From an uncultured SAR86 cluster bacterium (GTDB lineage: Bacteria > Pseudomonadota > Gammaproteobacteria > Magnimaribacterales > AG-339-G14): a DNA stretch of 64,000 bases. Location of the stretch: contig CACAWS010000004.1 of assembly GCA_902536295.1 (NCBI GenBank), forward strand, positions 6,568-70,567. Reading direction: 5' to 3'. The notes under the pieces were generated by a model, which worked only from the letters and a program-made list of their open reading frames with translations, made no database searches and was not told the origin of the DNA. This document shows positions 1-64,000 of this stretch, in pieces. Each line of letters opens with the position of its first letter. The stretch's first letter is position 1. The translations under genes and the position numbers were made by a program.

Positions 1-2
1 GA

Positions 3-563
3 ATCCATATTGCTACTAACAAAAATGATATCCTGCATAGACTATTTTCATCAGGTATATATTCCAAAAATAAAACAATTAAGTCATTAGCACCAAGTAT
101 GGATATATCTGTAGCTAGTAATTTTGAAAGATTAATGGTTGATGTTTTAAATGAAGATAGAGCAAAAGTTAGCGAACTTATGAATAACTTTCCAGAGAAC
201 TCAATTGACTTTAATAATTTGAAACATTGGAAAAAAATAAATTCCTTCTTCACAAGTAGCAAAACAGAAGATCAAGAAATAAAAGAGTGTGTCAAAAAGG
301 TTGTCTCTGAAACAGGATATCTAATAGATCCCCACACGGCTACTGCAGTAAGCGGAAGTCCTTCAATTCAAAATGAAAGTATTTTGACTTTTGCAACAGC
401 TCATCCTGCAAAATTTCCGGAAGTTTTTAACGATGTCGAAGGCTTCGAAGAAAACATTCCATTAGAATTAAAAAATATTTTTGAAAAACAGCAAAAATTT
501 GTAAAACTAAATAATAAATATGAAGATATAGCTGATTTTATTTCATCCAATTATGCTAGTTAA
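3..563 (+). CDS. thrC: threonine synthase, C-terminal part (5' end outside window)
   Basis: Frame 3 is open from base 3 (IHIATNKNDILHRLFSSGIYSK...) and continues into listed ORF 99..563. DPHTATAV and ATAHPAKFPEVF are typical of the threonine synthase C-terminal domain. Confidence 0.8.
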   Translation: MHIATNKNDILHRLFSSGIYSKNKTIKSLAPSMDISVASNFERLMVDVLNEDRAKVSELMNNFPENSIDFNNLKHWKKINSFFTSSKTEDQEIKECVKKVVSETGYLIDPHTATAVSGSPSIQNESILTFATAHPAKFPEVFNDVEGFEENIPLELKNIFEKQQKFVKLNNKYEDIADFISSNYAS

Positions 564-568
564 TATTT

Positions 569-1664
569 ATGACGGATAGATCGTTACAAGAGAGATTAAA
601 AGAATCAAAAGCCGAGCTTAATGATTTAAGGGGGTTTCTTTGACTATGAGTCGAAGCAGAAACGACTTGAGTCAATAAAAAAAGAATTTGAAAACCCTGA
701 ACTTTGGAAAAATCAGGAAAAAAGCCAATCTTTAGGAAAGGAAAAGTCGTCTTTAGAAAAATTAATAAGTTCCCTTGACGAGTTAGAAAGCTCTCTAAAT
801 GATCTTGATGAACTCTTAATTCTTTTAGAGAAGGAAGATGACAAAGATGAAATACAATCTTTGTCAAATGAATTAAGTAATGTCGAACTTAAGATTTCAG
901 ACCTTCAATTTCAAAGAATGTTTTCTGGGAAAAATGACTCAAATAATGCTTTTCTCGATATACAGGCTGGCTCTGGAGGAACCGAAGCACAGGATTGGGC
1001 TGAAATGTTATTAAGGATGTATCTTATGTGGGGGGAAAAGAAAAATTTTAAAACTGAATTAATTGAGGTTTCACCGGGAGAGGTAGCTGGCATCAAAAGT
1101 GCGACAATAAGATTTGAAGGAGAATTTAGCTACGGCTGGTTAAGAACTGAATCTGGAGTTCACAGATTGGTAAGAAAATCGCCTTTTGATTCAGGAAGCA
1201 GGAGGCATACTTCTTTTGCTTCCATATTTATATCTCCTGAGATTGAAGACAATATTGAGATAAATATCGATCCCTCAGATATTAGAATTGATACTTATAG
1301 AGCTAGTGGAGCGGGCGGTCAACATGTCAACAAGACCGATTCAGCTGTAAGATTAACTCATGAGCCAACGGGTGTAGTTGTTCAATGTCAGTCTGATAGG
1401 TCACAACATAAAAATAAAGATAGGGCAATGAAACAATTAAGAGCTAAACTCTACGAATTAGAATTAAAAAAACAAGACGAAGCAATGAAAAATTTAGAAG
1501 AAACTAAAGCTGACATCTCGTGGGGTAGTCAAATTAGGTCATACGTCTTAGATTCTGGAAGAATAAAAGACTTGAGAACAGGAACTGAAACTGGAAATTG
1601 TTCTGCAGTTTTGGATGGCAATATTGATATTTTTATAGAAGAAAGTTTAAAGGCTGGAGTTTAA
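569..1664 (+). CDS. prfB: peptide chain release factor 2, expressed through a programmed +1 frameshift
   Basis: ATG at 569 reads [24 protein letters not shown], then an in-frame TGA at 641-643. Shifting +1 at CTT TGA C joins the frame that is open from 642 ([22 protein letters not shown]...) and contains listed ORF 861..1664. The SPF (RKSPFDS) and GGQ ([11 protein letters not shown]) motifs are present. Confidence 0.93.
629..644 (+). promoter_or_regulatory. RF2 autoregulatory frameshift site (internal SD-like AGGGGG, slippery CTT, TGA C)
   Basis: The sequence AGGGGG TTT CTT TGA C is read directly. It has the same architecture as the E. coli prfB site (AGGGGG TAT CTT TGA C). Confidence 0.9.
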
Positions 1665-1666
1665 TT

Positions 1667-3121
1667 ATGTCGGATTCTCAAGATGAAAATCATTTAATTG
1701 AAGAGAGAAAGATGAAGCTTGAGTCTCTAAAGGACCAGGGAATAAATTATCCTAATGACTTTAGAAGATCAAATTTATCAAAATCTTTAGTGGATGAATT
1801 TACTAAATTTAATAAGGAAGAGTTGATAGGCAAAAATATTGAAGTTTCAGTAGCAGGAAGAATAATGCTTAAAAGAGTCATGGGGAAAGCAAGCTTTTGT
1901 ACGATTCAGGATATGACAGGAAGAATTCAGCTTTATTTGAGAAAAGATGCACTCGATAATTACGAAATTTTTAAAGACAGCGACTTAGGAGATATTGTCG
2001 GTGTTAAAGGAACGTTATTCAAAACTAACACCGGAGAGCTATCTGTTCAAGTTAGTGAGTTTAATTTATTAACTAAATCTTTAAAGCCTCTTCCAGAAAA
2101 GCACCTTGGGCTATCAGACGTTGAAACAAAGTATAGAAAAAGATATTTAGATTTATTAACGAATCCTGAAACTCGAGAAGTATTTGAAATCAGAAGCAAA
2201 GTAATAAACGAAATTAGACAATTTTTAATAAATGATGGTTTTACTGAAGTGGAGACTCCAATGATGCATTCAATCCCAGGTGGAGCAAGTGCAAAACCGT
2301 TTGTTACACACCACAATGCTTTGGATATGGATTTGTTCTTAAGAATTGCGCCAGAGCTTTACTTAAAAAGGCTTGTTGTTGGAGGAATGGAAAAAGTTTT
2401 TGAAATTAATAGAAATTTTAGAAATGAAGGTTTATCTACAAAACATAATCCAGAATTCACTATGCTAGAGTTTTATACAGCATTTGTAGATTATCAATAT
2501 CAAATGGATTTTACAGAGAACATGCTCAGAGAAATAGAAAATTTGTCAGGAATAAATACTAAGATCTTTTCTAAAGAATTTGAAAGACTGTCTATGGATG
2601 AGTCGATTGTAAAACACAACTCTTTGAATAATGAAGATTTAAAAGATATAGATGTTTTAAAAAAATTCTGTGATAAAAATTCAATTAAACTTGAGGGTGT
2701 CAATACGGTTGGAAATATCAAGAACATTATTTTTGAAACAACTGTAGAAGAAAATCTAATAAAACCAACTTTTATTTATAATTATCCAATAGAAATATCT
2801 CCACTAGCGAGGTCCTTAGATAAAGACGGTTCAATTGCGGAAAGGTTTGAGCTTTTTGTAAATGGAAAGGAATTAGGAAATTCTTTTTCTGAGCTGAATG
2901 ACCCAAAAGAGCAAGCTAAAAGATTTGATCTTCAGGTCGAAGAGAAGAATGCAGGAGATGAAGAAGCTATGCATTTTGATAAAGATTATATTGAGGCTCT
3001 GGAATACGGTCTGGCACCCTGTGCTGGAGTGGGTATTGGCATAGATAGATTAATTATGCTTCTTTCAGGGAGAGAAAGCATTCGAGATGTCGTGCTATTT
3101 CCGCAGCTAAAAAACAAGTAG
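1667..3121 (+). CDS. lysS: lysine--tRNA ligase, class II
   Basis: 484 aa with an OB-fold N-terminal region, a class II core (FRNEG, ELFVNGKELGNSFSELNDP) and a C-terminal GIGIDRL. It starts 2 bp after prfB, as in the enterobacterial prfB-lysS pair. Confidence 0.93.
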   Translation: MSDSQDENHLIEERKMKLESLKDQGINYPNDFRRSNLSKSLVDEFTKFNKEELIGKNIEVSVAGRIMLKRVMGKASFCTIQDMTGRIQLYLRKDALDNYEIFKDSDLGDIVGVKGTLFKTNTGELSVQVSEFNLLTKSLKPLPEKHLGLSDVETKYRKRYLDLLTNPETREVFEIRSKVINEIRQFLINDGFTEVETPMMHSIPGGASAKPFVTHHNALDMDLFLRIAPELYLKRLVVGGMEKVFEINRNFRNEGLSTKHNPEFTMLEFYTAFVDYQYQMDFTENMLREIENLSGINTKIFSKEFERLSMDESIVKHNSLNNEDLKDIDVLKKFCDKNSIKLEGVNTVGNIKNIIFETTVEENLIKPTFIYNYPIEISPLARSLDKDGSIAERFELFVNGKELGNSFSELNDPKEQAKRFDLQVEEKNAGDEEAMHFDKDYIEALEYGLAPCAGVGIGIDRLIMLLSGRESIRDVVLFPQLKNK

Positions 3122-3123
3122 CT

Positions 3124-4425
3124 TTAATCTAAGTTAATCCAACTACCATGAAATCCAAAAGGCACTCTTGATGGCAATTGAATTCGCGCTAGAGGCTCTT
3201 CGGAAAAATTTTCTGCATCTATAATTATGAACTCGCTTTTATCTACTTCTTGATCATATACAAATCCAACAACATATCCTGAATCTTCTGATGTTTGATC
3301 TATTTTCGGAATAAAAACTGGTTCAGCCCCTTTTTTATGTTCACCTAAATGATGAACTTCATTTCGATCTTTCAAGAAATCATATTTAAATAAATTATTT
3401 AATGCACCATCGTTTAAGATATAACTAAATCTATACTCTTTTCCTTCTAAATCAGGATGAATTCTTGCAAACTCCATTGGTCTGTCATCAAGAAGTTTTT
3501 CAACACAAGTTTCTTTGATTGTGTCAATTTCCCATCTTGTCAAAAAGGGTTTTTTTCCAAAGGGGAGAGGGTTATTAAAATCAAAAAGTTTGTCGTATCT
3601 ACAAAAATCTAGAATAACTTTACCTGAACTGTCTTCATAGGAATTTACTACATGAAAAAGAAAGCAATTAGGCACTTCAATCCATTTTATTTCATTTGTA
3701 TTTCTATTCAAAAGCCCCAACTTTGAAGAGTAATTATCATCCCAAACTACTGGATAATCCGAGGCGTTTTCATCTTTATTTCTTCTGCTAGTATTAAATG
3801 TGACCGGAAGGTCAAAGATAAGAACATAATTATTTGTAATAGCACAATCATGAATCATTGGTTTTGAATTCAATACAATTGGAAGATCAGTCGTAATTTC
3901 TCCTGAACCATCGACAACACGGTAATGCACTTGGTTAACATCTGATAAATATTCTGAAAAATCATAGCTTATAGCGTGTAATTCGTTTTTAGAAGAATCG
4001 AATTTTGGATGTGCAGTAAACCTTTTATTATCATTCTTTGGGAATGGAATTTGATCGGTGAAATTTAAATCATTATCTAGAATAACCGGAGAAACTCCTC
4101 CTTCAACTAATGCATAAATTTTTCCTGCATGTTTTAAAACATGAGTATTAGGGCCAAAGCCAAAAGATGATTCCACATATCTGTTTTTATACCAATGAGC
4201 CTTTCCATCTTGTATTTTTAAACCGTGGATCATACCGTCTCCAAAAAAAGGGTGATAATTCTTATGATCAATTGGCTCCTTAGGATTGGGTCCATTTCTC
4301 AAGAATAAACCATTTAATTCCATAGGTATTTCTCCAACAATATTTAGATTGTTGGAGGAAGTTTCTTCAACGGGATACCAGTTACCTTTTAAGAATACAT
4401 TTTCACTTTCTCTAAAATTTTTCAT
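3124..4425 (-). CDS. carotenoid oxygenase family protein (CCD/RPE65/apocarotenoid oxygenase-like)
   Basis: 433 aa. Four His residues sit in the contexts expected for the family iron site (FTAHPKFD, MIHDCAIT, FLFHVVNSYE, FGFHGSWI). The start codon overlaps the mdh stop (ATGA). Confidence 0.8.
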   Translation of the reverse strand: MKNFRESENVFLKGNWYPVEETSSNNLNIVGEIPMELNGLFLRNGPNPKEPIDHKNYHPFFGDGMIHGLKIQDGKAHWYKNRYVESSFGFGPNTHVLKHAGKIYALVEGGVSPVILDNDLNFTDQIPFPKNDNKRFTAHPKFDSSKNELHAISYDFSEYLSDVNQVHYRVVDGSGEITTDLPIVLNSKPMIHDCAITNNYVLIFDLPVTFNTSRRNKDENASDYPVVWDDNYSSKLGLLNRNTNEIKWIEVPNCFLFHVVNSYEDSSGKVILDFCRYDKLFDFNNPLPFGKKPFLTRWEIDTIKETCVEKLLDDRPMEFARIHPDLEGKEYRFSYILNDGALNNLFKYDFLKDRNEVHHLGEHKKGAEPVFIPKIDQTSEDSGYVVGFVYDQEVDKSEFIIIDAENFSEEPLARIQLPSRVPFGFHGSWINLD

Positions 4426-5417
4426 ATTAACTCCGAAACCGCTTCTTTTTCCTCTAATAATTCTCTAGTGGTAATTTCAAGTTTTTCCTTAGCATAAGAA
4501 TTTATTTCTAGCCCTTGAATTATTTCAATTTTACCTTCCTTGGTAGATCTTAATGGAAATCCATAAATTATACCTTCTGGCACATCATAGCTTCCATCGC
4601 TTAAAATCGCGGCGCTAAAACAGTCACCATTTTTTGTTGGGGTTAAAGTAGCTTTGACCGTCTCTATTGCGGCATTAGCTGCAGAGGCAGCTGAAGAAGC
4701 TCCCCTAGCGTCAATAATAGCTTTTCCTCGTTGCTGAACAGTTTCTAAGAAGTCATTTTTAATCCATCCTTCGTCCTTAATAATAGATGAAACGCTTTCA
4801 TTTTTTACTAATGCATTATCCAAATCAGGATACATAGTTGGGCTGTGATTACCCCATATAATCATTTGATTAATTTCAGAAATTGGAACATTTATTTTAC
4901 TTGAAACTTGAGCTTTTGCTCTATTTGCATCTAAAGCGGTCATGGCCATCCAAGTCTGACTTGCATTATTTGCATGAGTCATGCCAATTAAAGCATTTGT
5001 GTTAGCAGGATTTCCAACTACGAGAATTTTTGCATTATTTTTTCCTTTACTACCAATCGCTTTACCCTGATCAGTGAATATTCCTCCATTAATTTTTAAT
5101 AAGTCGCCGCGCTCTTCAATTTTTTTACCATTGATTGTTATTCCTCTAGGAATGCTTCCCACGAGCAAGGCCCAATCAACTTCTTCAGCCGCTTTGTAAA
5201 TATCAGAAAATGCTTCGACTTTTCCAAGAGTATTGAAGCCACAATCTTCTAATTCCATAATTGTTCCATTGAGCTTTTCTACAACTTCAGGAATCTCAAC
5301 CAAACGTAAATTTACAATAACATTGGAACCAAATGTTTCGCCACTTGCAAGTCTAGGCAGAAGAGCATAACCAATCTGACCAGCTGCACCCGTAACTAAT
5401 ACATTAATTTCTTTCAT
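4422..5417 (-). CDS. mdh: malate dehydrogenase, NAD-dependent (long, Thermus/cytosolic-type)
   Basis: 331 aa with VLVTGAAGQIGYALL (Rossmann fold), GNPANTNA and IWGNHS motifs. Confidence 0.88.
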   Translation of the reverse strand: MKEINVLVTGAAGQIGYALLPRLASGETFGSNVIVNLRLVEIPEVVEKLNGTIMELEDCGFNTLGKVEAFSDIYKAAEEVDWALLVGSIPRGITINGKKIEERGDLLKINGGIFTDQGKAIGSKGKNNAKILVVGNPANTNALIGMTHANNASQTWMAMTALDANRAKAQVSSKINVPISEINQMIIWGNHSPTMYPDLDNALVKNESVSSIIKDEGWIKNDFLETVQQRGKAIIDARGASSAASAANAAIETVKATLTPTKNGDCFSAAILSDGSYDVPEGIIYGFPLRSTKEGKIEIIQGLEINSYAKEKLEITTRELLEEKEAVSELI

Positions 5418-6955
5418 AAAATTTCCGGTTTAAAAATATTCCTCTCTGAAGTGCATATCACTTCTCCCTTGGTGCCTAATAATTCCAGTTCTGTCATTTT
5501 TTTTAATAAACTTTGATCGCCTAAAATGTTAGCAATGAATTGGGATTTGTCATCCAATTCACCAATTACGATACCATACTCTAAATTTTTTCTCCCCTGT
5601 ACGATTGTATAAGATGTTATCTTACCAAGACCGTTAGGTGTTTGATTAAAATTTTTAATTTCTCTTGAATCTATTTCTTTTTGGAGCTTTTGGAAGTTTT
5701 GATTCCAGTCAATCTCAGGAGGAGCTTTCGAGGAAAAAATATTAATTGCATGTTTAGTCAAAAACCAACTGTTAGCCGTAATCATTCCGTATTTGTTCTG
5801 ATTTTTTCTTAACTTTCTTACCATCTCTGATGAAGAAAACATTGTGTATGCATTTCCTGGCCCTCCAAAATAAGGAAGTCCTCCAGTAACTGTAAGCGGG
5901 CGATTATCGTCTAAATTTAAAGATAACTCTTTCATAGCAATCTGAACCGCAGAAGGGAAACAAGAATAAATATCAAAATAAGATATTGAATCCATTGAAA
6001 CTTGTGCCTGTGAGAGAACCTCTTCTCCACATTTTTTTATTGCTGGAGATTCGATAAGTTTCGGGCGTTTAGAAACATTCCAAATATCATTCAAAATACA
6101 TGAACCATGCAAATAAATTTTTTTCTTTTGAGAAATATTCAATTCTTTAGAAAGTTTTTCAGACATGATTATCATAGATGAAGCCATATTTACTCTGATC
6201 ATAGAATTTAAATATTTTGTGTAGGGAAAGCCTACTAATCTATTCGAATCTGTAACTTTTTCGATTTCCTCTGGCGATCGATATTTTGGAAACCATGAAT
6301 TTGAATTTTTTTCTGCTACTTTAGAAAATTTACTAAATAACTCCGAACACTCTTTTAAATGCTCTTTACTAGATTGAGATTTTTCTGATCTTAATGCATT
6401 TGCAAAAATAGGATATACATTTGAGGGAAGATCCATAAAGTGTTTTTTTTCATCTGACGAGAAACCTTCGTCGTTTATTCCAACAATTTCTGGGCTTCCT
6501 CCTGGATGATCCTCCCAGTCTAAGGGTTTTCCTGCTTTAAGTTTGGATATCATCGTTTGTAAAACCTCACCGCCAGAAATTAATGCGCATTGAACTTCAT
6601 TGTTATAGATTCTTTTAGAAACTTCTTGAATTAAAACTTGAGGGGCATTGCCTCCCATTCCCGAATATAATTCAAAGATATCTTTATTTATGTTCAATTT
6701 TTTTGCTAGCGACCTAGGAAAATTACTATATCCAAAATTTGATTGATTGGTCGCTGTAGAAAAATCCACAGAAAATCGTACAACACCGACAGCGTCTATA
6801 TAACTATGAAGATTACTTATTCCTGTATCTTGAAATGATAGTTCGCTAGCATTTACTAAGAAAGAAAGGGGATCCGGACCGTCTTCTTTCCTTCTATCTA
6901 TAATATCTGCAACTCCAACAATTACTGGGGTATTTCCTGGAATATTTAAAGTCAT
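5414..6955 (-). CDS. thiolase-like protein (SCP-x/lipid-transfer-type), with a C-terminal extension
   Basis: 513 aa. The general thiolase-fold pattern is present (GGNAPQ..., YSCFPSAV, TGGLPYFGGPGNAY). It lacks a clear classical Cys-His-Cys signature by eye. The last ~90 aa look like an extra small domain. The stop overlaps the mdh start (ATGA). Confidence 0.5.
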   Translation of the reverse strand: MTLNIPGNTPVIVGVADIIDRRKEDGPDPLSFLVNASELSFQDTGISNLHSYIDAVGVVRFSVDFSTATNQSNFGYSNFPRSLAKKLNINKDIFELYSGMGGNAPQVLIQEVSKRIYNNEVQCALISGGEVLQTMISKLKAGKPLDWEDHPGGSPEIVGINDEGFSSDEKKHFMDLPSNVYPIFANALRSEKSQSSKEHLKECSELFSKFSKVAEKNSNSWFPKYRSPEEIEKVTDSNRLVGFPYTKYLNSMIRVNMASSMIIMSEKLSKELNISQKKKIYLHGSCILNDIWNVSKRPKLIESPAIKKCGEEVLSQAQVSMDSISYFDIYSCFPSAVQIAMKELSLNLDDNRPLTVTGGLPYFGGPGNAYTMFSSSEMVRKLRKNQNKYGMITANSWFLTKHAINIFSSKAPPEIDWNQNFQKLQKEIDSREIKNFNQTPNGLGKITSYTIVQGRKNLEYGIVIGELDDKSQFIANILGDQSLLKKMTELELLGTKGEVICTSERNIFKPEIL

Positions 6956-7049
6956 TATTATTGATTTATTAAATTAAAAAATAGAAGTAATATTACTCTT
7001 TTATAAATTTTATTTTAATAAAAAAACTAGTCTGATAAGGAGAAAAAAA

Positions 7050-7955
7050 ATGTCTATAAGATTTGATGGAAAAGTTGCAATTGTTACCGGTGCAGGGGGA
7101 GGTTTAGGTAGATGTCATGCCCTCGACTTAGCTGCTAGAGGTGCAAAGGTTGTTGTAAACGATTTAGGTGGGGCTGTAGATGGTACTGGAGGTTCTATCT
7201 CAGCAGCTGAAAAAGTTGTTGAAGAAATAAAATCTGCAGGTGGAGAAGCTATGGCAAATGGAGCTAGCGTTACAGATCTCAAACAAGTCGAAGACATGGT
7301 TAAGCAAACAATTGATACGTGGGGCAGAGTTGATATCTTGGTTAATAATGCCGGTATTCTGAGGGATAAAAGTTTTTCTAAAGTTACCGATGAAGATTTT
7401 AGACTTGTTTTAGAAGTTCACCTTATGGGAACTGTAAATTGTTGTAAAGCAGTTTGGGACATAATGAAAGAACAAAATTATGGAAGAATTTTAGTTACAT
7501 CTTCTTCCAGTGGTGTTTATGGAAATTTTGGTCAAACAAATTATGGTGCAGCTAAAATGGGAGTTTTAGGTTTGATAAATACATTAAAGCTCGAAGGTGC
7601 AAAATATAATATTAAATGTAACGGGCTCACTCCTGTAGCTGGAACTAGAATGACAGAAGATTTAATGCCTCCTGAAGTAATTGAAAAAATACAACCAGAA
7701 TGCGTAAGTCCTGCTGTAACATTTATGGTTTCTGAAGATGCTCCTACAGGGGTAGTTATGGCAGCTGGCGCGGGAGTATTTGCAAGAATCATGACTTTTG
7801 AAACTATGGGTGTTTATTTTGGAACGGGAGATGAAATGAATGCAGATAGTATTGCTGAAAATTGGGAGAAAATTTCTGATATGACTGATGCAAGGCCTTG
7901 TACCGAGGGTAATAGTCAAGCTGCGAAGATGTTTGAGTTGATCAGTAAATCTTAA
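7050..7955 (+). CDS. short-chain dehydrogenase/reductase, MFE-2 (hydroxyacyl-CoA dehydrogenase)-like
   Basis: 301 aa. FDGKVAIVTGAGGGLGRCHALDLAARGAKVVVNDLGG...DG is the characteristic N-terminus of multifunctional-enzyme-2-type SDRs. The YGAAK catalytic motif is present. Confidence 0.75.
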   Translation: MSIRFDGKVAIVTGAGGGLGRCHALDLAARGAKVVVNDLGGAVDGTGGSISAAEKVVEEIKSAGGEAMANGASVTDLKQVEDMVKQTIDTWGRVDILVNNAGILRDKSFSKVTDEDFRLVLEVHLMGTVNCCKAVWDIMKEQNYGRILVTSSSSGVYGNFGQTNYGAAKMGVLGLINTLKLEGAKYNIKCNGLTPVAGTRMTEDLMPPEVIEKIQPECVSPAVTFMVSEDAPTGVVMAAGAGVFARIMTFETMGVYFGTGDEMNADSIAENWEKISDMTDARPCTEGNSQAAKMFELISKS

Positions 7956-8878
7956 GGCATTCCCGCGCTTGAATAATCTACTTCAATAGAGAAGATTTCG
8001 CCTTCTGCTTTTTTTCTGCAGATTTCTGGAGCTGAACTGTTTGCTGTGAGAATGAATAAAGTTTTTCCATCTTTACCGCCTAACATACATGCGTAAGCAT
8101 TTTTAGGAGTTTCTATTACATCTGTAATTTTCCCACCTTGCTCAAATCTTACTACAGCTGATGAGGTCGGCGATGCAATCCAAATTCCATTATTTTCATC
8201 TAGGCAGATTCCATCAGGTACATGAAAATTTTTAGCTGCAGAGCCGGATTCAGAAATTTTAATCCCTATATTTCGTAGAAACTTGATGAGAGATATTCCA
8301 AATTGTGACGAAGTATTAGCCCATTTTTTTCTATTTGTAAGCAAGCCTTTCGAATCAATATCAAAGCTCGTAAGTCTTGCTCCTAAGGTTTCCCCGACAA
8401 TTAACTTTTTTCCATCTTCAGAAATCACCGAGCCATTGGGAAAGTCTAAATTATCTGGACCTTTTTTAAACGATCCATCGGGAAAGACAATCATCAGATG
8501 AGTGCTTTTTACTTTATCTCTAGCATCAGCCATTCCAAAATTTCCAACATATGCAATCCCATCTTTCGAAACAACCATGTCGTTACACTGATATTTTACT
8601 TCTCCAGACAAATCGGCATGCACACTTAAATCTCCATTTGAAAGCTTAAGAATTTTCCTGTCTAACATGGAGACTATCAACAGGTCGCCATTAGGTAACC
8701 AACCTAATCCCGATGGTTGGTTTTTAATTTCACAGACGGTCTCAAGATTATCATTTTCATCTAATGTGAAAACTTTGTCTCCATGCATATCAGAGAACCA
8801 AAGTTTATTTTCATGCCATCTTGGACCTTCACCAAAGTAAATTCCATTGCACCTGCTTACTAAATTATTTTTGTTCAT
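7952..8878 (-). CDS. SMP-30/gluconolactonase/LRE-like beta-propeller protein
   Basis: 308 aa. GEGPRWHE near the N-terminus and the repeated PNG/PDG propeller pattern are typical of the family. Confidence 0.65.
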   Translation of the reverse strand: MNKNNLVSRCNGIYFGEGPRWHENKLWFSDMHGDKVFTLDENDNLETVCEIKNQPSGLGWLPNGDLLIVSMLDRKILKLSNGDLSVHADLSGEVKYQCNDMVVSKDGIAYVGNFGMADARDKVKSTHLMIVFPDGSFKKGPDNLDFPNGSVISEDGKKLIVGETLGARLTSFDIDSKGLLTNRKKWANTSSQFGISLIKFLRNIGIKISESGSAAKNFHVPDGICLDENNGIWIASPTSSAVVRFEQGGKITDVIETPKNAYACMLGGKDGKTLFILTANSSAPEICRKKAEGEIFSIEVDYSSAGMP

Positions 8879-9647
8879 TAATTCTTTCTAAAATCTTTGC
8901 TAATTTTTTTGGGTAGTCGGTAATAATTCCATCGACCTTACTTTTAATTAATTTTTTCATAAATTTTTTATCATTAACAGTCCAAGTAAGTACAAAAAAT
9001 TTTTCATTCTTCAATTTTTCTATGAGTTTAATTGATTGTTTAGAGTCTACGTGCAGGCTTATTCCATCTGAATTAGAATTTTTTATTTCTTCTTTTATTC
9101 TTTCCTCATCGTAATCAAATAAAGAAGGAATTAGATTTAAAGTAGCCTTTTGGGTGGGAAATTTTTTTTTAATATTTTTAATTACTGAAGGCAGGTAACA
9201 AAGAAAATGAACTTGATTTTTTTTTAGATTTGAATTTGAAATTAATTTCATTAATTGATTTAAACTTTTAGTTACGCCTTTTATTTCGATAAATATTATT
9301 TTTCGGTTTGGTAATCTTTTTAGAACTTCTTCTAATTTAGGTACTCTTTGTGTTTTAAATTTTTGTCCTTTCCATGATCCTATATCTATCTTCAACAGGG
9401 ACTTAAAAGTTGACTCTGAAATATTCTTTGTAGAACCTGATACTCTATTGAAATTATTGTCATGAGCACAAATAAATACTCCATCTTTGGTTTTTCTAAG
9501 GTCTACTTCAATTGCATCTGCATTCTCCAACCAAGCAGTTTCATAGGAAAGTATAGTATTCTCTGGGGCCTTCGAAGAGGCCCCTCTATGAGCAATTATT
9601 AGAGGGTTTTTAATCCCAGTTAAGCGCTCCACCGGTTTGATATTCAA
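8865..9647 (-). CDS. glycerophosphodiester phosphodiesterase
   Basis: 260 aa with [13 protein letters not shown] and the E.D.. motif ([12 protein letters not shown]). The listed start is a TTG that overlaps the nrdB 3' end by 38 bp, so the exact start is uncertain. Confidence 0.75.
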
Positions 9648-10821
9648 TTACCCTTGTCTCAAAGAAATTCTTTTCTTTTCTTAGATCCATAATTTCTGAC
9701 ATCCAGGGGAAAGGATTAGAAGCATTAGGAAACGCTTCGTTAAGACCTATCTGAGTCAGCCTTCTATTTGCAATAAAATGCAGATATTCAGCCATCATTT
9801 CTGAATTCATGCCAAGAATTCCTTTAGGCATTGTGTCTTGGGCATATTCAATTTCTAATTGCGTTCCTTGAAGGATCATAGTTTCTGCTTGTTTTTGCAT
9901 TTCTTCATCCCATAGATGAGGATTCTCAAGTTTAATTTGGTTGATCATGTCGATACCAAAATTTACATGCATAGACTCGTCTCTGAGAATGTACTGGAAT
10001 TGTTCTGCTGTGCCAGTCATTTTATTTCTGTTTCCCATAGAAAGAATTTGAGTGAATCCACAATAAAAGAAAATACCCTCGAGCACACAGTAGAAAGCTA
10101 TAAGATTTCTTAATAGAATTTTATCGTTTTCTACAGTCCCGGTTTCAAACGACTGATCAGAGAGAGATTGCGTGAAAGGAAGTGCCCAAGCAGCTTTTTT
10201 AGCCACAGAGGGTATCTCTTTATACATATTAAATATTTCACCTTCATCCATGCCCAATGATTCAATTACATATTGATAGGCGTGAGTATGAATGGCTTCT
10301 TCAAGCGCTTGTCTCAATAAATATTGACGACATTCTGGGTTTGTAATGTGTTTATATACAGAAAGGACAATATTATTGGCTACTAATGAATCGGCAGTAG
10401 AGAAAAATCCTAGATTTCTCATGACGATTCTTCTTTCATCCTCTGTTAAACCGTTTTTATCTTTCCAAAGTGCAACGTCCGCAGTCATGTTAATTTCCTG
10501 AGGCATCCAATGATTTGCGCTACCATCTAAATATTTCTGCCAGGCCCAATCGTATTTAAAAGGCACTAACTGATTGACGTCGGCTCTTGAATTAATCATT
10601 TTCTTTTCGCTTACATCTACCCTTGCTGAGGCTCCTTCTAAATCAGCTAAACCTGCTTCTAGATCCAAAGAATCTAAATCTGGAACCTCGGTTGAGGTTT
10701 GCATTTCTTCTTTGTCAGAAGGTTTAGCAGCTGTTAAGCCGTCTTCTTTTTTAAGAACTTCTTTTGCGATAGATTGTTCTGTTATTTTTTCTTTTTCATC
10801 AAAATCATCCCAAGATAACAT
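9610..10821 (-). CDS. nrdB: ribonucleoside-diphosphate reductase beta subunit (class Ia)
   Basis: Di-iron/tyrosyl radical protein ([27 protein letters not shown]). I prefer the start at MLSWDDFD (ATG at 10821). It has an AAGAGG SD 8 nt upstream and removes the overlap with nrdA. From memory, the acidic N-terminal extension resembles Pseudomonas-type NrdB. Confidence 0.9.
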
Positions 10822-10835
10822 TTTAATACCTCTTT

Positions 10836-13643
10836 TTATTGACAAGCTTCACAGTCTGGATCAAGTATTGAGCAGGCTTCAGGAGCCTCGGATCCTTGAT
10901 TTGCAGCAACAGCGTTGAGCTCTAGATTAGTAATAGTTGATTTCTCAGAAGTTGTGGCACTTCTTGAGCGTAAATAGTAAGTAGTTTTCAAACCTCTTAG
11001 CCATGCCATCTTGTACATCACATCCAGTTTTTTTCCATTCGGTTCTGAAACGTAAAGATTAAGAGATTGGCTTTGATCTATCCATTTTTGTCTTCTCGAT
11101 GCGGCTTCAATTAGCCATTTTGGTTCAACTTCAAAAGACGTGGCGAAAAGCCTTTTTAAATCGTCGGGGACTCTGTTGATACCTTCTAAACTACCATTCA
11201 AGTTTTTCAGATCGTAGACCATTACCTCATCCCACATATCTATTTCTTTTAGCGCTTCTACTAAGTGCATGTTGATAATTGTGAATTCCCCTGAAAGATT
11301 AGATTTAACAAATAAATTAGAATAGGTAGGCTCTATCGATTGTGTAAGGCCGGTTATATTTGCAATTGTGGCGGTTGGAGCAATTGCCATGACGTTAGAG
11401 TTTCTCATGCCTTGTTTTTTTACAGTTTTTCTTAAACCTTCCCAATCAAGTTTCGAAGCTGTATCAACCTCTAGATAATTTTCTCCTCTTTCTTTTTTAA
11501 GCAATTCAATTGAATCTAAAGGAAGTATTCCTTTGCTCCATAATGATCCCTCGTAAGATGAATATGCTCCTCTCTCTGAGGCTAGGTCTGAAGACGATTT
11601 AATTGCGTAATAACTAACCATTTCCATGGACTCGTCTGCAAAGCTGACAGCTTCTTCGGATGCATAAGGAGTTTTTTTGATATATAGGGCATCTTGAAAG
11701 CCCATAATTCCTAATCCTATTGGCCTATGTTTAAAATTAGAATTTTCTGCTTGTGGAACGGCGTAGTAGTTTATGTCTATAACATTGTCTAGCATTCTTA
11801 TTGCAGTAGTTATAGTTCTTTCTATTTTTTCTTCATTTAGATCTCCATTTTCATTTAAATGGTTTGGAAGATTAATGGACCCTAAATTACAGACTGCAAT
11901 TTCGTCTTGAGAAGTATTTAAAGTTATTTCTGTGCAAAGATTAGAGGAATGAATTACTCCAACGTGTTGTTGTGGCGATCTTAAGTTACAAGCATCTTTA
12001 AAAGTTATCCAAGGATGGCCTGTTTCAAATAGCATGGAAATAATTTTCCTCCAAAGATCCTCGGCTTCCACTTCTTTAGAAACTTGGATCTTTCCTGTCT
12101 TTGCGTCATTTTCATACTCTTCATACCTGATTTTGAACGCTGAGCCCGTTAAATCATGTAGATCTGGTGTTTCATTAGGAGAAAAAAGAGTCCACTTACC
12201 ACCGTCCATGACCCTTTGCATGAATAGGTCTGGTATCCAGTTCGCGGTATTCATATCATGAGTTCTTCTGCGATCGTCGCCAGTGTTTTTTCGAAGTTCT
12301 ACAAATTCTTCAATATCTAAATGCCAAGTTTCTAAGTATGAACAAACAGCTCCTTTTCTTTTCCCTCCCTGGTTAACCGCTACTGCAGTGTCATTAACCA
12401 CTTTTAAAAATGGAACAACACCTTGAGATTTCCCATTCGTTCCTTTTATGTGTGCGCCCATACCTCTGACAGGAGTCCAGTCATTGCCCAAACCTCCAGC
12501 CCATTTTGAAAGCATAGCATTATCACCTAACGCATCATAAATCCCTTTTAGGTCATCAGGGACGGTAGTTAGATAACAAGAGGATAGCTGAGAATGGATA
12601 GTTCCTGAATTAAATAAAGTTGGAGTAGAGCTCATGTAGTCAAACGAGGATAGAAGATTGTAAAATTCTATTGCTCTTTCTTCTCTATTTTCTTCTTCAA
12701 TGGCTAAGCCCATTGCTACTCTCATAAAAAATATTTGAGGAAGCTCGAATCTTACTTCATCTTTATGTATGAAATATCTATCGTAGAGAGTTTGAAGACC
12801 TAAATAAGAAAACATTAGGTCTCTTTCGGGCTTAAGATTATTTCCAAGTTTTTTTAAGTCCATCTTTCCTAATTCAGGATTAACCAACTCTAATTCAATT
12901 GCTCTTTTTATAAACACATCTAGCGCTTGTGGATAAAGGTTTTCCATTTCTTTCTGTGTTGCATTTGGGGCTAAACTTAAAAAAGACAAGGCTTCTGTTC
13001 TTAAGCTGTCTAATAGAATTCTTGAGGTTGCATATGTATAGTTTGGTTCAGCCTCTACAAGGGATCTTGCAGAAAGAATCATCGCTTCTTTTATCTCGTC
13101 TTCTGATGCCCCTTCATAAAGGTTTTTATTTGCTTCTTGTATTATCGTCTCTGGATTAGTGCCGCTCAGGCCTTCACAGGCTTCCTTCGCTATCGTTTCC
13201 GTCCTCTCTGATGGGCTCAATACAGCTATTTCTTGGGCAGAAGTGTTTTCTTCCTGTCTTATTTTTGTTCTCTCGGCTCTATAGACAACATAGGCTCTTG
13301 CAACCTTTAATTCCTCTGATCGCATGAGGGCTAACTCTACCTGATCCTGAATCTCCTCGATGTGAATTGTTCCGCCAGAGGGCATTCTTGATGAAAAAGT
13401 ATCGTGGACACTTTTTGCAAGAGAATTTACTTTCTGTTGAACACTGGATGACGCCGCAGCTGCGCTAGTATGAACGGCTAGAAAAGCTTTTGTAATAGCT
13501 ACTTCAATTTTTGATATATCGAAATTAACTACTGAGCCGTTTCTTTTAATAACTCTAAGAATTCCTGGCTCTACAGCAGAAGAAGGTCTTTCGCTTGTTA
13601 TATTTATTTTATTCTTTTCGTTTTCTCTCTCAGTAATGTCCAT
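10836..13643 (-). CDS. nrdA: ribonucleoside-diphosphate reductase alpha subunit (class Ia) with N-terminal ATP-cone
   Basis: 935 aa with an ATP-cone ([16 protein letters not shown]), the active-site region SNLCTEI and a C-terminal CxxC tail (DCEACQ). Confidence 0.95.
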
Positions 13644-13671
13644 ATTTGTCAGATTAGTTACTTTTCTTGTA

Positions 13672-13718
13672 ACTCAATATATAGTGGGGCAAAAACTTAA
13701 TTACACAAGATACTGTGT
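13672..13718. promoter_or_regulatory. tandem NrdR boxes upstream of nrdA
   Basis: ACTCAATATATAGTGG (13672-13687) and ACACAAGATACTGTGT (13703-13718). Each has 2 mismatches to the 16-bp palindromic NrdR-box consensus acaCwAtATaTwGtgt. Centres are 31 bp apart, and the boxes lie 29-75 bp upstream of the nrdA start. Confidence 0.65.
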
Positions 13719-13767
13719 TTTTATGAGAAAAGCAATAGAATAATTTATGAAATTTAAGTGGATTAAG

Positions 13768-13776
13768 TGTGGATAA
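13768..13776 (-). promoter_or_regulatory. DnaA box (perfect TTATCCACA on the minus strand) in the nrdA/glpK intergenic region
   Basis: TGTGGATAA is read at 13768-13776. A degenerate copy, AGTGGATTA, lies 3 bp upstream of it (13756-13764). DnaA control of nrdAB is known in E. coli. Confidence 0.5.
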
Positions 13777-13795
13777 CTATATATAAATATAAAGT

Positions 13796-15244
13796 ATGAA
13801 AAAATACTTTCTCTCTATCGATCAAGGCACAACTAGTACAAGAACAGTGCTTTATGACTCTAAATTTAAATATCTAGACCAGAAACAAATTGAAATTACA
13901 CAATTTTATCCGAAATCTGGTTACGTAGAACACGATGCTGAAGAAATATGGGATAAAACTTATAAAACATTGCGTCAACTTTTAAGAAAATATGACTTGA
14001 AATCAAATCAAATAATTTCAATAGGCATAACCAATCAAAGGGAGACAATATTAGGATGGGATAAAAGTTCTGGAAAGCCCATAGGAAAAGCGATTGTTTG
14101 GCAAGATAGAAGAACTAGTAAATTTTGTGAAATATTGAAAGAAGAGGGTTTAGAGCCAGAAATTAATGAAAAAACAGGTCTTTTACTGGACCCCTATTTT
14201 TCTGCTTCTAAATTGAGATGGCTTAAGGATAAGTCAAAATCAATATTCAAAAAATCCACTACACTTTTTGGGACCATAGATAGTTTTTTGTTATGGAAAT
14301 TAACAGAAGGAAGAGTTTTTGCAACAGATATAACTAATGCTGCAAGAACATCACTTTTTAATATATCTAATCTTAAATGGGACGATGATTTAAAAAAAAT
14401 TTTTGGACTTGAAGGAATAAAATTGCCAGATATAAAAAATAATGCAGATGATTTTGGCACAACGTCTTTATTTGGCGGAGAAATTAAAATTTCTGGTATG
14501 GCTGGCGATCAACAGGCAGCATTATTTGGACAAGCTTGTTTTGATACAGGTGAGGTTAAAAGTACATATGGTACTGGTTGTTTTTTAATTTTAAATACAG
14601 GAACTAAAATCTTGAGGTCAAATAATAAATTACTTTCCACTGTGGGTTATAAAATAGGTGGAGATGTAACTTATGCATTAGAAGGAAGCATTTTTGTTGC
14701 GGGCTCATTAATTCAGTGGTTAAGGGACAAAATGAAATTTTTTTTAAATGCTCCAGAAACAGAAAAATTTGCAAAATCAGCAAATAAGAACTCTGAAGTT
14801 GTCATAATTCCATCTTTTACAGGACTTGGCGCTCCACATTGGAAGCCTGATTTGAGGGGAGCAATTAATGGCCTTTCTTTAGAGACATCGAAAGAGGACA
14901 TAATTTTAGCTGCTTTAGAAGCTATATGCTTTCAGACGAAAGATCTAGTCACCGCGCTAAAAAATGACGGTGCAAAAATAAAATCAATTAAAATAGACGG
15001 AGGAATGGCGACCAATAATTTTTTTGGACAAACTTTGTCTGATGTTTTATCTATGAAAGTTTTTAAGCCTAGAAATATCGAAAGTACTTCATTGGGCGCT
15101 GCCTATTTAGCTGGCATAGGATCAAATTACATAAATTTAAGCGAACTTAAAGATGTTTGGAAGGTTGATAAATTATTTGAACCAAAAAAATCATACGAAA
15201 AGAAATATTTAAAATATTTAGACAGTCTCGAATCTTTAAGTTAA
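13796..15244 (+). CDS. glpK: glycerol kinase
   Basis: 482 aa, FGGY kinase family. The IDQGTTSTR N-terminus and GGMATNNF motif are present. Confidence 0.92.
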   Translation: MKKYFLSIDQGTTSTRTVLYDSKFKYLDQKQIEITQFYPKSGYVEHDAEEIWDKTYKTLRQLLRKYDLKSNQIISIGITNQRETILGWDKSSGKPIGKAIVWQDRRTSKFCEILKEEGLEPEINEKTGLLLDPYFSASKLRWLKDKSKSIFKKSTTLFGTIDSFLLWKLTEGRVFATDITNAARTSLFNISNLKWDDDLKKIFGLEGIKLPDIKNNADDFGTTSLFGGEIKISGMAGDQQAALFGQACFDTGEVKSTYGTGCFLILNTGTKILRSNNKLLSTVGYKIGGDVTYALEGSIFVAGSLIQWLRDKMKFFLNAPETEKFAKSANKNSEVVIIPSFTGLGAPHWKPDLRGAINGLSLETSKEDIILAALEAICFQTKDLVTALKNDGAKIKSIKIDGGMATNNFFGQTLSDVLSMKVFKPRNIESTSLGAAYLAGIGSNYINLSELKDVWKVDKLFEPKKSYEKKYLKYLDSLESLS

Positions 15245-16132
15245 AAGCAGTGTTTCCAGTAAAGCTTGTTGAACATGTAGTCTATTCTCTGCCTGGATCC
15301 AAACCTTACTAGATTCATGATCTAACATGTCTATAGATATCTCTTCCCCTCTGTGAGCTGGTAAACAATGAAGAAAAATTGCACTGTTATCAGCCAATTC
15401 CATACAGGCTGGATCAACAGAGTAACCTTTGAATAAATTAGTTTTTTCTGATGATTGATTTTCAGAGTGCATTGAAGTCCAAACATCAGTAGTTACTATT
15501 TTTGCATCTTTTAATGCATCTTTTTTTGTTTCAGTTAAGACAACGTTATTTTTTTTAGAATTCATTATTTCTGGATTAGGTTCGAAGCCTTTAGGGCAAT
15601 ATATATTTAGATCAAAATTAAATATTTCTGCTGCTTCTATATAGGAATTACATACATTGTTGCTATCTCCAATCCAAGCAACCTTAGATATCTCTGAGTC
15701 TCCATTACATTCTTTGAATGTCATGAGATCAGCCAAAATTTGGCATGGATGGTATAAATTGCTCAAGCCATTTATGACTGGAATTGAAGAGTTTTGACTA
15801 TATATATCTAATAGTTCGTGGTTTGCGGTTCTAATTACTACAGCGTCCAACATTGAAGATAAAACGCGCGCGGTATCCGAAACAGGCTCGCCTCTTGAGA
15901 TTTGAAGGTCAGAACTTGACAAAAAGATAGAGTTTCCTCCGAGTGATTGAACCCCAATTTCAAAAGAAACTCTCGTTCTAGTTGAAGGCTTTTCAAAAAT
16001 TAAGCCCAAAGATTTATTTTCTAAAGTTTTCGGCAAATTTTTCAAAGATTTCAATTCCAGTCCTCGTTCAATAATTGAATTGAGGAATTCTTTGGAAAAA
16101 TCTTTAAAATTTAAAAAATGTTTTGGTGACAT
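15236..16132 (-). CDS. argF: ornithine carbamoyltransferase
   Basis: 298 aa with FEKPSTRTRVSFE, HPCQ and HCLPA motifs. Confidence 0.88.
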   Translation of the reverse strand: MSPKHFLNFKDFSKEFLNSIIERGLELKSLKNLPKTLENKSLGLIFEKPSTRTRVSFEIGVQSLGGNSIFLSSSDLQISRGEPVSDTARVLSSMLDAVVIRTANHELLDIYSQNSSIPVINGLSNLYHPCQILADLMTFKECNGDSEISKVAWIGDSNNVCNSYIEAAEIFNFDLNIYCPKGFEPNPEIMNSKKNNVVLTETKKDALKDAKIVTTDVWTSMHSENQSSEKTNLFKGYSVDPACMELADNSAIFLHCLPAHRGEEISIDMLDHESSKVWIQAENRLHVQQALLETLLLT

Positions 16133-16150
16133 AGTATATGCGTTATAGAA

Positions 16151-16169
16151 TTGATTTTTTCAAAATCAA
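16151..16169. promoter_or_regulatory. perfect palindrome TTGATTTT-TTC-AAAATCAA in the 43-bp argF/serA divergent spacer (candidate operator, possibly ArgR-like)
   Basis: The inverted repeat is read directly. It resembles the AT-rich TGAAT...ATTCA style of ARG boxes but does not match the consensus. Confidence 0.3.
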
Positions 16170-16175
16170 ATTAGT

Positions 16176-17366
16176 ATGAATTTTAAAGTAAAAACTTACA
16201 ATGCCATAGCAGAAACAGGACTTTCACTTCTGAAAGATTCAGATTTTGAAATTTCTGAAAATCTTGAAGCTCCTGACGCTATGATTTTGAGAAGTTATAA
16301 ATTGACCAACAACGACATTGAAAGTTCAATCAAAGCAATTGCAAGAGCGGGCGCAGGTGTTAACAACGTTCCAGTCGATTACTGCTCAGATCAGGGTATA
16401 GTCGTTTTCAATACACCAGGCGCGAATGCAAATGCAGTCAAAGAAATAGTACTGGCGGGGTTACTTTTATCATCAAGAGGAATTTATAGTGGAGCAAATT
16501 ACATAAATGACATTCAAGGAGTTGATCAAGGCGATCTGAAAGGTCATATTGAGCAAGGAAAGAAAAGTTTTAAAGGGCGTGAATTAAAAGATGGAGTTTT
16601 AGGTGTAATAGGTATGGGGGCTATAGGCTCTAAAGTAGCAGATATGGGTGTTATGTTAGGTATGGAGGTTATTGGGTATGATCCAGCAATATCTGTTGAA
16701 GCCGCTTGGAAATTGCCGAATATGGTTTCTAGAAGAGATAATCTAGAGGATGTATTCAAAGAATCAGATTACTTAACTTTACACATTCCCGCTATTGAAG
16801 AAACAAAAAATCTTGTAAATAAAGATCTTTTACAAAACGCAAAAGAAGGGCTTAAATTGATTAATTTCGCAAGAGATGAGATTGTTAATTCAAAAGATGT
16901 GATTGACGCATTAAAATCCGGCAAGTTAGGGGGTTATGTGACTGATTTTGCTGATTTAGCTCTTATAGAAAGAGCGAAAACTATGGGCGATGTCATCATA
17001 TTGCCGCATATTGGCGCTAGTACTAGACAAGCAGAAGAAAATTGTTCGATTATGGCAGCAGAACAACTAAAAGATTTTCTAGAGAATGGAAATATAATTA
17101 ATTCCGTCAATTTTCCTGAATTAGTTGAGCCCAGAAAGTCAAAGTTTAGAATCACTCTATCAAATAATAATATTGCTGGAATGATTGGCCAGATAACTAC
17201 AATTTTAGCTGAGAATAACCTTAACATTTTAAATATGATCAATAAAAGTAAGGGTGAAATTGCTTACAACGTAATTGACACGGATTCTGAGCCTTCAAAC
17301 GCTGTTGAAGAAGGTCTTATGAAATTAGAAGGCGTAATCAATGTAAGAGTAATTAAAGATGAATAA
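16176..17366 (+). CDS. serA: D-3-phosphoglycerate dehydrogenase (2-hydroxyacid dehydrogenase with C-terminal ACT domain)
   Basis: 396 aa with NAD-binding GVIGMGAIGSKVA and catalytic-region LPHIGAST. The ~70-aa C-terminal ACT-like domain is RITLSNNNIAGMIGQITTILAENNLNI. Confidence 0.8.
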   Translation: MNFKVKTYNAIAETGLSLLKDSDFEISENLEAPDAMILRSYKLTNNDIESSIKAIARAGAGVNNVPVDYCSDQGIVVFNTPGANANAVKEIVLAGLLLSSRGIYSGANYINDIQGVDQGDLKGHIEQGKKSFKGRELKDGVLGVIGMGAIGSKVADMGVMLGMEVIGYDPAISVEAAWKLPNMVSRRDNLEDVFKESDYLTLHIPAIEETKNLVNKDLLQNAKEGLKLINFARDEIVNSKDVIDALKSGKLGGYVTDFADLALIERAKTMGDVIILPHIGASTRQAEENCSIMAAEQLKDFLENGNIINSVNFPELVEPRKSKFRITLSNNNIAGMIGQITTILAENNLNILNMINKSKGEIAYNVIDTDSEPSNAVEEGLMKLEGVINVRVIKDE

Positions 17367-18114
17367 ACCGGTAGCAATAATTACAGGCGCAAGTAGAGGC
17401 GTAGGAAAAGCTGTAGCTATAATGCTTGCAGAAAAGGGATGGAATCTAACATTGACATGTTCTAGTTCTTTGAAAGAGGCAGAAAAAGTTGCAAAAGAAT
17501 GTAACGATCTTGGCGCAGAAACACTAGTTTTAGTCTCTGATGTTTCCAATGATTTAAAATGTCGTGAAACTGTTGATGTGACAATTGAAAAATGGAATAA
17601 ATTAGATACTTTGATAAATAATGCAGGTAGAACCGTATTTAACGCACATGAAAATATGTCTGGACTGACCACAGAAGATTTTGTTGAGATTTATAAAACA
17701 AATACAGTTGGACCTTATATGATGATTAAAGAGTCTGAGAAATATTTGAGAAAAAGTCCAATTGCTTCTGTTGTAAACATTGCGTCCATAGCTGGAGTTA
17801 TCGGTGTGGGAAGTTCCATAGCTTATGTGGCTTCAAAGGGGGCGCTAGTTATGATGACAAAATCTTTAGCAAAAGCATTAGGTCCCATCCGAATCAATGC
17901 GATTTGTCCAGGGTTCATTGAAGGAGAGTGGCTTAAGTCAGGATTGGGTGATGAGGCATACGAAGCTACAAAAAGTTTCATTGAATCTAGTACTCCTTTA
18001 AGTATGGTCTGCAATCCTGAGAAAGTAGCTAAAGGAGTCTTCTTTTTTATAGAGGATGCTATTGCAACTACAGGTGAAACATTAATTTTAGATGGCGGAT
18101 TCCATCTAAAGTGA
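17359..18114 (+). CDS. short-chain dehydrogenase/reductase (FabG-like)
   Basis: 251 aa with TGASRGVGKA, NNAG and YVASKGAL motifs. It overlaps serA by 8 bp. Confidence 0.75.
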   Translation: MNKPVAIITGASRGVGKAVAIMLAEKGWNLTLTCSSSLKEAEKVAKECNDLGAETLVLVSDVSNDLKCRETVDVTIEKWNKLDTLINNAGRTVFNAHENMSGLTTEDFVEIYKTNTVGPYMMIKESEKYLRKSPIASVVNIASIAGVIGVGSSIAYVASKGALVMMTKSLAKALGPIRINAICPGFIEGEWLKSGLGDEAYEATKSFIESSTPLSMVCNPEKVAKGVFFFIEDAIATTGETLILDGGFHLK

Positions 18115-18497
18115 TTTTTTTAGAGTTCGACTTAAATTATAGGAACTATTTAATACTTTCAAAAAAAATCAATTAATTTTTTTTATTTTTTAGATTTTTA
18201 ATTGATAAAAAAAAATTCTTTTAGATAAAACTTAACTATTAAACAAAAAAGTTACACACATAAAAACTAAAATTAGCACTTAATTCAAAAAAATTTACTT
18301 AAAGTGCACTTTTTTAGATCATAAAATACATTATTACTTAAAGTATTGATTTTATTGGATTTTTTTAGTTGATCAATTTTTGATCATTCTAAAAAAAACC
18401 TTTTTATATGAAGGCTTTAGAACAATAGAGCCATTTTATCCAAAGAGTTATCCACAGTTTCTGTGGATAAAAAAATAGGGTTTGTTAGCATTACATT
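18115..18497. other. 383-bp extremely AT-rich non-coding region with a DnaA-box cluster (candidate oriC or DnaA-controlled region)
   Basis: There is no ORF of 60 aa or more. TTATCCAAA lies at 18436-18444, TTATCCACA at 18448-18456 and TGTGGATAA at 18462-18470. The last two form a 10-bp perfect palindrome, TTATCCACAG-TTT-CTGTGGATAA. TTTTAGAT occurs at 18188, 18219 and 18312. Three GATC sites lie between 18317 and 18386. Confidence 0.4.
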
Positions 18498-19169
18498 ATG
18501 CTTCAATATCTTCCAAAAAAATGGAAAGGTTTTTTAAAAAATCATGACTTAAAACAGCAACTACTATCAATACAAGCTAGAATAGAAGAAGAAATCAAAT
18601 TAGGGAAAATAATTTTTCCTAGAAGAGAAAATATCTTCAGATCTTTAAGACTTGTTCAGCCTAATGAAGTAAAAGTAGTAATTTTAGGTCAGGATCCTTA
18701 CCATAATTTTAATCAAGCTAACGGATTAGCTTTTTCTGTTAATAATGATCAGCTTCTTCCACCGTCTTTAAAAAATATTTTCATTGAAATTGAAAGCGAT
18801 TTAAAGATTAAGATTGAAAAAAAAGGGGATTTAGAGACTATAGCAAAACAAGGAGTGTTACTTTTAAATTCCATTCTTACTGTTGAAAAAAATAATCCAG
18901 GATCGCATAAAAATATTGGTTGGGAGAGATTAACAGACAATATAATTAGTTCTCTAAGTTTGGTGGGAAATATTGTTTTTATTCTTTGGGGAAATTTTGC
19001 AAAAAAAAAATCAAATTTTATTGATAAAAATACAAATTTAGTAATATGTTCTTCTCATCCTTCTCCTCTTTCTGCCCATAAAGGTTTTTTTGGGTCAAAA
19101 CCTTTTAGTAAATGTAATGATTATTTAGTTAAGAATGGCAAAGGGCCTATTAAATGGGATTTAAAATAA
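18498..19169 (+). CDS. ung: uracil-DNA glycosylase
   Basis: 223 aa with GQDPYH and HPSPLSA motifs. Confidence 0.93.
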   Translation: MLQYLPKKWKGFLKNHDLKQQLLSIQARIEEEIKLGKIIFPRRENIFRSLRLVQPNEVKVVILGQDPYHNFNQANGLAFSVNNDQLLPPSLKNIFIEIESDLKIKIEKKGDLETIAKQGVLLLNSILTVEKNNPGSHKNIGWERLTDNIISSLSLVGNIVFILWGNFAKKKSNFIDKNTNLVICSSHPSPLSAHKGFFGSKPFSKCNDYLVKNGKGPIKWDLK

Positions 19170-19877
19170 CTTTAGCTGTTTGAAGTTTATTTTTTCACCT
19201 GAATCTTTATATAAATCTTTAAAATTACTTTTATTTTTAAGAAAAAGTAAACTATTTGTTTCAAATTTAGAGGCAATTCTGCCTAAAACTTTATTTTCGT
19301 GATCATAAAGGCTACAACCTTCTTTCATAGAGTTTAAGTCAGATGAATAAATAAGAAGGAGGCCAGTCTTTAGTTTAGCCCTATAGTGCATTCTAGCTAC
19401 AACTTCTTGGCCTGTGTAACATCCTTTATCAAAATTAATAATATCAAGGTTTTGATATCCAAGGTCGTGAGGTGTAAACAATTCGGTTGTAAGAGCATTG
19501 ATTTCACATAAACCATTGTTAATACTTTTTAATTTCCATTTGGCAGAATCTACAATTTCAGCATTTTTTAACACATCGTCGATAATAAACATTTCAGATT
19601 TAAAAAAAACTTTGTATTTTTTTAATGTTTCAAAGGTTTTTTCAATTATTGATCCGTCTAAGATAAGGTCAAAACATTCTTGACTTTGTTTTTTTAGCCA
19701 TATAAGGGAAATGATCCTTCCTTTTACGTTACAAATCACATTTTTTTGTAAAATGTCTATATTAGCTAAATTTAAATCATTAGATAGTTGTCCTTGAAGA
19801 AACTCTAGAGAGTCTTTTCCTTCTACTCTTATGGTTTTGTGACTTGAAGATATCTCCATACTCTTATATTTTATCAA
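19161..19877 (-). CDS. ygfZ: folate-binding tRNA-modification protein YgfZ
   Basis: 238 aa with the KGCYTGQEVVARMHYR signature. It is divergent from sdhE, as in E. coli ygfZ/ygfY. Confidence 0.8.
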   Translation of the reverse strand: MIKYKSMEISSSHKTIRVEGKDSLEFLQGQLSNDLNLANIDILQKNVICNVKGRIISLIWLKKQSQECFDLILDGSIIEKTFETLKKYKVFFKSEMFIIDDVLKNAEIVDSAKWKLKSINNGLCEINALTTELFTPHDLGYQNLDIINFDKGCYTGQEVVARMHYRAKLKTGLLLIYSSDLNSMKEGCSLYDHENKVLGRIASKFETNSLLFLKNKSNFKDLYKDSGEKINFKQLKLF

Positions 19878-19895
19878 TAATAGTAAATTTAACCT

Positions 19896-20144
19896 ATGAA
19901 TGACTTAATTGAAGAAGCTAAATTTAGAAGTAGAAGAGGACTAAACGAGTTAGATTTAGTGCTTGAGCCTTTTTCGAAGAATAACTTAAATAACTTAAAC
20001 CCAAGAGAGTTAGAGTCTTATCTTGAGATACTTTCATGGGAAGATAATGACTTAGCTGATGCAATACTTTATGGCAAAGTTTGTAAAGATAAAGAATTAC
20101 AAAATGTAATAACAAAAATAATTGATTTTTTTAGTGAAATTTAG
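19896..20144 (+). CDS. sdhE: FAD assembly factor SdhE (YgfY)
   Basis: 82 aa. RSRRGLNELDLVLEPF matches the SdhE RGxxE motif region. Confidence 0.8.
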   Translation: MNDLIEEAKFRSRRGLNELDLVLEPFSKNNLNNLNPRELESYLEILSWEDNDLADAILYGKVCKDKELQNVITKIIDFFSEI

Positions 20145-20145
20145 C

Positions 20146-20172
20146 TGAACTTATGCACAATGCACATGTCAA
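20146..20172 (+). promoter_or_regulatory. sigma-E-type promoter upstream of rpoE
   Basis: GAACTT (20146-20151), 16 nt, TCAAA (20168-20172). It lies 17 bp upstream of the rpoE start and fits the GGAACTT-N16-TCAAA consensus. Confidence 0.6.
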
Positions 20173-20188
20173 ATGAAAAAGGATAGAG

Positions 20189-20770
20189 ATGAACTCAGAA
20201 AAAAGCCTTATAAACTTGGTCAAAAAAGGCGACAAAAAGGCCTACGAAGTACTTGTTTTGCAATATCAAGACAGGTTAGTTTTTTCTGTTTACAAATTTC
20301 TTAAGGATTATGAACTTGCACAAGACATAGCCCAAGAAGCTTTTGTAAAAGCTTTTAAAAACATTGAAAAATTTCGCGGCGATAGTTCCTTCTATACTTG
20401 GATTTATAGAATTGCTATAAACACTGCAAAGAATTTTTTATCTACTAAATCTAGAAGATCTGAAGTTTACGATGATGAAATAATGGAGTTAAAACTTTCT
20501 GAATCTGCAGCAACTTCAGAAAATCCTGAAAATATTTTAGAAGCTGAGGAGTTACGATCTATCATGATGGACGCAATACAAGGTCTTCCTGATGATATCA
20601 GATCTACTTTAAGCTTAAGAGAATTTGATGGTTTAAGCTATGAACAAATAGCTGAAGTTCAGAATTGCCCAATAGGAACAGTTAGATCTAGAATTCACAA
20701 AGGTCGTGAAATTTTAGATAAAACTTTTTCTAAATATAACATGTCTAATTTGGAGATAAATTTAATATGA
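20189..20770 (+). CDS. rpoE: ECF sigma factor sigma-E (RpoE/AlgU)
   Basis: 193 aa with region 2 (YKFLKDYELAQDIAQEAFVKAF) and region 4 (LREFDGLSYEQIAEVQNCPIGTVRSRIHKGRE). Confidence 0.9.
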   Translation: MNSEKSLINLVKKGDKKAYEVLVLQYQDRLVFSVYKFLKDYELAQDIAQEAFVKAFKNIEKFRGDSSFYTWIYRIAINTAKNFLSTKSRRSEVYDDEIMELKLSESAATSENPENILEAEELRSIMMDAIQGLPDDIRSTLSLREFDGLSYEQIAEVQNCPIGTVRSRIHKGREILDKTFSKYNMSNLEINLI

Positions 20771-21453
20771 GTAAAGTATTTGAGCAAAAATTATCTTTAT
20801 TAATGGATGGGGAGATAACCCCTTTTGAAACAAAAAGATTAGTAGATGAAATTCAATCAAACTCACATCTGAGGAGCCTTTGGCTGAGGATGAATAAACA
20901 TAAAGCTGCTATGCATGGCGAATTACTAGACCAAAATCTAGACCTCTCTCAAAAAATAATGTCTCAAATCAACAAATCTACATCAACTACAAAAACTTTT
21001 AAAACATGGCCTAAGTTTCAATTTTTATCCTTGACCTATATGAAGGCGTGTTGTTATCTGATAGGTTTTTTCTTTATCTTATCCTTACCTCTTTTTAATT
21101 TGCCTTCTCCTTCATCTACAATCTCTTCGAAACAAAATATCCTTCCCCTCAATAATGAAGCATTATTAGTGGATTTGGGAGCGCAATTTAACGGCAATTT
21201 AAAAGACTATAGAATTACTTCATCCTCAAGCATGGAAGCAAATTATCTCATTCCTGGAGATGAAAAGTCTGTGAGATTAAAAGTCTTTTTTGATCGTATT
21301 CCAGAACAAGAATGGCTTGGAACGATAAACAACGGAGTCACAGTTCATACCAAATCAGGCTCAACCCCACTTATCCTCAATCTTTCTAGCGAAAATCTTC
21401 CAAATCAAAGGCTCATCAAAATATCAAACACTTTCTTAGAAAAAAATAAATAA
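20767..21453 (+). CDS. rseA: anti-sigma-E factor (RseA/MucA-like)
   Basis: 228 aa. The N-terminus LSLLMDGE...W...H is RseA_N-like. It has one central TM segment and a 4-bp overlap with rpoE. Confidence 0.65.
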   Translation: MSKVFEQKLSLLMDGEITPFETKRLVDEIQSNSHLRSLWLRMNKHKAAMHGELLDQNLDLSQKIMSQINKSTSTTKTFKTWPKFQFLSLTYMKACCYLIGFFFILSLPLFNLPSPSSTISSKQNILPLNNEALLVDLGAQFNGNLKDYRITSSSSMEANYLIPGDEKSVRLKVFFDRIPEQEWLGTINNGVTVHTKSGSTPLILNLSSENLPNQRLIKISNTFLEKNK

Positions 21454-22865
21454 TGCGAAAAGTCCTTTTTTTTCTTTTCATCTGTATATTAATTATCCCA
21501 AGTTTAAGTTTCTCAGATGATAAATTCTTGCCTAATATAGCTGAGCTAGTCGAAAATACCTCAGCCGCTGTAGTAAACGTTAGCGTTACCAAAACCGTTA
21601 AAACTCAGCCAAGACATAGCCCTTTTCCCGGGTCTCCAAGAGGTTTTCCTTTTGATGATTTCTTTAACTTTCCTTTTGAAGAACCTAAACAACAAAGAGA
21701 AAGAAAAATAAGTTCAGGCGGATCAGGTTTCATAATATCTAAAGATGGCTATATTCTCACTAACCATCATGTTGTTGCGGAGGCTACAGAAATAGTCATA
21801 AGTCTTAATGATAGAAGAGAATTCAAAGCTAATTTGATAGGTAGTGATGAAAAATCCGACGTCGCGCTTCTTAAAATTAATACCAATGAAGCCTTGCCCT
21901 ATTTATCACTTGGCAATTCCGATGAAATAAGAGTGGGCGACTGGGTTGTAGCAATAGGATCTCCATATCGTTTGAATTTTTCGGTAACTGCTGGAATCGT
22001 AAGCGCGAAGTCTAGAAGTATTCCTGATCAAGGAACTTCTTATATACCTTTTATACAGTCTGATGTTGCCATTAACCCAGGAAATTCAGGCGGCCCACTA
22101 TTTAATCTTAAAGGTGAGGTTATAGGGATTAACGCAATGATTTATTCAAGCGGCGGAGGTTACATGGGAATTTCGTTCACAATTCCAATTAATTACGCAT
22201 CAGAAATTATAGAGCAGTTGAAAAGTGATGGCGTAGTGTCGAGAGGCTGGTTAGGTGTAAGCGTTCAAGAGGTTACTAAAGATTTAGCTGATTCTTTTAA
22301 ATTAGGTAATCCACGTGGAGCATTGATTGGAAACGTACTAAAAGACAGCCCCGCAGAAAGAGCTGGTTTAAAAAATGGAGATGTAATTTTAAGTTTTAAC
22401 AAACAAAAAATTATTTATTCAGGTGATTTACCTTTAATTGTTGGAAGAATTAAACCAGACACTACAGTTGATGCGGTAATTTTTAGATCAGGCATAGAGA
22501 AAAAAATGAGAGTCAAAGTCGGAGTCCTAGAAGAAAATAAAACAGAAAATATTATCCCTGCTGCTGAAGACAAAAGTGATGATTTATTGGGCCTGAAATT
22601 GGTACCAGTTATGGACTTATCGAGTGAAAAAGTTGAACAATTAAAAGTTGAATCAGGCGTTTTCGTCGAAGAGGTTAAAGATGGGCCTGCAAAAGACGCT
22701 GGAATCCAGGTTGGAGATGTTATAACTACAATGGCCTTCAAAGAGGTTTCAAATTTAGAAGATTACAATTCAATTCTTTCTGAATTAAGTACTGAAGATA
22801 ACTTAGCTGTCAGAATTGTCAGGAATGGTAATGGTTCTTTTATTACTATAAAACTAAAAAAATAA
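21453..22865 (+). CDS. periplasmic serine endoprotease, HtrA family (DegP/DegQ/MucD-like), two PDZ domains
   Basis: 470 aa with a signal peptide and the catalytic triad contexts TNHHV, DVALLKI and GNSGGPL. Confidence 0.9.
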   Translation: MRKVLFFLFICILIIPSLSFSDDKFLPNIAELVENTSAAVVNVSVTKTVKTQPRHSPFPGSPRGFPFDDFFNFPFEEPKQQRERKISSGGSGFIISKDGYILTNHHVVAEATEIVISLNDRREFKANLIGSDEKSDVALLKINTNEALPYLSLGNSDEIRVGDWVVAIGSPYRLNFSVTAGIVSAKSRSIPDQGTSYIPFIQSDVAINPGNSGGPLFNLKGEVIGINAMIYSSGGGYMGISFTIPINYASEIIEQLKSDGVVSRGWLGVSVQEVTKDLADSFKLGNPRGALIGNVLKDSPAERAGLKNGDVILSFNKQKIIYSGDLPLIVGRIKPDTTVDAVIFRSGIEKKMRVKVGVLEENKTENIIPAAEDKSDDLLGLKLVPVMDLSSEKVEQLKVESGVFVEEVKDGPAKDAGIQVGDVITTMAFKEVSNLEDYNSILSELSTEDNLAVRIVRNGNGSFITIKLKK

Positions 22866-22879
22866 GCGATAATCTTTAA

Positions 22880-24676
22880 ATGGAGGATAACTCTTTAGAT
22901 TACACTAGGAATTTTTCTATTATCGCTCACATCGATCATGGTAAATCGACTTTGGCCGACAGAATTATTGAGCTATGTGGCGGCTTGTCCAATAGAGAAA
23001 TGCAAAGTCAAGTCTTGGATTCTTTGGAAATAGAAAGAGAGCGGGGTATAACTGTTAAAGCTCAATCCGTAGCCCTTAAATTCAAAAAAAATGGCTCAAA
23101 CTATAATTTAAATTTAATAGATACTCCTGGACATGTAGATTTTGCTTACGAAGTATCTCGTTCCTTAGCCGCATGTGATGGAGCTATTTTGTTAATCGAC
23201 GCCTCACAAGGAGTAGAAGCTCAAACTTTATCGACCTGCTATAACGCTATAGAGCAAGGATTAACCATTTTGCCTGTTTTAAATAAAATTGATCTTCCTC
23301 AATCTGATCCAGATAGAGTAAAAAAGGAGATAGAAGAAATAATAGGCATTGACGCTGGTAATGCTCCTTGTATCAGTGCAAAAAACGGGGATGGCGTCGA
23401 AGAGCTATTAAATATAATTATCGATGAAATTCCCTCGCCAGAAGGAGAAATTAATTCAGCCTTAGAAGCGCTAATTATTGATTCTTGGTTTGATCAATAC
23501 CTTGGCGTAGTTTCCTTAGTGAAAGTAATGAATGGGAAAATTATTCAAGGCGAAAAAATAAAATTTAATTCATCTGGAAATGTTCACTTGGCAGAAAAAA
23601 TAGGTTTTTTTACTCCAAAGCGTCAAGAAAAAAATCAATTAAGTGTTGGGGAGGTTGGATTTGTTTGTGCTGGCGTAAGAGACATAAGAGGTGCGCCAGT
23701 TGGAGATACTCTTACCCATCAAAGTCACAACGCAGTTCTTCCAGGTTTTAAGCCTATAAAGCCTCAAGTTTTTGCTGCTTTATATCCCTTGGATTCTTCA
23801 GAATTTGAACTTTTTAGAGAATCTTTGGAAAGATTGTCATTAAATGATGCTGCTTTGAGTTATCAACCTGAACAGTCTTCAGCTTTAGGCTCTGGGTTTA
23901 GATGCGGTTTTTTAGGAACGCTTCACATGGAAATAGTAATTGAGCGTTTAGAAGTAGAGCATGGCATTGAATTGCTTGCAACTGCACCTACAGTTGCATA
24001 TCAGATTATCGATTCGTCGAATAACCTTTTGGAAATAGAAAATCCGAGTAAATATCCAGAACCAAATCACATAAACGAAGTTAAAGAGCCCATAGCAAAA
24101 GCGACGATGCTTGTTCCAGAAAAATTTATTGGAAATGTAATATCTTTATGTGAAGAAAAGAGAGGTATTCAAAAATCTTTAAGATACGTAGGAGGTCAAA
24201 TAGAACTAATTTATGAAATGCCAATGAACGAAATTGTCTTAGATTTCTTTGACAGATTGAAGTCTTGTAGCAAAGGATATGCCTCTTTAGATTACGACTT
24301 CTTAAGGTTTCAAAATAGCGATATGGTTAAAGTCGATATTTTGCTAAATGGTGAAAAAGTTGATGCATTAAATTTTATGGTTCATCGATCAAAGGCAGAT
24401 CAAAAGGGAAGAGAATTAGCAAAATCTCTTAGAGAAGTAATTCCAAGACAGATGTATGACATAGCCATCCAAGCAGCAATTGGAGGCAAAATTTTGGCTA
24501 GAGAAACTGTGAAAGCGTTTCGTAAAGACGTAACAGCGAAATTATATGGAGGCGATGTTACTCGAAAAATGAAACTTTTAGAAAAGCAAAAGAAGGGTAA
24601 GAAAAAAATGAGACAAATTGGAAAAGTTGAAGTGCCTCAAGAAGCTTTTCTTTCAATCTTAAAAGTGTCTAAATGA
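22880..24676 (+). CDS. lepA: translation elongation factor 4
   Basis: 598 aa. The N-terminal [19 protein letters not shown] GTPase domain and the LepA-specific C-terminus are present. Confidence 0.95.
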
Positions 24677-25653
24677 ATTTTTATTTCATATTTTATTTCG
24701 TTTTAATAACCTCATTCACTTTAATAGGTCTATGGATTTATTCTGAAAAAAAACTTAAAGGAAAATATAATAAATTAATAAATTATTTTTCATTTCCTTT
24801 AGCAATAGTTGGTCTCTACTGCGTCTTTAGACTGAATTTAGATTTTGGATACATTTTAGTTGGTCTAACTTCTTTCTCATTATTTTTTTGGTTTTTAGGG
24901 AGGATTCTTTCTTTACAAAAATTAATTAAGGAATCTAGATCTTTCTTTTTGATTCTTGCATTGATTACAATTTTTAGATCTTTTCTATTTGAACCATTTC
25001 AAATTCCGTCGGAATCAATGATTCCAGGATTAGAGGTAGGAGACTTTGTTTTAGTAAATAAATTCAAATATGGTTTAAAAAATCCTATAGGAAATAAAAC
25101 TCTACTTTCAAATAATACCCCAGGAAGAGGGGATATTATTGTTTTTACTCCTCCGCATACTTCTTGTACTTCAAAGATAGAAGATGCTTATCCAGCAGGT
25201 AGTTTAATTTCGGCTTTGCCTAATCAGGTCGATATATGGAAAAACTTGAATAATAATTGTTCAAATCTTGGTTTGAAATATGTAAAAAGAATTATTGCAA
25301 TCCCTGGAGATACATTAGAAATAAGAGGAAAAGATTTTTTTATTAATGGAAAAAAGATAGAGAAGAAATTGATTGAGTCAAATTTAAATCAATCTGTGTA
25401 TATGGAAACACAAAACTCAAAAAAATATTATGTTGGTAGTTCGAATTTAAGAGAATTAAAATTTTTCCAATCTTGGTTTATTCCAAATGGTTATTTTTTT
25501 GTTGTTGGAGATAATAGAGACAATAGTTTAGATAGTAGAAGTTGGGGCTTAGTTCCTGAGAAAAATGTTACAGGAAAAGCTCAACTGATTTGGTTGCATT
25601 GGCCGTCATATGGAAGCTTTCCAAGCTTATCCAGAAACAAAGTAATCAAATGA
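24673..25653 (+). CDS. lepB: signal peptidase I
   Basis: 326 aa with SESMIPGL (catalytic Ser), KRIIAIPGD (Lys) and [14 protein letters not shown]. Confidence 0.92.
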
Positions 25654-26315
25654 AGGGCAAATTAGCTGTGTTAGAAGAGAATTTGAAATATTCTTTCAAA
25701 GACAAAAATTTATTAATTAAAGCTCTTACTCATATAAGCAGTTCTCAAGAAAATAATGAAGTCCTAGAGTTTTTAGGAGATTCAGTTATAAATTTAATCA
25801 TTAGTGAGCTTTTAATCGAGAAGTTTCCCAGTAAAAATGAAGGGTTTTTAAGTTTAATGCGTTCGAAATTAGTTAGTAGAGAGATGCTAAATAAAATAGC
25901 CAAAGATTTGCAATTAAAGGATTATATAATCTTAGGAGAGTCATTTAAAAACCAAAAAATTACTGAGGATTTATTAGGAAATGCACTAGAAGCAATTCTT
26001 GGGTCAATTTTTTTAGAAAAAGGATTAATTCCCGTAAGAAAAGTAATTAAAATTTTTTTTAAAAAAGAAATTGTGTCGCTTTCGGAATCAGACTTAAAAA
26101 ATAGTAAAACCATTTTGCAAGAATACTGTCAAAAAAATAACTTAAATTTACCGAGTTATTGTGAAATTAAAAAAGATGAAAGAATAAATTCTTTTGTTGT
26201 GATTTGTCTTATAAATGAAGATCTACAAAGTTTAGGTTATGGGAAAAATTTAAAATATGCTGAACTAGATGCAGCTAAAAAAGTTATGAAAAAAATAAAA
26301 ATCATAAATGGATAG
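25650..26315 (+). CDS. rnc: ribonuclease III
   Basis: The LEFLGDSVINL signature and a C-terminal dsRBD are present. I prefer the ATG at 25650 ([12 protein letters not shown]), which overlaps the lepB TGA as ATGA. The listed start at 25590 lies inside lepB. Confidence 0.9.
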   Translation: MKGKLAVLEENLKYSFKDKNLLIKALTHISSSQENNEVLEFLGDSVINLIISELLIEKFPSKNEGFLSLMRSKLVSREMLNKIAKDLQLKDYIILGESFKNQKITEDLLGNALEAILGSIFLEKGLIPVRKVIKIFFKKEIVSLSESDLKNSKTILQEYCQKNNLNLPSYCEIKKDERINSFVVICLINEDLQSLGYGKNLKYAELDAAKKVMKKIKIING

Positions 26316-27192
26316 AAAATTTGGTTTTGTATCTTTGACTGGAAGAACCAATGTGGGAAAGTCCACTCTTCTTAATTCTCTTTTTCAAAAAAAAATTTCG
26401 ATAACTTCAAGGAAACCACAAACCACAAGAAACAGAATTTTAGGTATTTTGTCAAAAGGAAATAATCAAATTGTTTTCCTTGATTCTCCGGGGGTTCACG
26501 TTGGATATAAAAGAGCTCTTAACAAGTACATGAATAAAACAGCCAGAGCCTGTTACGAGGAAGTAGATTTAGTGGTGTTTGTAGTAGACAGGGGAAAATG
26601 GCAAAAAGAGGAAGATAGCATTTTAAAAAATCTTAAAGAATTAAATAAACCTATATTATTAGCAATCAATAAAATTGATAGAGTAAAAAATAATAATAAT
26701 ATTTTACCAATCATTAATGAATTAAATTCAAAATATCCTTTTGAAGCAATCATTCCTGTTTCAGCGCTAAAAAAAGTGAAAGTAGATTTATTGCTTTCGA
26801 AAATAATTGAAACTATTCCCGCTGGAGAATTTCATTATCCTATAGAAAATGAAAAAGAGTTTTCTAAGTCTTTTTTCATATCGGAAATAATAAGAGAGAA
26901 AGCAATCAACAGGCTTGGCGATGAATTGCCCTATAGGATTAATGTACAAATAGAGAAAATTGATGAAGGAAAATCTATCCAACATATTCACTCAAACATA
27001 CATGTCGAGTCTTCAAGTCAGAAAGCTATCTTATTAGGAAAGAATGGCGCAATGATAAAATCGATTGGTATGTCTTCAAGGAAAGAGTTAGAAAAAGAAT
27101 TAAAATCAAAGGTGAATTTGCAGTTAAGAATAAAAGTTAAAAAAAATTGGACTAATGATATTAATTTATTGTCTAAATATGGATACGATTGA
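26308..27192 (+). CDS. era: GTPase Era
   Basis: 294 aa with GRTNVGKSTLLN (G1), DSPG and NKID, plus a C-terminal KH domain. Confidence 0.93.
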   Translation: MDRKFGFVSLTGRTNVGKSTLLNSLFQKKISITSRKPQTTRNRILGILSKGNNQIVFLDSPGVHVGYKRALNKYMNKTARACYEEVDLVVFVVDRGKWQKEEDSILKNLKELNKPILLAINKIDRVKNNNNILPIINELNSKYPFEAIIPVSALKKVKVDLLLSKIIETIPAGEFHYPIENEKEFSKSFFISEIIREKAINRLGDELPYRINVQIEKIDEGKSIQHIHSNIHVESSSQKAILLGKNGAMIKSIGMSSRKELEKELKSKVNLQLRIKVKKNWTNDINLLSKYGYD

Positions 27193-27195
27193 CTA

Positions 27196-27224
27196 TTGAA
27201 ATTTTTGGTGGTTTGTACTAATAT
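27196..27224 (+). promoter_or_regulatory. sigma-70-like promoter TTGAAA-17 nt-TAATAT
   Basis: Hexamers are read at 27196-27201 and 27219-27224. The predicted start lies just upstream of the CGTTCA that opens the leader structure. Confidence 0.45.
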
Positions 27225-27235
27225 TGCACAGTAAT

Positions 27236-27368
27236 CGTTCATCTTTTGCACTATTTAAATGCAAAAGACGGAAGTAGGAAGATAGGAAAACCTCTTTCTT
27301 CCCTAGGGAGGAAAGGTTAGCAAGTACCCAATGCGGGAACGAGACCGAATATCTAACGAAGGAACGCG
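27236..27368 (+). promoter_or_regulatory. candidate glutamine riboswitch (glnA RNA / Downstream-peptide class) with an expanded distal stem
   Basis: Elements occur in this order. CGTTCA lies at 27236-27241. A perfect 8-bp hairpin follows (CTTTTGCA 27243-27250 / TGCAAAAG 27260-27267). ACGGAAGTAGG lies at 27268-27278. A ~78-nt insert comes next, closed by AGATA (27280-27284) / TATCT (27350-27354), with an inner hairpin at 27287-27316. CGAAGGAACGCG lies at 27357-27368. CGTTC pairs with GAACG (27362-27366) to close a three-way junction. AGUA opposite GAA would form the E-loop. Confidence 0.6.
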
Positions 27369-27430
27369 TTGAGAAGGGTGTACGTCGGGAGATGTATGTA
27401 CGAAATCGATACGAAAACTGGAGGCACGAT

Positions 27431-27592
27431 ATGGCTACTTACTATAGAGGCGTTAAAGTAAACTCTGATAAATCTAATTCTGATGCTCAAGAAGCTAAGG
27501 GTGGAATATACAGAGGTATTAAACACGACGCATTACGAAATAAGTCAGTTAAAAAACCTGGGATTTATCGCGGGACTAGAACAACTGCATGA
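27431..27592 (+). CDS. small basic protein with three YRG repeats (53 aa; possibly DUF4278-like)
   Basis: MATYYRGVKVNSDKSNSDAQEAKGGIYRGIKHDALRNKSVKKPGIYRGTRTTA. A GGAGG SD lies 7 nt upstream of the ATG at 27431. The listed longer ORF start (27392) has no SD. Confidence 0.6.
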   Translation: MATYYRGVKVNSDKSNSDAQEAKGGIYRGIKHDALRNKSVKKPGIYRGTRTTA

Positions 27593-27614
27593 CTTTGTTT
27601 TAAGTTAAAAATTA

Positions 27615-27643
27615 GGGAGGCTTAACAGCCTCCCTTTTTTTTT
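27615..27643 (+). terminator. rho-independent terminator
   Basis: GGGAGGCT-TAAC-AGCCTCCC, a perfect 8-bp GC-rich stem, is followed by nine T residues. Confidence 0.85.
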
Positions 27644-27663
27644 GATAAATTAGATAAAAAAAA

Positions 27664-28380
27664 TTGAAAAATTCAAGGTTTTCAGCCAAAGCTGTACTTT
27701 TACATTCATCAAATTATAGAGAAACTAGTTTAATAGGTACTTTTTTTACAGATAAATATGGTCTTGTTAAATTAGTTGTAAGAGCAGCTAAGACAAAAAA
27801 AAGTAAATTTTCAAGCATAAAAGCTCCAGGAGCTGTCTTTGATATTGAATTCGGAGGAAAAGGAGAGTTAAAAAATCTTTATGCTGCTGAAATTGTTGAC
27901 TCCATAATTATTGATGAAACTAATTTAAAAATTCATCTTTATCTACATGAAATAATAATTAGAACTTTAGAATTAGAGGCCCCTGTTCAAGCAATATTTG
28001 AAAGTTTATTAAATTTGATGAAAGAAATAGAAAAGATCGGTGATTCTACCCAGAAGGAATTTAAACTAAGGCAATTTGAATTTCAGTTGTTATCAGAATT
28101 GGGATACGAATTTAGTCTTTCACATGATTGCAATGGAAAATTGATAGAAGAAGAGTCTTTTTATGAGTTCATTCCTAGTCAAGGATTAAAAGAAACAAGT
28201 AAAATAGATCAAAATTATGTATCTCAAGGTAGTTCAATTTTAAGATTCAAGGAAGGTGCTTTCGAAAATGAACAGTCAAAAAAATTTATTAAATATATAA
28301 TGAGATCTTCGTTAGATACAATATCGACAAAACCCTTAAACTCTTCAAAATTTTTTAGATTAAATAAAGATGCGAATTAA
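27664..28380 (+). CDS. recO: DNA repair protein RecO
   Basis: 238 aa with a TTG start. The N-terminal OB-fold pattern (AVLLHSSNYRETSLIGTFFTDKYGLVKLVVR) and its position after era match the rnc-era-recO operon. Confidence 0.75.
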   Translation: MKNSRFSAKAVLLHSSNYRETSLIGTFFTDKYGLVKLVVRAAKTKKSKFSSIKAPGAVFDIEFGGKGELKNLYAAEIVDSIIIDETNLKIHLYLHEIIIRTLELEAPVQAIFESLLNLMKEIEKIGDSTQKEFKLRQFEFQLLSELGYEFSLSHDCNGKLIEEESFYEFIPSQGLKETSKIDQNYVSQGSSILRFKEGAFENEQSKKFIKYIMRSSLDTISTKPLNSSKFFRLNKDAN

Positions 28381-28756
28381 AAATGGAATCGACTTGATAG
28401 AAATAAGCAGGATTAAAAAATCCTATGACACTTTTGGAGATAGATTGCTTAATAGAATTTATGATGAATCTGAAATTAATGTTTTTTTAAAAAAAAGTTT
28501 AGTGGCTAAAGCTCCATTTCTTGCTAAGAACTTTGCCGCAAAGGAAGCAGTATCAAAAGTTTTAGGCACTGGTTTTACAAATGGAATAAGGCCAAAAGAT
28601 ATTGTTATCAAACGAAGGTATGGTGGGCCTGAGGTAGAATTAAGAGGCAAATCAGCAGAATTTGCTAAAAAAATTGGTTTGATATACATCAGTCTCAGTA
28701 TGTCCGATACCAATTATAATGCTACTGCAGTTGCAACCGGAATTTTTGAATCGTGA
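28370..28756 (+). CDS. acpS: holo-[acyl-carrier-protein] synthase
   Basis: 128 aa with [10 protein letters not shown] and [14 protein letters not shown] motifs. Confidence 0.88.
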
Positions 28757-29403
28757 AGATAATATTACTTGGACCGCCTGGAGCAGGAAAAGGAACTCAG
28801 GCTGAACTTATTTCAAATAAATTAAACATACCTCATATTTCAACTGGCGATATTCTCAGAGAAGCCATAAGCAATAAAACCCCTTTGGGCGATCAAGCAA
28901 AAAAAATTATGGACCAAGGGAATTTAGTATCTGATGAGGTAATTCTTGGAATTATCAAAGAGAGATTGTCTGAAAAAGATTGTAAAGGTGGCTTTTTATT
29001 TGACGGATTTCCCAGAACTATCGGACAAGCCGATGGTTTAAAAAACTTAAATATAGATATTAACTTAGTTCTTGAGATTAAAATTTCTGACGAAATTATC
29101 ATCACAAGAATGTCTGGAAGAAGAATACATCAAGCTTCTGGTAGAAGTTATCATATAAAATACAATCCTCCCAGAATTGAAGGAAAAGATGACGTTACTG
29201 GTGAGGACTTGATCCAGAGAAATGACGATAAACCAGAAACGGTTTTAGCAAGATTAGAAGTTTATAAAAAACAAACTGACCCATTAATTGACTATTATTT
29301 GGATATTCAGAAAAAAACAGACCTCAAGTTTGTAAAAGTTAACGGAGCAAATTCACCTAAGGAAGTGAGTGAAGAAATATTTAGAAGCTTTGAGAAAATT
29401 TAA
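28753..29403 (+). CDS. adk: adenylate kinase
   Basis: 216 aa with the [11 protein letters not shown]-loop and the LID region. Confidence 0.95.
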
Positions 29404-30070
29404 AAATATTTTAGCAATTGAAACCTCCGGGCTTTTTTGTTCTGTCGCATTAAAATCAAATGGAAAAATAAAGCATAAAGTAACCGACAGAGAAAATGAG
29501 CATGGGCTCGTAATTTTAGATTTTATTGAAGATCTATTAATACAATCAGATGTTAAAAAAGAAAGTTTGGATTTAATTGCAGTAAGTAATGGTCCTGGAT
29601 CATTTACTGGATTAAGAATAGGTTGTTCAGTTGCTCAAGCTTTAGCTTTCGCAAATAATATTCCCCTTTTACCAATTTCAAGCTTAGTGAATTTAGCTTT
29701 TCAGGCTAATAGCGAACTGGGAAAGAATAACGTTTTTGTAATAACAAATGCACATATGAAAGAACTTTATATAGGTCATTTCGAATTTAATAAAGATCAA
29801 ATTAATATACTTAAAAAAGAAAGTTTAATTAATCATGAAGATCTTTCTAAACACATTGACAAAAACTCTGAAGAGACTTTTTATGTAGGCGATGGAGTTG
29901 GCTTTTTAAGAGAAACGTTAAAGAATAACCTTAATGAAGGTTTTTATTCTAAAGCAGATAATATGTTTGGGTTAATTGAATTTGCATTGAAAGATGAAAA
30001 TTTCTATTCGGCAGAAGAGTTATCCCTAAATTATTTATCTGGCGAAGATCATTGGCGAAAAAATAAATAG
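29369..30070 (+). CDS. tsaB: tRNA threonylcarbamoyladenosine biosynthesis protein TsaB (YeaZ)
   Basis: ILAIETSG and [11 protein letters not shown] motifs are present. The start is uncertain: the listed ATG overlaps adk by 35 bp, and a TTG at 29390 is an alternative. Confidence 0.8.
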
Positions 30071-30835
30071 ATGGATATTTTAAATATTTTTTTTCTCTCA
30101 CTTCTACAAGGGGTCACTGAATTTTTGCCTATATCTAGCTCCGCCCATTTAATTCTTTTTTCAGAGTTTTTTAATAATCCTAATCAGGATATTACTGTAG
30201 ATATTTTTTCACATTTTGGGACTCTGATAGCGGTGATTTGGTATTTCAGAGATGAGTTATTAAGAATTTTAAAAAGTTATAAATTTAACGAGATCAATAA
30301 TATTGGAAATTGCTTAATGATAAGCACCCTTCCAATATTATTTATTGGATTTTTCTCTAGAGATTTAATTGAAGTTAGTTTAAGAACTCAAGATGTAATA
30401 ATATTTTCTATGATATTTTTTGGAATTCTGTTATTAATTTTTGAAAACTTTAAAGGTAAAAAAACTTTGTACGAACTTAACTGGAAAGATTCAATCGTAA
30501 TTGGGTTTTTCCAAGTGCTTGCTTTAATACCTGGGGCCTCTAGAACAGCGGTAGTAATAATAGGGGCATTGTATTTAGGATATCAAATCAAAGATGCTTT
30601 GAGAGTAAGTTTCTTATTAGCTATCCCTACTTTAGCAATGATTTTTTTGGGAGAAAATTTTATCTTAGGATTCAAATACAACATAAATTTTTCTGAGCTG
30701 TTATTAGTAATCTTCTTTTCTTTTTTAACTGCAATTTTTACTATTCATTTTTTTCTCAAATTAGTAAATAGGATAGGTTTGATTCCCTTTGTAATTTACC
30801 GATTTATCTTAGCAGGAGTATTATTTTTTATTTAA
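30071..30835 (+). CDS. uppP: undecaprenyl-diphosphate phosphatase
   Basis: 254 aa polytopic membrane protein with LQGVTEFLPISSSAHL and PGASR motifs. Confidence 0.9.
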   Translation: MDILNIFFLSLLQGVTEFLPISSSAHLILFSEFFNNPNQDITVDIFSHFGTLIAVIWYFRDELLRILKSYKFNEINNIGNCLMISTLPILFIGFFSRDLIEVSLRTQDVIIFSMIFFGILLLIFENFKGKKTLYELNWKDSIVIGFFQVLALIPGASRTAVVIIGALYLGYQIKDALRVSFLLAIPTLAMIFLGENFILGFKYNINFSELLLVIFFSFLTAIFTIHFFLKLVNRIGLIPFVIYRFILAGVLFFI

Positions 30836-31774
30836 AAACGATCGAAGACTCTGATTAGTCACACTAAGATAAATTTTATATAAAGAAGAAATAATTTTTA
30901 ATGGGAGCGGTAAAGAAGTTTCTTTCAAAAAGTTTTTATTTTTTTTAAGTATTTTGAACCATTTACTAAGGTTGGGATACTCGATCTCGAAAGAAAAACC
31001 TATCGTTTCGAGTCGTCTCAAATAAACAAACCAAGCAATGTCTACAATTGTTAGTTCATTAGAAATTATAAATTTGGTTTCCGATAGTTTTTTATCGATT
31101 TTATTTAGTTTCTCTTTGAAAATATTAATTGAGTTAACAACCGAATCAATCTGGACCCCATCGTTTTTTATGAAATTTTTATGATAGCTAAGTTGCATTT
31201 TTTTTTCTTTATCTTCTAAGCCTTCTACAAAATTTGAAGCATTTTCAAAATTTTTTATGTCTTCATCCTTTTTTTTCATCAGAAAAGTTGGAGCTACAAA
31301 TTTCATTGTGAGGTTTCTTAAATCAAAATGAATGTTATTCTCTTCTTCAAGTAATTCTTCAATCTCTTCTTTGAAATTTTCAGGCCAAAGTAAATTAGAT
31401 TGAAACTTTTTATCTAAGTATTTAATGATGTCATTACTTTCGATATGAACTTCTCCATCATCTACCAAAACAGGCACAATACCTCTTGGATTAATACCTA
31501 AAAACCATTCAGAAAAATTATCTCCATTAACTAAATTTATATGGTGACTTTTCCAATTAATTTTTTTTTCGTTTAAAAATATTCTTAATTTTTGAGAACA
31601 ACTGGATCCTTTGAAATGGAGAATATTAATTCCTTTCCAATTTTTTACTTCACTAGTTTTAATGTCAGTATCTAAAAGTTTTACCATAACAATTCTTAGT
31701 GAAGAATATATTAATATAGTTAAACATGAAATCAATTCAAGAGCCTTTTGTTTCTTATCTTTCTGAGAATTCAA
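30821..31774 (-). CDS. glutathione S-transferase-like protein (thioredoxin-like N domain, long helical C domain)
   Basis: The GST_N pattern is KLRIFLNEKKINWKSHHINL...GIVPVLVDDGEVHIESNDIIKYL. The start is uncertain: the longest ORF overlaps the rsmJ 5' end, and an internal Met (MVKLL, 31687) is possible. Confidence 0.55.
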   Translation of the reverse strand: MNSQKDKKQKALELISCLTILIYSSLRIVMVKLLDTDIKTSEVKNWKGINILHFKGSSCSQKLRIFLNEKKINWKSHHINLVNGDNFSEWFLGINPRGIVPVLVDDGEVHIESNDIIKYLDKKFQSNLLWPENFKEEIEELLEEENNIHFDLRNLTMKFVAPTFLMKKKDEDIKNFENASNFVEGLEDKEKKMQLSYHKNFIKNDGVQIDSVVNSINIFKEKLNKIDKKLSETKFIISNELTIVDIAWFVYLRRLETIGFSFEIEYPNLSKWFKILKKNKNFLKETSLPLPLKIISSLYKIYLSVTNQSLRSFLNKK

Positions 31775-32457
31775 AAATTAAAGCTAAAACTTTTTCTAAA
31801 AAACATAACTTGATTTTGCAAACGCCTAGGGAACTTAGAAAATTTAACTTTAATAAACTTGTGATTTGGATTGGTCAGGAAGAGAAATATTTGCAAGATC
31901 TTTCTATTAAAAATTCAAAGCCTTTTAGTCTAAATTTTGCTAATCTTTTAGGAAAAAAAAATAATAAAAATCTACTTCAAAGGTGTTTTTCTAAATTCGA
32001 TAGAAGTTTTTTAGTTTACGATCTTACTGCGGGATTTTGTTTTGATTCTTTTTTGATTAGTGAATTAGGGTTTAAAGTGAAAGCCTTCGAAAAAGAGTCC
32101 TGGCTTTATGAATTTACCAAAGAAAAATTAAAACATCAAAAAATAGAGAATATTAAAATTAAAAAAAAGAACTCGTTAGATGTTTTAAATGAAATAAAAG
32201 ATAAATCAATTATTTATTTAGATCCTATGTTTGGAGTGGATAATAAAGCTTTTGCAAAAAAAGAAATGCATTTTTTGAGAAAGTCTATTTTTGATGATCC
32301 TGATAGGTTAATAAAAGCGTCGTTAAAATCTAAAGCAAATTTGATTGTAATAAAAAGACACAAAGTAGATAAATCTAAAATTAAACATATTCCATCATTT
32401 GAGTTAGTTGGCAAAGTTATAAGTTTTCAAGTTTTTGATAGAAGAGAAAGTCTATAA
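31726..32457 (+). CDS. rsmJ: 16S rRNA (guanine1516-N2)-methyltransferase RsmJ
   Basis: DLTAGFCFDSF, YLDPMF and KKEM motifs occur in the same order as in E. coli RsmJ (DATAGLGRDAF, YLDPMF, KKEM). Confidence 0.75.
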   Translation: MKSIQEPFVSYLSENSKIKAKTFSKKHNLILQTPRELRKFNFNKLVIWIGQEEKYLQDLSIKNSKPFSLNFANLLGKKNNKNLLQRCFSKFDRSFLVYDLTAGFCFDSFLISELGFKVKAFEKESWLYEFTKEKLKHQKIENIKIKKKNSLDVLNEIKDKSIIYLDPMFGVDNKAFAKKEMHFLRKSIFDDPDRLIKASLKSKANLIVIKRHKVDKSKIKHIPSFELVGKVISFQVFDRRESL

Positions 32458-32886
32458 CCATCTTCTTGTCTTAGAGGAGTATTCTTGCCAATCTTCTCCA
32501 AAGATCTTGGATAGTTTTTTCTCTTCATGAGTTATCCAAGTAAAATTAATTATTAAAAAAAATATAATTGTTACTAAAAGTGAAGAAAATGATTGAAGAG
32601 ATATGGCTGTCCCTAATAAAATCAAAACCATGCCCAAATAAATTGGATTTCTTGAAATTTTAAAAGGTCCATCGACTACCAATTTTGTGGGATTACCGTC
32701 AGGAATGAATGTTGTTTTCATCTTTGAGAGTTTTTTCAAAGAAATATAAACCAAAGCAATTCCTGACAAAATGATAAAAATTCCAAAGATAATGCTTAAA
32801 TTAAAAAGAACTGGATAGGTTAAATAAAGAACAGTTTGTATCATTAGTGCTGATAATAAAATGACAGGAGGGTAAGTAATTTTCAT
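32452..32886 (-). CDS. isoprenylcysteine carboxyl / phospholipid methyltransferase family membrane protein
   Basis: The SRNPIYLGMVLILLG motif and multiple TM segments are present. I prefer the start at MKITYPP (32886), which avoids overlap with the plsB 3' end. Confidence 0.6.
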   Translation of the reverse strand: MKITYPPVILLSALMIQTVLYLTYPVLFNLSIIFGIFIILSGIALVYISLKKLSKMKTTFIPDGNPTKLVVDGPFKISRNPIYLGMVLILLGTAISLQSFSSLLVTIIFFLIINFTWITHEEKKLSKIFGEDWQEYSSKTRRWL

Positions 32887-32909
32887 TTTTAAATTATATA
32901 AAATTTTTT

Positions 32910-34979
32910 TTAATTGGCAGAAAAACTTTCTAACCAAAGAGATGCAAACATTCCCGCAGCATCTTTCTCTTTTTCATTATCTGACCAAGATATCTCACTA
33001 TTTGAATCGATCTTTAATAAATTTATTTTTTTAAGATTCTCTAAAATGTTACAAATTTTTTTCTCTGCATTGCTTAAAGATATTTCAATAAAGAAATCTT
33101 TTTTAATTTGAGGAAAAATTTCTAAAAAGTCGTTGATAAGATCGTTTTTTATAATTTTTTTTCTAGACTTATACATAACGTAAGCCTGCAAAATTAAAAG
33201 ATGTAAGATATTATTTTTATAAAATTCCATAAGACTTTTTTCATTTTTGCTTATTTTTAAAACCTTAGGCTTATCATATTTATAAAATTTCAATTTTTTT
33301 ACTTTTTGAATTATTTCGTCAGAGGTAATATTTGGCAGTTTTATTAACTCTGAATATTTGGCAGTTTCAATTACCTTTTTAAGGACTTCAATGCGAAAGG
33401 AAAGTCTTTTTTTATCAATTTCTTTATCACTAATATCTGAAATACTCGACGCAAACAAACTAGAGGAAGTTACGACTGTAGCTTTATTAATATTGGTCAT
33501 GATTTTATTTCCTAGCAGAGGAGTGACCTCAAAAAGCCAAGATTTTTTGTCAGTATCTTCGCTCAAATCTATTAAATCTTTTTGCCAATTTGGCGCATGT
33601 TTGTCTAGAAAAGATTTTAGGTCTATGGGCTCTCCAAATTGAAGATAAGCATTGCCTAAGTAACTTCTAAAATCACTAATAGTAGAAAAAATTGATGATA
33701 AGTTTTCTTTTTTCTTTTTCTGACCTCTAGATTCTTTCAAATGTGATTTTCCCTCCAAGACTTTTTCATAGTTTATGGAGATAGGTAAAAACTTAACATT
33801 TCTTTCGTCCATGTCTTGGAAGGATTTAATAATCATAGAAATTATCCCAGGTCTCGGAGTAAGCAATCTACCAGTTCTTGTTCTTCCTCCTTCGGGGAAA
33901 AATTCAATTGAATATCCTCTTTGAAAAAGTTTTCTTAAGTGTTCAAAAAAAACTTTTGAATATAACCTGTTTGGTCCAAAAGATCTTCTCATGAAGAAAG
34001 CTCCTCCATTCCTAAGAATCCTTCCTAGAAAAGGTAAGTTAAGATTTTTACCTGCAACGATTTGGGGCAACATTAAATTATTCGTATAAAGTTCATAAGA
34101 CAAAGCAAGATAGTCAATGTGACTTCTATGAGAGGGTGTGTAAATCAAAGAATTTTCAACCGCCAAATCGTTTATTTTTTCTATGCCTAAAATTTCAAGT
34201 CCATCGTAACGACTATTCCAAAACCAATTTAATGCCTTGTCATAGAGGTAAATTACAGGATAGGAAATGTCAGAACATATTTCTAAAGCATATTTATAAG
34301 CTTTCTTTTTTTCATTATTTTCTAATTTTTTTGACCCATTTGAAGAAAGCTTAATCTCCTGTTTTACTGAGGATGAGTTCAGAATCGCATGTATAAGTGT
34401 TCTTTTGTTAGAAATATCTGGACCTATCTTAGCTTGCCTGTTTTTTCGAAATCTAGCTCTCAAAAGCCTATCTGTTTTAAGTACCAGATGAGCTGAACTT
34501 CTTTTTTGACTGAATATATCTTCTGTTTCTAGAGGCTTATGAAAAAAAACACTAGCTTGTCTGCCATTAAAAATTACTTTTAGTAAATTTCTTAAAAAAG
34601 ATCCTGCCTCCCACGAGTCCCTGAAAATTAATTTTACCCAATGATCTTGTCTTTCAGGCGCTTTACCCCAGAAAACGTCGACTGGAATTATTATTTTGTC
34701 TACGCTTTTGGAGTCACTAGCGATTTGATGTAATTCTCTAGGACTTCTTCTTCTTGGCTTTTGCCAAGGAAAAAGTCTTTTGGCTCCTTTAAGTTGAAAG
34801 AAATTTTTTTTGTTTTTTTTTGGTTGAGAAAAATTGTTTTGTTTAGCAGTTTTTATCAAAGCATTTAAGTCAAATGATGATCCAGTAGAAAGTGCATATA
34901 TGACTTTTTGAGATTGGACTAATCTTTTGACATCTTCAGTCTCAAACTCGGCTTCAGGGCTTATTAGAAAATTTATCAT
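32910..34979 (-). CDS. plsB: glycerol-3-phosphate 1-O-acyltransferase
   Basis: 689 aa with HRSHIDYLAL (HX4D), FFMRRSF and FFPEGGRTRTGRLL blocks, as in E. coli PlsB. Confidence 0.88.
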   Translation of the reverse strand: MINFLISPEAEFETEDVKRLVQSQKVIYALSTGSSFDLNALIKTAKQNNFSQPKKNKKNFFQLKGAKRLFPWQKPRRRSPRELHQIASDSKSVDKIIIPVDVFWGKAPERQDHWVKLIFRDSWEAGSFLRNLLKVIFNGRQASVFFHKPLETEDIFSQKRSSAHLVLKTDRLLRARFRKNRQAKIGPDISNKRTLIHAILNSSSVKQEIKLSSNGSKKLENNEKKKAYKYALEICSDISYPVIYLYDKALNWFWNSRYDGLEILGIEKINDLAVENSLIYTPSHRSHIDYLALSYELYTNNLMLPQIVAGKNLNLPFLGRILRNGGAFFMRRSFGPNRLYSKVFFEHLRKLFQRGYSIEFFPEGGRTRTGRLLTPRPGIISMIIKSFQDMDERNVKFLPISINYEKVLEGKSHLKESRGQKKKKENLSSIFSTISDFRSYLGNAYLQFGEPIDLKSFLDKHAPNWQKDLIDLSEDTDKKSWLFEVTPLLGNKIMTNINKATVVTSSSLFASSISDISDKEIDKKRLSFRIEVLKKVIETAKYSELIKLPNITSDEIIQKVKKLKFYKYDKPKVLKISKNEKSLMEFYKNNILHLLILQAYVMYKSRKKIIKNDLINDFLEIFPQIKKDFFIEISLSNAEKKICNILENLKKINLLKIDSNSEISWSDNEKEKDAAGMFASLWLESFSAN

Positions 34980-35005
34980 CTTCTTTAAAATAACTATTTG
35001 ATGGT

Positions 35006-35014
35006 ATTATCCAC
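35006..35014 (+). promoter_or_regulatory. isolated perfect DnaA-box 9-mer TTATCCACA between plsB and tRNA-Leu
   Basis: Read directly. The function is unknown. Confidence 0.25.
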
Positions 35015-35075
35015 AAAAATTTAATCTATTTAATAATGAAATCCATGTAGTATATTGATTTTACAATTTAATTAA

Positions 35076-35161
35076 GCCGAAGTGGCGGAATTGGTAGACG
35101 CGCTCGATTCAAAATCGAGTGCCCAAAAGGCGTGAGAGTTCGAGTCTCTCCTTCGGTACCA
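35076..35161 (+). tRNA. tRNA-Leu (anticodon CAA), long variable arm, CCA encoded
   Basis: GCCGAAG acceptor, GCGGAATTGGTAGACGC D-arm, CTCGA-TTCAAAA-TCGAG anticodon arm, GAGAG-TTCGAGT-CTCTC T-arm and a 3' CTTCGGT-A-CCA (G1-U72 wobble). Confidence 0.9.
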
Positions 35162-35170
35162 GAGAAAAAT

Positions 35171-35482
35171 ATGAATGAAATACAATTAATTACTGCCCAA
35201 TCCTCTTCTTTTTTAGGCCCTCAATTAATCCTGATTGGTGGATTTTTTCTTTTTATTTACTTTCTTATTATTAGACCGCAAAACAAGAGAATGAAAGCTC
35301 AGAAAGAGATGATTGAGAATTTATCAGTCGGAGATGAAATAGTTATATCAGGAGGAATTGTTGGATCAATATTAAAAATTACTGAAAATTTTTTAACCAT
35401 TAGAGCTAATAATTCAGAATTAACAGTTCAAAGGTCTGCTGTGAGCAGCGTTCTCCCAAAAGGAACAATAAAATCTTTATAG
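35171..35482 (+). CDS. yajC: preprotein translocase subunit YajC
   Basis: 103 aa with a single TM segment followed by IIRPQNKRMKAQKEM..GDEIVISGGIVG. The listed start at 35132 lies inside the tRNA, so I use the ATG at 35171. Confidence 0.88.
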   Translation: MNEIQLITAQSSSFLGPQLILIGGFFLFIYFLIIRPQNKRMKAQKEMIENLSVGDEIVISGGIVGSILKITENFLTIRANNSELTVQRSAVSSVLPKGTIKSL

Positions 35483-35486
35483 AGAA

Positions 35487-37301
35487 GTGAGATTTCAAGC
35501 TTGGAAAACTTTATTTGTTTTATTGGTTTTAACAATAGGCATAATTTTTTCTTTGCCAAATATCTTCCCTCCAGATCCTTCTGTTCAAATCACTACTTCA
35601 AGCGCTGGAGACGGCTTTTCAGAGAAATTTATTGAAGATTTAAAAAATAAAACACGCAATGCAGATATTAATGATTTGTTTTTTGAGAATAATGATAAAT
35701 CTATTCTCATAAGAACAAAAAGTTACCAAGATCAAATTAAACTTAAAGACTTTCTTCAAAAAGAACTTAATGAAAATTTTGTAGTGGCTCTTAATTTGGC
35801 TGCTAATACGCCAAATTGGCTTAAATCTCTAAATGCTAAACCTATGAAATTGGGCCTTGATTTAAGAGGAGGGGTAAATTTTCTAATGGAAGTTGACACA
35901 GATTTACTAATGAAAACAAAGCTAGAATCAACCTCTTCTGTTTTAAGAAATTCCTTAAGAGAAGCAAGAATAAAAATTAATTCGATCAATGTTGATAAAA
36001 ATAACATCTTTATAGATTTGAGTGATGAAGAAAAAAAAGAAGATTTCAATAGAATAATCTCCGATTTAGGAATATTAGATGTGAGTCTTGTTCAAAACTC
36101 AGAGTATGAACTCTCATTTTCTGATCAAGAAATTGAAAATACAGTTGAATATGCTGTTCTACAAAATTTAACTACTTTAAGAAATAGAGTAAATGAATTG
36201 GGAGTTTCTGAGCCCATTGTTCAAAGAGAAGGCGAAAAAAGAATATCGGTTCAATTACCTGGTATACAGGATACAGCAGAGGCAAAAAAAATTATTGGTA
36301 AAACTGCAAATTTAGAATTTAGATTAGAAGCAAAAAATAATTCATTGGCTTCAAGAGTAGAAACATTTCCTTATCGAGGACTAAAAACAAAGTTAGAAAA
36401 AAAAATAATTATTTCCGGAGATCGTGTTTCTGATGCCAGTGTCGGTTTTGATGAAAACGGCTTTCCCCAAGTAAACATTTCCCTTGATTCAGATGGTGGG
36501 GCGCAAATGCATAGAGCTACTCGTAATAATGTTGGTACAAGAATGGCCGTTTTGTTTGTTGAAAAAAAAATTAGTTCTTTAAATGAAAGTGAATTGAGCT
36601 CAATTAAAAATTTTTATGATAAAAAAATAATTAGTCTTGCAACTATTCAATCTGCTCTTGCAAATCAATTCAGAATAACTGGGCTAGATTCTCCCGCAGA
36701 GGCCTCTGAACTAGCTTTATTGCTGAGGGCTGGAGCTCTTGCGGCACCAATGAACTTTGTAGAAGAGGGAACCATAGGACCTTCGCTTGGGGCTGACAAT
36801 ATAAGACTTGGTATAAATTCTTTAATTCTAGGTCTTTCGCTGGTCTTAATATTTATGGTCTTTTATTACAAAGGTTTTGGTTTTATTGCAAACTTGGCGG
36901 TTATTCTAAATCTAGTATTAATTGTCTCAATAATGTCAATTTTGTCAGCAACGTTAACTTTACCTGGTATTGCAGGAATAGTTCTAACCATCGGAATGGC
37001 GGTAGATGCAAATGTGCTAATTTTTTCAAGGATACGAGAAGAGTTACAACGAAATTTAAAACCTTTGGAAGCAATTACATCAGGATACGATAGGGCTTTC
37101 GTTACTATTGTGGATGCGAATTTAACCACACTAATAGTAGCTTTGATTTTATATATTGTTGGAACAGGCCCTATTCAAGGTTTTGCAATCACCCTTTCAG
37201 TTGGAATTTTAACTTCAATGTTTACTGCGATCTTGTTTACGAGGATGCTTGTATATTTTGTTTATGGTCGAAGGCGTAATATAGAAAAAATTTGGATATA
37301 G
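35487..37301 (+). CDS. secD: protein translocase subunit SecD
   Basis: 604 aa with a large periplasmic domain and six TM segments. The LGLDLRGG motif is present. Confidence 0.93.
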   Translation: MRFQAWKTLFVLLVLTIGIIFSLPNIFPPDPSVQITTSSAGDGFSEKFIEDLKNKTRNADINDLFFENNDKSILIRTKSYQDQIKLKDFLQKELNENFVVALNLAANTPNWLKSLNAKPMKLGLDLRGGVNFLMEVDTDLLMKTKLESTSSVLRNSLREARIKINSINVDKNNIFIDLSDEEKKEDFNRIISDLGILDVSLVQNSEYELSFSDQEIENTVEYAVLQNLTTLRNRVNELGVSEPIVQREGEKRISVQLPGIQDTAEAKKIIGKTANLEFRLEAKNNSLASRVETFPYRGLKTKLEKKIIISGDRVSDASVGFDENGFPQVNISLDSDGGAQMHRATRNNVGTRMAVLFVEKKISSLNESELSSIKNFYDKKIISLATIQSALANQFRITGLDSPAEASELALLLRAGALAAPMNFVEEGTIGPSLGADNIRLGINSLILGLSLVLIFMVFYYKGFGFIANLAVILNLVLIVSIMSILSATLTLPGIAGIVLTIGMAVDANVLIFSRIREELQRNLKPLEAITSGYDRAFVTIVDANLTTLIVALILYIVGTGPIQGFAITLSVGILTSMFTAILFTRMLVYFVYGRRRNIEKIWI

Positions 37302-37305
37302 ACTT

Positions 37306-38208
37306 ATGAATATTCAATTTATGAAATTTAGAAAAATTGCTTTGATCATTTCCGGGTTATTGCTTATTACTTCTTTAATTTCTTTAACATTTAAAAATCT
37401 AGAGCTAGGTCTGGATTTCACAGGGGGGGTGTTGTTAGAAATTAAGCTTGAAAATAACTTGAAAAGCCTAGAAGAGATTAGAACGCTTCTATTAGAAAAA
37501 AATATCAATGACTTTATTTTAAATTTTTCAGGTTCTCAAAACGACGTGATTATAAAAATACCTGGACAGATAGAAAGTGCAAACTCAGAACTTCTCAAAT
37601 CTGTTTTACAGGAGAGCTATGACTATGATCTTAGAAAGGAAGAGTTTATTGGTCCTCAAATTGGAGAAGAACTTAGAGATCAAGGTGGCCTAGGATTGCT
37701 CTTAGCTCTGGTAATAATGACTATTTATATAATGTTTCGTTTTCAATACAAATTTGCTATCGGTGCAATTTTTGCTCTAATTCACGATGTTTTAATAGTT
37801 TTGGGTTTATTTTCTTTATTTTCTATAGATTTTGATTTGACTGTTTTAGCGGCTGTTTTAGCGGTAATAGGATATTCATTAAACGACACAATAGTTGTAT
37901 CAGACAGAATTAGAGAAAATTTTAGAAAAAAAAGAAGATCAGAAGCTATTCCACTTATCGATAGGTCTTTAAACCAAATGTTAGGAAGAACGCTCATAAC
38001 TTCTTTAACAACTTTATTAGTTCTTTTTGCCTTGTTGATATTTGGTGGAGATGCAATTCAAAATTTTTCTATTGCTCTAATAATTGGGGTAATCGCTGGA
38101 ACTTATTCTTCAATATACATTGTGTGTAATACCCTAATTTCTTTAAATGTGATTGCGGACGATTTGGCAGTCAGAAAATCGGAAAGATTTGACGATGGGA
38201 TGCCATGA
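37306..38208 (+). CDS. secF: protein translocase subunit SecF
   Basis: 300 aa with the GLDFTGG motif and SecD/F TM core. Confidence 0.93.
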   Translation: MNIQFMKFRKIALIISGLLLITSLISLTFKNLELGLDFTGGVLLEIKLENNLKSLEEIRTLLLEKNINDFILNFSGSQNDVIIKIPGQIESANSELLKSVLQESYDYDLRKEEFIGPQIGEELRDQGGLGLLLALVIMTIYIMFRFQYKFAIGAIFALIHDVLIVLGLFSLFSIDFDLTVLAAVLAVIGYSLNDTIVVSDRIRENFRKKRRSEAIPLIDRSLNQMLGRTLITSLTTLLVLFALLIFGGDAIQNFSIALIIGVIAGTYSSIYIVCNTLISLNVIADDLAVRKSERFDDGMP

Positions 38209-38209
38209 T

Positions 38210-39007
38210 TTATTTAAAAGAGCTTTTCACATCTTTTAGAATCGTCTCAACACATTTTTTATTTCCGGCAATTAAATGATGAGAATTATCTACGCATGGT
38301 TCTCCAAAAAAATTAGAAACATAACCACCAGCTTCCTGCACAAGCAATACCCCAGCTGCAAAATCCCAATGTTTCATCCCATAACCTACAAAAGCATCCA
38401 GCCTTCCTGCAGCTACATAAGCTAAATCAATAGCAGTCGAACCTGTTCGTCTTAAAGTCAAATTATGATTATATAGTTTCCTTATCACGTCCAAGGTGTT
38501 TAACTCGGGTTTAATTTTGCCTGAATGGAAAGAGTTACATAACAAAGAATTTTTAAGTGATTTAATTTTAGAAACTCTAAGTCTTTCTTGATTTAGATAA
38601 GCTCCTTTCCCCTTTGATGCAAAATATTCATCATCTCTTGTTATGTCATAAATAACTCCATGTGATAAAACGTCATTTTCATAACAAGCTATAGAAATTG
38701 AATAGTACGGGAAACCGTGAATAAAGTTTGTTGTACCATCGATTGGATCGATAACCCAAAGCAATTCGGCATTATCTTTTCCCGACCTTCCTGATTCTTC
38801 GCAAAGAAAAGCGCTGTTAGGAAAAGCCTCACTAATTGAGGAGATGATTATATTTTCTGCAATTGTATCTACCTGTGTAACAAAATCTGTTGGACCTTTT
38901 TCATAAATTTTCACTTTATCCATTCTACGAGAGAATTTATGTATCTCCTTGGCTGCTAGTCTTGCTGCCTTTATAGCTATATTGATTTTAGGCTCTTTCG
39001 ATTGCAC
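38210..39007 (-). CDS. suhB: inositol monophosphatase family protein (SuhB)
   Basis: 265 aa with WVIDPIDGTTNF and WDFAAG motifs. It is divergent from trmJ, as in E. coli. Confidence 0.88.
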   Translation of the reverse strand: MQSKEPKINIAIKAARLAAKEIHKFSRRMDKVKIYEKGPTDFVTQVDTIAENIIISSISEAFPNSAFLCEESGRSGKDNAELLWVIDPIDGTTNFIHGFPYYSISIACYENDVLSHGVIYDITRDDEYFASKGKGAYLNQERLRVSKIKSLKNSLLCNSFHSGKIKPELNTLDVIRKLYNHNLTLRRTGSTAIDLAYVAAGRLDAFVGYGMKHWDFAAGVLLVQEAGGYVSNFFGEPCVDNSHHLIAGNKKCVETILKDVKSSFK

Positions 39008-39043
39008 AAAACAATTGTAAACTATTGCTCAAGTTAGAGCAGA

Positions 39044-39775
39044 ATGATTAAAAAAAATAATATAGATATCGAATTTATTTTGGTTGAACCCTCTCATCCT
39101 GGAAATATCGGAGCTTGTGCAAGAGCTATAAAAAATATGGGTTTTAAAAAATTAGCATTAGTTAATCCTAGAAAAAAAATAAATGAAGAAGCCTTTCATA
39201 GAGCAAAGGGCGCAAAAGATATTTTAGAAAATGCAGTCATATTCGATTCATTCGACTTGGCCATTAATGAAAAAAATTTGATTTTAGCTACAAGTGCTAG
39301 GAAAAGAACTATTCAGTGGCCAACTTATTTTGTGGACAACATTAGTGATGAAATTAAAAGTCAAATGAAATCAGAAATGATTAAAACAGGAATTGTATTT
39401 GGTAGAGAAGACAACGGCCTTTCTAATGAGGAGCTTCAGAAGTGTCACTATCATTTAATTATTCCAGCTAACGAAGAATATTCGTCTTTAAATCTTTCTC
39501 ACGCTCTTCAAATTGTTGCCTTTGAAATACGAAAGATCATTTTTGATGATGAAATTAATAAGATAGAAGTTAGAGATGTTGTATCAAATCAAGAAAATGA
39601 AAAATTGTTAGAACATCTGATGGAAGTTTTAAAAAAAATTGATTTTTATGATCCAAAAAGTTCTAAACAAGTCAAAACAAGAATTGATAGATTAATAAAA
39701 AAATCTAGGTTGGATAAAATGGAAATGGGAATTCTTAGAGGATTTCTTTCTAAGATTATAGACTTTGAAAAATAA
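39044..39775 (+). CDS. trmJ: tRNA (cytidine/uridine-2'-O)-methyltransferase TrmJ (SpoU/TrmH family)
   Basis: 243 aa with N-terminal LVEPSHPGNIGACARAIKNMG and the SLNLSHA motif. Confidence 0.85.
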   Translation: MIKKNNIDIEFILVEPSHPGNIGACARAIKNMGFKKLALVNPRKKINEEAFHRAKGAKDILENAVIFDSFDLAINEKNLILATSARKRTIQWPTYFVDNISDEIKSQMKSEMIKTGIVFGREDNGLSNEELQKCHYHLIIPANEEYSSLNLSHALQIVAFEIRKIIFDDEINKIEVRDVVSNQENEKLLEHLMEVLKKIDFYDPKSSKQVKTRIDRLIKKSRLDKMEMGILRGFLSKIIDFEK

Positions 39776-39805
39776 TTCATTCTGATACAATCGTTTTCTC
39801 GTTGA

Positions 39806-39880
39806 GTCCCCTTCGTCTAGCGGTTAGGACACCGGGTTTTCATCTCGGCAACAGGGGTTCGATCCCCCTAGGGGACGCCA
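39806..39880 (+). tRNA. tRNA-Glu (anticodon UUC), CCA encoded
   Basis: GTCCCCT acceptor, GTCT-AGCGGTTA-GGAC D-arm, CCGGG-TTTTCAT-CTCGG anticodon arm, AGGGG-TTCGATC-CCCCT T-arm and AGGGGAC-G-CCA. Confidence 0.92.
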
Positions 39881-40048
39881 AAAAATTACGCTCTTTTTAA
39901 GTGCATTTCATAAATATTTAGAGCAAAAATGTTCGATTTCCTTACGTTTTAAGCCCTTTTAGTTTTTTTAGTTGAAAATTGCTGCCTTTTTCAAAGATTT
40001 AAAATAAGACAGTAAATTGTTTGAATGCTGTGCATTTATCAAATGTTT

Positions 40049-40399
40049 ATGAAACTTATGTCAATTGTTGTAAAACCATCTAAAGTCGAAGCTGTTAAAA
40101 GCGCTATTTCATCCGTGGGTGTAAGTGGTGCAACTATCTTAGATGCTAGAGGGTTTGGTTCAACAAAGGGGCACACAGACTCTTATAGGGGAGCTCAATA
40201 TCAAGTGGATACAAATCCTAAAGCTATGTTGCAGGTCGCATGTAAGGACGAGAGTGTGAATGACATTATAGAAGCGGTTCGTAGTGTGGCTAATACCAAC
40301 ACTATTGGGGATGGAAAAATTTTCATCACAGAACTTTTAGATGTAATACGTATCAGAACTGGTGAATCCGGTGAAGGTGCAATTAACGGAGAATATTAA
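40049..40399 (+). CDS. glnK: nitrogen regulatory protein P-II
   Basis: MKLMSIVVKPSKVEAV... is followed by the T-loop GFGSTKGHTDSYRGAQY with the conserved Tyr. It is directly followed by amtB. I prefer the start at 40049; the listed ORF starts at 40025. Confidence 0.85.
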   Translation: MKLMSIVVKPSKVEAVKSAISSVGVSGATILDARGFGSTKGHTDSYRGAQYQVDTNPKAMLQVACKDESVNDIIEAVRSVANTNTIGDGKIFITELLDVIRIRTGESGEGAINGEY

Positions 40400-41637
40400 T
40401 GGAAGAAATTAAATTTTCATTAGACACATTCTATGCTCTCATGTCGGGAGCTTTAGTTATGTGGATGGCTGCCGGTTTCACAATGTTGGAAGCTGGTTTA
40501 GTTCAGAAGAAGGATGTCTCTGAGATCGTTACAAAGAATTTAGGATTGTATTCAATCGCATGTGTCATGTATTTGGCTTGTGGATTTATTCTTATGTACC
40601 CTGGCTCAGCATTAATTGACGGAATTCTTCCGGGAATAGGAACTTCTTGGTGGTTATCTACCGCTGATCCTATCGAGGAAATCGGTATACCTTACGGTAT
40701 GGATTATTCACAACAAGCTGATTTCTTTTTCCAAGTAGTTTTTGTTGCAACAGCTATGTCGATTGTTTCGGGAGCGGTTGCAGGTAGAATGAAACTATTA
40801 CCTTTCTACTTATTTGCTGTAATTCTTACTGCATTCATTTATCCAATCCAAGGTTACTGGAACTGGGGTGGTGGTTTCTTAAGTTCTGGTGGTTATTCTG
40901 ACTACGCTGGTTCAGGAACAGTACACTTGTGTGGTGCTGCCGCTGCTCTAGCTGTAGTTACAGTTTTAGGTCCTAGGAAAGGAAAATATAATGCTGACGG
41001 TTCAGTTAATCCTATGCCTGGATCAAATATTCCATTAGCCGCTCTAGGTGCATGGATACTTTGGTTGGGTTGGTTTGGATTTAATGGCGGTTCAGAGCTT
41101 GTAGTTAGTTCTGAAGCTAGTGCAATTGCTGTTAGTCAGGTGTTCTTAAACACTAATATGGCTGCCGCAGGTGGAGTAATTGCTGCATTATTAACAAGCT
41201 TATTTGCAACAGGAAAAATGGATGTCACCATGGCGATAAATGGTGCAATTGCAGGTCTAGTTGCAATCACGGCTGGGCCCAGCGCTCCAACTGGTGGTGA
41301 AGCTGTATTTATTGGTGCCGCTGGTGGTGTATTGGTTTACTTCTCAATTCTTTTCTTTGATAAGACAATGAAAGTAGACGATCCTGTTGGCGCAATTTCA
41401 GCTCACGGGACTGTAGGTATCTTAGGTGTAATGGTTGTTCCATTTACATCAGACGCTTCTTTCCTATGGCAATTATATGGCGTACTAGCTATCGGTGGAT
41501 TCACTTACATAGCAAGTTTAATAGTTACATTTATTATAAATGTAATTATGCCAATCAGAGCAACTGATGAAGAGCAAGACGCTGGTCTAGACTCAACAGA
41601 AGTTGGGGTATCAGCTTACCCAGAATTCTCAGATTAA
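40399..41637 (+). CDS. amtB: ammonium transporter
   Basis: 412 aa, Amt/Rh family, with DYAGSGTVHLCGAAAALA and AISAHGTVGILG motifs. Confidence 0.93.
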   Translation: MEEIKFSLDTFYALMSGALVMWMAAGFTMLEAGLVQKKDVSEIVTKNLGLYSIACVMYLACGFILMYPGSALIDGILPGIGTSWWLSTADPIEEIGIPYGMDYSQQADFFFQVVFVATAMSIVSGAVAGRMKLLPFYLFAVILTAFIYPIQGYWNWGGGFLSSGGYSDYAGSGTVHLCGAAAALAVVTVLGPRKGKYNADGSVNPMPGSNIPLAALGAWILWLGWFGFNGGSELVVSSEASAIAVSQVFLNTNMAAAGGVIAALLTSLFATGKMDVTMAINGAIAGLVAITAGPSAPTGGEAVFIGAAGGVLVYFSILFFDKTMKVDDPVGAISAHGTVGILGVMVVPFTSDASFLWQLYGVLAIGGFTYIASLIVTFIINVIMPIRATDEEQDAGLDSTEVGVSAYPEFSD

Positions 41638-41650
41638 TTTCTCCCTAATA

Positions 41651-41690
41651 AAAAGCAGGCAAGCCTCCCTTGCCTGCTTTTTTCTTTTTT
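41651..41690 (+). terminator. rho-independent terminator after amtB
   Basis: GCAGGCAAG-CCTCC-CTTGCCTGC (9-bp stem) is followed by TTTTTTCTTTTTT. Confidence 0.85.
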
Positions 41691-41725
41691 GTTTATAACT
41701 AAAGTTAAAAGTTAAAATCTATCTG

Positions 41726-43732
41726 ATGAGATATGTATTTGCGTTACTATTTTTTTTATTCCCTATTAACCTGCTTTCAGAAATAGAAGAGACACTAATA
41801 GTGACGGAATCAAATTGGTTTTTTTTACCTTCTATTGACGAAATAAAGCAAGAGGAGATCGAGTTTTATAATCCTCATCATTTTAAGGAATTATTAAATC
41901 TATCCTCTGGAGTTTGGATTAGTCGAGGTTCCGGTCAAGAAAGTTTAATCTCTTTAAGATCACCTGTCCTGACTGGAGCAGGAGCTTGCGGATCTTTTCA
42001 GATTTTAGAGGACGGCATTCCAATCAGGCCTGCGGGCTTTTGTAATGTTAATAATCTTTTTGAGGTTGCTGGAAATTTGGCCTCTGAAATTGAAGTGGTT
42101 AAAGGCCCTTCGAGTTCAATGTTTGGTGGGAACGCTTTGCACGGAGTTATAAATGTTAAATCTATAAATACAGTAGGGAATAGTAATTTAAATTTTCAAG
42201 TAGACAAAAATGATTCAATAAGAAGTAAATTTATCTACAAAAGAATAAAAAATACTGCAGTTGGATTTGACTTCGCAAAAGATAAGGGATTCAGGAATCG
42301 GTCTGGATTTGATCAGCAAAAATTTGTCATAAAAAACTCTAAAGATATTGAAGATTGGTCATTACAAACATTAATTAGTTTTACTAACTTGAACCAGGAG
42401 ACAGCAGGTTATATTAATTCATATTTATATCCTACAAGAATAGATAATATTAATCCTGAGGCATATAGAGATGCCAAATCCTTAAGAATAAAGACAGAAA
42501 TTTCAAAAACTCTTGAAAAATATAATGTTCATTTCATACCTTACTTAAGATTTAGTTCTATGGAATTTATCCAGCATTATTTGCCTGGAAAACCTATCGA
42601 AAAAAATGGCCAGAAAAGTACAGGTCTTAAGTTCAAGTTATCAGAATTAGAAATAAATGATAACTTGTTTGAAATAGGTAGTCAGATCGAAATAGCCTTC
42701 GTTAACCTAGATCAGTTTCAACCTGATACATTGAATTCTCCAAATGCTTTTAACAATGCAGTTAGGCCACAGGGCTACCACTATGACTTTGAGGTAGTAA
42801 CAAGTTTTCTTGCTGGTTTTATATCTCATGAATATGAATTTAAGAATAAATACAATTTTTTTTCGAATTTACGTCTCGAATATCTTAATTACAATTATGA
42901 CAATTTAATGTCTGACGGTCGTTTAAAAGACGATGGAACTTCATGCGCTAGAGGCGGTTGTTTTTACTCTAGACCAGCAGATTCTGAATTAAGTTTTATG
43001 GATTATTCTTATAGATTAGGACTCTCAAAGTTTACTAACATTGGCAAGGTTTTCATTCAATTTAGTAAGGGGCATCGGCCTCCACAGATTAATGAATTAT
43101 TTAGGCTTCAAAAATCTCAGGTTCTTGCAGATTTAGATTCAGAAAAAATAGACTCAATTGAAATAGCTTTGGAAAACAATGGAAATGATTTTTTTAATAA
43201 ATTAGTTTTTTATTATTCAAAAAAGAAAAATTATATATTCAAAGATTCTGACTCTAATATGGTGCTAGGTGGCAAGTCAAGGCACAAAGGAATTGAATTA
43301 AAAGGGGCAAAAATTTTAAATAATTATTTTTCAATCAAATACGCTCTTAATTTAGCAGGACACTACTATGATTTTATCAATCAAGACATAGGAGTGGTAT
43401 CGGGAAATGAAATAGATACTAGCCCAAACATTTTTGGCAGTATTTTTATAAATTTTAATGCTTTCAACAAATTAAATTTTGAGTTAGAGCAAGAATTTAT
43501 GGATCAATACTTTACCGAGCCCTCGAATACTTACGTTTATAAAGGTCACAACCTAACTAATCTGAGAAGTTCTTATGAATTAAGTGATGATATAAATTTA
43601 AATCTGAGTATTTTGAATCTTTTTGATAAAGAGTATGCTGAGAGGGCAGACTACTCCTCATTTACTGGAGAAAGATTTTTTCCAGGAATTCCTTTAAAGT
43701 GGCGTTTAGGAATTAATTACAAATTCAATTAA
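41726..43732 (+). CDS. TonB-dependent outer-membrane receptor (substrate unknown)
   Basis: 668 aa with a signal peptide, a TonB-box-like ETLIVTE, a plug domain, a beta-barrel and a C-terminal aromatic residue (..INYKFN). Confidence 0.85.
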   Translation: MRYVFALLFFLFPINLLSEIEETLIVTESNWFFLPSIDEIKQEEIEFYNPHHFKELLNLSSGVWISRGSGQESLISLRSPVLTGAGACGSFQILEDGIPIRPAGFCNVNNLFEVAGNLASEIEVVKGPSSSMFGGNALHGVINVKSINTVGNSNLNFQVDKNDSIRSKFIYKRIKNTAVGFDFAKDKGFRNRSGFDQQKFVIKNSKDIEDWSLQTLISFTNLNQETAGYINSYLYPTRIDNINPEAYRDAKSLRIKTEISKTLEKYNVHFIPYLRFSSMEFIQHYLPGKPIEKNGQKSTGLKFKLSELEINDNLFEIGSQIEIAFVNLDQFQPDTLNSPNAFNNAVRPQGYHYDFEVVTSFLAGFISHEYEFKNKYNFFSNLRLEYLNYNYDNLMSDGRLKDDGTSCARGGCFYSRPADSELSFMDYSYRLGLSKFTNIGKVFIQFSKGHRPPQINELFRLQKSQVLADLDSEKIDSIEIALENNGNDFFNKLVFYYSKKKNYIFKDSDSNMVLGGKSRHKGIELKGAKILNNYFSIKYALNLAGHYYDFINQDIGVVSGNEIDTSPNIFGSIFINFNAFNKLNFELEQEFMDQYFTEPSNTYVYKGHNLTNLRSSYELSDDINLNLSILNLFDKEYAERADYSSFTGERFFPGIPLKWRLGINYKFN

Positions 43733-43740
43733 AATTTCAA

Positions 43741-45111
43741 GTGAGTCATTCTAAAATCTCTGAAGAATTGCCTAGTAATATTGAAAGCGTTTCTAGTCCA
43801 GAAACTTTATCAATATGGGGATTAGCATGGCCTTCGATTTTAGCCAATATTTTATTTGCTGCAGCAGGAGTGGTTTCGATTAAAGCTGTTGGTGTGCTTG
43901 GAACTGAAGCAGTCGCAGCCGTAGGAACAGGTCAAAGAATTTTATTTGTAATTCAATCAATAATCATGGCGGTTTCTACTGGAACTGCAGCGCTGGTAGC
44001 CAGAGCTTTTGGCTCTAGTAATTATCAAGAATCGTCACAGGTGCTATTAGACTCGCTATGGATTGGTTCCGCACTAAGTATGGTTGCCACCTTATCGATG
44101 TGGTTTTATGGAGAATCAATTATTTCCTTGTTCGGTTTAGATCCTGAGTCTAAAAAATTGGCTGTTATCTACATTAAGTACACTATGTTATTTTCAATAA
44201 CTTTTTCTTGCTCATTTATTTTCAGCTCTGCTTTAAGAGCTGCCGGCGATGCCAAAACTCCCTTAGCAATTATGATTTTCCAAAATCTCTTAAATATATA
44301 TTTACTAATTGGATTAGTTAATGGGCAATTTGGATTTCCAAAATTGGGAGTTCTGGGAGCCTCATATGCTTGGGGTATATCATTTACAGTCGGCACGATC
44401 ATCTATCTGATTCTTTGGCTTTCAAAAATAACAATTATTCCTGTTCCCGATATAAGAGGAATAATTTATAAAAGAGTTAGGTCAATAATAAGAATTGCGA
44501 CACCTGCCACCTTAGAGTCTGGTGTTTTTCAATCAGGGTTGCTATTTTACTTTTGGATTATTTCCTTGTATGGAACTGAGCCAAGCGCAGCGTATAACAT
44601 TGGAATAAATATTCTAATGCTCTCTTTTATGATTGGTCAGGGATTTTCTATCGCTGGGGCAACACTTACAGGGCAATTTTTAGGAGCTAATAACCCAAAA
44701 GAAGCAAAAAGAAGTGGTTGGAGATCTGCAGGATTGTCGATTATTTCTATGGGCGTTGTGGGGCTTTTAATTGCAATGTTTTCTAATGAAATATCAAGAT
44801 TTCTTGTTGACGATGATGAAGTTGTGAGACTAACAGTCATATTTGTATGGTTTCTAGGATCCATGCAACCTTTGATGGCAATAGAGTTTGCGATAGGGGG
44901 TGCTTTGAGAGGAGCTGGAGACACGACATCACCGTTAGTAATAACTTTAATAGGTTTAATATTCTTTAGATTGTCTATCGCTTTGTCATTTTTATTATTT
45001 GATTTACCTGTTGAATACATTTTTGCAAGTTTAATGATTGATTATCTTGTTAAAGCTATTTTATTCGCCTATTGGTTTAATTCTGGTAAATGGATAAAAA
45101 TTAATATTTAG
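43741..45111 (+). CDS. MATE family efflux transporter
   Basis: 456 aa, 12 TM segments, GTG start. The pattern is typical of the MatE repeat. Confidence 0.8.
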   Translation: MSHSKISEELPSNIESVSSPETLSIWGLAWPSILANILFAAAGVVSIKAVGVLGTEAVAAVGTGQRILFVIQSIIMAVSTGTAALVARAFGSSNYQESSQVLLDSLWIGSALSMVATLSMWFYGESIISLFGLDPESKKLAVIYIKYTMLFSITFSCSFIFSSALRAAGDAKTPLAIMIFQNLLNIYLLIGLVNGQFGFPKLGVLGASYAWGISFTVGTIIYLILWLSKITIIPVPDIRGIIYKRVRSIIRIATPATLESGVFQSGLLFYFWIISLYGTEPSAAYNIGINILMLSFMIGQGFSIAGATLTGQFLGANNPKEAKRSGWRSAGLSIISMGVVGLLIAMFSNEISRFLVDDDEVVRLTVIFVWFLGSMQPLMAIEFAIGGALRGAGDTTSPLVITLIGLIFFRLSIALSFLLFDLPVEYIFASLMIDYLVKAILFAYWFNSGKWIKINI

Positions 45112-45185
45112 TTATTTATTTATATTTTTTATCTTTTTTAATGTATTATTTACGTAATTATTAATAATTATCTGGGAGAGATATT

Positions 45186-45887
45186 ATGGAATATGTTCTA
45201 GCTACCAATGATTATGTTGGTATTTCTTTTTGGCTAGCCACAGCTATAATGCTTGCTTCTACTGTATTTTTCTTCATTGAAAGATCTGACGTCAAAGGTA
45301 AGTGGAAAACTTCTTTGACTGTTGCGGGTTTAGTTACTGGTATAGCTTTTTGGCATTATTTGTACATGAGAGACGTATGGGTAATGGTTGGTGACACACC
45401 TACTGTTTACCGATACATTGATTGGTTAATCACTGTTCCTCTTCAAATAATTGAATTTTATTTAGTTATTGCTGCTGTTACAGCAATTAGCGCTGTCATT
45501 TTCTGGAAGCTTCTAACCGCTTCAATTGTGATGTTGGTTTTTGGATATCTTGGAGAAACTGGATTAATGGATGTAACCCTTGGTTGGGTGATTGGAATGA
45601 TCGCTTGGCTGTACATCATTTATGAAATCTTCTTTGGTGAAACAGCTGCTGCTAATGCTGGCAGTGGAAACGCAGCCAGTCAACAAGCATTTACAACAAT
45701 TAAATGGATTGTGACTGTAGGTTGGGCAATATACCCATTGGGATATGCAATTGGATATTTCGGTGGCGGAGTAGATGCTAATTCGTTGAATATAATCTAC
45801 AACTTGGCTGACTTAATTAACAAAACAGCGTTTGGTTTAGCTATCTGGGCTGCTGCTAAAGCAGATTCAGAAACTTCCTACGCTTAA
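45186..45887 (+). CDS. proteorhodopsin (light-driven proton pump), blue-absorbing type (Gln105)
   Basis: 233 aa, 7 TM segments. In standard proteorhodopsin numbering: H75 (FWHYLYMR), R94/D97 (YRYIDW), Q105 and E108 (VPLQIIEF), D227/K231 (NLADLINKTAFG). A GGGAGAG SD lies upstream. Confidence 0.93.
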   Translation: MEYVLATNDYVGISFWLATAIMLASTVFFFIERSDVKGKWKTSLTVAGLVTGIAFWHYLYMRDVWVMVGDTPTVYRYIDWLITVPLQIIEFYLVIAAVTAISAVIFWKLLTASIVMLVFGYLGETGLMDVTLGWVIGMIAWLYIIYEIFFGETAAANAGSGNAASQQAFTTIKWIVTVGWAIYPLGYAIGYFGGGVDANSLNIIYNLADLINKTAFGLAIWAAAKADSETSYA

Positions 45888-45900
45888 AGGAAAAAAACCA

Positions 45901-45935
45901 AAAAAAAACTCCGGCATTAAGCCGGAGTTTTTTTT
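45901..45935 (+). terminator. rho-independent terminator after proteorhodopsin (A-tract / stem / T-tract, potentially bidirectional)
   Basis: AAAAAAAA-CTCCGGC-ATTAA-GCCGGAG-TTTTTTTT. Confidence 0.85.
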
Positions 45936-45938
45936 GGA

Positions 45939-45971
45939 GCTTCTTGTGAATCTCCCCCTTACACAAGAAGC
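45939..45971. repeat. perfect 10-bp inverted repeat GCTTCTTGTG ... CACAAGAAGC with a 13-nt C-rich loop
   Basis: Read directly, immediately after the rhodopsin terminator. No T-tract follows on either strand, so it is not a canonical terminator. Confidence 0.4.
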
Positions 45972-46099
45972 AATATAAGATATAAAAAAAATCTATTAAG
46001 GTCAAAACTTTTATTAATTTTTTTTAACTTTGCGTTTCATATTTTTTATTTAAAGTAAAGGTTGATTCAGATTTTCATAATATGTAAATTAATAGGTCT

Positions 46100-46175
46100 G
46101 CGATTGTAGCTCAGTTGGTAGAGCGCGACCTTGCCAAGGTCGAGGCCACGGGTTCGAACCCCGTCAATCGCTCCA
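46100..46175 (+). tRNA. tRNA-Gly (anticodon GCC), CCA encoded
   Basis: GCGATTG acceptor, GCTC-AGTTGGTA-GAGC D-arm, CGACC-TTGCCAA-GGTCG anticodon arm, ACGGG-TTCGAAC-CCCGT T-arm and CAATCGC-T-CCA. Confidence 0.92.
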
Positions 46176-46191
46176 GTTTTAAAAAAAAATA

Positions 46192-47121
46192 ATGAAACTA
46201 TTTTTAATTTCTTTATTACTCATCTTAAGTTTCTATGTACATAGCGATGCTTGTAAACATTCTAAGTGGGGAGAAGGTGATGAATTAGGTAATGCGAACC
46301 TACTTACAAAAGAATTAGTTCTTGAAGCTTCAGATTTAATTAAAACTGGGAATGTATATAGTTTAGGCTTAGTCATTGATCAGAATACTCCAGCCTATCC
46401 TCCAAGATCTTTAAGTTTGAGTGTAGTTCAGCCTACTCAACAGTTTGGCAAATTAGGCTTGCCCAATGCGACTTACAACGACGACATGTTTCATGGCTGG
46501 TTAGGCATAGGTTCTCAAATTGATGGTCTTGGACACATCGGAGGCACCGATGCAATTTTTTATAATTGCCATGATGGTAAAGAATTCTCTGAAACAACTG
46601 GGTTAACCAAGTTAGGAATTGAAAAAATTCCGCCAATTGTCACAAGAGGTGTTTTAGTAGACATGGCTAGATTCTTTAAAAAAGATTTTCTAGAGGCTGG
46701 AGAAACTTTCGATGTTGATGACGTGATTGAAGCTCTTAAACTTCAAGACGTCACAATTGAAGAAGGGGATGTAGTTATATTTCACACTGGATGGACCGAA
46801 GCAAAATATTTTTCTGACCCTGAATTATGGGGTTCAGGAACGCCAGGGCCTACTGGAGAAGTTTCTTCATTCCTAGCTTCAAAAAATGTTGTTGCAGCCG
46901 GAGCAGATACTTGGTCATATGATGTTGTTCCTCCAATTGATTTAAATGAGCCTTATCCAGGACATCAAATACTTTTAAAAGAGAATGGGATATATATCTT
47001 AGAAGCTATGAGTACAGGCGAGCTTGCGAAAGATAATGTTTATGAGTTTTTGTTTGTACTAGGCCAGGCTAAGGTTAGGGGGGCGGTTCAAATGATAATT
47101 AATCCTATAGCTATAAATTAG
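46192..47121 (+). CDS. secreted cyclase-family protein (arylformamidase/putative cyclase fold)
   Basis: 309 aa with a signal peptide. GSQIDGLGHIG and the FHTGW motif are consistent with the putative cyclase family. Confidence 0.55.
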   Translation: MKLFLISLLLILSFYVHSDACKHSKWGEGDELGNANLLTKELVLEASDLIKTGNVYSLGLVIDQNTPAYPPRSLSLSVVQPTQQFGKLGLPNATYNDDMFHGWLGIGSQIDGLGHIGGTDAIFYNCHDGKEFSETTGLTKLGIEKIPPIVTRGVLVDMARFFKKDFLEAGETFDVDDVIEALKLQDVTIEEGDVVIFHTGWTEAKYFSDPELWGSGTPGPTGEVSSFLASKNVVAAGADTWSYDVVPPIDLNEPYPGHQILLKENGIYILEAMSTGELAKDNVYEFLFVLGQAKVRGAVQMIINPIAIN

Positions 47122-47759
47122 GCAGAATCTAAATCATCAGCAATTGAATGATTTTTATCTCGATGACCAGCTTCATCATTTCTTACTGCAATTACGACAT
47201 CTCTAAGAGTGGCATCTTTCGGTAAATTCCAATAATTGATAGCAATGTCAGGAGCTTGAGAATTTTCTATTTGACCTTTATCAATTTCTTCCAAATATTC
47301 AGAGTAAGAAATTACAGCTTCTTCTTCAAAGTAACCAATCATTCTATGCGCAGTTCGATTAAAGAAGATATAAAGAAATGTATAAAAAGTACCGAATCCA
47401 ATTTGAGCCAAAAATATTAAAAATCTTTCGAATGTTGATGGTTGAGCAATTTCTATAAAAGTCATTAGGTGCATTCTCTCATTCTCTGCTTCTTCTAACA
47501 TTTCTCGAATCAAACCATCATCATTTTGCATTCTTCTTAAAGAGCGCAAGTGATGAATAACTCCAGCTACCATGCCAGGTACTGCGGCAACAGTCTCTAG
47601 AACAACAGCTCTATGACCGTATCTTTTTTTAAAAAGAAAATCGGCTGCATTTCTTAGAAACTTGGTAATGCTAAGGGCAAAAGAATCACTAATAGAAATT
47701 GGTAACTTATGACCAGCAATCTCATTTTTCATATTAGGTGGCAATTCTTGATTTAACAT
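47118..47759 (-). CDS. aox: alternative oxidase (cyanide-insensitive ubiquinol oxidase, di-iron carboxylate)
   Basis: 213 aa with VVLETVAAVPGMVAG, LEEAENERMHLMTF, YFEEEAVISY and RNDEAGHRDKNH. These are the four Glu/His iron-binding blocks of mitochondrial-type AOX. Confidence 0.9.
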   Translation of the reverse strand: MLNQELPPNMKNEIAGHKLPISISDSFALSITKFLRNAADFLFKKRYGHRAVVLETVAAVPGMVAGVIHHLRSLRRMQNDDGLIREMLEEAENERMHLMTFIEIAQPSTFERFLIFLAQIGFGTFYTFLYIFFNRTAHRMIGYFEEEAVISYSEYLEEIDKGQIENSQAPDIAINYWNLPKDATLRDVVIAVRNDEAGHRDKNHSIADDLDSA

Positions 47760-47916
47760 GACTTGATTTTATATAAATGAAAGTTATATAAAATATTTTG
47801 AACCTTTTAAGTTGATATATATATCTAAAAGCTATATATAAAATTTAAATACAATTAAAAAGATATATAAAAAAATACAATGCTTCAGATAATATAAATA
47901 AAAAAAGAGAAAAATT

Positions 47917-48720
47917 ATGAGCGAAGTAATAAATGAAATTAATGAATCAGGAATAATGACTGTTAAATTAAATAGACCAGAAAGTTTGAATAGTTTGAAT
48001 TATGGTCTCGTCACAGGAGTTATTGAAGCTTTTAACGAAGCTGCATCCAATGAAAGTGTAAGAGCAGTTATCTTAACTGGTGAAGGCAGAGGATTTTGTT
48101 CAGGAGCTGATTTAAGCGGTGGAGGTTGGCCGACAGAACCAGAATGGTCTACTGGTGAAATTTCAGCAAAAAACATGGAATTTTATTTAAATCCAATGAT
48201 AAAAAAAATAGTTAACTGTCCCAAGCCTGTTGTTAATGCTATAAATGGCATTGCCGCCGGAGGTGGCGTAGGTTTAGCTTTAAGTGGAGATATTTTAATA
48301 GCTGCCAAATCAGCTAGGTTCAAATTAGTATTTGGGAAACAATTAGGAATTATCTCAGATGTTGGTGCCTCGTGGTTTGTTCCGAAATTAATCTCTAGAG
48401 CAAGAGCAAATGCTCTCGCTTTACTCGGCGAAGATCTTCATGCTGAACAGGCAGAGGATTGGGGGCTCATTTGGAAAACTTACGAAGATGATTCTTTAAT
48501 GGATCAAGCGATGAAAATTGCTTTGCAAATTTCTGATAGTGCTATCGAAGGATTGAAAGCATGCGTTCATGCACATGATAATGCTACTAATGTGTCTCTA
48601 GACGAACAATTAGATTATGAAATTAAAACTCAAAGAGTGCTCTGTGATGAACCTGCATTTAAAGAAGGAGTTTTAGCTTTTCTTGAAAAAAGAAAACCTA
48701 ATTTTAGGAATTTGAAATAG
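47917..48720 (+). CDS. enoyl-CoA hydratase/isomerase (crotonase family)
   Basis: 267 aa with GEGRGFCSGADL and GIAAGGG oxyanion-hole motifs. Confidence 0.85.
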   Translation: MSEVINEINESGIMTVKLNRPESLNSLNYGLVTGVIEAFNEAASNESVRAVILTGEGRGFCSGADLSGGGWPTEPEWSTGEISAKNMEFYLNPMIKKIVNCPKPVVNAINGIAAGGGVGLALSGDILIAAKSARFKLVFGKQLGIISDVGASWFVPKLISRARANALALLGEDLHAEQAEDWGLIWKTYEDDSLMDQAMKIALQISDSAIEGLKACVHAHDNATNVSLDEQLDYEIKTQRVLCDEPAFKEGVLAFLEKRKPNFRNLK

Positions 48721-49840
48721 ACAGTTTATTTAATATTTCTAAATAAATTTTACTGAGATCTTCTAAATCTTTTACAGAAACATTTTCATCAATTTTATGA
48801 ATTGATTCATTTAAAGGCCCTAGCTCAACTATTTCAGCATCCATGACCGGCATAAATCTGCCATCTGAGGTACCCCCTCCATTATTTATGACTGGCTCTC
48901 TGCCTAAAACCTGTTTTATTGAATCTATCACTAAATCTACAAAAAAAGTTTTTGTTGTTAAAAATGGAAGGCCACTAAGATTCCACTCAATTTTATAATT
49001 TATCTTATGAGAGCTTAAAATCTTTTCAAACTCATTTATCAAACTTTCGCTTGTTGATTCTGAACAAAATCTAAAATTAAAATCCATTTCTAATTCACCG
49101 GGTACAATATTTCCAGCCCCTGTCCCTGATTTTATGTTTGAGATTTGAAATGAAGTAGGCTGAAAATGGTCATTACCCAAATCCCATTTTTTTTCTCTGA
49201 GCTCTGTGATGATGTCAGAGATTAAAAAAATTGGATTAATTATCTTTTCTGGATATGCAATATGACCTTGTTTCCCAAAAACTTTTAATTTGCCGCTAAG
49301 AGATCCTCTCCTTCCAATTCTAATTGTATCTCCAACCTTTTCTGAAGATGAGGGCTCACCGACCAAACAATAATCTATTTTCTCTCCTCTTTGAATAAGC
49401 TTTTCAAGAAGCACATCTATGAAACCATCAGATGATTCTCCTTCCTCATTACTAGTTAATAAAATAGCTATTTTGAAGTTTTTATTTTCTTTAATTTTAA
49501 TAAATTCAGTAAGGGCTTTTATGAAAGCGCAAATATTTCCTTTCATGTCCGCGGCTCCACGGCCAAAAATCTTTCCATCGACTTTCGTTCCAGAGAATGG
49601 AGGGTGAGTCCATAATTCTTCCGGGCCTGTTGGTACAACGTCGGTATGCCCTAAAAAACAAAATGTAGGGCCGTCATTTCCGAAAGTAGAATAAAGATTT
49701 TCTACGTTCTTATAGTCTATTCTTTCTGACTTAAATCCAAGATCAGTCAAAATTGGTTCAATAATATCGAAACAACCTTTATCTCTTGGAGATATAGATT
49801 CAATTTTTATTAGGTCGGTTATTAAGTTTTCAAGGTTCAT
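48704..49840 (-). CDS. dapE: succinyl-diaminopimelate desuccinylase (M20 peptidase)
   Basis: 378 aa with GHTDVVP, GRGAADMKG and SNEEG motifs. Size and layout are typical of DapE. Confidence 0.85.
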   Translation of the reverse strand: MNLENLITDLIKIESISPRDKGCFDIIEPILTDLGFKSERIDYKNVENLYSTFGNDGPTFCFLGHTDVVPTGPEELWTHPPFSGTKVDGKIFGRGAADMKGNICAFIKALTEFIKIKENKNFKIAILLTSNEEGESSDGFIDVLLEKLIQRGEKIDYCLVGEPSSSEKVGDTIRIGRRGSLSGKLKVFGKQGHIAYPEKIINPIFLISDIITELREKKWDLGNDHFQPTSFQISNIKSGTGAGNIVPGELEMDFNFRFCSESTSESLINEFEKILSSHKINYKIEWNLSGLPFLTTKTFFVDLVIDSIKQVLGREPVINNGGGTSDGRFMPVMDAEIVELGPLNESIHKIDENVSVKDLEDLSKIYLEILNKLSISNS

Positions 49841-49933
49841 TTTTTGTAAGTCTAAAACATTTTTAACTAATTATTAAAAAAATTTTTTTTCACTGGTAGA
49901 ATATTTTTTTAAATATATAAAAGAAGGGAATAT

Positions 49934-52102
49934 ATGACTGAATATGTAAACAAAGGCGATTTAAAAGTTTCTAAAAGCTTAGACGACCTTATAAGTGAAA
50001 AAGTTTGTCAATCTATTGAACTCACTCCAGAGATATTTTGGAGTAAATTTGAAGAAATTCTAAAAAAGTTTTCACCTAAAAATGTGGAGCTTCTAGAAAA
50101 AAGAGAATCACTCCAAAAACAAATAGATAACTGGCACATTACTAATAAAGATAAAGATTTTGACAAAAAAGCTTATAAAGAATTTCTCAAAGAGATTGGA
50201 TATTTATTAGACGAAGGAAGTGATTTTGCTATTGAAACAGAAAACGTAGATCCAGAAATATCTTCAATAGCTGGCCCCCAACTTGTTGTTCCGGTAATGA
50301 ATGCTAGGTTTGCTTTAAATGCTGCAAATGCTAGATGGGGAAGTTTATATGATGCGTTGTATGGAACAGATGTGATTTCTGAAGAAGGCGGTGCTGAAAG
50401 GGGAGGCGCTTATAATTCTATTAGAGGGAATAAAGTAATTGAATTTTCGAAAAAATTCCTTGACGAAACCTTTCCTCTGACTTCAGGAAGTTTTTCTGAA
50501 ATTACCGCATTCCAAATAATGGATGGAAAGTTACAAATAACACTTGCTGATCAAAGCCAAGTATCAATAAACGACGAATCAAAATTTGTTGGTTTCGTTG
50601 GTACTGAAGATAATCCAACTGGTATTTTATTAAAAAATAATAATCTTCATATGGAAATCCAAATTGATCGAACTGATAACATTGGGTCCGATGACCCAGC
50701 TGGTATTAAAGACGTATTAGTTGAAAGCGCAATAACAACAATTCAAGATTGCGAAGATTCAGTAGCAGCTGTCGACGGTGAAGATAAAGCGCAGGTTTAC
50801 GAAAATTGGTTAGGACTAATGAAAGGTGATTTAGCAGAAACTTTTCAAAAAAATGATCAAACTATGACGCGAGTTCTCAATCAGGATAGAGACTATTTAA
50901 AACCTGATGGCGAATCTTTTTCTTTGCCTGGTAGAAGTACTCTATTGGTAAGAAATGTTGGGCACTTGATGACTAATCCAGCAATTCTAGACAAAGATGG
51001 GAATGAAGTTTTCGAAGGGATTATGGATGCAATGTTCACTATTGCAATTGCAAAGCATGATCTTTTAAACACCGGATCAACAGTAAATAGTAAAACTAAA
51101 AGTATTTATATTGTAAAACCTAAGATGCATGGTCCTGAAGAAGTCAAATTTACCTGTGATCTATTTGCTGCCGTTGAATCTGCATTAGGTCTAGAGCCTT
51201 TAACCGTTAAAATTGGAATTATGGATGAAGAAAGAAGAACTACAGTGAATTTAAAAGAATGTATAAGAATTGCTAAGGATAGAGTTATTTTCATTAATAC
51301 TGGCTTCTTGGATAGAACAGGCGATGAAATTCATACTAGTATTGAAGCAGGTCCAATGATCAAAAAATCGGAAATGAAGCAACAAACTTGGATAAACGCT
51401 TATGAAAACTGGAATGTTGATACAGGCTTGGAAACTGGTTTCAAAGGCAAAGCGCAAATTGGAAAAGGGATGTGGGCAATGCCTGATGAAATGTTAGCAA
51501 TGTACGAAGGCAAAACTAATCATCCCGAAGCAGGCGCTAATTGTGCTTGGGTTCCATCTCCAACAGCAGCTACTTTGCACGCCTTACATTATCATCAGAT
51601 CGCTGTTTCAAAAGTGCAAGAAAATTTATTAAGACAAGAAAAAGCAGACCTTGATGATATTTTAGAAATTCCTTTGCTCAAAGATCCTGCCTCACTTACC
51701 TCTGAAGAAATTCAAAATGAATTAGATAATAATGCTCAAGGTATCTTAGGGTATGTCGTCCGATGGGTTGATCAAGGTGTCGGTTGCTCAAAAGTTCCTG
51801 ATATTAATAATGTTGGTTTAATGGAAGATAGAGCTACTTGTAGAATCTCGAGTCAACATATTGCTAATTGGTTGTTGCATGGACTTTGTGATGAGTCTCA
51901 AGTAATGGAAACCATGAAAAAAATGGCGATTGTCGTCGATGAACAAAACTCTGGAGATCCTAAATATATACCCATGGCTCCAAATTATGATGGTGAAGCC
52001 TTCAAGGCTGCTTGTGCTCTGGTGTTGGAGGGGAGAAATCAACCAAGCGGATATACAGAACCAATTTTACATTCCAAGCGCTTAGACTATAAAGCCCAGT
52101 GA
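49934..52102 (+). CDS. glcB: malate synthase G
   Basis: 722 aa, the length and pattern typical of the G isoform ([47 protein letters not shown]). Confidence 0.93.
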
Positions 52103-53103
52103 ACTCCTTAGAAGACTTCCTTAAGTGGTTAAGTCTTCACAAAGAAGAAACTATAGATCCAGAAAGGCCGATAATTGATCCACATCATCATTTTTGGCCA
52201 GGAGATATGCACTATCTTCTTGAAGATCTTTGGCAAGATACCGAAAGCGGTCATAATGTTAAGAAAACCGTTTTCATTGAATGTTCCCAAGAATATTTAA
52301 AAGTTGGCGATAAGGATTTTGCCCCTGTTGGTGAAACTATATTTGTAAAAAACATTTGTGATTTAGCTAAAAAAGAAAAACATAGAACTCAGATAGAGGG
52401 AATTGTTGGACATGTAAATTTAATGATTGGCGCTGAAAAGACGGTTTCAGTTTTAAGAAGTCACCTTGAGGTAGGCGGAGCTTTATTCAAAGGTATACGC
52501 CATGCAGGAGGATGGGATCATCATCCTGAATTATCTAACTCGCATCATAATCCGCCAAAAAATTTATATTTAAATGAGACTTTTTTAGCAAGTCTAAATG
52601 AGCTAAGCAATCTGAACTTATCTTTTGAAGCTTGGCAGTATCATCATCAAGTCAATCAAGTTAAAAAAATAGCGGAACTCCTTCCAAAATTGAAAATTGT
52701 TTTAAATCATTTCAGCGGTCCTATTGGAATTGGTCCTTACGCAAATAAAAAAGATGAAATTTTTGAAATTTGGAAAACTGACATACGTGAGCTAGCTAAA
52801 CATGAAAATGTTTATGCAAAACTGGGTGGCATGGCAATGCCAATTAATGGATATGAATTTCATAAGCAAGTATCGCCTGCGACTTCCGATCAATTAGTTC
52901 AAGAACAAAAACATTATTATCACTATTTGATCTCAAATTTCGGACCTGAAAGGTGCATGTTTGAAAGCAATTTTCCAGTTGATAAGCAATCTATTTCTTA
53001 TAACGTTGTTTGGAATGCTTTTAAAAAAATGGCTAAAAGCTATACAAGTGAAGACAAAGACCTAATGTTCTATAAAACGGCTGAAAGTTTTTACAAGTTA
53101 TAA
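52099..53103 (+). CDS. amidohydrolase-2 family metal-dependent hydrolase (lactonase/decarboxylase-type TIM barrel)
   Basis: 334 aa with the IDPHHHFWP metal-binding motif near the N-terminus. The GTG start overlaps the glcB stop (GTGA). Confidence 0.65.
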
Positions 53104-53104
53104 T

Positions 53105-54202
53105 TTACTGGTTAAATCCTTGTAGCTCTGCTGCTTCTTCTCTAACAATCTCAGGAGCTCCAAGAATTTGACGATTTAAGCCAATTCTTTTGAACCAATA
53201 ATGTAAGCCTAGAAGATCTGTAAAGCCCATCCCTCCATGAACTTCAGTAGCTTTTTTTGAGATCATTTTTCCAACCTCAGATGTGTGCGATTTCGACTGA
53301 CAAGCAAGCAGCCTAGAAGAATTAATTTCTTCTGTATCGAAAGAATGAGCGGCTTGCCAGACAAGAGAATAACAGGGTTCTAAATCTGCAGCCATCTCCG
53401 CACACATATGTTTAACCGCTTGAAAAGAGCCGATAGTGCGATTAAATTGTTTGCGTTCTTTTGAGTAAGTAACTGCTTTCTCTACCATAGCTTCAGAAGC
53501 ACCAACTGTATCTGCTGCAAGGATTATTCTTCCTGCATCAATAACCTTTTTTGCTATTTCATTATTATCTGCTGTCAAAGCTAGCATTTCTGCATCTACG
53601 TTTTCTAATATAATTTCGTGAAACGTACGCGTTTTATCGACTGTTGTTAATTTATTTATTTTCGTACCTTTATCATTAGCATCGATAATGAAAATATTTC
53701 CAGATTTATTTGCTAGGATTATAAATTCTGATTTCTCAGCATCCAATACAAATAGGGCGCGACCATTTAATTTATTTTTGGAAAATTCTATTCCAGCGTC
53801 TTCTCTAGCTCCGACAAACTCACTCATGCCGATACCAAATCTTATTTCATTACTAGCGATTTTGGGTAAATAATTTTTTCTTTGTTCTTCATCTCCACCT
53901 AGATTAATTGCAATTGGTGCCATCACATATGATCCAACAAAAGGAATTGGACCAACTCCAGAGCCGAGAGCTTGTGCCACCGCGACCGCGTGTAAAAGTC
54001 CTGCTCCTAAGCCGTTATACTTTTCAGGAATAAGAAGAGTATTAACGCCTAAATTTAAAATGCCATCGAAAATATTTTTTTCTAGCTCTTCATCTTCACC
54101 GTTTGCAATTTTTCGTATTTCATCAACCGAGGCATTATCAGCAAGAAATTTTTTTACAAAATCCTGAATGGATTCTTGTTCTTCAGATAATCCAAAATAC
54201 AT
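53105..54202 (-). CDS. acyl-CoA dehydrogenase family protein (short, 365 aa; possibly a non-catalytic partner subunit)
   Basis: It has the ACAD fold (YSKERKQFNRTIGSFQAVKH, EVHGGMGFT). By eye there is no Glu at either usual catalytic-base position (..ILGAPEIV.. and ..DAGRIIL..). Confidence 0.7.
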   Translation of the reverse strand: MYFGLSEEQESIQDFVKKFLADNASVDEIRKIANGEDEELEKNIFDGILNLGVNTLLIPEKYNGLGAGLLHAVAVAQALGSGVGPIPFVGSYVMAPIAINLGGDEEQRKNYLPKIASNEIRFGIGMSEFVGAREDAGIEFSKNKLNGRALFVLDAEKSEFIILANKSGNIFIIDANDKGTKINKLTTVDKTRTFHEIILENVDAEMLALTADNNEIAKKVIDAGRIILAADTVGASEAMVEKAVTYSKERKQFNRTIGSFQAVKHMCAEMAADLEPCYSLVWQAAHSFDTEEINSSRLLACQSKSHTSEVGKMISKKATEVHGGMGFTDLLGLHYWFKRIGLNRQILGAPEIVREEAAELQGFNQ

Positions 54203-54204
54203 GG

Positions 54205-55449
54205 TTATACCTCAACTTGAACTTTCGGTTCTCTTGGCATTCCCAAGCCTCTTTCAGAGATGATATTTTTCTGAATCTGATTGGTGCCGCCACCAATTAT
54301 GAGCCCCAAAAAATACATATAAGTAAATTGCCAAGAACCACCACCTCGAACGTTAGGATCGTCTTCATAAAGAGTTCCAAGCTCTCCCATAATATCGATA
54401 GCAAGGCCTTCTAATTCATGACGAAGTTCAGTACCCACTAATTTTTGAATCATGCCTCCAAGTTTTACATTTTGTCCTGGATTTATTTTTGCTGAAAGGA
54501 GTCTCAAAGAATGGGCTTGTGCAGCTAAAACTTTACCCTGGACTTGTAGTAGTCTGTCTCGATAGGAAGCCACATCAATTAATCTTCTTCCATCAATTGT
54601 TTCTTCTTTCATTAAATTTATTAAGTTATTTAATCTATTTAAAGTGACATTAGGATTTGCAAGAGAGCCTCTTTCGTGACCTAGTACAGAGTTCGCTACA
54701 GACCATCCTTCTCCTCTTTTTCCTACAATATTCTCTTCTGGAACAGTAACATCATCAAAGAATACTTCGTTGAATCCAGCCTTTAAGGTCATGTCAACTA
54801 AAGGCCTAATTTCAATACCAGGAGTGTCCATAGGGATTAAAATAAAGCTTATCCCTGCATGTTTTGATGCTTCCGGTTCTGTTCTTACTAAACAAAACAT
54901 CATTTGAGAATATTGAGCAGTACTGGTCCATATTTTTTGACCATTTATTACCCAATTTCCATTAATTAATTCTCCCTTTGTTTGCAAGCTTGCTAAATCA
55001 CTTCCTGCGTTTGGCTCAGAATAACCTTGACACCAAATTGTTTCACCATGAAGTGTGGATTCAATGTATTGTTGCTTTTGTTCCTCAGTTCCCCATTCAA
55101 GAAGAGTAGGGACCAGCATATCAATGCCTTGTCCTCCCATTGCATTTGGCACTTTATATTTTGCGAATGCTCCAGCTATAATTCTGCTTTTAATAATATC
55201 TGGTTCACCTCCATAACCACCATATTCCTTGGGAATCGATCTGGCAAAGTATCCTTTATCTATCAAAAGTTTTTGCCATTCTGACCTACCTACAGATTTT
55301 CCTGAATTAGGTGATGCGTTACCAGATAAGGCATCATGCATTTCAAACTTTTTGTCATCAGATGTAATGATTGCGCCGCTGTACTCTTTACAAAAATTTT
55401 CTACTTCTTGGGTAAATTCGTCATACTCAGAACCAAATTCTAAATTCAT
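54205..55449 (-). CDS. acyl-CoA dehydrogenase
   Basis: 414 aa with WCQGYSEPNAGSDLASL and the C-terminal GGGTNQIQKNIISE. It lies 2 bp upstream of the 365-aa ACAD gene on the same strand. Confidence 0.82.
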   Translation of the reverse strand: MNLEFGSEYDEFTQEVENFCKEYSGAIITSDDKKFEMHDALSGNASPNSGKSVGRSEWQKLLIDKGYFARSIPKEYGGYGGEPDIIKSRIIAGAFAKYKVPNAMGGQGIDMLVPTLLEWGTEEQKQQYIESTLHGETIWCQGYSEPNAGSDLASLQTKGELINGNWVINGQKIWTSTAQYSQMMFCLVRTEPEASKHAGISFILIPMDTPGIEIRPLVDMTLKAGFNEVFFDDVTVPEENIVGKRGEGWSVANSVLGHERGSLANPNVTLNRLNNLINLMKEETIDGRRLIDVASYRDRLLQVQGKVLAAQAHSLRLLSAKINPGQNVKLGGMIQKLVGTELRHELEGLAIDIMGELGTLYEDDPNVRGGGSWQFTYMYFLGLIIGGGTNQIQKNIISERGLGMPREPKVQVEV

Positions 55450-55584
55450 AATAAACTCCTAATACAAAAATATATCTTATAAGTTTCTCGTCAAAAATTC
55501 ATCGAAAAACCAATAATTATTTAATTAATCTGTAATTTTAAATTTCTTAAAATATTCTATATATAAAAATATTCTCTCAACCGA

Positions 55585-56331
55585 TCAAATGATGAATAAC
55601 AACCAAATTCCTGATAAAGAAATATGTGGTCCAAATGCTAATTTTTCAAAAGTTTCTTTGTTTTTGAATAGGTACCAGGTAATACCTGATAGCGAAGAAA
55701 CTAATAAAATAAACGGTAAATTATAGATAGTAAAAAACAATGAAAGGTTCGATAATAAAATTACGTCGCCCCAACCAAAAGAATCTTTTTTTAAAATAAA
55801 ATCTCCTAAATATTTAACTAAAAACAATAAACCTAAACATATTAAAAAAGAAGATAAACTTAAAACTAAGTTAGAGTTAAAGAAAGCAAGTAAACAGCCA
55901 TTTAAAAAAAGCAATAAATTTAACGACAGAGGAATTTTAAAAAAACTTTCATCTATTCGCGAAATTAAAATTAAAGTAAAAACAAAAATACAATTTATAA
56001 GATAAATATAATTTATGAACTCAGCTTTAATAAGTAATAAAGAAAATAAGATTCCTAACAAGATTTCAAAAAAAGGGTAACTTATGGAAATATCTTTTTT
56101 ACAGGATTTGCATTTACCTAGTTGAATAAAATAACTTAAAACCGGTATCAAAGAAAACACTGATAAAGCTTCTTTACAATTTGGACAAAAGGATCTTGGA
56201 AAAGAAAGCCCCAAATTAGGATATTCCTTCAAAGTTTCTCTATAGCTTAGCAAGAAAGGGATTCTATAAGCCATGCTATTTAGAAAACTTCCAAATATCA
56301 ATCCGAATAAAAATGCGTACAATATTTCCAT
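55585..56331 (-). CDS. gspO: prepilin peptidase / N-methyltransferase (A24 family; GspO/PilD)
   Basis: 248 aa with the FGSFLN N-terminus, two Cys pairs (CPNCKE, CKSCKK) and a polytopic membrane core with conserved Asp contexts. Confidence 0.82.
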   Translation of the reverse strand: MEILYAFLFGLIFGSFLNSMAYRIPFLLSYRETLKEYPNLGLSFPRSFCPNCKEALSVFSLIPVLSYFIQLGKCKSCKKDISISYPFFEILLGILFSLLLIKAEFINYIYLINCIFVFTLILISRIDESFFKIPLSLNLLLFLNGCLLAFFNSNLVLSLSSFLICLGLLFLVKYLGDFILKKDSFGWGDVILLSNLSLFFTIYNLPFILLVSSLSGITWYLFKNKETFEKLAFGPHISLSGIWLLFII

Positions 56332-56427
56332 ACAATATTAAGAATAAATTCACACTTAAATAACTTTAATATAGCTTTTATATTAGATAATATGAACTTG
56401 TAAAATTTTTTTAAATTTAGTTTCAAG

Positions 56428-57258
56428 GTGAATATAGATCTTTTAGATATTTATAAAAAAACTATCAGTTTTGTTGCCAATAGGGCCAAAATTATTTTGA
56501 TTAGCGTTGTCGTTCTGGTATTTTCTTTTGAGACATCAAATATAATTTTAGAAATTGTTTTCGCTGACAAACCTGCAATCAATAATTCTGCTTCCTCTAA
56601 AATTCAGATAAAAAAAGTCAATAGTAATCCTTTTCAGGCAAATTATTCTCAAACTATATCTCTGACTTCTAATTTAGCTAACAAGGCTCCAGAGACATCC
56701 TTGTCTCTTAAATTATTTGGAGTCACATCTTCGAAGGATAAAAATTTTGCGATAATAGGTTTAGATAAAACAGATCAAAAAGAGTATCAAGCAGGAGATC
56801 AGGTTTTAGATAATGTTTACTTGGAAGCCATTCATAAAGATTACGTCACAATCAATAGAGCAGGAATTTCGGAGAGTCTCTCTTTTGATAAAGCAAATTA
56901 CATTTCGGGCATAGAAAATAAAACTCAGGTAAATTCTTCTAATAAAAATCAATATAATCCAATCTCCGCTGATTGGCTTTCGAACCAAAACATTCTGGAG
57001 GCTGTTTCATTCACCCCAATTTTTACTAATGGCGCACTAACAGGTTTGGAAGTAAATCCTGGAGAAAATAAAGAGTCTTTTGTTAACTTGACCTTTATGC
57101 CTGGCGACATTCTTTACTCCATTAATGGTTCGCCAGTTTCGGATTTAAGTGAAAATTATCTTACAAATTTAGAGAGTTTATTCAATGAGCCTCAAAATCT
57201 AAATTTCACGGTACTGAGGAATAGCTATCCTTTGTCAATTGGAATAAAAATTAATTAA
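56428..57258 (+). CDS. gspC: type II secretion system protein C (TM anchor, HR domain, C-terminal PDZ)
   Basis: 276 aa with a GTG start. LFGV..., YQAGDQV..., and VYLEAIHKDYVTINRAG (HR domain) are followed by a PDZ-like GDILYSINGSPV. It lies immediately upstream of gspD. Confidence 0.7.
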   Translation: MNIDLLDIYKKTISFVANRAKIILISVVVLVFSFETSNIILEIVFADKPAINNSASSKIQIKKVNSNPFQANYSQTISLTSNLANKAPETSLSLKLFGVTSSKDKNFAIIGLDKTDQKEYQAGDQVLDNVYLEAIHKDYVTINRAGISESLSFDKANYISGIENKTQVNSSNKNQYNPISADWLSNQNILEAVSFTPIFTNGALTGLEVNPGENKESFVNLTFMPGDILYSINGSPVSDLSENYLTNLESLFNEPQNLNFTVLRNSYPLSIGIKIN

Positions 57259-57267
57259 ATAATAAGA

Positions 57268-59160
57268 ATGTTTTTAAGGAATTGCTTAAAATTTTGCTCA
57301 GTCCTGACCCTGATATTTTCGCTGGCTAGCCAAGCTGTAACAATCAATATGCGAGATGCTGACTTGAGGGCATTTATTTCAGATATTTCGTCTCTTACAG
57401 GTAAAACTTTCATAATCGACCCTAGAATAAATGCAAAAATAACCATAATTTCTCAGGAAGATTTATCCATAGATGAAGCCTATGAAGTGTTCTTGTCAGT
57501 ACTAGCTGTCAATGGATATACTGCTATAGAGCAGGATAATGCAACCAAAATAGTTCCAGAGATAAGCGGAAGACAAGCCGTTAACTCTTTTTTAAGATCT
57601 AATACTCCTACCGATAATTATGTCACTGACATAGTAAGACCTAACTCCGCCTCTGTTACCTCTTTAATATCAGTATTGAGACCTATATTATCTCCGCAGG
57701 GCCATCTAGCAGTTTATGAGCCAAATAATTCATTGATTATCGCTGATAGGGCAGGAAACGTAAAAAAAATTAAAGCCATCGTAAATGAGCTAGACAAGAT
57801 GCCAGGTGAAAAATATGAACTTATCCAACTGTCCTATTCTTCTTCAAAAGAAGTTTCAAAAATAATAGATAAAATTTTCAATGATAATTCAGGCGGAATG
57901 AATCCAAATCAATTTACTTCTTATTCAATTGATAGAACAAACAGTATTTTATTAGTTGGAGATTTGCCTATAGTCGAAAGGATGAAAAACTTAGTTCAAA
58001 GTTTAGACACTGAACAAACTGGCTCAAGCACTCTTAAAGTAAAATATCTAAAATATGCTGATGCAAAATCTTTGGAAAAAATACTAAAGAATTTATCTGA
58101 AAATTTCTCAACTCAAGGCGGTGTAAATACAAAAATCCCTACTAGCATCGAAGCTCATGAAGGAACTAATTCTCTTGTAATATCTGCTGACCCTGATGTG
58201 ATGTCAGCTATGGAGAATGTCATCTCGAGCCTTGATATTAAAAGAGCCCAAGTCCTTGTAGAAGCAATAATTGTTGAAATTTCTGATTCATTAGCTAGAG
58301 AATTAGGTGTACAAATTCTTTTCTCAGGAGATGGAAGCAACACTCCGGTTGTTTCACAACGCTTTGGAAATCCAAATCCAGATTTAACGGCTATTGTTGG
58401 AGGAGAAGTTTATGACACTACTTCAGGTTTGTCTTCGCTTCCAGCAACGGCACAATCTTTATTAACTTTAGATGGATTCGCTGCTGGTGTGGGAAAATAT
58501 ACGAAAGATGAAAAAAGTTTTGCGGCGATTCTAAATGTTTTAAGAAAAGATTCTGATTCTAACGTTCTTTCTACACCCTCGATACTTACAATGGATAATG
58601 AAGAATCCTCCATCATAGTTGGACAAGAAATTCCAATTACAACGGGCGAGTCTCTGGGAACTGATAATACAAATCCATTTAGGACAGTAAGCAGAGAAGA
58701 GGTTGGAATAAAATTGCTAGTAAAGCCTCAAATTAATGAGGGAAATTCAATTCGACTGGACATTGAGCAAGAAGTTTCTAGTGTCTTTGGGCCTTTGACA
58801 ATAGGAGCATCCGAAATTGCTACTAACAAGAGAGAAATAAAAACAGCTGTGATGGTCGAAGATAGTGAAATCATTGTTCTAGGTGGTTTGATAAGCGATG
58901 ACGTACAAGAGTTTGAAAGAAAAGTGCCTTTATTGGGAGACATACCTTTGTTAGGTAGGCTGTTTAAGTCAACTACTTCTTCAAGGTCAAAAAAGAACCT
59001 AGTCGTTTTTTTAAAACCAACGATCGTTAGAAATGTTTCCGATATGCAAATGATTACAAATGAAAAATATAATCTTCTAAAAGCCGAGCAAATCCTGAAT
59101 TCTAAGAGAGGCAGAGCAACTCCAAATTTAAAAGTACTAGAAGATTTAATTAATAAATAA
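57268..59160 (+). CDS. gspD: type II secretion system secretin GspD
   Basis: 630 aa with a signal peptide, N0-N3 domains and the secretin domain (VPLLGDIPLLGRLF, VVFLKPTIV). Confidence 0.92.
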   Translation: MFLRNCLKFCSVLTLIFSLASQAVTINMRDADLRAFISDISSLTGKTFIIDPRINAKITIISQEDLSIDEAYEVFLSVLAVNGYTAIEQDNATKIVPEISGRQAVNSFLRSNTPTDNYVTDIVRPNSASVTSLISVLRPILSPQGHLAVYEPNNSLIIADRAGNVKKIKAIVNELDKMPGEKYELIQLSYSSSKEVSKIIDKIFNDNSGGMNPNQFTSYSIDRTNSILLVGDLPIVERMKNLVQSLDTEQTGSSTLKVKYLKYADAKSLEKILKNLSENFSTQGGVNTKIPTSIEAHEGTNSLVISADPDVMSAMENVISSLDIKRAQVLVEAIIVEISDSLARELGVQILFSGDGSNTPVVSQRFGNPNPDLTAIVGGEVYDTTSGLSSLPATAQSLLTLDGFAAGVGKYTKDEKSFAAILNVLRKDSDSNVLSTPSILTMDNEESSIIVGQEIPITTGESLGTDNTNPFRTVSREEVGIKLLVKPQINEGNSIRLDIEQEVSSVFGPLTIGASEIATNKREIKTAVMVEDSEIIVLGGLISDDVQEFERKVPLLGDIPLLGRLFKSTTSSRSKKNLVVFLKPTIVRNVSDMQMITNEKYNLLKAEQILNSKRGRATPNLKVLEDLINK

Positions 59161-59168
59161 AAATTTAA

Positions 59169-60536
59169 ATGAAAAATGAGATTGATTTAAGTTACAAATA
59201 TTGTAAGGAGAATCAAATTTTATTGGAAAAAGATCAAAATCATCTGCTCATTAAATGTACTGATGACACAAAAGTTCCTGTAATTTCCTATTTGCAAAGA
59301 CACTTTAAAATGCCCATTAATTTATCAAAGATATCACAGCATGAATTCAATAGGGCTTTAGCCGAAAGTTTTTCCAATAATGCTTCTGCTTCGAAAGACT
59401 TGATTGAAAATATTGATGAAAGTATTGATCTTGATTCTCTAATTTCAAACCTCCCTAAAACTGAGGATTTGCTTGACGATAGTAATAATGCTCCAGTCAT
59501 TAGATTAATCAATGCTATTTTATCAGAGGCTATAAAAGATGGAGCTTCAGATATCCATATTGAGCCGTATGAAGAGAATTTATCTATAAGATTTAGAGTT
59601 GATGGAATATTAAAAGAAAAGTTGAATCCGAGCAGCAGAATTGCGCCACTTCTAAACGCAAGAATAAAAGTAATGTCTAATTTAGACATAGCTGAACGCA
59701 GAGTACCTCAAGACGGAAGGATGTCGTTGAAGTTAGGAGAAAAATGGGTTGATATAAGAGTTTCTACCTTACCATCTAGTTTTGGTGAGAGACTTGTCTT
59801 GAGGTTGTTAGATAAGGCTGATGCAAGTTTAGATTTAAAAGAACTTGGAATGACAGAGGAAATGACAAACGATTATTTGAATCAGCTGAAAAGTACGAGT
59901 GGAATAATTTTGGTTACTGGTCCAACAGGATCAGGGAAAACAACAACTCTTTATTCTGGTTTGAACTTTTTAAATGACCAAACGAGAAATATTTTAACTG
60001 TTGAAGATCCCATTGAGTACGCCTTAGAAGGTGTTGGTCAAACTCAAGTTAATAACAAAGTCGGTCTGACTTTTGCTCAAGGATTTAGAGCAATATTAAG
60101 ACAAGACCCTGATGTGGTGATGGTCGGTGAAATCAGAGATAAAGAAACTGCTGAAACAGCCATACAAGCAAGCCTGACGGGACATCTTGTTTTATCAACT
60201 ATTCATACAAATGATTCAGTAGGAGCCATCACCAGACTAATTGATATGGGGGTAGAACCTTATCTTTTAGCAAGTACTTTAAAAATGGTTATAGCACAAA
60301 GGCTTGTTAGGAGACTGGATGAGAATAACCAATTCTCTGGAAGAGTTGGTATTTTTGAAATGATCAAAATAGATGCTGAAATTAAAAAGTTAATAAATGA
60401 AGCAATAGATGAAGACAAGATCAGAAAAATAGCATTTAAAACCTATAAATCTTTAATTCATGATGGCGAAGATAAAGTTCAAAAGGGAATTACATCAGAT
60501 TTAGAATTAAAAAGAGTTCTCAAACAGGTTGATTAG
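59169..60536 (+). CDS. gspE: type II secretion system ATPase GspE
   Basis: 455 aa with Walker A (GPTGSGKTTT), the Asp box, Walker B (DPDVVMVGEIRD) and the His box (TGHLVLSTIHTN). Confidence 0.93.
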   Translation: MKNEIDLSYKYCKENQILLEKDQNHLLIKCTDDTKVPVISYLQRHFKMPINLSKISQHEFNRALAESFSNNASASKDLIENIDESIDLDSLISNLPKTEDLLDDSNNAPVIRLINAILSEAIKDGASDIHIEPYEENLSIRFRVDGILKEKLNPSSRIAPLLNARIKVMSNLDIAERRVPQDGRMSLKLGEKWVDIRVSTLPSSFGERLVLRLLDKADASLDLKELGMTEEMTNDYLNQLKSTSGIILVTGPTGSGKTTTLYSGLNFLNDQTRNILTVEDPIEYALEGVGQTQVNNKVGLTFAQGFRAILRQDPDVVMVGEIRDKETAETAIQASLTGHLVLSTIHTNDSVGAITRLIDMGVEPYLLASTLKMVIAQRLVRRLDENNQFSGRVGIFEMIKIDAEIKKLINEAIDEDKIRKIAFKTYKSLIHDGEDKVQKGITSDLELKRVLKQVD

Positions 60537-60538
60537 CT

Positions 60539-61747
60539 GTGGCAAATTTCTCTTATAAAGCAATTGATCATAATGGAGAAGCCGAAAATGGTTACCTCTT
60601 TGCTGAGACTCTTGATGAAGCTTCCATGGAGTTAAAGAATCGGAAACTAATCCCATTAAAACTAAAAAAAATCAATAGACGTTTTAACTTGAATCCATTT
60701 ACTTCTATAGGTTTTTCTAAATTATCGATGATTTCTAGACAGTTATCGACATTAGTTAACAGTGGAATTCCAGTTGATCAGGCATTGGACTCGGTTGCAG
60801 AACAAATTGAACCGTCACGAGTAAGAAATAAACTTAAGCAAGTATCTCTAAAGGTGAAGTCAGGATTTAAATTCTCAGAGTCGCTAGAAGAACACCCTGA
60901 ATCATTCGATAAATTGTATTGTTCTTTAGTGAAAGCTGGTGAATCCTCAGGTGAACTAGGAATTATTTTGGAAAAAACTTCAGATTTTTTAGAAAAGAGG
61001 GCAAACATGACGCAGGAAATTACTGGAGCCTTGGTTTATCCAATTATTCTTTTTTCTGTTGCTATAGGCATAATAAGTTTGTTGTTAGCTTACGTCGTTC
61101 CTGATGTTGTATCTCAATTTAACTCCTTAGATAGAGAGTTACCTTTTTTAACCAAATCCTTAATTTTTTTATCGGAAATAATAAGTAGTCCGTTTTTTTT
61201 AATATCATTAGTTACGATTCCTTTAGTGACATTCTTTTTAGTGAGACGTATTGGCATAAAAAAGGTCAGAACAATATTTGATAAGTTTTTATTAAAAGTT
61301 CCGGTAATAAAAAATTTCTTACTCGATGCTGATTTATCTAGATTTTCCAGTTCGTTGAGTTTATTGAGAACTGGAAACGTATCAATAATAAATGCTTTAG
61401 AAATCTCGGCTGATACAATTACCAATAGCTTTTTGAAATCAGAAATTAAAAAAACTTCGATTGGTGTAAGAGAGGGAGAAACTTTGGCAAGTTCATTACA
61501 AAAAGTTAGCGTGATTCCACCCTTGGCTGTTCAAATGATTCAAAACGGAGAAAATTCAGGAAAACTCGAAGAGATGTTATTTAAACTTTCTGAATATCTT
61601 GAGACTAGATTTAAAAACTCTGTAAAAATAGCGATGAATCTTCTTGAGCCTTTAGTTATTATAATTTTAGGAATATTTGTTGCCCTAATTGTACTGGCGA
61701 TTCTTTTACCGTTAATTCAACTCAATACATTTACAACGATGATATGA
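60539..61747 (+). CDS. gspF: type II secretion system inner-membrane platform protein GspF
   Basis: 402 aa with a GTG start, two T2SSF repeats and three TM segments. Confidence 0.9.
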   Translation: MANFSYKAIDHNGEAENGYLFAETLDEASMELKNRKLIPLKLKKINRRFNLNPFTSIGFSKLSMISRQLSTLVNSGIPVDQALDSVAEQIEPSRVRNKLKQVSLKVKSGFKFSESLEEHPESFDKLYCSLVKAGESSGELGIILEKTSDFLEKRANMTQEITGALVYPIILFSVAIGIISLLLAYVVPDVVSQFNSLDRELPFLTKSLIFLSEIISSPFFLISLVTIPLVTFFLVRRIGIKKVRTIFDKFLLKVPVIKNFLLDADLSRFSSSLSLLRTGNVSIINALEISADTITNSFLKSEIKKTSIGVREGETLASSLQKVSVIPPLAVQMIQNGENSGKLEEMLFKLSEYLETRFKNSVKIAMNLLEPLVIIILGIFVALIVLAILLPLIQLNTFTTMI

Positions 61748-62199
61748 AAATAAAGATAAGAAAACATAAAAATTCAAAATCTTTGGAAAAAGGATTTAGT
61801 TTAATTGAAATATTAGTGGTCCTAATGATTATTGGCTTATTAGCTGCCGTCGTTGCTATCAATGTGCTGCCTAGTCAAGACCGTGCAAGAATTGATAAAG
61901 CGCAGACAGATATAAGGATTTTAGAACAAGCCTTGGAGCTTTACAGACTAGATATGTTTTCTTATCCATCTGAACAAGAAGGATTAAAGGCTCTCATAGA
62001 GAAACCATCAAATAATAAATTTTCAGATAGATATCGACAGGGTGGCTATATAAGAAAATTAGAACTCGATCCTTGGGGCAATGATTATTTGTATGAAAGG
62101 CCAGGTAAAAACAATAATCCATTCGAGATAATTTCCCTCGGAGCTGATGGCCGTAAGGGTGGGGAAGGTCTAGACAAAGATATATCTAACCTAGATTAA
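61744..62199 (+). CDS. gspG: type II secretion major pseudopilin GspG
   Basis: 151 aa with the prepilin leader ...KGFSLIEILVVLMIIGLLA and the conserved DPWGN.Y motif. Confidence 0.92.
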   Translation: MKIKIRKHKNSKSLEKGFSLIEILVVLMIIGLLAAVVAINVLPSQDRARIDKAQTDIRILEQALELYRLDMFSYPSEQEGLKALIEKPSNNKFSDRYRQGGYIRKLELDPWGNDYLYERPGKNNNPFEIISLGADGRKGGEGLDKDISNLD

Positions 62200-62204
62200 T
62201 CTTA

Positions 62205-62555
62205 GTGAAAGGTTTCACTCTCATAGAAGTTTTAGTCTCGTTATTAATTCTTTCGATAGTCGTTGCCGCTGGCTTATCGAGTATTACTTTTTCTACTAGT
62301 AGTTATACAAAATTGAAAGATGACTTTTATTCTTCAACAATTGCTGAAAATATTCTACTTCTATCTTTCTATGACAAAAACTTTTTAACTAATAATGTCT
62401 CTTCGCAGTCTGAAATTATTATGGGAGAAACTTATATTTGGAGAAGAAATATTGATGTTGATAAGTCACTGAATTCTCTAGCTATATCTGTGGAAGTATC
62501 TTCTGATTACCAGCTTAATCCATTTAAATTAGAAATTTTTAAAACAATAAAATGA
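62205..62555 (+). CDS. gspI: type II secretion minor pseudopilin, GspI-sized
   Basis: 116 aa with the MKGFTLIEVLVSLLIL prepilin N-terminus. The size fits GspI (about 115-125 aa), not GspH (about 170-190 aa). Confidence 0.65.
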   Translation: MKGFTLIEVLVSLLILSIVVAAGLSSITFSTSSYTKLKDDFYSSTIAENILLLSFYDKNFLTNNVSSQSEIIMGETYIWRRNIDVDKSLNSLAISVEVSSDYQLNPFKLEIFKTIK

Positions 62556-63121
62556 AATTAGTACGAGGATATTCTTTGATAGAAATGTTAGTAGTCTTGA
62601 TTATTTTTAGTTTAATAGCCACGATTTCGCTAGCTTTTTTATCTTCTTCAACGAATTCTTTTTTGCAAGTTAATTCCAAGACAGAAAATTTAAAACAACT
62701 AATTATTGCCTCCGAAGTAATTAAAGAAGATTTAATTCATGTATCAAATAAATTAATCCGCGATGAATTCGGCGTAAAAAAAGAGAGTTTCTCATCGACA
62801 CCTGAAGTCATTCAAAATGGTATAGCAATCGAGTTTGTTAGAGTCTCATCTAGTGATGGGCTGGGAGATACCGGATCTATGTATAAAGTTAAATACATTT
62901 TAGAAAATGGATCCTTAAATCGATATACAAGCAATTTTTTAAACTCTGCTTATTTAAAGGATCCTTTTGAATTAATTTCAAATGTTTCAGAAATAGAAAT
63001 AATTAGTTCATTGTATTCCTTATCATCTGTGGAATTAGAAAACTTACCTAAACTTCTTACATTTAATATAAAAATAAAAGAAAATTTTTTTAAAAAAATT
63101 TTCATCGTTTCTAATGCCTAA
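62552..63121 (+). CDS. gspJ: type II secretion minor pseudopilin GspJ
   Basis: 189 aa with the RGYSLIEMLVVLIIFSLIA prepilin N-terminus. Position and size fit GspJ. Confidence 0.65.
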   Translation: MKLVRGYSLIEMLVVLIIFSLIATISLAFLSSSTNSFLQVNSKTENLKQLIIASEVIKEDLIHVSNKLIRDEFGVKKESFSSTPEVIQNGIAIEFVRVSSSDGLGDTGSMYKVKYILENGSLNRYTSNFLNSAYLKDPFELISNVSEIEIISSLYSLSSVELENLPKLLTFNIKIKENFFKKIFIVSNA

Positions 63122-64000
63122 AAAAAATCTAAAAATTAATAATGGCGCAGCGCTTCTCTTATCGCTTCTGATAACTTCTATTATATCTTTGATTGGCTAC
63201 AGACTATTTGATGCAACTATATTTACATCAGAATTAGAAAAAAGATATTTAAGTAATCAACAATCTTTACTCTTAGCCTTGAGTCTAGAAGAGTATACGT
63301 TAGACTTTATTAGTTCCGAAGAAAATAGAAATTCTTTGTCTTTGATGACAAATCGATACGATCCTTACAGCCCAATAAAAGTATCATTTGACAGGGGAGA
63401 CGTTATTGCACAGATTGAAGATAAGAGCGATTGCTTCAACATAAATGTCCTTGTAACCAATAATCAAGAGATTAACAAAAAAAACATTAACCAAGAAGAG
63501 TTAAAGTTTTTTAAAAACTTATTATTAAGTCTAGATGTAACAGAGGAAATTGTAGACACAATTTCCTCATCTCTTACTGATTGGATTGATTACGATGATT
63601 ATCCGGATAATTTTAATGGAGCAGAAGATTTTTATTACGCTAATTTAGAAACGCCTTATTTACCCTCCAACGATTATTTTAAAAGCATTACTGAGATCAG
63701 AAAGGTCAAAGGGGTTACTGAGGAAATTTATCAAAATTTAAAATCATATATTTGTACTCTTCCAATAGGTTTTAATGTGATTAATATAAATTCAATTTCA
63801 CCTCTCAAACCAGAAATTTTAGTTGCGTTGAGTGACAATAAAATAACAAATCAAGATGCAATTAATGTGATTGAACAAAGACCTCTAGAAGGTTTTCAAG
63901 AATTAGAAGATTTTTTTAATGACGAATTCGTTAGAAAAACTTTTAATTCAAAATTCGTTAAAAAAAAATTAACAACCGAACCATTTTATTTTAATTTAAA
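63114..64000 (+). CDS. gspK: type II secretion minor pseudopilin GspK (3' end outside window; not in the supplied ORF track)
   Basis: I translated from the ATG at 63114 by hand and found no stop up to base 64000: MPKKNLKINNGAALLLSLLITSII...DWIDYDDYPDNFNGAEDFYYANLETPYLPSNDYFKSITEIRKVKGVTEEIYQNLKSYICTLP...ININSISP. The GAED.YY / ...EL..V.G / ..LP..INVN pattern is GspK-like. Confidence 0.75.
   Translation, partial: MPKKNLKINNGAALLLSLLITSIISLIGYRLFDATIFTSELEKRYLSNQQSLLLALSLEEYTLDFISSEENRNSLSLMTNRYDPYSPIKVSFDRGDVIAQIEDKSDCFNINVLVTNNQEINKKNINQEELKFFKNLLLSLDVTEEIVDTISSSLTDWIDYDDYPDNFNGAEDFYYANLETPYLPSNDYFKSITEIRKVKGVTEEIYQNLKSYICTLPIGFNVININSISPLKPEILVALSDNKITNQDAINVIEQRPLEGFQELEDFFNDEFVRKTFNSKFVKKKLTTEPFYFNL

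What the first reader, a model, noticed from the sequence alone, without database searches (positions are those of the whole stretch)
27193..27643. Glutamine-riboswitch-like leader driving a 53-aa YRG-repeat protein, inserted into the conserved rnc-era-recO operon of a non-cyanobacterial genome
This is a self-contained 450-bp unit between era and recO, which are normally adjacent.
(a) The promoter is TTGAAA-17-TAATAT.
(b) The leader is noticeably more GC-rich than other spacers. It reads CGTTCA, a perfect 8-bp hairpin, ACGGAAGTAGG, a ~78-nt stem-closed insert, then CGAAGGAACGCG. CGTTC pairs with GAACG to close a three-way junction, and AGUA faces GAA as in an E-loop. As I remember them, these three strings, in this order and with these hairpin positions, are the conserved core of the glutamine-binding glnA RNA / Downstream-peptide motifs.
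(c) The ORF is SD-preceded, 53 aa, lysine/arginine-rich and carries three (I/Y)YRG(V/I/T)(K/R) repeats. It is reminiscent of the YRG-motif DUF4278 peptides.
(d) A strong terminator follows.
These riboswitches are described from cyanobacteria, cyanophages and marine metagenomic DNA presumed to be cyanobacterial. In cyanobacteria one of them controls the glutamine synthetase inactivating factor IF17.
Here the host is a proteorhodopsin heterotroph by synteny. This suggests an undescribed glutamine-sensing circuit in which a small basic protein, perhaps a functional analogue of GS-inactivating factors or another modulator of nitrogen assimilation, is made in response to intracellular glutamine.
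The enlarged distal stem contains a second GAACG (27337-27341) that could compete for CGTTC. That would give a built-in alternative pairing not present in the compact cyanobacterial version.
Basis: partly seen in the sequence, partly recalled or inferred. Interest (0 to 1): 0.85.

Follow-up and report, generated by a model that had tools for sequence, protein, structure and literature searches.

The report
Extended glutamine riboswitch before small protein
A marine SAR86 bacterium carries, between two housekeeping genes, a glutamine-sensing RNA switch with an unusually large, conserved extra domain that controls a 53-residue basic protein, and the same module is widespread in ocean gammaproteobacteria and their phages rather than being confined to cyanobacteria.

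Summary
Window 27234-27370 matches the Rfam glutamine riboswitch RF01739 above its curated threshold (42.8 vs 35 bits). It has its own promoter and terminator. It is followed by GGAGG and a 53-aa ORF (27431-27592) with three YRG motifs that belongs to the DUF4278 family.

The host is a SAR86 gammaproteobacterium. The unit sits between era and recO in more than 20 independent assemblies and one single-cell genome, so it is not a chimera.

Three findings are new.
- The 78-nt "insert" in stem P3 is a conserved three-way-junction domain with strong covariation and invariant junction strands.
- A helix (P5) that uses the base right after P1 covaries. The published glutamine-induced linchpin pair would exclude it, which fits a translational ON switch.
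- The whole module occurs in at least 182 loci: SAR86 (also next to amtB-glnK), another gammaproteobacterial lineage (next to icd-korAB), and many phages related to those of streamlined heterotrophs.

The peptide matches only the N-terminal part of IF17, which is dispensable for glutamine synthetase inhibition, so the "GS-inactivator analogue" idea is untested. The competing-GAACG idea is not conserved.

Verdict: new variant of a known kind, moderately high interest.

The parts
27196..27224 (+). sigma-70-type promoter TTGAAA-17-TAATAT; the -10 element ends 9 nt before the aptamer
   Evidence: Consensus scan. -35/-10 pairs at the same spacing in the era-recO and amtB-type relatives.
27234..27370 (+). 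Type-1 glutamine riboswitch aptamer (RF01739) with an expanded P3
   Evidence: Rfam 42.8 bits vs gathering score 35. Own covariance model R1 scores 156 bits.
27236..27240 (+). P1 5' strand CGUUC; pairs with GAACG 27362-27366 and forms the ligand-binding groove
   Evidence: Invariant in 88 of 88 distinct sequences. C1:G59 contacts glutamine in the solved structure (PMC6698751).
27242..27268 (+). P2 hairpin (8 bp, 27242-27249 with 27261-27268)
   Evidence: All 8 pairs show changes on both sides. 30 distinct hairpins; own stems average 6.6 bp vs 2.8 in the cross-lineage control.
27268..27278 (+). Conserved junction/E-loop strand ACGGAAGUAGG; G27270 and G27271 are the equivalents of G22 and G23
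   Evidence: Identical to the Rfam consensus. Roles of G22 and G23 from PMC11477058.
27279..27356 (+). 78-nt P3 domain: closing stem (27280-27284 with 27350-27354, and G27285-G27286 with C27345-C27346, with a 3-nt bulge), then a three-way junction with invariant joining strands GAAAACC (27286-27292), AGCAAGUA (27319-27326) and GAACGAGA (27337-27344)
   Evidence: Closing stem covaries at 5 of 7 pairs. In an unbiased viral scan 32 of 33 long inserts carry the same blocks.
27293..27316 (+). Insert hairpin H1 (10 bp, loop CUAG); its 5' base overlaps the invariant CCUC
   Evidence: 8 of 10 pairs covary and 97.3% of cells are paired. 36 distinct versions.
27327..27336 (+). Insert hairpin H2 (2-4 bp); often closed by a GNRA loop in relatives
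   Evidence: Both pairs covary (CG/GC/UA/AU) and 100% of cells are paired.
27357..27366 (+). CGAAGGAACG: E-loop strand plus P1 3' strand
   Evidence: Rfam alignment.
27367..27413 (+). Expression platform: helix P5 (C27367-G27413, G27368-C27412, U27369-A27411) enclosing the conserved GAGAAGGGUGU and hairpin H3 (27381-27386 with 27391-27396, loop GGGA)
   Evidence: P5 variants are CGUU/AACG, CAUAGG/CCUAUG, CUA/UAG and CAU/AUG. H3 has 18-22 sequences with both sides changed at each pair. The spacer is 98-100% identical where flanking genes are 82-84%.
27420..27424 (+). Shine-Dalgarno GGAGG, 6 nt before the ATG, within the conserved GAAAACUGGAGGCA
   Evidence: Present in all 69 leaders, but these were retained only if GGAGG was followed by an ATG.
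27431..27592 (+). 53-aa basic protein with three YRG motifs (DUF4278 family)
   Evidence: YRG blocks invariant, linkers variable, indels in-frame.
27614..27643 (+). Intrinsic terminator (9-bp stem plus T-run)
   Evidence: 96-99% conserved in relatives.

Best explanation
This is a self-contained transcription unit in a SAR86 gammaproteobacterium. Its 5' leader is a genuine type-1 (glnA-class) glutamine riboswitch, and it most likely acts as a translational ON switch for a 53-aa DUF4278 protein.

Proposed mechanism:
1. At low glutamine, helix P5 (C27367-G27413 plus 2-3 more pairs) stacks on P1. Together with hairpin H3 it holds the region just upstream of the Shine-Dalgarno in a compact fold.
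2. At high glutamine, the ligand binds in the P1 groove. G27271 (the equivalent of G23) inserts to pair with C27367 (the equivalent of C60).
3. That pair removes the first, invariant base pair of P5. P5 melts, the ribosome-binding region is released, and the peptide is made.

The 78-nt P3 insert is a conserved three-way-junction domain specific to this peptide-linked subclass. In the solved aptamer P3 changes orientation on ligand binding, so the domain probably couples that movement to the platform or tunes ligand response. Its exact role is unknown.

The peptide is a small, basic signal of nitrogen sufficiency whose target is unknown. Gene neighbourhoods in relatives (amtB-glnK; icd-korAB) point to nitrogen/2-oxoglutarate metabolism.

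Shown here: aptamer identity, structure and covariation, coding conservation, distribution. Inferred: glutamine binding, the ON direction, the role of P5. Speculative: the role of the insert and the target of the peptide.
For: Aptamer identity:
- RF01739 hit above the gathering score in the window, and directly upstream of the homologous peptide gene in every bacterial and phage lineage sampled except L041-43 and the error-rich L030.

Selection on the leader:
- The leader is more conserved than its protein-coding neighbours: aptamer about 96% and spacer 98-100%, against era, recO and adk at 82-84%.

Structure:
- Structure-aware alignment of 95 sequences: 95.2% of cells form standard pairs (shuffles 77.7%, slid partners <= 49%).
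- 444 double-change cells against 111.6 expected (0 of 500 shuffles reach this).
- Covariation score 0.381 against 0.117.
- An alignment-free anchor analysis gives the same picture.

Platform:
- P5 covaries across lineages and H3 covaries.
- C27367 is the equivalent of C60, whose linchpin pair with G23 forms on glutamine binding and melts a short helix attached to P1 (PMC6212724; PMC11477058).
- The cyanobacterial type-1 switch is an experimentally shown ON switch for a DUF4278 gene (PMC6212724).

Peptide:
- Coding-type conservation and DUF4278 membership of 66 of 69 homologues.

Context and host:
- Nitrogen and carbon-balance neighbours: amtB-glnK and icd-korAB.
- Host identity and non-chimerism.
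Against: - No binding or expression data exist for this variant.
- P5 does not itself cover the Shine-Dalgarno. It ends 6 nt upstream, so how melting P5 would open the ribosome-binding site is not established.
- Thermodynamic modelling does not consistently predict SD sequestration. The SD-CCUC pairing exceeds 50% in only 18 of 91 leaders, and the whole-leader z-score is only -1.85.
- One lineage (L037) has the same platform with a short P3, so the insert is not indispensable.
- The covariation alignment was fitted to the model structure.
- Many loci were ascertained with patterns that fix the core blocks. The unbiased scan covers viral contigs only.
- The window's own peptide is 1.1 bits under the Pfam cut-off.
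Confidence: 0.72

Rival explanations
1. The P3 insert is a second, independent binding site nested in the glutamine aptamer. It could bind another metabolite, giving a two-input switch, or it could bind the basic YRG peptide itself, giving autoregulation as in ribosomal-protein leaders. This adds to the riboswitch reading rather than excluding it.
For: - About 25 invariant nucleotides lie in the three junction strands, while the stems vary freely. That pattern is typical of a binding pocket or a tertiary core.
- The insert is tightly associated with YRG-peptide genes: 30 of 33 long-insert aptamers, against 19 of 160 short ones.
- The peptide is very basic, with three repeated beta-hairpin YRG units.
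Against: - No match to any other Rfam family.
- L037 and some phage copies drive YRG peptides with a short P3.
- Invariant junctions can equally reflect tertiary packing.
- No experimental data.
Confidence: 0.2
2. The aptamer works in the opposite direction (OFF switch), or acts on transcription or mRNA stability rather than on translation initiation.
For: - The Shine-Dalgarno is not visibly sequestered by a conserved, covarying helix.
- The platform differs from that of gifB.
Against: - No terminator-like structure lies between the aptamer and the ORF.
- Both tested glutamine riboswitch classes are ON switches for DUF4278 genes (PMC6212724).
- P5 uses the linchpin C, as the ON model expects.
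Confidence: 0.1
3. The unit is a phage-derived cassette fixed in SAR86 by horizontal transfer, with no regulatory role for the host. It would be a relic or a selfish "moron".
For: - The same module is abundant on phage contigs.
- It occupies different chromosomal sites in different SAR86 lineages.
- A recombination boundary lies at the unit.
- Its GC is well above that of the host.
Against: - The leader is under stronger purifying selection than the neighbouring essential genes across diverged SAR86 genomes.
- The reading frame, promoter and terminator are intact in all copies.
- Placement next to amtB-glnK in sister lineages argues for a host function.
- The elevated GC is shared by phage copies, and structural RNA constraints explain it.
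Confidence: 0.05
4. The ORF is not translated, and the RNA acts as a non-coding or trans-acting RNA.
For: - The ORF is very short.
- Related cyanobacterial transcripts (Yfr6) were first taken for non-coding RNAs (PMC6212724).
Against: - GGAGG at optimal spacing.
- YRG blocks invariant with variable linkers, and indels only in multiples of three, across 113 homologues.
- The Pfam family matches.
Confidence: 0.03

Closest known systems
Type-1 glutamine riboswitch (glnA RNA, Rfam RF01739) of cyanobacteria, e.g. the gifB leader of Synechocystis PCC 6803 and the crystallised Synechococcus aptamer (PDB 5DDP)
   Same: - Identical P1, E-loop and junction sequences.
- P2 hairpin.
- Ligand-contacting positions present.
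- C immediately 3' of P1 present.
- Lies in the 5' UTR of a DUF4278 gene.
- A short helix next to P1 links it to the ribosome-binding region.
   Different: - P3 is a conserved three-way-junction domain of about 60-80 nt instead of a hairpin of about 8-14 nt.
- The platform is a covarying P5 helix enclosing hairpin H3 and conserved single strands, not a direct anti-RBS stretch.
- Hosts are SAR86 and other Gammaproteobacteria and phages related to those of streamlined heterotrophs.
- The downstream protein lacks the IF7-like GS-binding part.
IF17 (GifB) and the IF17-like DUF4278 peptides of Prochlorococcus and Synechococcus (e.g. PMM1846/Yfr6), controlled by glutamine-II (Downstream-peptide) riboswitches
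   Same: - Small, basic DUF4278-only proteins.
- Made under control of a glutamine aptamer.
- Found in streamlined oligotrophic marine cells.
- Function unresolved.
   Different: - Here the aptamer is class I, not class II.
- The host is a proteobacterium, a group whose GS is classically regulated by adenylylation. I did not check this in the SAR86 genome.
- The peptide has three regularly spaced YRG hairpin units.
Glutamine riboswitches reported in Methylophilales phage Melnitz and Pelagibacter phage Mosig (PMC9004378)
   Same: Glutamine aptamers on myophages of streamlined marine heterotrophs. The major capsid protein of the module-bearing T4-like contigs is 61-67% identical to those phages.
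   Different: - Those were reported next to a tmRNA gene, with no YRG peptide.
- Neither the module nor the peptide has a BLAST match in 50,697 deposited phage genomes.

Membership tests
Glutamine riboswitch type 1 (glnA RNA, RF01739) | Covariance-model score at or above Rfam's gathering threshold | tested here: met
   42.8 bits against 35, full-length model match 1-53. Relatives score 37-49.9 bits.
Glutamine riboswitch type 1 (glnA RNA, RF01739) | P1 helix CGUUC/GAACG closing a three-way junction | tested here: met
   27236-27240 with 27362-27366. Invariant in 88 of 88 distinct sequences, so there is no covariation to assess.
Glutamine riboswitch type 1 (glnA RNA, RF01739) | P2 hairpin supported by covariation | tested here: met
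   All 8 pairs have changes on both sides; 96.6% of cells are paired.
Glutamine riboswitch type 1 (glnA RNA, RF01739) | E-loop and junction strands (ACGGAAGUAG / CGAAGG) and ligand-contact positions (C1:G59, G2:C58, G22, G23, C60) | tested here: met
   Sequence identical to the consensus. Equivalents are C27236:G27366, G27237:C27365, G27270, G27271 and C27367 (positions from PMC6698751 and PMC11477058). This is a sequence-level test only.
Glutamine riboswitch type 1 (glnA RNA, RF01739) | Short P3 hairpin | tested here: not met
   P3 carries 78 nt forming a three-way junction. The model bridges it only with a local-end jump. In the solved structure P3 projects away from the binding site, so this is a variant, not a disqualification.
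Glutamine riboswitch type 1 (glnA RNA, RF01739) | Selective binding of L-glutamine | not testable with these tools
   Needs in-line probing, ITC or SHAPE.
Glutamine-II riboswitch (Downstream-peptide, RF01704) | Covariance-model match / pseudoknot architecture | tested here: not met
   No RF01704 hit in 27100-27700 even at E <= 10.
DUF4278 (Pfam PF14105) | HMM score at or above Pfam's gathering threshold | tested here: inconclusive
   The window peptide scores 24.2 bits against 25.3, E = 4.5e-5, covering profile positions 1-54 of 57. 66 of 69 homologues match at E <= 0.01, best 1.8e-8, and many database relatives carry a precomputed PF14105 hit. Membership holds at family level; the individual score is marginal.
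GS-inactivating factor IF17 (GifB) | C-terminal IF7-homologous region with the Arg/Lys residues that bind glutamine synthetase | tested here: not met
   The protein is 53 aa and ends 5 residues after the DUF4278 match. DUF4278 is the N-terminal moiety of IF17, dispensable for inhibition (PMC6316151).
GS-inactivating factor IF17 (GifB) | Inhibits the cognate glutamine synthetase | not testable with these tools
   Needs a biochemical assay.

The most novel reading that the evidence does not exclude
The conserved 60-80-nt three-way junction nested in P3 is a second sensor. It would bind either another metabolite or the YRG peptide itself, and its docking state is read out through the glutamine-driven swing of P3. 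The leader would then be a two-input, or autoregulated, riboswitch that marine Gammaproteobacteria and their phages share and exchange.
Probability: 0.2. Interest if true: 0.85.

Novelty: new variant of a known kind. Interest (0 to 1): 0.62.

Why it matters
- Glutamine riboswitches and DUF4278 peptides are treated in the literature as a cyanobacterial speciality tied to IF-type inhibition of glutamine synthetase. The affiliation of the many "marine metagenome" examples was explicitly left open (PMC6212724).
- This work assigns a large, structurally distinct subclass to SAR86 (one of the most abundant heterotrophs of the surface ocean), to another gammaproteobacterial lineage, and to phages whose capsid genes resemble those of SAR11 and OM43 phages.
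- It defines new conserved RNA elements (the P3 domain, P5, H3) that can be tested directly.
- It shows that the DUF4278-only peptide is kept under glutamine control in organisms with no reported IF-type GS inhibition. That sharpens the open question of what these peptides do. Their neighbours (amtB-glnK, icd-korAB) suggest where to look.
- Phage carriage suggests that phages read or manipulate host nitrogen status.

Tried and rejected
- **Chimera with cyanobacterial DNA:** rejected. The same junctions occur in more than 20 independent assemblies and a SAR86 single-cell genome.
- **Downstream-peptide (glutamine-II) membership:** rejected. No hit.
- **The second GAACG in the insert as a conserved competitor for CGUUC:** rejected as a general feature. 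It reads GAACAG or GAAAG in other lineages.
- **SD sequestration by the invariant CCUC of the insert:** tested by partition-function folding of 91 leaders. Support is weak and inconsistent, so it is kept only as a hypothesis.
- **Spacer conserved because it codes for an N-terminal extension from ATG 27392:** rejected.
  - That ATG lies in the 3' arm of the covarying hairpin H3 and has no correctly spaced SD.
  - The podophage-type spacer is unrelated and contains stop codons.
- **RNAalifold on the MAFFT alignment:** recovered only fragments because of indels in the hairpins. I replaced it with an anchor-based analysis and a covariance-model alignment.
- **Searches of deposited phage genomes for the module or the peptide:** nothing found.
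- **PDB sequence search:** nothing found.
- **Fold search on the AlphaFold model:** not run, because the model's pTM of 0.22 is too weak to justify it.
- **Genome-collection scan with Era:** returned only one close relative, so presence or absence across SAR86 species could not be surveyed.
- **Ames & Breaker 2011:** could not be read. I cannot exclude that a long P3 variant was drawn there.
Full report

Yes.

- Promoter: TTGAAA-17-TAATAT at 27196-27224.
- Leader: CGTTC (27236-27240), a perfect 8-bp hairpin (27242-27249 with 27261-27268), ACGGAAGTAGG (27268-27278), 78 further bases, then CGAAGG and GAACG (27357-27366).
- Coding region: GGAGG (27420-27424), 6 nt, then a 53-codon ORF (27431-27592).
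- Terminator: a 9-bp GC-rich stem followed by a run of T (27614-27643).

The Rfam model of the type-1 glutamine riboswitch (RF01739) matches 27234-27370 over its full length. The score is 42.8 bits against a curated threshold of 35, with E = 5.3e-6 for the whole window. The model has to jump over 79 bases at the tip of the third stem. The related Downstream-peptide (glutamine-II) model does not match at all. The unit has 42-44% G+C in a 23-33% background.

**2. Whose DNA is it, and is it a chimera?**

- The flanking genes are lepA-lepB-rnc-era and recO-acpS-adk-tsaB-uppP.
- Era is 88% identical to that of the SAR86 single-cell genome AG-907-D15. That genome carries the same unit in the same place.
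- The window also has glnK-amtB (40025-41637) and a rhodopsin gene (45186-45887).
- The unit sits between era and recO in 18 further contigs from independent marine assemblies.
- In distant gammaproteobacteria era and recO lie about 10-140 nt apart, against 471 nt here.

It is therefore a real, fixed feature of a SAR86 lineage and not an assembly artefact.

**3. Selection on the unit.**

Between the window and relatives whose era, recO and adk are 82-84% identical in DNA:

| Segment | Identity |
|---|---|
| Aptamer | 96% |
| 61-nt spacer | 98-100% |
| Terminator | 96% |
| ORF | 87-88% |

The ORF changes in the manner of a coding sequence. The three YRG blocks are invariant, the linkers vary, and the one indel is a whole codon.

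**4. The peptide.**

- A profile search finds 113 proteins of about 52-55 aa.
- 66 of 69 that were scanned match Pfam DUF4278 individually. The window's own copy is 1.1 bits below the cut-off.
- NCBI already names one homologue [quoted passage not shown].
- AlphaFold gives three beta-hairpins, one per YRG motif, at modest confidence (pLDDT 70, pTM 0.22).
- There is no solved relative.

According to the literature, DUF4278 is the N-terminal moiety of IF17. It stabilises the protein and is dispensable for inhibiting glutamine synthetase. The inhibitory part is the C-terminal IF7-like region (PMC6316151), which this 53-aa protein lacks. The same uncertainty applies to the IF17-like peptides of Prochlorococcus (PMC6212724).

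**5. Where else the module occurs.**

Peptide homologues on long contigs fall into several contexts.

- The same era-recO site in a more distant relative (L029).
- Between a TonB-dependent receptor and amtB-glnK in other SAR86 lineages (L030-33, L037). The AmtB there is named "SAR86 cluster bacterium".
- Between the major capsid and tail-tube genes of T4-like myophages (L034-36).
- Next to terminase and portal genes of podophage-like contigs (L038-40).

Rfam finds RF01739 directly upstream of the peptide gene in all of these. In all but one it carries a 67-79-nt insertion at the same position.

Pattern scans then gave 30 viral and 76 metagenome contigs, some of them GOS reads. In all 63 distinct aptamers, GGAGG, an ATG and a three-YRG peptide follow 56-64 nt later.

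Of 182 module-bearing loci:

| Context | Approximate number |
|---|---|
| era/recO type | 29 |
| amtB/glnK type | 19 |
| T4-like phage | 45 |
| Podophage-like | 45 |
| Unclassified | 44 |

One further bacterial lineage has GC of about 0.5. Its MAGs are named Gammaproteobacteria TMED34 or Pseudomonadales, and a related contig is 3.5 Mb long. There the module lies between an isocitrate-dehydrogenase gene and the two subunits of a 2-oxoacid:ferredoxin oxidoreductase.

The capsid protein of the T4-like contigs is closest to Methylophilales phage Melnitz (67%) and to Pelagibacter phages HTVC008M and Mosig (61-65%). Cyanophages reach no more than 59%. No deposited phage genome has the module or the peptide.

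**6. The "insert" is a conserved structured domain.**

The alignment of 69 distinct leaders shows four things.

- A closing stem: AGAUA/UAUCU, which alternates with UAAAG/CUUUA or AAAC/GUUU in other lineages. It continues with GG/CC across a 3-nt bulge.
- Two hairpins, H1 and H2.
- Three joining strands that hardly vary: GAAAACC, AGCNAGUA and GAAC(A)GAGA.
- An extra U in the second strand always comes with an extra A in the third.

My first pattern fixed GGAAAACCTC, so I repeated the viral scan requiring only the canonical aptamer cores. Of the hits, 52 were tandem short aptamers. Of the 33 distinct true long inserts, 32 contain GAAAACCUC, AGCNAGUA and GAGACC, and 30 precede a peptide with two or three YRG motifs. 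Of 160 distinct short-P3 aptamers, only 19 do so.

An alignment-free test paired hairpin arms from the stem base outward.

| Hairpin | Distinct versions | Result |
|---|---|---|
| P2 | 30 | Own stems average 6.6 bp vs 2.8 for arms from different lineages |
| H1 | 36 | Essentially 100% canonical, e.g. position 3 is UA in 20 and CG in 16 |
| H2 | 27 | CG 23 / GC 4 and CG 22 / UA 3 / GC 2 |

A covariance model built on my structure aligned 95 sequences. On that alignment:

- 95.2% of cells are standard pairs (shuffles 77.7%; partners slid by 1-3 columns 37-49%).
- There are 444 double-change cells against 111.6 in shuffles (0 of 500 reach the observed value).
- The covariation score is 0.381 against 0.117.
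- Covarying pairs: H1 8 of 10, H2 2 of 2, the P3 closing stem 5 of 7, P2 8 of 8. P1 never varies.

Caveat: this alignment is fitted to the structure, and the sequences are related. The anchor-based test and the slid controls argue that the signal is real.

**7. The expression platform.**

- The spacer contains a hairpin H3 (27381-27386 with 27391-27396) with 18-22 double changes per pair.
- The bases immediately 3' of P1 pair with the bases immediately 5' of the conserved AAAACUGGAGG. I call this helix P5. Its variants are:
  - CGUU/AACG in 35 leaders.
  - CGU/ACG in 14, including the window.
  - CAUAGG/CCUAUG in 13.
  - CUA/UAG in 6.
  - CAU/AUG in 9.
- Its first pair, C27367-G27413, is invariant.
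- In the solved aptamer, glutamine binding inserts G23 into the base of P1 to pair with C60, the base after GAACG. It also breaks the A-minor P2-P3 contacts, swings P3, and melts a short helix attached to P1 (PMC11477058; PMC6212724). C27367 is that C60.

P5 and the ligand-bound state are therefore mutually exclusive. This is the arrangement expected for the ON switch demonstrated in cyanobacteria (PMC6212724).

What remains unclear is how the Shine-Dalgarno, which lies 6 nt beyond P5, is masked. The invariant CCUC(Y) of the insert could pair with GGAGG. Ensemble folding predicts this in only 18 of 91 leaders, and the lineage with a short P3 (L037) keeps the same platform.

**8. What the insert may do.**

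- P3 projects away from the binding pocket (PMC6698751), so a large domain is tolerated there.
- P3 is also the arm that moves on binding.
- The domain's invariant junction strands and its near-exclusive link to YRG-peptide genes suggest more than a spacer.
- Possible roles are a lever or docking element that tunes affinity or switching, an anti-SD carrier, or a second binding site for a metabolite or for the peptide.

None of these can be decided from sequence.

**9. Comparison with what is known, and novelty.**

- The aptamer is a member of RF01739 by score and by all sequence-level defining features except the short P3.
- The peptide belongs to DUF4278 but is not an IF17.
- The literature I could search treats both as cyanobacterial. 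Klahn et al. state that glutamine riboswitches occur only in cyanobacteria and/or marine metagenomes of unknown affiliation, and only six papers mention DUF4278.
- There are passing, automated mentions of RF01739 in SAR86 and Pelagibacter MAGs and in phages of OM43 and SAR11.
- I found no description of the P3 domain, of P5 and H3, or of the module's host range. I could not read Ames & Breaker 2011.

I therefore rate it a new variant of a known kind, of moderately high interest.

Noticed in passing
window 26308-28756 compared with L001-L006: Against L001 the window is 82-84% identical upstream of the unit (rnc, era) but 98% identical downstream (recO, acpS, adk). A recent recombination boundary therefore lies at or in the unit.
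   Followed up: partly
window 27590-27625; proteins P0001, P0005-P0008, P0014: In several natural variants the TGA stop is TGG. The peptide then gains 11 residues (WLCFKLKIREA), and translation runs into the terminator stem.
   Followed up: partly
window 27392-27430: An in-frame upstream ATG leads gene callers to 66-75-aa forms (e.g. P0016). It lies in the 3' arm of the covarying hairpin H3 and has no properly spaced SD, so it is probably not used.
   Followed up: yes
window 39806-45887: The window has tRNA-glnK-amtB, then 88 nt, then a 668-aa ORF, MatE and rhodopsin. Sister SAR86 lineages carry the riboswitch-peptide module right after amtB, next to a TonB-dependent receptor. The window has no module there, and its 668-aa ORF does not match that receptor.
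   Followed up: partly
L037 (GCA_002731385.1, PCBU01000010.1) 4900-5204: This MAG is labelled Flavobacteriaceae but shows the SAR86 synteny, so the label is probably wrong. It has a short P3 (AGAUAA-UAAU-UUAUCU) with the same spacer, as if the insert had been deleted or never acquired.
   Followed up: partly
L041-L043, around 4574-5165: A DUF4278 homologue without any RF01739 hit. Its start overlaps the end of a NifU_N gene, on contigs of about 320-340 kb of unknown nature.
   Followed up: no
Viral loci such as L152, L153, L159-L166, L182: Tandem pairs of short glutamine aptamers precede other small ORF families (MTKYQ...YITDNPFYP and MTLWTRYCR...). 124 of 160 short-type aptamers precede non-YRG ORFs.
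   Followed up: no
L034-L036, about 40 nt upstream of the aptamer: In the T4-like contigs the module lies between gp23 and the tail-tube gene. It is preceded by TATAAATA, the T4 late-promoter motif, so the peptide may be a late phage product.
   Followed up: no
Many phage loci (e.g. L038, L054, L061, L150, L158): A NifU_N-like gene recurs within a few kb of the module on both podophage-like and T4-like contigs.
   Followed up: no
L132 305-5443 (also L102): In a gammaproteobacterial lineage with about 50% GC, the module lies between an isocitrate-dehydrogenase gene and korA/korB-like 2-oxoacid:ferredoxin oxidoreductase genes. These enzymes act around 2-oxoglutarate, the carbon skeleton of nitrogen assimilation.
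   Followed up: partly
Alignments A2 and A5, junction strands of the insert: An extra U in AGC-U-AAGUA always co-occurs with an extra A in GAAC-A-GAGACC. This suggests a contact or base pair between the two joining strands.
   Followed up: no

Follow-up and report, generated by a model that had tools for sequence, protein, structure and literature searches.

Is the proteorhodopsin (PR) gene of this SAR86 bacterium an unusual, self-contained acquisition, or an ordinary member of a known lineage? The gene occupies positions 45186–45887 (+ strand) of the 64-kb stretch of DNA analyzed here, which is referred to as the window. A sequence-only reading had presented it as a self-contained cassette and as a complete proton pump that departs from the classical SAR86 protein in having no signal peptide, with a blue tuning that implies clear or deeper oceanic water. 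Cloned in 2005, blue and leaderless proteorhodopsins of SAR86 were shown to pump protons and were crystallized in 2013. Sequence comparison gives us high confidence that the ORF is the resident PR of a gammaproteobacterium of the SAR86 group and a member of the Med12BPR-type clade; its pumping, color, topology, and retinal supply are predicted from this placement.

The ORF proved to encode a complete proteorhodopsin, as had been proposed. It starts with ATG, encodes 233 amino acids followed by a stop codon, and matches the Pfam family Bac_rhodopsin (PF01036, E 4.5e-46) from residue 12 to residue 224, equivalent to profile positions 4–221 of 224; the seven-helix domain therefore spans the whole product of this single, DTE-type ORF. 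Structure alignment and motif mapping place His57, Arg76, Asp79, and Thr83 at H75, R94, D97, and T101 of standard (GPR) numbering, and Gln87, Glu90, Asp209, and Lys213 at Q105, E108, D227, and K231, with a constant offset of 18 residues. The Schiff-base lysine, Lys213, lies in LINKTAFG and is aligned to the lysine that binds retinal in GPR and Med12BPR. The DTE motif is found within RYIDWLITVPLQIIEF, with Asp79 as the proton acceptor, Thr83, and Glu90 as the proton donor, and the counter-ion complex comprises Arg76, Asp209, and the PR-specific His57. All proton-pump residues are thus present in the alignment to the GPR and BPR structures, in agreement with the sequence-only reading, the residue list of which follows GPR numbering and not that of the ORF itself.

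The best solved relative of the window PR is PDB 4JQ6 (E 1.6e-118). This is the structure of Med12BPR, a blue proteorhodopsin that originates from 12 m in the Mediterranean (GenBank AAY68058, according to PMC11022694). The two proteins are identical at 182 of 231 positions (79%) in a gapless alignment, with the 49 substitutions located mostly in helices D–E and in loops. They have in common a leaderless N-terminus, the DTE motif, Q105, and a Trp at the counterpart of GPR position 152; the C-terminal tail of the window PR is two residues shorter. Blue light drives proton pumping by Med12BPR in proteoliposomes (PMC11022694). Because of this identity to a protein that holds retinal in the crystal and pumps protons, retinal binding and light-driven outward proton transport are expected for the window PR. 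By close homology, all-trans retinal would bind Lys213 as a protonated Schiff base and would be isomerized by blue light, with the proton passing to Asp79 in its complex with His57, Arg76, and Asp209. Glu90 would then reprotonate the Schiff base, and the net outward pumping of protons would supplement the proton-motive force.

It is extremely unlikely that the protein instead acts as a sensor, pumps Na+ or Cl−, or is a paralogue that does not bind retinal, such as flotillin-associated rhodopsin (FArhodopsin). PR paralogues are known in streamlined marine bacteria (PMC10308929), and the FArhodopsin structures 9R21–9R23 are moderately similar to the window PR (E about 1e-68 to 1e-71). However, the window PR is far closer to Med12BPR, and it carries DTE together with Q105, whereas DTT-T is reported for FArhodopsin; nor is its motif NDQ or NTQ (motifs from PMC5864233 and PMC10308929). 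The Pfam survey detected no flotillin/SPFH gene flanking PR, and no transducer gene adjoins it. With the DTE-Q motif and with a MATE gene and tRNA-Gly as its neighbors, the window PR was rejected as a candidate flotillin-associated rhodopsin. Trp134 of the window PR aligns with GPR Phe152, a position which we take to be equivalent to xanthorhodopsin 156. A carotenoid antenna needs Gly at the xanthorhodopsin Gly156 position (bioRxiv 10.1101/2022.08.24.505090), so antenna-carotenoid binding of the ‘fenestrated’ PR/XR kind is unlikely.

As an outward proton pump, the window PR is predicted to absorb blue light at about 480–490 nm, a color set by Gln87 in VPLQIIEF. Motif mapping upheld the assignment of this residue as a blue-type Gln at position 105. 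Position 105 is the accepted blue/green switch (PMC9325082, PMC5864233); BPR absorbs at 488–490 nm (PMC9325082). Q105 is shared by 115 of the 120 closest proteins and by all 80 of the best genome loci, and about 80% of the proteorhodopsins at 25–125 m at Station ALOHA have Gln105 (PMC5864233). The PR of SAR86 BAC MED49C08, which is likened to the window PR through its published description as a blue-absorbing SAR86 proteorhodopsin, came from surface water (12 m) and showed light-driven proton pumping in E. coli; the pigment was monitored at 480 nm (PMC1175822). Its photocycle is fast, which Sabehi et al. 2005 read as an adaptation to high surface irradiance (PMC1175822). Since Q105 is the majority state and a blue PR with a fast photocycle was recovered at 12 m, the earlier suggestion of deeper water is unsupported; its other half, clear oceanic water, stands as a fair inference from Gln105.

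The window PR does lack a leader. The upstream MATE gene ends with its stop codon at 45111, only 74 nt before the PR ATG, in-frame stops (TAATAA) occur at 45162–45167, 6–7 codons upstream of the ATG, and no leader-like ORF was found in any frame of this gap. Together with the identical start of its relatives, these observations rule out a hidden signal peptide reached through a frameshift or an alternative start, and they corroborate the claim that upstream extension is blocked by a stop. The leaderless form is, however, not exceptional. We defined the leaderless clade by three features, namely translation that begins 10–11 residues ahead of the helix A motif G-I-S-F-W, the absence of a hydrophobic leader, and a stop codon in frame upstream; the window PR has all three. 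The database gave a similar picture: 112 of the best 120 relatives have only 10–11 residues ahead of a G-I/V-S-F-W motif and are thus leaderless. In the set of the best 80 genome loci, a leaderless start is found at 10 of the 13 from SAR86 (L001–L008, L023, and L028, which share the window-type start), as well as in PS1, OCS116, Woeseiaceae, MED-G80, Comchoanobacter, and nine of 53 Pelagibacteraceae. Leaders of 26–41 residues are present at the remaining SAR86 loci of this set and in most Pelagibacteraceae, Pseudohongiella, and Puniceicoccaceae. The SAR86 relatives have kept the start codon, the Shine-Dalgarno sequence (SD), and the stops upstream of it.

Med12BPR is alike in this respect. The 235-residue chain of 4JQ6 matches the stop-bounded ORF of the SAR86 single-cell genome AG-461-A21 (L006) from Met1 to Ala235, with only four substitutions, and this ORF sits in a MATE...PR...tRNA-Gly...AOX neighborhood like that of the window PR. 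The crystallized protein is therefore the natural leaderless product of the same SAR86 clade and locus. On these comparisons, the absent signal peptide is a common clade character of PRs of the Med12BPR type. Other characterized proteins differ. GPR of SAR86 clone EBAC31A08 (PDB 2L6X, 7B03, 8CNK) has the same fold and H75/R94/D97/E108/D227/K231 set, but is distinguished by a cleavable N-terminal signal peptide of ~17–18 residues, by Leu105 (green), and by Phe where the window PR has Trp at 152 (E 1.2e-82). HOT75 BPR (PDB 4KLY, 4KNF) resembles the window PR in Gln105, blue absorption, and proton-pump residues (PMC9325082), but has a signal peptide, is nearer to GPR (~80% identity, PMC7337067) than to the window PR, and has a slow photocycle (PMC1175822). 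The structures of both GPR and HOT75 BPR are more distant from the window PR than 4JQ6 is (E ~1e-82). The SAR86A PR (scaffold JH611157, locus L037) comes from the same organism group, has Q105, and is 67% identical to the window PR, whereas it carries an 18-residue leader, MKFLLMMVGAVALPAFAA, and lies in another genomic neighborhood without an adjacent tRNA-Gly.

The PR apoprotein would enter the inner membrane without a cleavable leader, with helix A serving as a reverse signal-anchor. Its N-terminal tail (MEYVLATNDY) has a net charge of −2 and its A–B loop (ERSDVKGKWK) a net charge of +2, and an N-out topology therefore fits the positive-inside rule. The acidic tail would cross to the periplasm and the basic loop would remain inside.

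The neighborhood of the gene is equally conserved. As had been described, PR is bracketed by a MATE-family efflux transporter gene (43741–45111, + strand; Pfam MatE 7.6e-56, TIGR00797, synteny) and tRNA-Gly (GCC) (46100–46175, + strand; ARAGORN; Rfam 73.3 bits), which are its conserved upstream and downstream neighbors. A tblastn search with the window neighbors recovered the order ammonium transporter, (TonB receptor), MATE, PR, tRNA-Gly, (cyclase), AOX, enoyl-CoA hydratase, DapE-like, and malate synthase in eight of eight SAR86 genomes (L001–L008), and tRNA scans placed tRNA-Gly downstream of PR in each of them. A MATE gene upstream, with tRNA-Gly and AOX downstream, is the shared neighborhood of the Med12BPR-type clade. 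The closest genome loci are those of the SAR86 single-cell genomes AG-904-A06 (95% PR identity) and AG-339-G14 (94%), followed by six further SAR86 genomes at 77–91%, and the identities of neighboring proteins fall in step with that of PR (77–95%) across these eight genomes. The closest metagenome match noted is contig L116, at 98.7% identity.

These data bear on whether PR arrived recently as a self-contained mobile cassette that inserted next to tRNA-Gly. Taken as a whole, PRs are a family known to undergo lateral transfer, and close homologues of the window PR bear other-taxon labels in MAG annotations. In addition, the gene looks monocistronic, having its own SD and terminator, and adjoins a tRNA gene. 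Acquisition of this kind is nonetheless very unlikely: the order MATE-PR-tRNA-Gly-AOX-ECH-dapE-malate synthase has been kept while PR and its neighbors diverged in step, and PR sits 5′ of the tRNA gene and not at its 3′ end. The Pfam survey of the window detected no integrase, transposase, or flanking repeats. The GC content (0.385) and GC3 (0.295) of PR are similar to those of neighboring genes, and no chromophore genes accompany it, so it is not self-sufficient. The description of the gene as a self-contained cassette was consequently dropped. With a locus syntenic across SAR86 lineages and a composition that matches its neighbors, PR is, by these signs, a resident and vertically inherited SAR86 chromosomal gene.

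The expression signals claimed for this resident gene were found, with one exception that concerns the DNA beyond its terminator. The SD, GGGAGAG, was read directly at 45174–45180 (+ strand), 5 nt upstream of the ATG, and the SAR86 relatives bear GGGAGAG or GGGGAGG at this position. A bidirectional intrinsic terminator at 45901–45935 (both strands) consists of an A-run, a CTCCGGC stem, a 5-nt loop, a GCCGGAG stem, and a T-run; its 7-bp, GC-rich stem is kept in relatives by compensatory changes (CG to UA, GC to AU). PR would be translated from its own SD, and its transcript would end at this terminator. A consensus scan of the 74-nt gap found no promoter belonging to PR, and an alignment of the upstream region across relatives revealed conserved AT-rich blocks with no assignable −35/−10 for PR. 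No terminator was found in the 74-nt MATE–PR gap either, so PR may be co-transcribed with MATE.

The exception is a second perfect hairpin, which had been described as part of the PR gene. It exists as described, with a perfect 10-bp stem (45939–45948/45962–45971), but its promoter and the G·U pairs of the − strand mean that it is better read as belonging to a gene on the opposite strand. We tentatively propose, at somewhat less than even confidence, that it forms the 5′ stem-loop of a previously undescribed, ~70-nt small RNA gene that is convergent with PR, shares its terminator, is conserved in one SAR86 sub-lineage, and possibly acts as a decoy or regulator. The candidate (45900–45973, − strand) would comprise the 5′ 10-bp hairpin, a loop with the invariant GGGGGAGA, an A-rich linker, and the shared terminator, which is predicted to end transcripts of PR on the + strand and of the small RNA on the − strand. 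A sigma-70-type promoter was located by consensus scan at 45977–46005 (− strand), with TTGACC (46005–46000), a 17-nt spacer, and TATCTT (45982–45977). The 74-nt candidate has a minimum free energy of −36.5 kcal/mol (z = −7.9).

Alternatively, the hairpin could be a back-up or read-through terminator, or another structural element of the PR 3′ end, that acts on the + strand and is not a separate gene. It lies 2 nt after the T-run of the PR terminator and can form on either strand, which is compatible with such a role. We nevertheless regard this as doubtful, given that no T-run follows the hairpin on the + strand and given the pattern seen in an alignment of 20 distinct SAR86 sequences read on the minus strand. 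All have the layout TTGAC, 17-nt spacer, TAnnTT, 5–7 nt, 10-bp hairpin, A-rich linker, and terminator. The −35 TTGAC and −10 TAnnTT are invariant in all 20 sequences and precede the hairpin at a fixed distance, while the spacer between them varies freely. An 8-nt loop core is also invariant while the hairpin stem co-varies. RNAalifold predicts 22 pairs from these sequences, seven of them with compensatory double changes. Five G·U cells in the first stem pair on the minus strand only and would be A·C mismatches on the + strand.

The distribution of the motif provides further evidence for the convergent small RNA gene. The hairpin with its invariant loop core is kept downstream of PR in L001–L005 and L008. 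Scanning metagenomes for the hairpin pattern yielded 64 stretches, 47 of which were discarded as high-GC matches, mostly with soil-type metagenome identifiers, that resemble unrelated coding regions. The other 17 are low-GC and each has the motif after the same terminator; PR (84–99% identity) lies immediately upstream in 16, and the seventeenth (L105) starts at the terminator. A covariance model of the candidate (R1) finds one copy in the window, and every copy found adjoins PR; it detected none away from PR, none in other taxa, and none in the Med12-like genomes L006 and L007. These two differ from the window in having no adjacent candidate and ~1.9 kb between PR and tRNA-Gly. Scored against Rfam, the candidate stays below the gathering threshold of every family, with the best permissive match (45900–45974, − strand) at 32.3 bits against a threshold of 70, and a gathering-score scan of the whole window returned only three tRNAs and a glutamine riboswitch. 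It is the invariant promoter, the covariation, the minus-strand G·U pairs, the fold, and the single PR-adjacent copy that lead us to read the hairpin as part of a convergent small RNA gene.

In its architecture, the candidate resembles generic trans-acting bacterial small RNAs: it is ~70 nt long, has a promoter of its own and an exposed loop that looks like a seed, and ends in a Rho-independent terminator that supplies a U-tail. The succession of a 5′ hairpin, an A/U-rich linker, and an intrinsic terminator is likewise typical of the class, and there is a weak, sub-threshold resemblance to SorX and Hrs12. It differs from generic small RNAs in its purine-rich, SD-like GGGGGAGA loop, which is unusual. 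When this loop was searched against the translation-start regions of the window, the best duplex (−14.5 kcal/mol) was within background (mean −9.7, 1st percentile −16.9), and no target emerged. The loop resembles, rather than complements, the PR ribosome-binding site (GGGAGAG or GGGGAGG), which makes another role conceivable: the RNA may be a decoy for binders of SD-like sites, or a regulator tied to light-energy metabolism.

Any light-driven function of PR depends on a supply of retinal. A Pfam survey of 58 ORFs across the 64-kb window found no blh and no crtE, crtB, crtI, or crtY. SAR86 assemblies have been reported without a retinal pathway (PMC3358033), and SAR86 is listed among the rhodopsin holders that lack blh (PMC7734400). 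In this organism, retinal would have to be obtained by some other path than the canonical blh/crt route, whether scavenged as such or cut from scavenged carotenoids. The window encodes one protein that may do the latter, a carotenoid cleavage oxygenase of the RPE65/CCO family (3124–4425, − strand; Pfam RPE65 PF03055, E 3.2e-103) located 41 kb from PR. Its nearest NCBIfam model is the 8′-apo-carotenoid 13,14-cleaving dioxygenase, which it matches below cut-off (394 vs 675 bits), and among its closest structures in the PDB are carotenoid 9,10-dioxygenase, lignostilbene dioxygenase, and apocarotenoid-15,15′-oxygenase. The genome and metagenome protein collection contains over 2600 homologues of it. 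Our literature search found no work linking SAR86 with carotenoid cleavage. The oxygenase is the only in-window candidate for producing retinal from scavenged (apo)carotenoids, and its connection to PR is conjectural.

The missing pathway also invites the view that PR, while intact, is a chromophore-free apoprotein in this organism and works only when retinal is scavenged. Both the window survey and the published SAR86 assemblies are in keeping with this, and proteoopsin without retinal is stable (PMC11322631). We consider it improbable, as the strong purifying conservation of every retinal-pocket and pump residue across SAR86 lineages implies use of the holoprotein and the oxygenase could yield retinal from scavenged (apo)carotenoids. 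It is, in any case, a qualification of the main explanation and not a true alternative to it.

The PR of the window is thus an ordinary gene of an already-known kind, given its 79% identity to a published, crystallized pump and a leaderless start that is normal for its clade; being leaderless, blue-tuned, and compact is the norm for this SAR86 lineage. Near-identical genes are abundant in marine metagenomes, and the gene in itself adds nothing new. It is useful as an annotation anchor that marks the window as SAR86, and as an illustration of a known puzzle, namely that SAR86 has the pump but no retinal pathway. On this puzzle, the presence of a carotenoid cleavage oxygenase within the same 64 kb provides a modest lead, in the form of a concrete candidate for the SAR86 retinal source. 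To our knowledge, the regulatory RNAs of uncultured SAR86 are essentially unknown. The candidate small RNA, which is uncurated, conserved, and physically coupled to the PR gene, is the only item of this locus that is possibly new.

The proteorhodopsin gene is adjoined by a candidate small RNA gene of approximately 70 nt (45900-46005, minus strand), which converges on it and is retained next to it in 20 distinct SAR86 sequences. The -35 and -10 elements of its promoter are invariant, as is the GGGGGAGA loop of its 10-bp hairpin. In the predicted transcript, this hairpin is followed by an A-rich linker and by a terminator that also serves the proteorhodopsin gene. No Rfam family was matched by the candidate. 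The 19-base hairpin pattern also matches a recurrent high-GC sequence (containing GAGCTTCTTGAGCGTCTCCCCCAAC) found on many metagenome contigs with soil-type identifiers (the high-GC members of L081-L144, e.g. L082-L084). These matches apparently come from a coding region that is conserved but has no relation to the marine element, and they serve as a warning against scanning by pattern alone.

On the other side of the gene, sister SAR86 lineages carry an inverted repeat, TGACA-N5-TGTCA (e.g. TGACAAAATGTCA), approximately 90-100 nt upstream of the proteorhodopsin start. It lies at 5900-5920 of the related genome locus L003 and at equivalent positions in a second such locus (L008) and four metagenome stretches (L088, L090, L098, L140), and looks like an operator. 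Neither the window nor its closest relatives (L001, L002, L116, L134) carry the repeat.

A putative cyclase gene (46192-47121, plus strand) starts 16 nt past tRNA-Gly. Of the eight related genome loci, L001, L003, and L005 carry this gene, L002 keeps an 85-aa remnant of it, and L004 and L006-L008 lack it; the pattern looks like a small presence/absence polymorphism on the tRNA 3' side. The slot immediately upstream of MATE-proteorhodopsin is hypervariable. It is occupied in the window by a TonB-dependent receptor (41726-43732, plus strand) that shares only 63% identity with its counterparts in L001 and L002, compared to 86-97% for the flanking genes there, and for which no counterpart was detectable in L003, L004, or L008. 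An alternative oxidase gene (47118-47759, minus strand; Pfam E 1.7e-79) is conserved close to proteorhodopsin in all eight loci; both genes are energy-related, and we know of no functional connection between them. Elsewhere in the window, a glutamine riboswitch of the glnA-leader type (RF01739; 27234-27370, plus strand; scoring 42.8 bits, above its gathering threshold of 35) is flanked by an era-like GTPase gene and recO.

The SAR86A proteorhodopsin (scaffold JH611157, L037:5944-6672) contains the motif VPLQIIEF, placing Gln at position 105. The published description of this pigment as putatively green-tuned (Dupont et al. 2012) disagrees with the sequence on this minor point. SAR86 genomes are reported to lack retinal biosynthesis (PMC3358033). 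The window encodes a carotenoid cleavage oxygenase of the RPE65 family (3124-4425, minus strand); its sequence does not reveal cleavage specificity, and this enzyme may provide a route from scavenged (apo)carotenoids to retinal.
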